From the NCBI GenBank assembly GCA_003344405.1, contig NOWV01000103.1, forward strand, positions 247,841-267,840: 20,000 nt of DNA. The letters run 5' to 3'. Each line of letters starts with the position of its first letter. Position 1 is the stretch's first letter. Below, in pieces: positions 1 to 20,000 of the stretch. Made by a program: the position numbers and the translations under genes. The stretch comes from Trichoplax sp. H2. Lineage: Eukaryota. The notes under the pieces are model-generated. The model saw nothing but the letters and a program-made list of their open reading frames with translations, was not told the DNA's origin and did no database searches.

Positions 1-353
1 AAAAAATAGTCGAGGTGGGTTAATATCATCCAGATTTTATCATTATTGATAGCAATCAATGCAAATAGTTTGGCTAAAAAGTGATTGGCTAATTAGTCAA
101 GGAATTCTCAATATGGGAATGAAATTAATCGACAATAATCTTTAAGAATCAATAAAATGATAACTGGAAATAAAGTAGGTACGGTTATATCTGGAGGAGA
201 AGATTACGTCGAATTTTTTTCTCTATCAAGAATGATATAGATGATTGCAGAATAAATCATATTGATATCACAATCAAGAGGACTAGTTGAGTATGATGTT
301 GAAATATTATCGTTGGCCGAGTAGAACTTTTAAATTAAATAAACGATCGATGC

Positions 354-480
354 ACTTACCTTCTTTCTCAAATAAAATCAAGTTGAAGAGCTTCTCTACA
401 GAATAATTGGCAACGAATTGTAGAAGGAAAGGTGGCCAAAATGGGGCTTTCGACCAGCGTCGTAATCAATCAAAGATGTT
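354..480 (-). other. Putative 5' (probably non-coding) exon with splice donor, belonging to a gene that runs off the left edge
   Basis: The minus strand reads GAAG|GTAAGT at 363-354, a perfect donor consensus. The preceding ~120 nt has no usable ATG ORF. A GGAGGGAGGGGTGG (Sp/KLF-like) tract lies upstream at 543-556. The exon start is approximate. Confidence 0.35.
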
Positions 481-855
481 GATCGATTAAAATGATATAG
501 GATAATATAGTCAAGTTGATTAATAAAGAACGATATTGATTAGGAGGGAGGGGTGGATTAGAATTAATTTTATTTGGTAAATTACATGTCTTTCTTCTAT
601 TTAAAATTATACTTTTGTTATGATAGCCAAGCCTAACTTTGCGATATAGACATGAACAATAACGGGATAAAGACAAGGAAGTCGTGATGGATAAAAAGAG
701 AATGTCAACGATTGTAAAGGGTTGACAGGGTTGGAACCCCTCTAGATTACGTTATCATCAACATTGATGATATGATTGAAAATGAAAATGACTTTGCCGA
801 ATTCAATACTAGTCAAGTAAACAATCATTAAGCAAATAACAACATCAACAAAAAT

Positions 856-1975
856 AACAATTCAACGATATCGATTCATGTAGTAAATTTTTCTTATCTT
901 CCAGTTTTGATGGCGATAAGAGCATTGTATTTCAAATATCTTGATTGCTATAATGTTATCTACTGTAGTATAGATGATATCCTCTACTATGGATAACAAT
1001 CAAATAATATCATCTCGATATAATTTCGTTTTCTTATCTATTGAGACAAAGATAAGAGAATCATTTTTATGCAGTTTAGATGTGATGTTATCTTTGGGCG
1101 ATAATCTACTCCATTATCAATAATAATTTGGCAATATCATTTTCCTTTTCTGTTTTTATGAGAATGTGAGAATGATTTTATACTCGTATCTTGAATGCTA
1201 TCATGTTATCTAGTGCAGCTAGGTTGAATGATGTGCTTAAGAACAAAAATTAAACAATATCATTCATGTAACTTCATTTCCCTTTAATAACGAGGAAAGA
1301 ATGATTTTCGCAGATTCTTGTATTGATTACGATAGTGTTATCATATAGGAGTGATATCCTAAATCATGAAGAACAGAAATCAAACAAAATTTTTTCATGA
1401 ATTTTCAATTTTACTTACATCCTGATAACGAAATGATTATTACTTTATTTTTATACTTTTAGTTAAGACAATACTATCTAGTAGAAATATCTACTTATTC
1501 CTTACATACGATCGAGTAGAAATTTCAATTTTCTTTACATTCTGATAGCGATGTGATTATTTATTTTCTATACTTTTAGTTGAGACAATGTTATCTAGCA
1601 AAAACGACTAGATAATATCTTTCCATACAGTTTTCATTTTTTCTAATGTACTTATTCTGTTAGAATTTCAATAACAATAAGGAAATCGTTTTGCGTATTT
1701 TGATTAAAAGACAATCTAGCAGCAATGATTCAATCACAAATAAAGGTATCCATCGATATTGAAATCATGTAGATAGAAATGGTTAACAAAATGGACTTAT
1801 TTTTATGATTTTTCATTTAACTCTTAGCTATTTACTAGTAATAAGGTAATAACCTGAAATGTGAACTACATTGATAAGATGGATGGATACTGGAATCAAT
1901 CCAAAATTAAACATCTACGATAACAAATATATTTTATGATTTTTCCTAATTCATTCACAATATTATCTAGTAAGA
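856..1975. repeat. Degenerate tandem array, ~9 units of ~117-136 bp
   Basis: An ATGTTATCTA-like anchor recurs at 953, 1085, 1203, 1335, 1471, 1588, ~1709, ~1829 and 1960. A second AACAA..AAxAATATCAT-like anchor recurs at ~856, 995, 1120, 1242 and 1372. Units 1401-1481 and 1521-1598 align closely. Confidence 0.75.
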
Positions 1976-4900
1976 ATGATTTATTTAGCGATGAATAACG
2001 TCGGTGAGATATAGGAGTATTTAAGTCAATGTAAAATAAAGAATTAATTAAATTTTATTGATCCTGTTATATTAATCCTAGGAAACTTTGGCATCATACT
2101 ATGCATAGATTTGCGATATTCATAGCGCCTATGTTGAAATAGGAAGGAAGTTATGTCATTTTAGGTCAGAGTAGAATCAATTATTATCCTCCCTTTAAGT
2201 ATGGGGATCAATAGGGAAGTGTTGCAATTGTTAGTCCACCCCTTATTCAAATTAGGATCAACATAATCTATAATGTAAAAAACAAATTGATCATCCATAA
2301 ACCCATTCAGTTATGCATTATCCAATCAAAATCGACCTATCCAGCCCTGCCAGCTCTGTGATATATTGATCAAGTATGAGAAAGCAGGAATGCTTTTATG
2401 TAAACCGTACCCGTGTTATGAAGAGATATTCCTTATCTTATTTATCCAACTTGATAGCTTACAATTCGAAAAAAAATTAGAAATATAAAATAGATAACTG
2501 TAATTGATTATTAGTATGTTACAGTAAGATAATTAATGTAAATCTAACCTATTGATAAAAGCAAAAGATATTATATAAACAAAACCAATTTTTAAACAAA
2601 ATTTTAGCATGAATTCCATTGAATAAAATAAATACTGTATTTTATAAGGTTATTCCTCATCTATACTACTGAACTTGGGGACTCTGAGTTTAAAAGCAGA
2701 GTTTGTGAGGATGAACTTGATTACTTTAATTGATGGTAAAATAGTATACGAGTATAAATATCATAATTTATGTACTGGATGTGAATTTTTACAGTTGTAG
2801 ACAATTTAAAAAGATATCGTGTAAATGAATAATATTACATAAATACGCTTACTATTAAAAAATCATTGTAAGCTGAAAATTCTGAGTGAAATTAAAGCAG
2901 CTGTTATATACTCGTCTTTGAATACTACTATTTATCGGTTGCCATGTACAAGGCATTAGATAAATATAGTTCTACGTGGGTAGTTGTGTTGCTAATCCGG
3001 TTATCACCGTTTAATATAGATTTTATGATTAAAATTAGTAAGCTCTAGATTTACGAATTAAGCAAAAGTAATCCTTTCACAATATAGAAATGAGGGTGTA
3101 TCTTATAATAGTTAGAAAAGCCACTAGCATTTTCGGTTTCTGATAAAGTTCAAATTTTGATATTAATTTGGTCATTCAAGATTTGAAAATATAGCAATTA
3201 ATAGAACTTTGTTCTCTAACATTTAACTTCGAATAGAATATTGTTTTCGGTTAAGTCACTTTTTTCCTGGTTAACTTTGAATGTGATATTAACAACTTAT
3301 ATGCTTACGAATTAGTTTCACAGTATAGTATCGGAATCGACCTTAGTAGCATGTGGTATGTATCAATAAATAGTTTAGCCGGTGGTGGATATTAATTTAT
3401 TCGTCCCGATAAGTATACAGAATCATCATATTTGACCAACATTATTAAAACCGCTATAGACTGCATGCAATACTGTTATTTATAAATTTATTTATGTTAA
3501 CGTTATTATTTCAGTTTCCTTTCATCTGTTCCGCAGTCATGATGGTTCAATTTTTTTAAACTAGATAACATATTCTAATGATAGTTGATCTACAATTGTC
3601 CCTCACAGTTTTTTCGTTAACACTTTTTACAATACGAATATACGCTCGCGTCCAGCTAAAGCGATTTGTATAGGCGGTATAGATTGAAAATAAATCGGTT
3701 TTCACAAATAATTTCAAGCTAGCTTATTAAAAGCTAGAATTGGTTTGTTATAAATTAATTCATTACAATCGATAGTGATCTAAAATTTGAAATGTATCTA
3801 AACGGCAATGTCGTAAACAATATGTACGGTAATAGCACAGCCTAGTTCTGAAGATTACTGCGGTATAAATTATTTTCAGAATCATAAAAGCTAACTTAAA
3901 ACAGATCATATGAAGACTGCAGACAGTGACGTTCTCATACATCTGTGGAATTCATATCCTACCGTCACCATTTTCACTACATAATAAAAAATATACACTA
4001 TATTAATCGTATCATCAGCAAAAGACAGATCTTATGCGATTAATTTTTGAATCGAATGAATCTAGTTATTATACTATTGACGAATATCAGAAATTATTTC
4101 GATTTCGTTTGCTACTGTATGATAAATGATGATCCTATTGAAAATGTCTGCTTGCAATTAATAGTTATAACTTAAATGTTGTTAGGGGCAATGTTAACAT
4201 TTCTGATGAGCTGTAATAGTTACCGGGCAATACAGGCTAGATTAAGCTTGATATGTTTCTTTAACTGATGGCTAAAATCAAAGCAATTCAATTTGGGCTT
4301 TATAGATCGATTTTAGTATTAGCATTTATGAAAAAATCTTATTTCGTCACGTAGAAGGGAAGATAAGAAGCGATGATTATAGCCTAACTATTAATATTAG
4401 ATAAGTTGACACGAATGCATTGTCTATCTTGTATCTTAAACAATAATTCTTTTTATCATAGCGCGATACTAGCTCTTAAAAAAAGATTCATTGTTTTACG
4501 ATAAGATAAAATATTGATCGTCGTCAAAACATTCATTACTGGAAATAGTAGCATTGATAAAGCGTATTTTATATTTGGGTATTTGAGAAAGTCAAGTCTT
4601 ATGGCTTGCATAGCTATTGCTAAGTGATAACATTAAAACAAAAAAATTTAGTCTGATCATTGGCAATTCTCTATATATTGCTTATTAAGTACTATAGTGA
4701 TATTAAAATAAAGTCATGGATTAATTTAATCATTAATTTTAATTCGATCGTTTATGGTAATCTAGTACGGATGATGTAAAAATGAAATATGGTATATAAC
4801 CGAAATACTTGTAAATAAAATTTATCGAATAATAATATCTTAAATAGTAGCAGCAAGTGAAACCAGTAATTTGGTAATTTATTTTTATACTAGGTTAAGG

Positions 4901-6456
4901 ATTCCTTATCAAGTACTATTTGCTACTGTATATAATATTATCACCAAAATAAGCAACTGGCTGGCTATTTGATTTTTCAGCCTTAGCCAGGATCGTTCAT
5001 CAAGTGTTAATGTGTTAGTAATATTAAAGTGAAGTCATTAGTTTGATAATTTATCTTTACGTTTAATTATTGCTTATCATGTGTTGATATTTCGTGAAAT
5101 GTCTTAGCATAGAAAAAAATTGCAGTTACTAAAATCACTGGTTTTCTCTATTCAAACACTGCCCAGTTTTATGAGTATAAATATTGTAATATCTTAGTAA
5201 GTAAATTTCAATCTAATTTATCCTAGAATGCAAATTATCGATATGAGATTTCTCTCACTAAATAATAAAATTATTTCTTCCCTTTCTCAATACATTTAAT
5301 ATACTGGTATTATTCAATACTACAAGAATATCTTGATATATATTGATAAATTAGCTATGTTAGAAAATTTGGCGAATACGAAATTTAAAGGCAACTTGAA
5401 GGATTACGCTGATATCTTGTATCTTCAATTTTTTTATGCAATAAATTGTTATTGATCCTATTAATGATAAAATAGGAGCACCGGGTTTATTAAATTAAAT
5501 TCATCTCATCCTTTACTACTGTACATTTAAAATCATGAATACAGCCAGAGACAGCTCAATAAAATTTTTCCAGGCCCGTTGCATGGAGGGAAGTAATTTA
5601 TTGAGCAGTTCCTGTCGCAGCCTGCAAATGTAATGTTGATTTATTGTTGCTTTAATGACAAATAAATCAGATTATTTTAGCTATAAATGAGTTTATTATC
5701 GCAAGTAAACAGTTGTTTAATCATCTAAAGACAAGCAAACCAATTCTAGGACTTGAAGCTGAATACATAGAGCTCGACAGTTTTTACTAAGTTATTGGTA
5801 ATGGTAAATCTATTTATAAAATTATCTGCCGGAAAGAATAAGAGAAGATTTTTATATACAAAATGACAGTGAAAAGGAAGGAACAATGAATTGCATTTTG
5901 GTAGTATTACGTCAATGAAATTATTCTTACCGTGGCCAATATTGACAGAATGGTTTTTTGGGGCGCTATCTTTTCTAAGTTATTATTAAGAATAAAATGG
6001 AAGGTTTATATTTTGATTTAAAGGTCAATAACAAATAAATTTTTTAGTGATTTATTTTCGGTATTGATGACTTATTTCAGCACCCCAAGCATTTATATTT
6101 CTTTACAATCAAATAAATGCTAAGAAACCGGTTAACATTAGCAGTCTGAAAGTTATGATTTTAATTAAATCACTAATCATAAAGAGGATCGAGCAGAGCT
6201 CTGTGAGTACTAGCAGTGTGGTAAGAAATAAATCCTAGAAAATAATTAGGGTAATTTTAAATGCTCAAAGGAATAGAAAACAATGCTTGCATTTGCTAAT
6301 ATGAGAAGGAATCCTTAATTTATCGTAATATGATCGATTAACCATTACGGGGACTAGTATTTATATATTTATTAATGATTAAGAGAAAAGCAGCTCCAAA
6401 AAAGAGAATTTAGATGGTTTTACATGTTCTAAAGAAAGAAAAAGTGACATTTATTC

Positions 6457-6925
6457 TTAATTTAGAAAGGTGTGGACAAAGTTTAGTCGATAATACTGGC
6501 ATATTGAATCTAAAATCAACAAAAATGATGATTCTTTATTTGCTATTCAGATATAAATGGATTCCAATCATAGACCGTGAAGCTTAAAGGAGGTTAGCTG
6601 TATTACTGTAAGAATTACATCAAGAGTATTATAAAATATATTTGTATTACTTTTACGTGATTTAGTATTCAATTTAATAGAGGATTGGTAGTCCAATCGA
6701 TATTGCTCAATCTAAAATACTATTTAAAATTGAACGTAATAACTCACTACTACAGGCAGCAGAGTTTGATGCGCGTTTAACGTATAACGACTAGAAAGAT
6801 ATTTCAGATTGCCTCACGCTCTGTAAGGAAAGATAGATAATAATTATATGATATGTTTAATTTAGAAGAAAAGTTCAGTTTAGTAGATAAAAATCAGTCT
6901 AAAATCAATAGAAGTGATGATTCAT
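6457..6925. repeat. Degenerate direct repeat (~70-80 bp copies at 6457-6534 and 6857-6923)
   Basis: Shared ordered blocks: TTAATTTAGAA (6457/6857), GTTTAGTxGATAA (6481/6878), TCTAAAATCAA (6509/6898), TGATGATTC (6526/6915). A weaker possible middle copy lies near 6655-6720. Confidence 0.6.
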
Positions 6926-7178
6926 ATTTAATCATTTTAATACTACATGAATTAATTTCGATTACTTACTGTCCCCGCTACTGCAGTTCAGTAAATATCA
7001 GCAATGATTTACAATCATGAAAGTTGGACACAAAGAAGAGAATTAATATTGTTTGTACAGGATATGCCAAATGAAAACAACAGGGTATTGCAATTCAGTA
7101 AAGAAGAGATAGTGGAGTGGATAGTACTAAATCCATAATCTATGGGAGAATAAATTTTTAGAGTACTATGAAATAATA

Positions 7179-7385
7179 CGGTTACAATTTTAATTATTGA
7201 CTACGATAACGACCAAACAACTTAAGTATTTATTGTAGGGTACCGCATTTACGATAATACTGAATCTCAACAAATACTAGATAAAATTCTCAAACTATTG
7301 TGTAAGAATTCGGTTGTAATCGTAATTATTGACTACAATACGAGCTCAACAACTTGAGTGTTTATTGTAAGGCACTACATTAACA
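7179..7385. repeat. Tandem duplication, period 132 bp
   Basis: CGGTT..TAATTATTGACTAC..AACAACTTxAGTxTTTATTGTA occurs at 7179-7250 and again at 7311-7385. Confidence 0.8.
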
Positions 7386-10300
7386 GTATGATCTTGGAAG
7401 TAGTCGTAAGAAAGCAAATTTAATTTTGTATTGACATGCTTGGATAAAATTAAAAGAAATTACAAAAGAAAAGGCAGTCGAGGAATAAAAGGGGCAAATC
7501 AGGTTAGCCATAAATAGAATGCAATTTTATTTTAACCCTAGAAATTAAAGTGCGGTTAAAATCTAACTGTTACTACTCCACTCTAACATTATTGAACTAC
7601 TGAAACACAATTGGAGTAAGACATTTAATAATAAATGATGCCTATAATTAAAATACGATTTATTGTACCCTTATAGGTATCTATCTGCGGAATTCTTGGA
7701 TCAGATTTTAGTATTAAAGAGTTATTTATATCGTTCATACGTAAGAATGCATACAGTAGTCTATCCTTAATATTTGTCATGCAGTAAATTGCGAGCCAAT
7801 TTAATGTATTCATTGTATTATAGTTCGTGTAATCCTAAATATTTTTTGAGTACTAACGTAGTGTAAATAATTGCTGTTTTTTAATGAAATAATGAATGTC
7901 CTTAAAATAAATTAAAAGGAATGAATATTAATAAGCGAATCTCAGTTCCACATTAATGTGAGATTGCTTTACTAATCTTATGAATTTTTTATTAGCTAGA
8001 TTCCATCAGCCTATATCAAAATATATATATTTTTTATTTCAATAATGCACGCGTATAATATAAATGTTGTTACTTTCACTCAATTACTCGATTGATCATT
8101 TTCAACACAAGTATTCATGAGTCATAAATACCTACTGTTATATTGAAAGTAATTGAGCTTTTCTCTTTTCACAGTATAATAAAATCGTCTGCACCCATAG
8201 TTAACCCTTGATTTTTATTATTATTGATATCGGTAGGCCCATTTCTTAACCAGAATCAAGCCATTAAAATTATTAGATGATCTTTGAATAGCATAATCTA
8301 ATTTTAGACTATAAATATAACTAGTGGTGGGCGTTTTAGTCAAAAAGATGACGACATTGCTTCCGTAATTTTAGGGCTTAGATCATACCTAATTACGAGT
8401 TAGAGAATTAATATTTTCTGAATAAGAAATAGAATATATTTACAAAGGTTTTATTTTAATTAAAACAATATGCTGATCTGCATGTATTTCAGATTGACGT
8501 AATTTTACAATGCTTGGTTTTGTTGTTATCAATATATTATACAATAATTTAAGTTATTTATATCTGATTGTCGTATAGATAAACATACCTTTAGTTTTTC
8601 AATACTACATTGTTCGTACTTTACTTTGATGCTATAGAATCAATCTTATGGTGTTATTATTAATTAATCTTAAGCTAAACACGACGAAAAAAGGCCAAGA
8701 TGCTACTATTAGTCCAATTAATTTTATTTTAAAAAAGTGATTTCGCTGATATTTGTAGTAGAAAAGCCATTAAATCAACATGGAAGCACCCTGCTAGGCT
8801 AGTTTACTTGATTCTAGAGTTTAATATTAGAAAATAAATCATCATCAAATACGGTCGAAACATTTAGTAGTAAAAGAAAGTCCACTTATTCCTCTCTATT
8901 TGACATTGATATTATTCCATTTTATATACGGGTAAGATAAGCTAAGAAGTTATAGAAATTTTGCTTAAGTACCGCTATTTAACCTATTTAATCATGAAAA
9001 AGAATTATTGTAGTACCTGCTATCTTTATCATCAAATGATACGCTAATTTCAGACTGGTAGTGATATCATGAATCATTCAAAACTAATATATAAAAAGGA
9101 TAAAATTCAATCTCCTTACCTATCTTATAAAGATTTCCTCGACAGCTGATGAAAATTCAAGAATCAGCTTGGCATCATAACTTAAACTAATTGACTTCGT
9201 AACTATGAACTTTTTCATGCTTTGTTGTAGTAAAGTTCTATCAAGGAGTAAAATATAACAGGTTGTGTAGACAATAAGGACGTAATTGTCCTAGTTGCTA
9301 ATGAGTTGATAGAGACACAGTTATGGTGAATACTTTATGTTGTGAGTAGGAATGAACAGATTTAGTAAGGGAAATAAGGTGTCACAGTTAATATGGCTGA
9401 GTATATCGCCTTAGATTTAGACAAAATTAAGTTTAGAGCTCCCTACATTTCATCGGTATGTTAGTATCACGGTGTTAAAAACTACCATTAAGTATAAGTA
9501 TATGATGTGTTTATCGTTTTACCGTTGATAGTTTGCCGTTTGGGTTATCGATTGTAATCTAATTCATTTTCCAGTAAGTACAGGTGAATAAGTTAAAATT
9601 ACCTAATTTATAAGAGAGCTCAAAGGTCAGATATTGTTCTGATCATGACTGTCTGGTGTTTTATGTATGATCTAATGCATTTTAAAATAGAGAATAAAAT
9701 TACACAAATTTAGATCTAAGAATGGAGGACAGCGATATCGTCTATTATTATTAACTTCCTTACATTTACTCTGTAGCAGTTCGCGAATATAGATAGAAGG
9801 TATAAAAGAGAGTTTCTTATTTTATCGTTCACTCGTAAGGAAAAGGTACCGTATATATTGTTTTTATTGTAAAACTTAAGGAAGATATTTCTAGTTGTTA
9901 CAGTGAACTGATCTTGATAAGTAATTCGAGAAAGAAGAAGATCTAGAAATATCTCCGGTGCATCTTTACCATAAGAATATGTATATACATATTGGTGACA
10001 ATTAGATAGTAATTCCCCTCCCGATACTAATTAGATTACAGTTCCCCTCTAGATGTTAGGGGTATTCGAGGTAGTGTAAAGTCTAGTCTAGGGGTAGATT
10101 TGTTAGGAGTGAGTGGAGTGCTGTACTATCTTTGCACAATCATTAACTCATGTACAAGTATTATTTCATTATTAACTTCAAGCTTGCTCTAACATCAAGT
10201 TATTTAGCTTCAAAATTAATATTTAATTATTTATTTTAATACTGATCAATATGCAGATAAAAATTAGGCAATTGAAATTTGACATTTTCCATGAATATAT

Positions 10301-10754
10301 TACCCAACTTTTATAGTTAAAATCCCTCTTAAAATGAAATTATAGACTGTTACAAAATTAAAACCATTTAGAATACAATATCATACTTTATCATGTATAA
10401 TTTTGCATAGCCTTAATATTAGGAAATTATTTAAATTACTAAACTACATAGATGCTTTCCATAAGTGTCACGGTACGAACTACCGTGAAGAAATAGATAT
10501 CTAAATTTGGTTAATATAATATAGTGATATTATATTACAACTAGTTACTTACAATAGGAATTACTCTAATTATAAATGTGTTTCAGTAAATTTAATGCTG
10601 TGCTGTAATGTGCACTGAAATGATTCTGTGAATGGACATATTGTAGTCCGACTGTGAAAAATTAGTTAGGTAGATGTTCTCACCTAAGTATTTTTATAAA
10701 ATAACTCTTGAATGTTAGCTGCTGTAGAAGGGTATATAAGCCCGTCAGATAGTT

Positions 10755-10980
10755 GAATAAAGTAATTCTCGGTTGTATAGTTGTTTTAACGTAGAAGTAA
10801 AGGTGTCTAAATTCTTGTGAGGTAGTTAAGGGATACTGGATCCCGGAGACTATAGTAATTTAGAGATTTGTTTTACGTTATCCTTGTCACGAAGCTGGTT
10901 TGTGACAATAAGCAAATAATAATTCCACATTTATTGATAACTTTATCATCTAGTTTTGCATTAAATCATTTAAATTTAAC
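10755..10980 (+). repeat. Dispersed repeat copy, homologous in inverted orientation to the insertion in gene B exon 2
   Basis: TCACGAAGCTGGTTTGTGACAATAA (10887-10911) matches the reverse complement of 18565-18590 with one indel and one substitution. Weaker colinear similarity extends on both sides. Boundaries are approximate. Confidence 0.55.
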
Positions 10981-11000
10981 AGTAAATTGTAGGTTTCTCT

Positions 11001-11006
11001 TTTATT
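11001..11006 (-). promoter_or_regulatory. Candidate polyadenylation signal (AATAAA) of gene A
   Basis: TTTATT on the + strand, ~55 nt downstream of the gene A stop. A second copy lies at 10930-10935. The hexamer is common in AT-rich DNA. Confidence 0.35.
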
Positions 11007-11059
11007 TGTCAGAATTAACCGGATGTACTTTGACTATTGCAGCATTATCGTATTAGCAA

Positions 11060-11316
11060 TTATTGGCATTCTATTTTCCACCGCATATAGCAACCATCAC
11101 TTCGATGATCTGTATCATCGCGATATGTTTGTGTATACTGAGGTGATGTAGACCAACCAGAACAAGTATTTCGGTTACCCTGACATTGGTCATAAGGGCC
11201 AGTTACAAGCAAACAAACTCGACAACGGGTAATAAGGCGACCATTTGCACTAATAACTTGTTGGGATAGTTGATCTATTCGACGGTTGATTTTTTGAAAT
11301 TGAGCTGGTATATATC
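11060..11316 (-). CDS. Gene A coding exon 3: end of coiled coil plus 6-Cys domain (invertebrate MACPF accessory domain / perivitellin-2 C-terminus-like)
   Basis: Acceptor ttttcatttcag| at 11317, phase 1, 257 nt to TAA. It translates (G)YIPAQFQKINRRIDQLSQQVISANGRLITRCRVCLLVTGPYDQCQGNRNTCSGWSTSPQYTQTYRDDTDHRSDGCYMRWKIECQ*. It is 52/85 identical, ungapped, to the exon at 17256-17512. The ORF track misses it. Confidence 0.93.
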
Positions 11317-11683
11317 CTGAAATGAAAATATTAGAAAATTATATTACAGTAATTCAGCCATAATTATAATTGATTTACAACTTCTACAACTTGTAAATTT
11401 GTGACATAATATCTATTATGTACTATAGTTGATAATATAATTTTTTGGTATACCCATTACAGTACTAAGATATTGCTATGATTAGCATACCTTGTGATTA
11501 CAATTTAATTACTTGACATGATAATTATATGATAACATTTTATTCTGCTTTGTGTTATAGATAATCTGTGTAAACCGAGCTACTATATGATGATTTTCGT
11601 TATTAATTTTGCGTAGTGAAACAATAAACTGTTAAGTTTTTCTTAACTTAGTTCATTTCTCTCAAATGCATAACATATCATGC

Positions 11684-11902
11684 TTACATTGCAATAGTAG
11701 ATCAAATTTTTGGCAACTGTAAATGAGTATAAGTTAACTAAAATGAATGCTATTAACCTTATTTTAATTTATTATATCCTTAACTAAGTCTGCGATATAA
11801 TATATTACATTGCAATAAAGAATCAAATTTTTGCCGAGTGTAAATGAAGTACAAGTTAATTTAAATAAATAATACTCGTATTAACCTTATATTAATTTAT
11901 TA
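11684..11902. repeat. Tandem duplication (period ~121-128 bp) in gene A intron 2
   Basis: TTACATTGCAATA..ATCAAATTTTTG..TGTAAATGA..AAGTTAA..TATTAACCTTATxTTAATTTATTA occurs at 11684-11774 and 11805-11902. Confidence 0.85.
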
Positions 11903-11998
11903 CCTGTATAAGCGTAATATTAAATTATTGAAAGTAAATTAGTTAAATCATTGCTATATTTAGGAATGTTGGATATGTGGATTAAATAATCACAGTAC

Positions 11999-12227
11999 CT
12001 GTTATGTTCAGCAATTGCTGATTTATGAGTAATACACTTTTGTCGGCGGCCTTTATTCTATACGTATTGGATGTTACGCTTTTTGACATAATTGAAACTT
12101 TCTCCTGAAGATCTTTCACCTTTTTTTTTAATTTTTTAATTCGATTCAGTAGTTTTTTTGTAGATGTATCGGTCTCTTTTTCGGCAACAGGTGCTCCTAC
12201 ATATTCATCACTTCTGTTATCGTCCAT
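11999..12227 (-). CDS. Gene A coding exon 2: coiled-coil region
   Basis: Acceptor attttaatattag| at 12228 (phase 0) and donor ACAG|gtactg at 11998 (phase 1, joining exon 3 as GGA). It encodes MDDNRSDEY...NQQLLNIT with continuous 4-3 core spacing (L26, I30, L33, V37, L40, V44, M47, V51, N54, I58, A61, V65, I68, L72, I75). This corresponds to ORF 11982..12227 without its intronic tail. Confidence 0.88.
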
Positions 12228-13404
12228 CTAATATTAAAATATTACTTTGATTAATTGTCTCATTCTATTTTAGGCAAGGTATGTACTTTATTGAAAGTTT
12301 AAGGAGCCAATTCCTATTTATACATAAGTGAAAATTTAACTAATCAAAGCTCATAAAGAGAGAATGAATACAAGTCTATTGCTAAGCTTTGCAGAATCAG
12401 TAATTATTCATACTGTAGTATAATTTAATACACTATAGAATAAGGGCGAATTTACAATCGGAGATACTCATGTCTCCTGTAAAGCTCAAATTCTGGAGAT
12501 TTTTTTCCATCATTGGATACCATCGCAATCGATTTACTTTCCTATACTAATCTCAGTAAAATTCCAATACAAAACAATCTACTACTTCGCCCATAGAGTA
12601 ATTGCGTAGGCATCAATTAGAGTAACTTTAAATATTATTTTGGCGAAAATAGCACTATCTACGGTATAGTTTCATCGAAGAGTCTGTACAGCGCGAACAA
12701 ATAAGCATTCTTATCGGTAGCGTATTTTAGATTTTGTAATCTAAAATAAAAGATAAGTTAGTAATTTCTGTTTAATGAGTCAATTTATGACAAAGATTTC
12801 TATAAGCACGACGGATATCAAATCTTTTACTACTCTTGTATGCATATTTACTCATCAAATCATCAACTTTAACCCATAAAATGCAAACTCTAAATTGACG
12901 GAATGTACTGATGCTAAATACTTATTTATAAAAGGATTTAAGCCTACATGAAAAAATAAATATGCATACTCAGTATGCTATATATAAAGATGGTTCATCA
13001 TTAGTTTTTTGTTTAGTTATAAGAAACATTAATCTTTAAAAAATGAGTAAAATAGCACGCAAAAATGAAATAACAGTAGTTTTTTACTATTCTTACGCTA
13101 GGTTAGTACATTATTCTTGAGCGTTATCAACTGCATATATTTTGTGATTAAACATTAACGCTTGATATTACTATTTGCGTTCATAAAATTGCACTTTATG
13201 GTGTATTTCATAAACTCATCCACTGAAATGTAGGATTATGGTATACCAGTTTTATTGTCATTTCGTATGATTGGGTAGTAGTACAAATACATACAATTTG
13301 TATTTGGTGGTATTTTATGATAAGCATAAGTAACAGTTTCTCATATAATATCACATCAATACATTATAGATAATTAAATGATTGTAAATTAATTTCGTGT
13401 TATA

Positions 13405-13587
13405 ATTGTAGACTATTAGCCATGTTTAGTATGATGTACGGTGGTGTCTTTCTATATTTATCGTATGATATATTTAGTAGCTCATAATTATAAACTGTAA
13501 GGATAGACTCTATGCTAGAGTACGGATGACTATATACAGTAATTTGTTGAGCTACTAATAAGGCTAGAGGTAGAAATAGAATTGTAA
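13405..13587. other. Conserved, hairpin-forming intronic element (copy 1, gene A intron 1)
   Basis: Shares a 28 bp identical block (ATTGTAGACTATTAGCCATGTTTAGTAT) and an 18 bp identical block (TATGCTAGAGTACGGATG) with 19267-19457. Nested inverted repeats lie at 13474-13484/13548-13558, 13494-13499/13535-13540 and 13507-13512/13516-13521. Confidence 0.8.
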
Positions 13588-13965
13588 AACATTTATTAGG
13601 ACATGCTTATTTCATTGTGCTTTGACTAGTAGGAATAATGTCCACGTAAATACTGTAATCATTTCTATATTAGATTAATGAGGGTTCGCTGTAAAATATT
13701 GTGACTAATAATAAACTGAATACGGTGTAAAATATGGTAGAATGCTGCTATGCGGATTGTAGCTGCGAAGGGTACGAAGAGTATAAAAGCAGGAGACATT
13801 AGATTATCTGATTATTCTTTCTAGAAGTCTTTCGGTAGTTGTATTCGGCTAGAGTAGAGCTGTATGTAGCTAGTCTTTGTATTATAAGTTCTAATTTTCT
13901 ACAACTTTGGAACTTTCATGATCGGATTTTATCACAATGATCTATTGGTAAGATTTACGACTTAC

Positions 13966-14031
13966 AAAAGAACAGGAAGAGGACACGATAGCCATCAAGA
14001 TTAAGAACGAGATCAGTAATTTCTTGTCCAT
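13966..14031 (-). CDS. Gene A coding exon 1: signal peptide
   Basis: ATG at 14031 (context aaagcATGg) encodes MDKKLLISFLILMAIVSSSCSF, with a basic N-region, hydrophobic core and small-residue C-region. It is followed by a phase-0 donor |gtaagt at 13965, in frame with exon 2. The spliced CDS is 552 nt, giving 183 aa. Confidence 0.85.
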
Positions 14032-14040
14032 GCTTTCAAT

Positions 14041-14075
14041 CTGCAGGATAACCTAACCGAAGAAAAGTGAGAGTA
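14041..14075 (-). other. Probable splice acceptor of a 5'-UTR intron of gene A
   Basis: The minus strand reads ctctcacttttcttcggttAG|gttatcctgcAG|attgaaagcATG: a polypyrimidine tract plus two AGs just upstream of the start codon. Confidence 0.45.
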
Positions 14076-15813
14076 ACATTTAAAGAAGAAAACAGCGTAT
14101 CTTTTTATGGATTAAAATGAAATTTTCGACTTCGACCTTTTAGCAGTAGATGTTTAGGTGAATTAAGGTAATTTTCAATGACGCCAGGCAGGAGATATCA
14201 GCTATTTTGTTTTGTCAGATTAGTCTACTGGAAGATATGGAGACAGCGTAAATTCGAATTGCTCCTAGTAGTAAAATACACAGTGCAGAGTGATCGACAA
14301 AACAAAAGTAAAGTCTTAATATAGGTAATTGGTGGTAATTTGTTGATCCATCAATATCAACGGAAATGAACTGATTTCGGTGCATTCTTTAGAAGAGGAA
14401 TTAAATAAAGAGTAGAATAATAGAATTCATTAACCTTTCCTATGTTATATTATTAAACAGATCAAAGTCCTCTACTGCTTGCTGTTAAAAGAAAACAAAC
14501 GAAATTTGGACGGTCCAATGAAAATCTAATTAGCATTCAATGTCACGATATCGGATGAAAATTAAAATAAACCATAATTTAATAATTCTTTGCAAACCAG
14601 TTGGAGATCAAAATACCAAAATAAAACTACGTTGTATTAGTCATCGTGAAGCCTTCGATTGTGATGTATATGTATAGTATATTAAGATTGCGCTGTAACT
14701 CTAACTTGTTCTTAAATATGGGTACTTTCATGTTGTTTTAAATGTGGATATAGCTTGTTACGCTGAATTATTTATAGCAGTTACAGCTTTCGTCATTTTC
14801 TACAATTATTCGAAATTATATAATCTATCATGGTATATGATGTATCTAGTTCTACAATTTCGTTCCCTACATGTGCTCTATCCTTCGATGAATACTAATA
14901 ATTTCTGCCTCAGATTTAGTTAGTTGCAATAGTCAGTGTTCACCATTCTCAAGTTATTTCACCTTAGTTTATATGGTGATCTATAGAAAATACCATATCA
15001 TACGCGATCACAATCTACTATAAAGTACCCAGATTTCATTGAAGTTTTTTATGTAATTTTCTGTATGGCAACTAATAAGTCTGCCGCTGACTCATCGAAC
15101 CCCGATTACATTAAAACATGGCTTATGTGGGGTAAAGAGCATAAGGTGAAGAAAGTTTACACGAAAATTGGAGATCAAATAGTCAATCAAAATCAAACCA
15201 ATGATACTAGTACCACATTAGAATACCTTACTCCGATTATAGTGAAGGTTTTTATATTTCTCCAAGTAATATGTGTTCATTTGAGCAATATCGCTTCCGG
15301 ATCTTGCGATATTCTCACTAATACTACGTTCAAGATTCGTATTTTACGACAACATTGTAATCTTTTGATCACCGTCCATATTCAATTATTTGTATAAATA
15401 ATATAATACTGTTCGTACAGTACTTGAGTAGTCTCATCATCAGCTACTATTAAATACGAGTTAATCTGCTATAGCTATATAACGCAATATCGAGTAAAAA
15501 ATAGAATAATAGTACAGGTATCTCCTGGTTTTATAAGAATATACCGTATTTGTTCAAACTCTTACATCTACTATCCATGATAACATACGTTAATAAGGAT
15601 AATAATGACCTTGTAATTAGAGTGATTTAAAATTGATTCACTGAGGCTGCTACCTTCTAACTCCTTATCATAGATCCTTTTCTGAGTTCCTCATTTATTT
15701 ACCTTGTTGCATCATTATCTCATTTGACAATGAGATATATATCGCGAATTTACAGAATCTCGTTCAAGGTTGAATAACTTAGTATCATGATATTCTCTAC
15801 TCGGCCCTTTTAA

Positions 15814-15983
15814 TGGAATAGTTTCATTCCATGATTTCGTTGAGTTGGTCGTAGGGTTATGATTATTCGGTAGACTACCCCTGTCGCAAGTTAGTCTGAC
15901 TAGTAAACAATTATCTTTATAAGACTTTCACACGCACTGTGGTGTCATTGATATCTTGCCATTCTGTTTAAAAATACACTAAT
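15814..15983. repeat. 170 bp segment duplicated across the assembly gap (copy 1)
   Basis: 168/170 identical to 16135-16304, with differences at 15959/16280 and 15962/16283. Confidence 0.95.
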
Positions 15984-15992
15984 GAATAGATA

Positions 15993-16114
15993 CTAGTGCA
16001 AACTCCCGTCGCTTTGCTGACGGTTTACGATAATGTGCTCATTTAACAGATAGTATTACCATTTGATAGACCTGTCAGACGTTCAGTAACTTTTTACCGT
16101 TATCCGTGTACTGT
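15993..16114 (-). mobile_element. Helitron-type 3' terminus, truncated by the gap
   Basis: The minus strand ends ...CCGTC-A-GC-AAA-GC-GACGG GAGTTTGCA CTAG|T. This is an 18 nt GC-rich hairpin (16006-16023), a 9 nt spacer and a terminal CTAG followed by T. The segment is absent from the second copy of the flank. Confidence 0.65.
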
Positions 16115-16134
16115 NNNNNNNNNNNNNNNNNNNN
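16115..16134. other. Assembly gap (20 N)
   Basis: Run of 20 N. Confidence 1.
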
Positions 16135-16304
16135 TGGAATAGTTTCATTCCATGATTTCGTTGAGTTGGTCGTAGGGTTATGATTATTCGGTAGACTACC
16201 CCTGTCGCAAGTTAGTCTGACTAGTAAACAATTATCTTTATAAGACTTTCACACGCACTGTGGTGTCATTGATATCTTGTCACTCTGTTTAAAAATACAC
16301 TAAT
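16135..16304. repeat. 170 bp segment duplicated across the assembly gap (copy 2; probable alternative haplotype or empty site)
   Basis: Begins immediately after the N run and is 168/170 identical to 15814-15983. Confidence 0.95.
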
Positions 16305-17255
16305 TATTATTATTTCATTGACTATACTCTTTATTGCAATTAATTAGTTAAAAATTACCCAAACTATAGATTAGATATTACTATCCATATTTATATTTTG
16401 CAGCAATAAATAGAGTTAACATTTAACCTTGGTTGGAATGCTATTTTGTTCGTTCATATAGGATGTAAAATTTTTGTGGGCATACATCAATTTCCATGCC
16501 TCGATCTGTATTCGAAATGACTTTCACATTATTGGAGTAGAATTAGCCATTGCAAGGGAGAATGAAGCATTAATATGTCCTACGTTGCCACAATTTTGTT
16601 ACTAAAGATAAATTTCTACTAAATTAATATGACTAAATAAAATATTGGCAGAGAGAAGATCAGAGATAAATTGCGTCAAATCTTTGATTCCTCTGATATT
16701 GCAAAGAATAAGAAGAAGAATTCAAGGCTTATCTAGTGGATTGGAAAATCTCGGTCAAAAACTCATACTATACTAGTCCAATAATAATCTTAGACAGGAG
16801 TACCTCTTTATTGTAAATATCGTCATATCTTGTTACGTTAAGAAATTGGAAGCAAATGCGCTATGGTACTATGATGCTACAATATTCAGCTTGAAAGATT
16901 GCGCTATTTTAGCGGCTTTGTTGCTAGAAAGCGAGATAATATGCTTCAGTGCCTGCAGGCTACATTGAATAGTTGGTTAATTAATACAGATGATCCAAAG
17001 ATTATGAACTGTCCATTGAATGTCGACGAACAGTTCCATCTATACAGGTAATAAATAAAATATAGATAAGAACACTAAGAGCTGTCGTTATTATAACCAG
17101 TACCAAAAGTAATGGATAATATTTCTTAATTAATGGTCTAAAAATTACCATGTTATAACAAGAATAAGAGTATACGAGTACTATAAAAAAGTGAGAGACT
17201 ATTATCTATCTTCAATCTAAACAGTTACAAATATGACCGAAATGACGTTTTTCAA

Positions 17256-17512
17256 TTATTGGCATTCCCATTTCCAATACATATAGCAACCACCTCCTCG
17301 ATTATCTGTATCATCTCTATAGTATTTTATATAGCCTGGGGATGTAGACCAATATGAGCAAGTATTTTGATAATCTTGACATTGATCATGCGGTCCTGTT
17401 GCGTGTAGACAAACTCGACAGCGTCTGATAAATTCCTTACTTTTAGCATCAATTTTTGCATATAATTGAGTGATGCGATGATTTATCTTAACGATTTGTT
17501 TTGGTATATATC
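17256..17512 (-). CDS. Gene B last exon (intact): coiled-coil end plus 6-Cys domain, paralogue of gene A exon 3
   Basis: Acceptor tttctttgctcattatag| at 17513, with the same phase and the same 257 nt length as gene A exon 3. It translates (G)YIPKQIVKINHRITQLYAKIDAKSKEFIRRCRVCLHATGPHDQCQDYQNTCSYWSTSPGYIKYYRDDTDNRGGGCYMYWKWECQ*. The first residues of ORF 17256..17525 are intronic. Confidence 0.88.
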
Positions 17513-18174
17513 CTATAATGAGCAAAGAAAGAAAGGAATGGCATCATCTAAAGTCAAATCATAATGTTTTTACTACTAATGGATGAAGAATTCTATTGAG
17601 ATGATACCAATGAAGAGTACGGTATTGCCTGTTTACCAATTAGGAGGATGATAAGATAAAATATGCCATCAAACCCTTAAAGTCTTCAAAACTTAAAATC
17701 TCAGCCTTTAATTGCATTCTTAGATTACTAATAACATCGATATTGAATTACTATGGCTCGATTAAGACTCTATATTGAATTAGTTGACGAAATATCTTTT
17801 AATTGGCTAATGCAAATACTAAAAACAAGTGTATTTTTATACCCGTATTAATACAGTATATCAAGATGAAATTAAAATATCGTATTCTTTCGCCACATTT
17901 GAATCCTTACGATATATGTGTAGCTTGACATTGGAAATTTAGAAAATTATCTTGATTTTTGATTTAGCCATTGAATTACACGCTTAAATAACTTAATTAT
18001 AGAAATACTGTTGCTGATTTCCTCGATGCTATAATTGCTAACTGATAAAATTGCTAGTAAGCATTATTGCTTAGGATTGCAATTATTTGGCTAACGTTAT
18101 TTAGTTACTATTTGATAATATTACAAACTAAGCGTAGTGTATTTCCGTATTCGTAAAGCTGTGACATGTATAAT

Positions 18175-18216
18175 AGTATGGTTTCGTATTTCTTTCGTTA
18201 ATTTTGAAACTTGATT
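18175..18216 (-). pseudogene. Probable displaced continuation of gene B exon 2
   Basis: NQVSKLTKEIRNHT aligns ungapped with gene A exon-2 residues 42-55 (EKVSIMSKSVTSNT). It resumes exactly where the upstream piece stops and keeps the heptad register. The match is short, so it is uncertain. Confidence 0.5.
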
Positions 18217-18698
18217 TGGATAATTGCTGCTGATCACAAGCTTTTTGTAAAGGTCGCAAAACTGCGCTATACAGTTAACTCTTGCACTCACAAAGCGAGA
18301 TTAAGGGCATTGATATTTTGAAGTATCATTGCGTTAGTGAATTACAATTTATTGCATGCATGGTATATGCAGGAGTATAGGTGACTGGGTATGGTAACAA
18401 AGTGCTAAAGTATTATGATAATCAATCTTAGACTTAATCTAATTTTTGATCATTAACATTTCAAATTTTAAATTCTTTTTTAATCTTGTGGGCACGATGT
18501 TTGTAAATTTGATGGCCTAAACTCCAATCTAGTATAAATTGTAGATATTCAGAAAATGCAAATATTATTGTCACAAAACAGCTTTCGTGATCGTTCCTAA
18601 ACTATCTACTACAATTCCCCGGCTAACTCTAGAGATCCTCAGTAAAGGAAAACTAACTTATTCCTATAGTATAGAAATCGAGTCCAACGATTGGTTTA
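18217..18698. mobile_element. Putative ~480 bp insertion or rearranged segment interrupting gene B exon 2
   Basis: Lies between the two exon-2 pieces and supplies the TAA stop. It contains an inverted homologue of the region around 10887-10911. No terminal inverted repeats or clear target-site duplication were seen. Confidence 0.45.
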
Positions 18699-18821
18699 TT
18701 GAAGGAGATTAACTTTTATTGTTAGCTTGCGAATTTGACAACATAAGTCGCACGAGAATTTATCCTTTTTTCCACCATCATTTGCTGACGATATTTTAAT
18801 CACTTCGTTATTTATCTCACC
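18696..18821 (-). pseudogene. Gene B exon 2, 5' part, ending in a premature stop
   Basis: Acceptor taattctag| at 18822, phase 0. GEINNEVIKISSANDGGKKDKFSCDLCCQIRKLTIKVNLLQ* is colinear and ungapped with gene A exon-2 residues 1-41 (identical N4, D20, L26, I30, K32, L33, K36, V37, L40, Q41), followed by TAA at 18698-18696. Confidence 0.75.
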
Positions 18822-19266
18822 CTAGAATTATTATAACGAAATTTGTTAGCTTTTTAATTATTTATCACTTATAAAGATATTCATCTAGATTATAATGATA
18901 AAAATAAGCCAAAATTTTAGTGGTTAGATTAGCTATGAAAACAGCATTTAAATATGCTGCTATCTTAATTTCTATCTTCAGTTACATATTATAGTAAAAT
19001 AACATAGAAATGTTGGAATTGAATATTATATCGACGATTAATAAGGTATCAGTGTGTATGATAACAATATATTCGTAAATAATGCAAAATTTGAAAATGA
19101 ATTGATATTGATCATTAATAAGATGCTAATATGTATTAGTATTTAATCTAGTTTCTATCTTCGATTTTACATATATTAGCGAAGAAAGCAGAAAATTGGA
19201 AATAAAATACTTTTGACTACTTATAACATGTTTGTGTGTATCATTGTAATGTATCTTAGTATTGGG

Positions 19267-19457
19267 ATTGTAGACTATTAGCCATGTTTAGTATTGATGT
19301 AGGGTAGCGCGACTTTCTATATTTATCTTAAGACATATTTAGTAGCTTATGTCCGTAGGCTATAGATGCTATAGATTCTACAGTATGCTAGAGTACGGAT
19401 GGCTATATACGGTAGGGTATCGAGTTACTAAATTCAGAGGTAAAAAAAGAACCGTAA
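19267..19457. other. Conserved, hairpin-forming intronic element (copy 2, gene B intron 1 position)
   Basis: Homologous to 13405-13587, in the same orientation and the same position relative to exon 2. Stems lie at 19338-19348/19422-19432 and 19353-19357/19408-19412. Confidence 0.8.
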
Positions 19458-20000
19458 TCTTAAAAAAAGATTTTCCTAAATGAGATTAGCGATGATTTAA
19501 CTAATAGAATCGCAGTACATTGTAATAGCGATCTTTAGGGTATAGTTTCTTTCACCAGAATTGTAATTTAATTATAAGATCCATTGAAATGTGCTGAATG
19601 AAATGTGTGTAGTTAGGATCAGCAAGAATAAGGTTAGCCGAAATCTTAAAGGTTTCCTTCATTAAGATGGGAATGCAATATCCTTATCATTTGCTAGAAT
19701 GGGCATCATGATGCAGTTTAAATTTGCTACGAATAACTATCGTAAGGAAAGTTTTGGACTTTGAAATCGCCGAAATGGGAAGCAGATGCTAGTCTCAGAG
19801 ATTTTGAAAGTATTTTTATTAAAGTCATTTAAACACAAACGGAGAAAGATCATTTAAATCAAATATAATGCACTATTTCGTACTTGAATCTTAAATTTAC
19901 TTTTAGTTCATACTAACTATGATGTAGTAGGTAAAATAACAACAAGAAAACAAAATTAATATGAATATCGTTCAAGATATGAAACTCTACTTGTGTATGA

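Follow-up and report, generated by a model that had tools for sequence, protein, structure and literature searches.

The invertebrate MACPF accessory domain (IMAD), which spans ~230 aa in its published definition, appears from sequence comparison to consist of three tandem copies of one Cys-rich module, and a small protein of Trichoplax sp. H2 carries a single copy of that module behind a predicted coiled-coil stalk. The gene lies in the window, by which we mean the whole 20 kb stretch of DNA that was analyzed. Judged by its sequence, the locus holds an intact placozoan gene, and its product, here called P0154, would be small and secreted. Together these observations point to a binding head that is widespread, unnamed, and probably composed of three parts.

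Gene Structure and Protein Layout

The features of the locus are collected in Table 1. Three canonical, phase-compatible exons had been proposed to encode a protein of 183 aa, and the three translations indeed join exactly to P0154, the 183 aa splice product, which is identical to the NCBI entry "hypothetical protein TrispH2_006780 [Trichoplax sp. H2]". We regard the observation as beyond chance because the window holds a second copy of the last exon with six Cys and because 169 protein clusters match the head. P0154 sits in a 90%-identity cluster of one member, and no Trichoplax adhaerens orthologue was found in the whole-protein search. The gene identifier TrispH2_006780 returned no mention in the literature, and among the matches listed for Trichoplax together with MACPF none was relevant by title.

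Table 1. Features of the P0154 locus and its paralogue, in window coordinates
Feature	Position	Strand	Description
Exon 1	13966-14031	minus	start codon ATG at 14031; N-terminus MDKKLLISFLILMAIVSSSCSF resembles a signal peptide; ends in phase 0, with donor gtaag directly after 13966
Intron 1	12228-13965	minus	gt...ag, 3' end tattag
Exon 2	11999-12227	minus	acidic N-terminal stretch, then ~8 coiled-coil heptads; 229 nt, phase 1 end, acceptor tattag, donor gtactg
Intron 2	11317-11998	minus	gtactg...tttcag
Exon 3	11060-11316	minus	last 4 heptads, 57 aa six-Cys head, stop; coding part 11316-11063, TAA stop 11062-11060, acceptor tttcag
Head module	11063-11233	minus	residues 127-183; one IMAD-type repeat
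AATAAA	11001-11006	minus	54-59 nt past stop; possible poly(A) signal, read from the sequence alone (such hexamers are frequent at 30% GC)
Paralogous last exon	17256-17512	minus	acceptor tatag|GA TAT, stop TAA
Exon-2-like paralogue remnant	18696-18821	minus	…QIRKLTIKVNLLQ*, in-frame stop where gene 1 continues

P0154 begins with a predicted signal peptide and a brief acidic segment; ~85 residues of coiled-coil stalk come next, and the 57 aa module, with three predicted disulfides, forms the C-terminus. The N-terminus is signal-peptide-like by composition, in agreement with the preliminary description: MDKK precedes 12 hydrophobic residues with a mean Kyte-Doolittle value of 3.22, after which comes SSSCSF. 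For this short N-terminal part, the whole-protein search yielded no relatives. On a home-made score, the heptad signal is significant from residue ~43 to 98 in a single register. At the exon 2/3 junction, G99-Y-I-P102, the register changes, and heptads can then be traced as far as residue 126, ~12 in all. The preliminary description gave ~10-11 heptads with one Pro break at this junction. Against Pfam, exon 2 gave coiled-coil families below threshold only. The six Cys residues of the head are at positions 130, 133, 143, 150, 174, and 182. The head motif reads as originally written, except that the spacer from CSGWS to YRDDTD is 8 residues long, not 7. Thirteen of the 15 nearly invariant family columns are kept, the two departures being an L in place of F behind CRVC and a D in place of G in front of GC.

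Homology to the C-Terminal Region of MACPF Proteins

Searched against 1.84 billion representatives, the head matches 169 protein clusters at E ≤ 1e-3, 72 of which also pass E ≤ 1e-10, and this corresponds to a family of at least 169 clusters counted at 50% identity. With phmmer, the exon-3 peptide matched P0123 at E 4.0e-7 (whole library) and also P0073; both are named "perivitellin-2 67 kDa subunit-like" by NCBI (Physella acuta, Oppia nitens). When a profile was built solely from 15 repeats, taken from 5 MACPF-bearing proteins, P0154 reached 35.7 bits (E 7.6e-10) and its paralogue 31.7 bits, versus 11.4 bits for the best of 2000 shuffles. This comparison, made with PV2-67-like proteins in place of the Pomacea perivitellin-2 67 kDa subunit itself, bears out the suggestion that the head is homologous to the Cys-rich region at the C-terminus of MACPF proteins from invertebrates. 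The accompanying claim that P0154 has no MACPF domain also held, as no Pfam MACPF was found in it and none is encoded in the 20 kb window.

The head is not, however, a whole IMAD. The preprint on the snail toxin defines the IMAD as a ~230 aa region, residues 336-565, behind the MACPF domain (10.1101/2019.12.23.880021), and calls it exclusive to invertebrates (Giglio et al., bioRxiv 10.1101/2019.12.23.880021). P0123, P0078, P0112, P0137, and P0073 each hold three copies of the module, in tandem repeats that fill an IMAD-sized region, and P0154 holds one, at residues 127-183. Like the IMAD of Pomacea PV2-67, the Trichoplax head is Cys-rich and extracellular, with sequence homology via the PV2-67-like repeats, but where the IMAD spans ~230 aa behind MACPF, P0154 offers one ~57 aa unit on a coiled-coil stalk without MACPF. 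The MACPF-linked repeats have four Cys and the motif WF...LCF.W..DGDGGQCGGG...LCA, whereas the Trichoplax head belongs to a type with six Cys, CRVC...CSGWS. According to the preprint, the lectin chain of the snail toxin is disulfide-bonded to the MACPF chain at the IMAD region, for which the authors propose membrane recognition (10.1101/2019.12.23.880021). That preprint (10.1101/2019.12.23.880021) was the only paper found in a search for IMAD literature. A search combining perivitellin-2, MACPF, and AlphaFold found no match, and an IMAD structure appears in no title among the matches listed for PV2, MACPF, and tachylectin since 2020.

Distribution of the Module

The module is limited neither to invertebrates, as was published for the IMAD, nor to MACPF proteins: MACPF was present in 7 of 150 relatives scanned, and carriers of the module include bacteria, a Woesearchaeota cluster, and the foraminifer Bolivina argentea. 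A search with a 10-row domain alignment placed it at 32 loci in bacterial genomes, and each of the 22 bacterial ORFs that were scored matches the family profile at E < 0.01 (Z = 1.8e9). The bacterial carriers include host-associated MAGs of sponge and ciliate symbiont lineages and Streptomyces; the animal carriers include corals, sponges, rotifers, molluscs, and mites. One locus on a bacterial chromosome, L003, encodes 155 aa arranged as signal peptide, helix, and module. The genes on either side of L003, L006, and L024 offered no clue to function (sulfatase, GmrSD, DUF433, else nothing). In a 55-column tree, most tips of which are unnamed, both Trichoplax copies group with Arenicellales, Poriferihabitaceae, and the Woesearchaeota cluster, with weak support (0.54 and 0.78). 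The occurrence of the module in host-associated bacterial MAGs, in Streptomyces, and in animals raises the question of transfer between kingdoms.

Copy Number, Stalks, and Cysteines

Across 151 proteins, the module occurs once in 105, three times in 30, and twice in 16. A single copy ends within 3 residues of the C-terminus in 77 of the 105 cases, and the triple-copy proteins have a median repeat period of 64 residues. The 16 two-copy proteins fall outside the one-or-three pattern; seven of them begin at most 15 residues before the first copy and may be fragments, an explanation that does not cover the other nine. Single copies are linked to a heptad or collagen stalk and triple copies are not: in the 28 residues before the module, a heptad score (home-made) of z ≥ 2 was reached by 46 of 92 single-copy proteins, the other 46 falling below this mark, versus 0 of 24 triple-copy proteins. 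Collagen GXY runs precede the single copy in P0070 and P0085, two proteins from Candidatus Kentron MAGs.

Collectins, ficolins, and C1q-type proteins combine a signal peptide, a trimerizing stalk, and a small C-terminal head in a multivalent display. The parallel drawn earlier between these proteins and P0154 stands for the layout and fails for both the GXY stalk and the known head families. P0154 contains no collagen-like GXY run, its stalk has heptad periodicity, as befits an α-helical coiled coil rather than collagen, and its head gave no Pfam match to the C-type lectin, fibrinogen-like, or gC1q families. It is the two relatives P0070 and P0085 that match the collectin-type collagen stalk.

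Cys1 and Cys6 are kept or lost together: both are present in 110 of 148 instances, both are absent in 36, and only 2 are discordant. The Cys1-Cys6 staple is confined to terminal or single copies, and the actinomycete repeats retain only Cys3 and Cys5. We count this co-occurrence as an observation; the disulfide map that we infer for P0154 is 130-182, 133-150, and 143-174.

Structure Models and Fold Searches

Three copies of the 84 aa exon-3 peptide, the sole stoichiometry modeled, were folded with ESMFold2 without an alignment. The trimer model scored 0.54 (runs 0.57, 0.54, and 0.48) versus 0.00 for the best of 3 controls, so that self-association of the stalk, proposed in the preliminary description, is also predicted here. 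The mark for this score was reached by 21 of 30 solved one-chain pairs and 0 of 23 solved single chains (17 of 29 and 0 of 30 in the eukaryotic calibration), counts that are only roughly valid for a trimer, since the calibration was made on two-copy cases. The runs share at least 89% of their contacts, with a partner pLDDT of at least 64 and a modest model pLDDT of 64-72. The modeled interface comprises a/d positions 2, 6, 9, 13, 16, 20, 23, and 27 and, in the head, strands 31-38, 56-62, and 76-84; the most conserved residues (W, RDDTDxRxGGC) lie outside its confident part. In the monomer model, the most conserved loop has the lowest confidence (block 61-70, pLDDT 66). The triple repeat of P0005 is modeled as a compact and confident globule (pLDDT 87.3, pTM 0.83).

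The module was suggested to lie outside known families, and the library searches agree, as neither Pfam, NCBIfam, nor the PDB has an entry covering it. The head gave no Pfam family at E ≤ 10, no Pfam family covers the module in the 150 relatives, and NCBIfam likewise has none. PDB searches by sequence with the peptide, two family profiles, and a PV2-67-like protein gave nothing meaningful, and the ESM Atlas gave no usable match. In fold searches, the single-module model reached a best E of 0.75 with Foldseek and a best Z of 3.4 with VIA wide; the triple-repeat model reached a best E of 0.033 at TM ~0.15 and a best Z of 3.1, with 2.6 as the best Z of a second look. TNF-like and GFP-like folds appeared in these results at noise level and were dismissed as relatives. 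With at least 169 clusters and no counterpart in Pfam, NCBIfam, or the PDB, the module is a candidate for a new domain entry and possibly a new fold.

A known system offers a structural analogy. APC-beta of Toxoplasma perforin-like protein 1 is a membrane-binding C-terminal accessory domain of a MACPF protein, composed of three homologous disulfide-bonded beta repeats with threefold pseudosymmetry, each of ~80 residues with two disulfides (PMC5943054). This threefold packing for membrane binding is the working principle that we propose for the Trichoplax module. Searches with family profiles A3 and A4 found no PDB chain of TgPLP1 APC-beta at E ≤ 10, and it is absent among the fold matches listed for the triple-repeat model (best Z 3.1). 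We treat APC-beta as an analogue of the module and not as a demonstrated relative.

Proposed Explanation and Alternatives

We lean slightly toward an explanation in which the working unit is a three-module globule and P0154 is a trimeric-stalk protein that presents one IMAD unit as a surface-binding head. The unit would always be such a globule. In MACPF proteins and many short secreted proteins, it would form from three tandem repeats in one chain; in the Trichoplax protein, as in most family members, three single modules would be joined on a trimeric coiled-coil stalk, for which the two Candidatus Kentron MAG proteins would substitute a collagen stalk. The explanation starts from the gene structure, the homology, and the one-or-three copy pattern found in the sequences, and it takes the trimer and the compact triple-repeat globule from the models. 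Binding is the inferred part: the head would engage a glycan, lipid, or protein ligand, its display on the stalk would make P0154 a soluble recognition or adhesion protein, and the conserved W...RDDTDxRxGGC loop, located away from the interface, is a candidate ligand or metal site.

The C-terminal module could instead be mainly an assembly knot that nucleates and registers the trimeric stalk, with the activity residing in the stalk or the short acidic N-terminus. The fibritin foldon and the collagen C-terminal trimerization domain are parallels for such a knot. The C-terminal position of most single copies (no more than 3 residues from the chain end in 77 of 105), right behind heptad or collagen stalks, fits this idea, as do the restriction of the Cys1-Cys6 staple to terminal or single copies and the head strands in the modeled interchain interface. 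However, in 30 of 151 proteins a single chain holds all three copies in tandem and no stalk precedes them, and chain trimerization is therefore unneeded in the triple-copy proteins; moreover, the most conserved residues are not in the confident trimer interface, and the Trichoplax protein has only a short N-terminal part, without relatives in the whole-protein search. We consider a knot unlikely on this balance. It is more improbable still that P0154 serves as a MACPF partner, a targeting subunit or decoy that pairs or competes with IMAD-bearing MACPF proteins. The module is shared with MACPF proteins (7 of 150 relatives), and the snail-toxin lectin chain is described as disulfide-bonded at the IMAD region (10.1101/2019.12.23.880021), but the window has no MACPF-like sequence, 143 of the 150 scanned relatives lack MACPF, and many of them are in bacterial genomes.

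Two further alternatives concern the gene rather than the head. A lineage-specific acquisition from prokaryotes (symbionts or food bacteria), for example of a surface adhesin that was made secreted, would agree with the matching layout encoded on bacterial chromosomes such as that of L003 and with the grouping of the Trichoplax copies with prokaryotic members in the 55-column tree. We give it little credence, as the tree support is weak (0.54, 0.78) with most tips unnamed, the gene has two spliceosomal introns, a host-like 30% GC, and an old tandem duplicate (dS ~1), and the module is found in corals, sponges, rotifers, molluscs, and mites as well. The degenerate exon 2 of the adjoining paralogue, with its in-frame stop, might suggest that the gene model is an annotation artifact or a silent gene without a protein product. 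This is very hard to reconcile with a model whose three exons agree in phase and have canonical splice sites, whose signal peptide is intact, and whose six Cys are all present, with the retention of 13 of 15 nearly invariant family columns, and with a dN/dS of 0.32 over dS ~1, with no stop or frameshift where stops are frequent.

The reading of P0154 as a trimeric display of one IMAD unit can be extended, more speculatively. In this tentative and rather doubtful version, the module is an ancient disulfide-stapled block of ~57 aa, common to bacteria, archaea, protists, and animals, with a fold so far unseen among solved structures, functional only as a threefold unit that has been reached in two ways. 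One route would be tandem triplication, seen in the IMAD on MACPF toxins, in short secreted triples, and in actinomycete two-Cys triples; the other would hang single modules on trimeric coiled-coil or collagen stalks. If this were true, the Trichoplax protein would be a minimal soluble "IMAD lectin" for pattern recognition or surface targeting in one of the simplest animals, and it would help to identify the target that snail-type MACPF toxins recognize through their accessory domain. The IMAD, named once as a ~230 aa region, is now indicated to be a triplicated unit of 57-64 aa, which opens the way to dissection of the IMAD, to a testable disulfide map, and to a much wider family. Small and probably trimeric, the Trichoplax protein is a version in which fold and ligand could be solved, and both would inform the question of how invertebrate MACPF proteins, those of the perivitellin-2 type and others, locate their targets.

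The Paralogue and the Rest of the Window

The paralogous last exon shares 61% amino-acid identity with exon 3, together with the acceptor phase and all six Cys. With a dN/dS of 0.32 at dS ~1.0 and neither stop nor frameshift, it is, on this codon comparison, under purifying selection. In a search for its upstream exons within the window, only the degenerate exon-2-like stretch of Table 1 was found; exon 1 of the paralogue may lie at or past the window end. When 7 MACPF proteins were compared with the 20 kb window by tblastn, only the two module exons matched, with no MACPF-like coding sequence. The 6 long ORFs of the window gave nothing above the Pfam cutoff, and no Rfam family or tandem repeat was found in it. 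A 210 bp block in intron 1 (13378-13587) shares 75% identity with 19240-19457, a stretch that lies upstream of the paralogous exon.

Gene Structure and Paralogous Last Exon

Joining the translations of the three exons gives a 183 aa product, which a protein search showed to be exactly the NCBI entry "hypothetical protein TrispH2_006780 [Trichoplax sp. H2]". The entry is placed on a 268 kb contig. By this match the window (GC ∼30%) is placozoan nuclear DNA. The coordinates, splice phases, length, and motif of the preliminary description were correct, but the CSGWS-YRDDTD spacer is 8 residues rather than 7. No MACPF-like sequence was found within the window. These exons are unlikely to be spliced onto a MACPF region upstream of them, because the terminal exon of a paralogue sits between the gene and anything further upstream. 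The other long ORFs of the window match no family above the cut-off, and no Rfam matches or tandem repeats were found in it.

Coordinates of the gene, its paralogue, and the assembly gap in the window
Feature	Position	Strand	Remarks
Exon 1	14031-13966	minus	66 nt; ATG at 14031, then gtaag donor
Exon 2	12227-11999	minus	229 nt; phase 1 end; tattag before, gtactg after
Exon 3	11316 to stop 11062-11060	minus	tttcag acceptor before
Paralogue region (tandem copy), last exon	17512-17256	minus	same strand as gene, 6 kb upstream, same acceptor phase
Paralogue region, exon-2-like stretch	18696-18821	minus	degenerate, in-frame stop
Paralogue region, further segment	19240-19457		
Assembly gap	16115-16134		run of 20 N between the two paralogues

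The paralogous last exon shares 61% identity with exon 3 and keeps all six Cys residues. Comparison of the two last exons gives a dN/dS of 0.32 (dS ∼1.0), and neither contains stop codons or frameshifts even though the DNA is AT-rich. The paralogous last exon is thus intact and under purifying selection, and sequence evidence suggests that the studied locus is likewise a gene under selection. The gene and paralogue also have a 210 bp intron block in common. Exon 1 of the paralogue may lie at or past the window end, and the paralogue could be either a decaying copy or a gene whose 5′ structure differs. The two Trichoplax modules are sisters (support 0.975) in a tree of 170 distinct six-Cys modules.

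Residues 1-22 (MDKK, a 12-residue hydrophobic core, and SSSCSF) resemble a signal peptide by eye and hydropathy. In the stalk, a home-made score detects significant heptads in a single register over approximately residues 43-98; at the exon 2/3 junction (G99-Y-I-P102) there is a shift of register, after which the signal runs on to residue 126. The head comprises residues 127-183, with six Cys. In the AlphaFold2 model of the exon-3 peptide (86-row alignment, pLDDT 82.7), peptide residues 4-25 are predicted as helix and 31-38, 48-51, and 76-83 as strands.

Homology of the Head to One Third of an IMAD

The head matched no Pfam family and no PDB sequence. Scanning all 1.84 billion cluster representatives returned 169 proteins at E ≤ 1e-3, 72 of them at E ≤ 1e-10, with the consensus CRVCFxETEGSxQCQGxRxxCSGWSxxPxWTxxFRDDTDxRxGGCxYQWxxEC. 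When 150 relatives were scanned, Pfam reported an N-terminal MACPF domain in 7, MAM in 2, collagen in 1, and MopE repeats in 1, with no family covering the module itself; NCBIfam has no family for it either. Two of the module-bearing MACPF proteins (Physella acuta, Oppia nitens) are named "perivitellin-2 67 kDa subunit-like" by NCBI, and further ones come from Darwinula and Bradybaena. A profile of 15 repeats taken from five MACPF-bearing proteins only gave 35.7 bits for the Trichoplax protein and 31.7 bits for the paralogue, versus 11.4 bits for the best of 2000 head shuffles. The likeness to a MACPF accessory domain noted in the preliminary description is therefore real homology.

Our literature search found the IMAD described only in a snail preprint (10.1101/2019.12.23.880021). 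In that preprint, the domain is defined as residues 336-565 of PmPV2-67, is where the tachylectin chain is disulfide-bonded, and is called exclusive to invertebrates and of unknown structure. The equivalent C-terminal stretch of PV2-67-like proteins consists of three tandem module copies (residues 332-388, 394-452, and 459-515 in one of them, P0123), so the Trichoplax head, judged by sequence, is one third of an IMAD: the proposed homology stands, but to one of three repeats and not to the whole domain. Of two subtypes seen, the MACPF-linked one has four Cys (WF...LCF.W..DGDGGQCGGG...LCA...YRDDTD.RGGGC.M.W) and the Trichoplax head is of the "EGSSQC" subtype; YRDDTD and C.MRW occur in the Trichoplax head as well as in the MACPF-linked subtype. 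The original observation was confirmed and its interpretation borne out in part only. With its single module on a coiled-coil stalk, the gene shows a new architecture for a domain that has been described a single time and has not been dissected, and it belongs to a large family that has no curated models or structures.

Copy Number, Stalks, and Cysteines

Among the 150 listed relatives and the query, 105 proteins carry one copy, 30 carry three, and 16 carry two; 7 of these 16 begin ≤15 residues before the first copy and may be fragments. A single copy ends ≤3 residues from the C-terminus in 77 of 105 cases. By a crude home-made score, a heptad signal (z ≥ 2) occurs in the 28 residues that lead up to the module in 46/92 single-copy versus 0/24 triple-copy proteins, and a collagen run precedes the module in two single-copy proteins from Candidatus Kentron MAGs. 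Of 148 fully aligned instances, 110 have both Cys1 and Cys6, 36 have neither, and 2 are discordant; triples lack this pair in their first two repeats, and last or single copies have it. In actinomycete repeats, Cys3 and Cys5 are the only ones kept. From these patterns we infer disulfides 1-6, 2-4, and 3-5.

Structure Models

The model of the triple-repeat protein P0005 is a confident all-beta globule (pLDDT 87.3, pTM 0.83, 27-row alignment). Three copies of the Trichoplax exon-3 peptide, modeled with ESMFold2 without an alignment, scored 0.54, and the best of three controls scored 0.00. In a microbial calibration, 21/30 solved one-chain pairs and 0/23 single chains reached the mark; this calibration used two copies, so its counts hold only roughly for a three-copy model. 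In a eukaryotic one, 17/29 solved pairs and 0/30 single chains did so. Contact agreement among the trimer runs was at least 89% and partner pLDDT at least 64. The modeled interface comprises the a/d heptad positions and head strands 31-38, 56-62, and 76-84, and sets a chain's first strand beside the last strand of a different chain. The model favors self-association of the peptide, and the trimer head may be equivalent to the triple-repeat globule.

Neither Foldseek nor VIA found a PDB fold resembling either model. The single-module model gave a best Foldseek E of 0.75 and a best wide VIA Z of 3.4; the triple-repeat model gave 0.033 and 3.1, with a best Z of 2.6 on a second look. According to the tool's own remark, Z 7-8 is typical even of models that lack a clear match. 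No known fold is in sight for the modeled module, although weak matches alone do not prove a new one.

Proposed Mechanism and Alternatives

The 1-or-3 copy pattern, the occurrence of trimer-prone stalks exclusively with single copies, the compact triple-repeat model, and the passing trimer model point to a working unit of three modules. The Trichoplax protein would then form a secreted homotrimer with a head that recreates an IMAD. For its function we take the accessory domains of pore-formers as analogues and infer that the head would bind a surface component, with the conserved W...RDDTDxRxGGC loop as candidate site. The APC-beta domain of Toxoplasma PLP1 is closely parallel: its three disulfide-bonded repeats form a membrane-binding beta-prism with threefold arrangement (PMC5943054). 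Profile and fold searches against the PDB found no sequence or fold relation of the module to APC-beta, which is therefore read here as an analogue.

As the main rival reading, the module would serve chiefly as a trimerization knot; in its favor, head strands take part in the modeled interface, and against it, the W...RDDTDxRxGGC loop is not on the confident interface list. A role as a MACPF partner is less likely; the homology to MACPF-linked repeats stands beside a window that holds no such domain. Less likely, too, is a prokaryotic origin: in a 55-column tree the Trichoplax pair groups with prokaryotic members (support 0.54-0.78), which is a hint only. The constraint on the last exons argues against a silent gene, also a less likely reading.

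Distribution

Among prokaryotes, with each species represented by one genome, scanning yielded 32 loci with the module, including chromosome-level MAGs of a Spirochaetia bacterium and an unclassified bacterium, as well as Porticoccaceae, Arenicellales, Poriferihabitaceae, Patescibacteria, Kutzneria, and 12 Streptomyces loci. Of the 32 ORFs, 22 were scored with the family profile, and all 22 passed at E < 0.01, corrected for library size. The actinomycete ORFs have three repeats each, and the spirochaete protein places a signal peptide, helix, and module in 155 aa, which is the Trichoplax layout. The module also occurs in a Woesearchaeota protein cluster, a foraminifer MACPF protein, a coral, a sponge, and rotifers; it is not an invertebrate speciality.

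The actinomycete proteins (Streptomyces loci L013-L024; L027 and L029-L031 from Actinocrispum and Kutzneria) are secreted, ∼210-270 aa long, and made of three degenerate copies, each with only two Cys (QC ... GGC) and a DTDxRAGGC motif (for example L024:3695-4519); they have no Pfam or NCBIfam match. P0085, P0157, and P0070 come from MAGs of Candidatus Kentron, a lineage of ciliate symbionts. They join MAM and a collagen triple-helix run to a single C-terminal module, a layout that looks animal yet lies in bacterial bins. The P0066 cluster (P0238, Candidatus Woesearchaeota archaeon, DPANN; 65 contigs) has one module, and the deviant motifs TQTY.DDTD and C.MRW of that module resemble the Trichoplax head. 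Among P0098, P0124, and P0128, P0186 and P0194, and P0214, we observed TSP1 repeats before triple repeats and a subtilase domain with the module. A Cys motif, GDGWCD..CN......DGGDCC, which we take to be Notch/LNR-like, likewise occurs ahead of triple repeats in this set. The single-copy proteins P0019, P0092, and P0028 carry, close to the N-terminus, an internal hydrophobic segment in place of a signal peptide, which suggests type II membrane anchoring of the stalk-and-head design.
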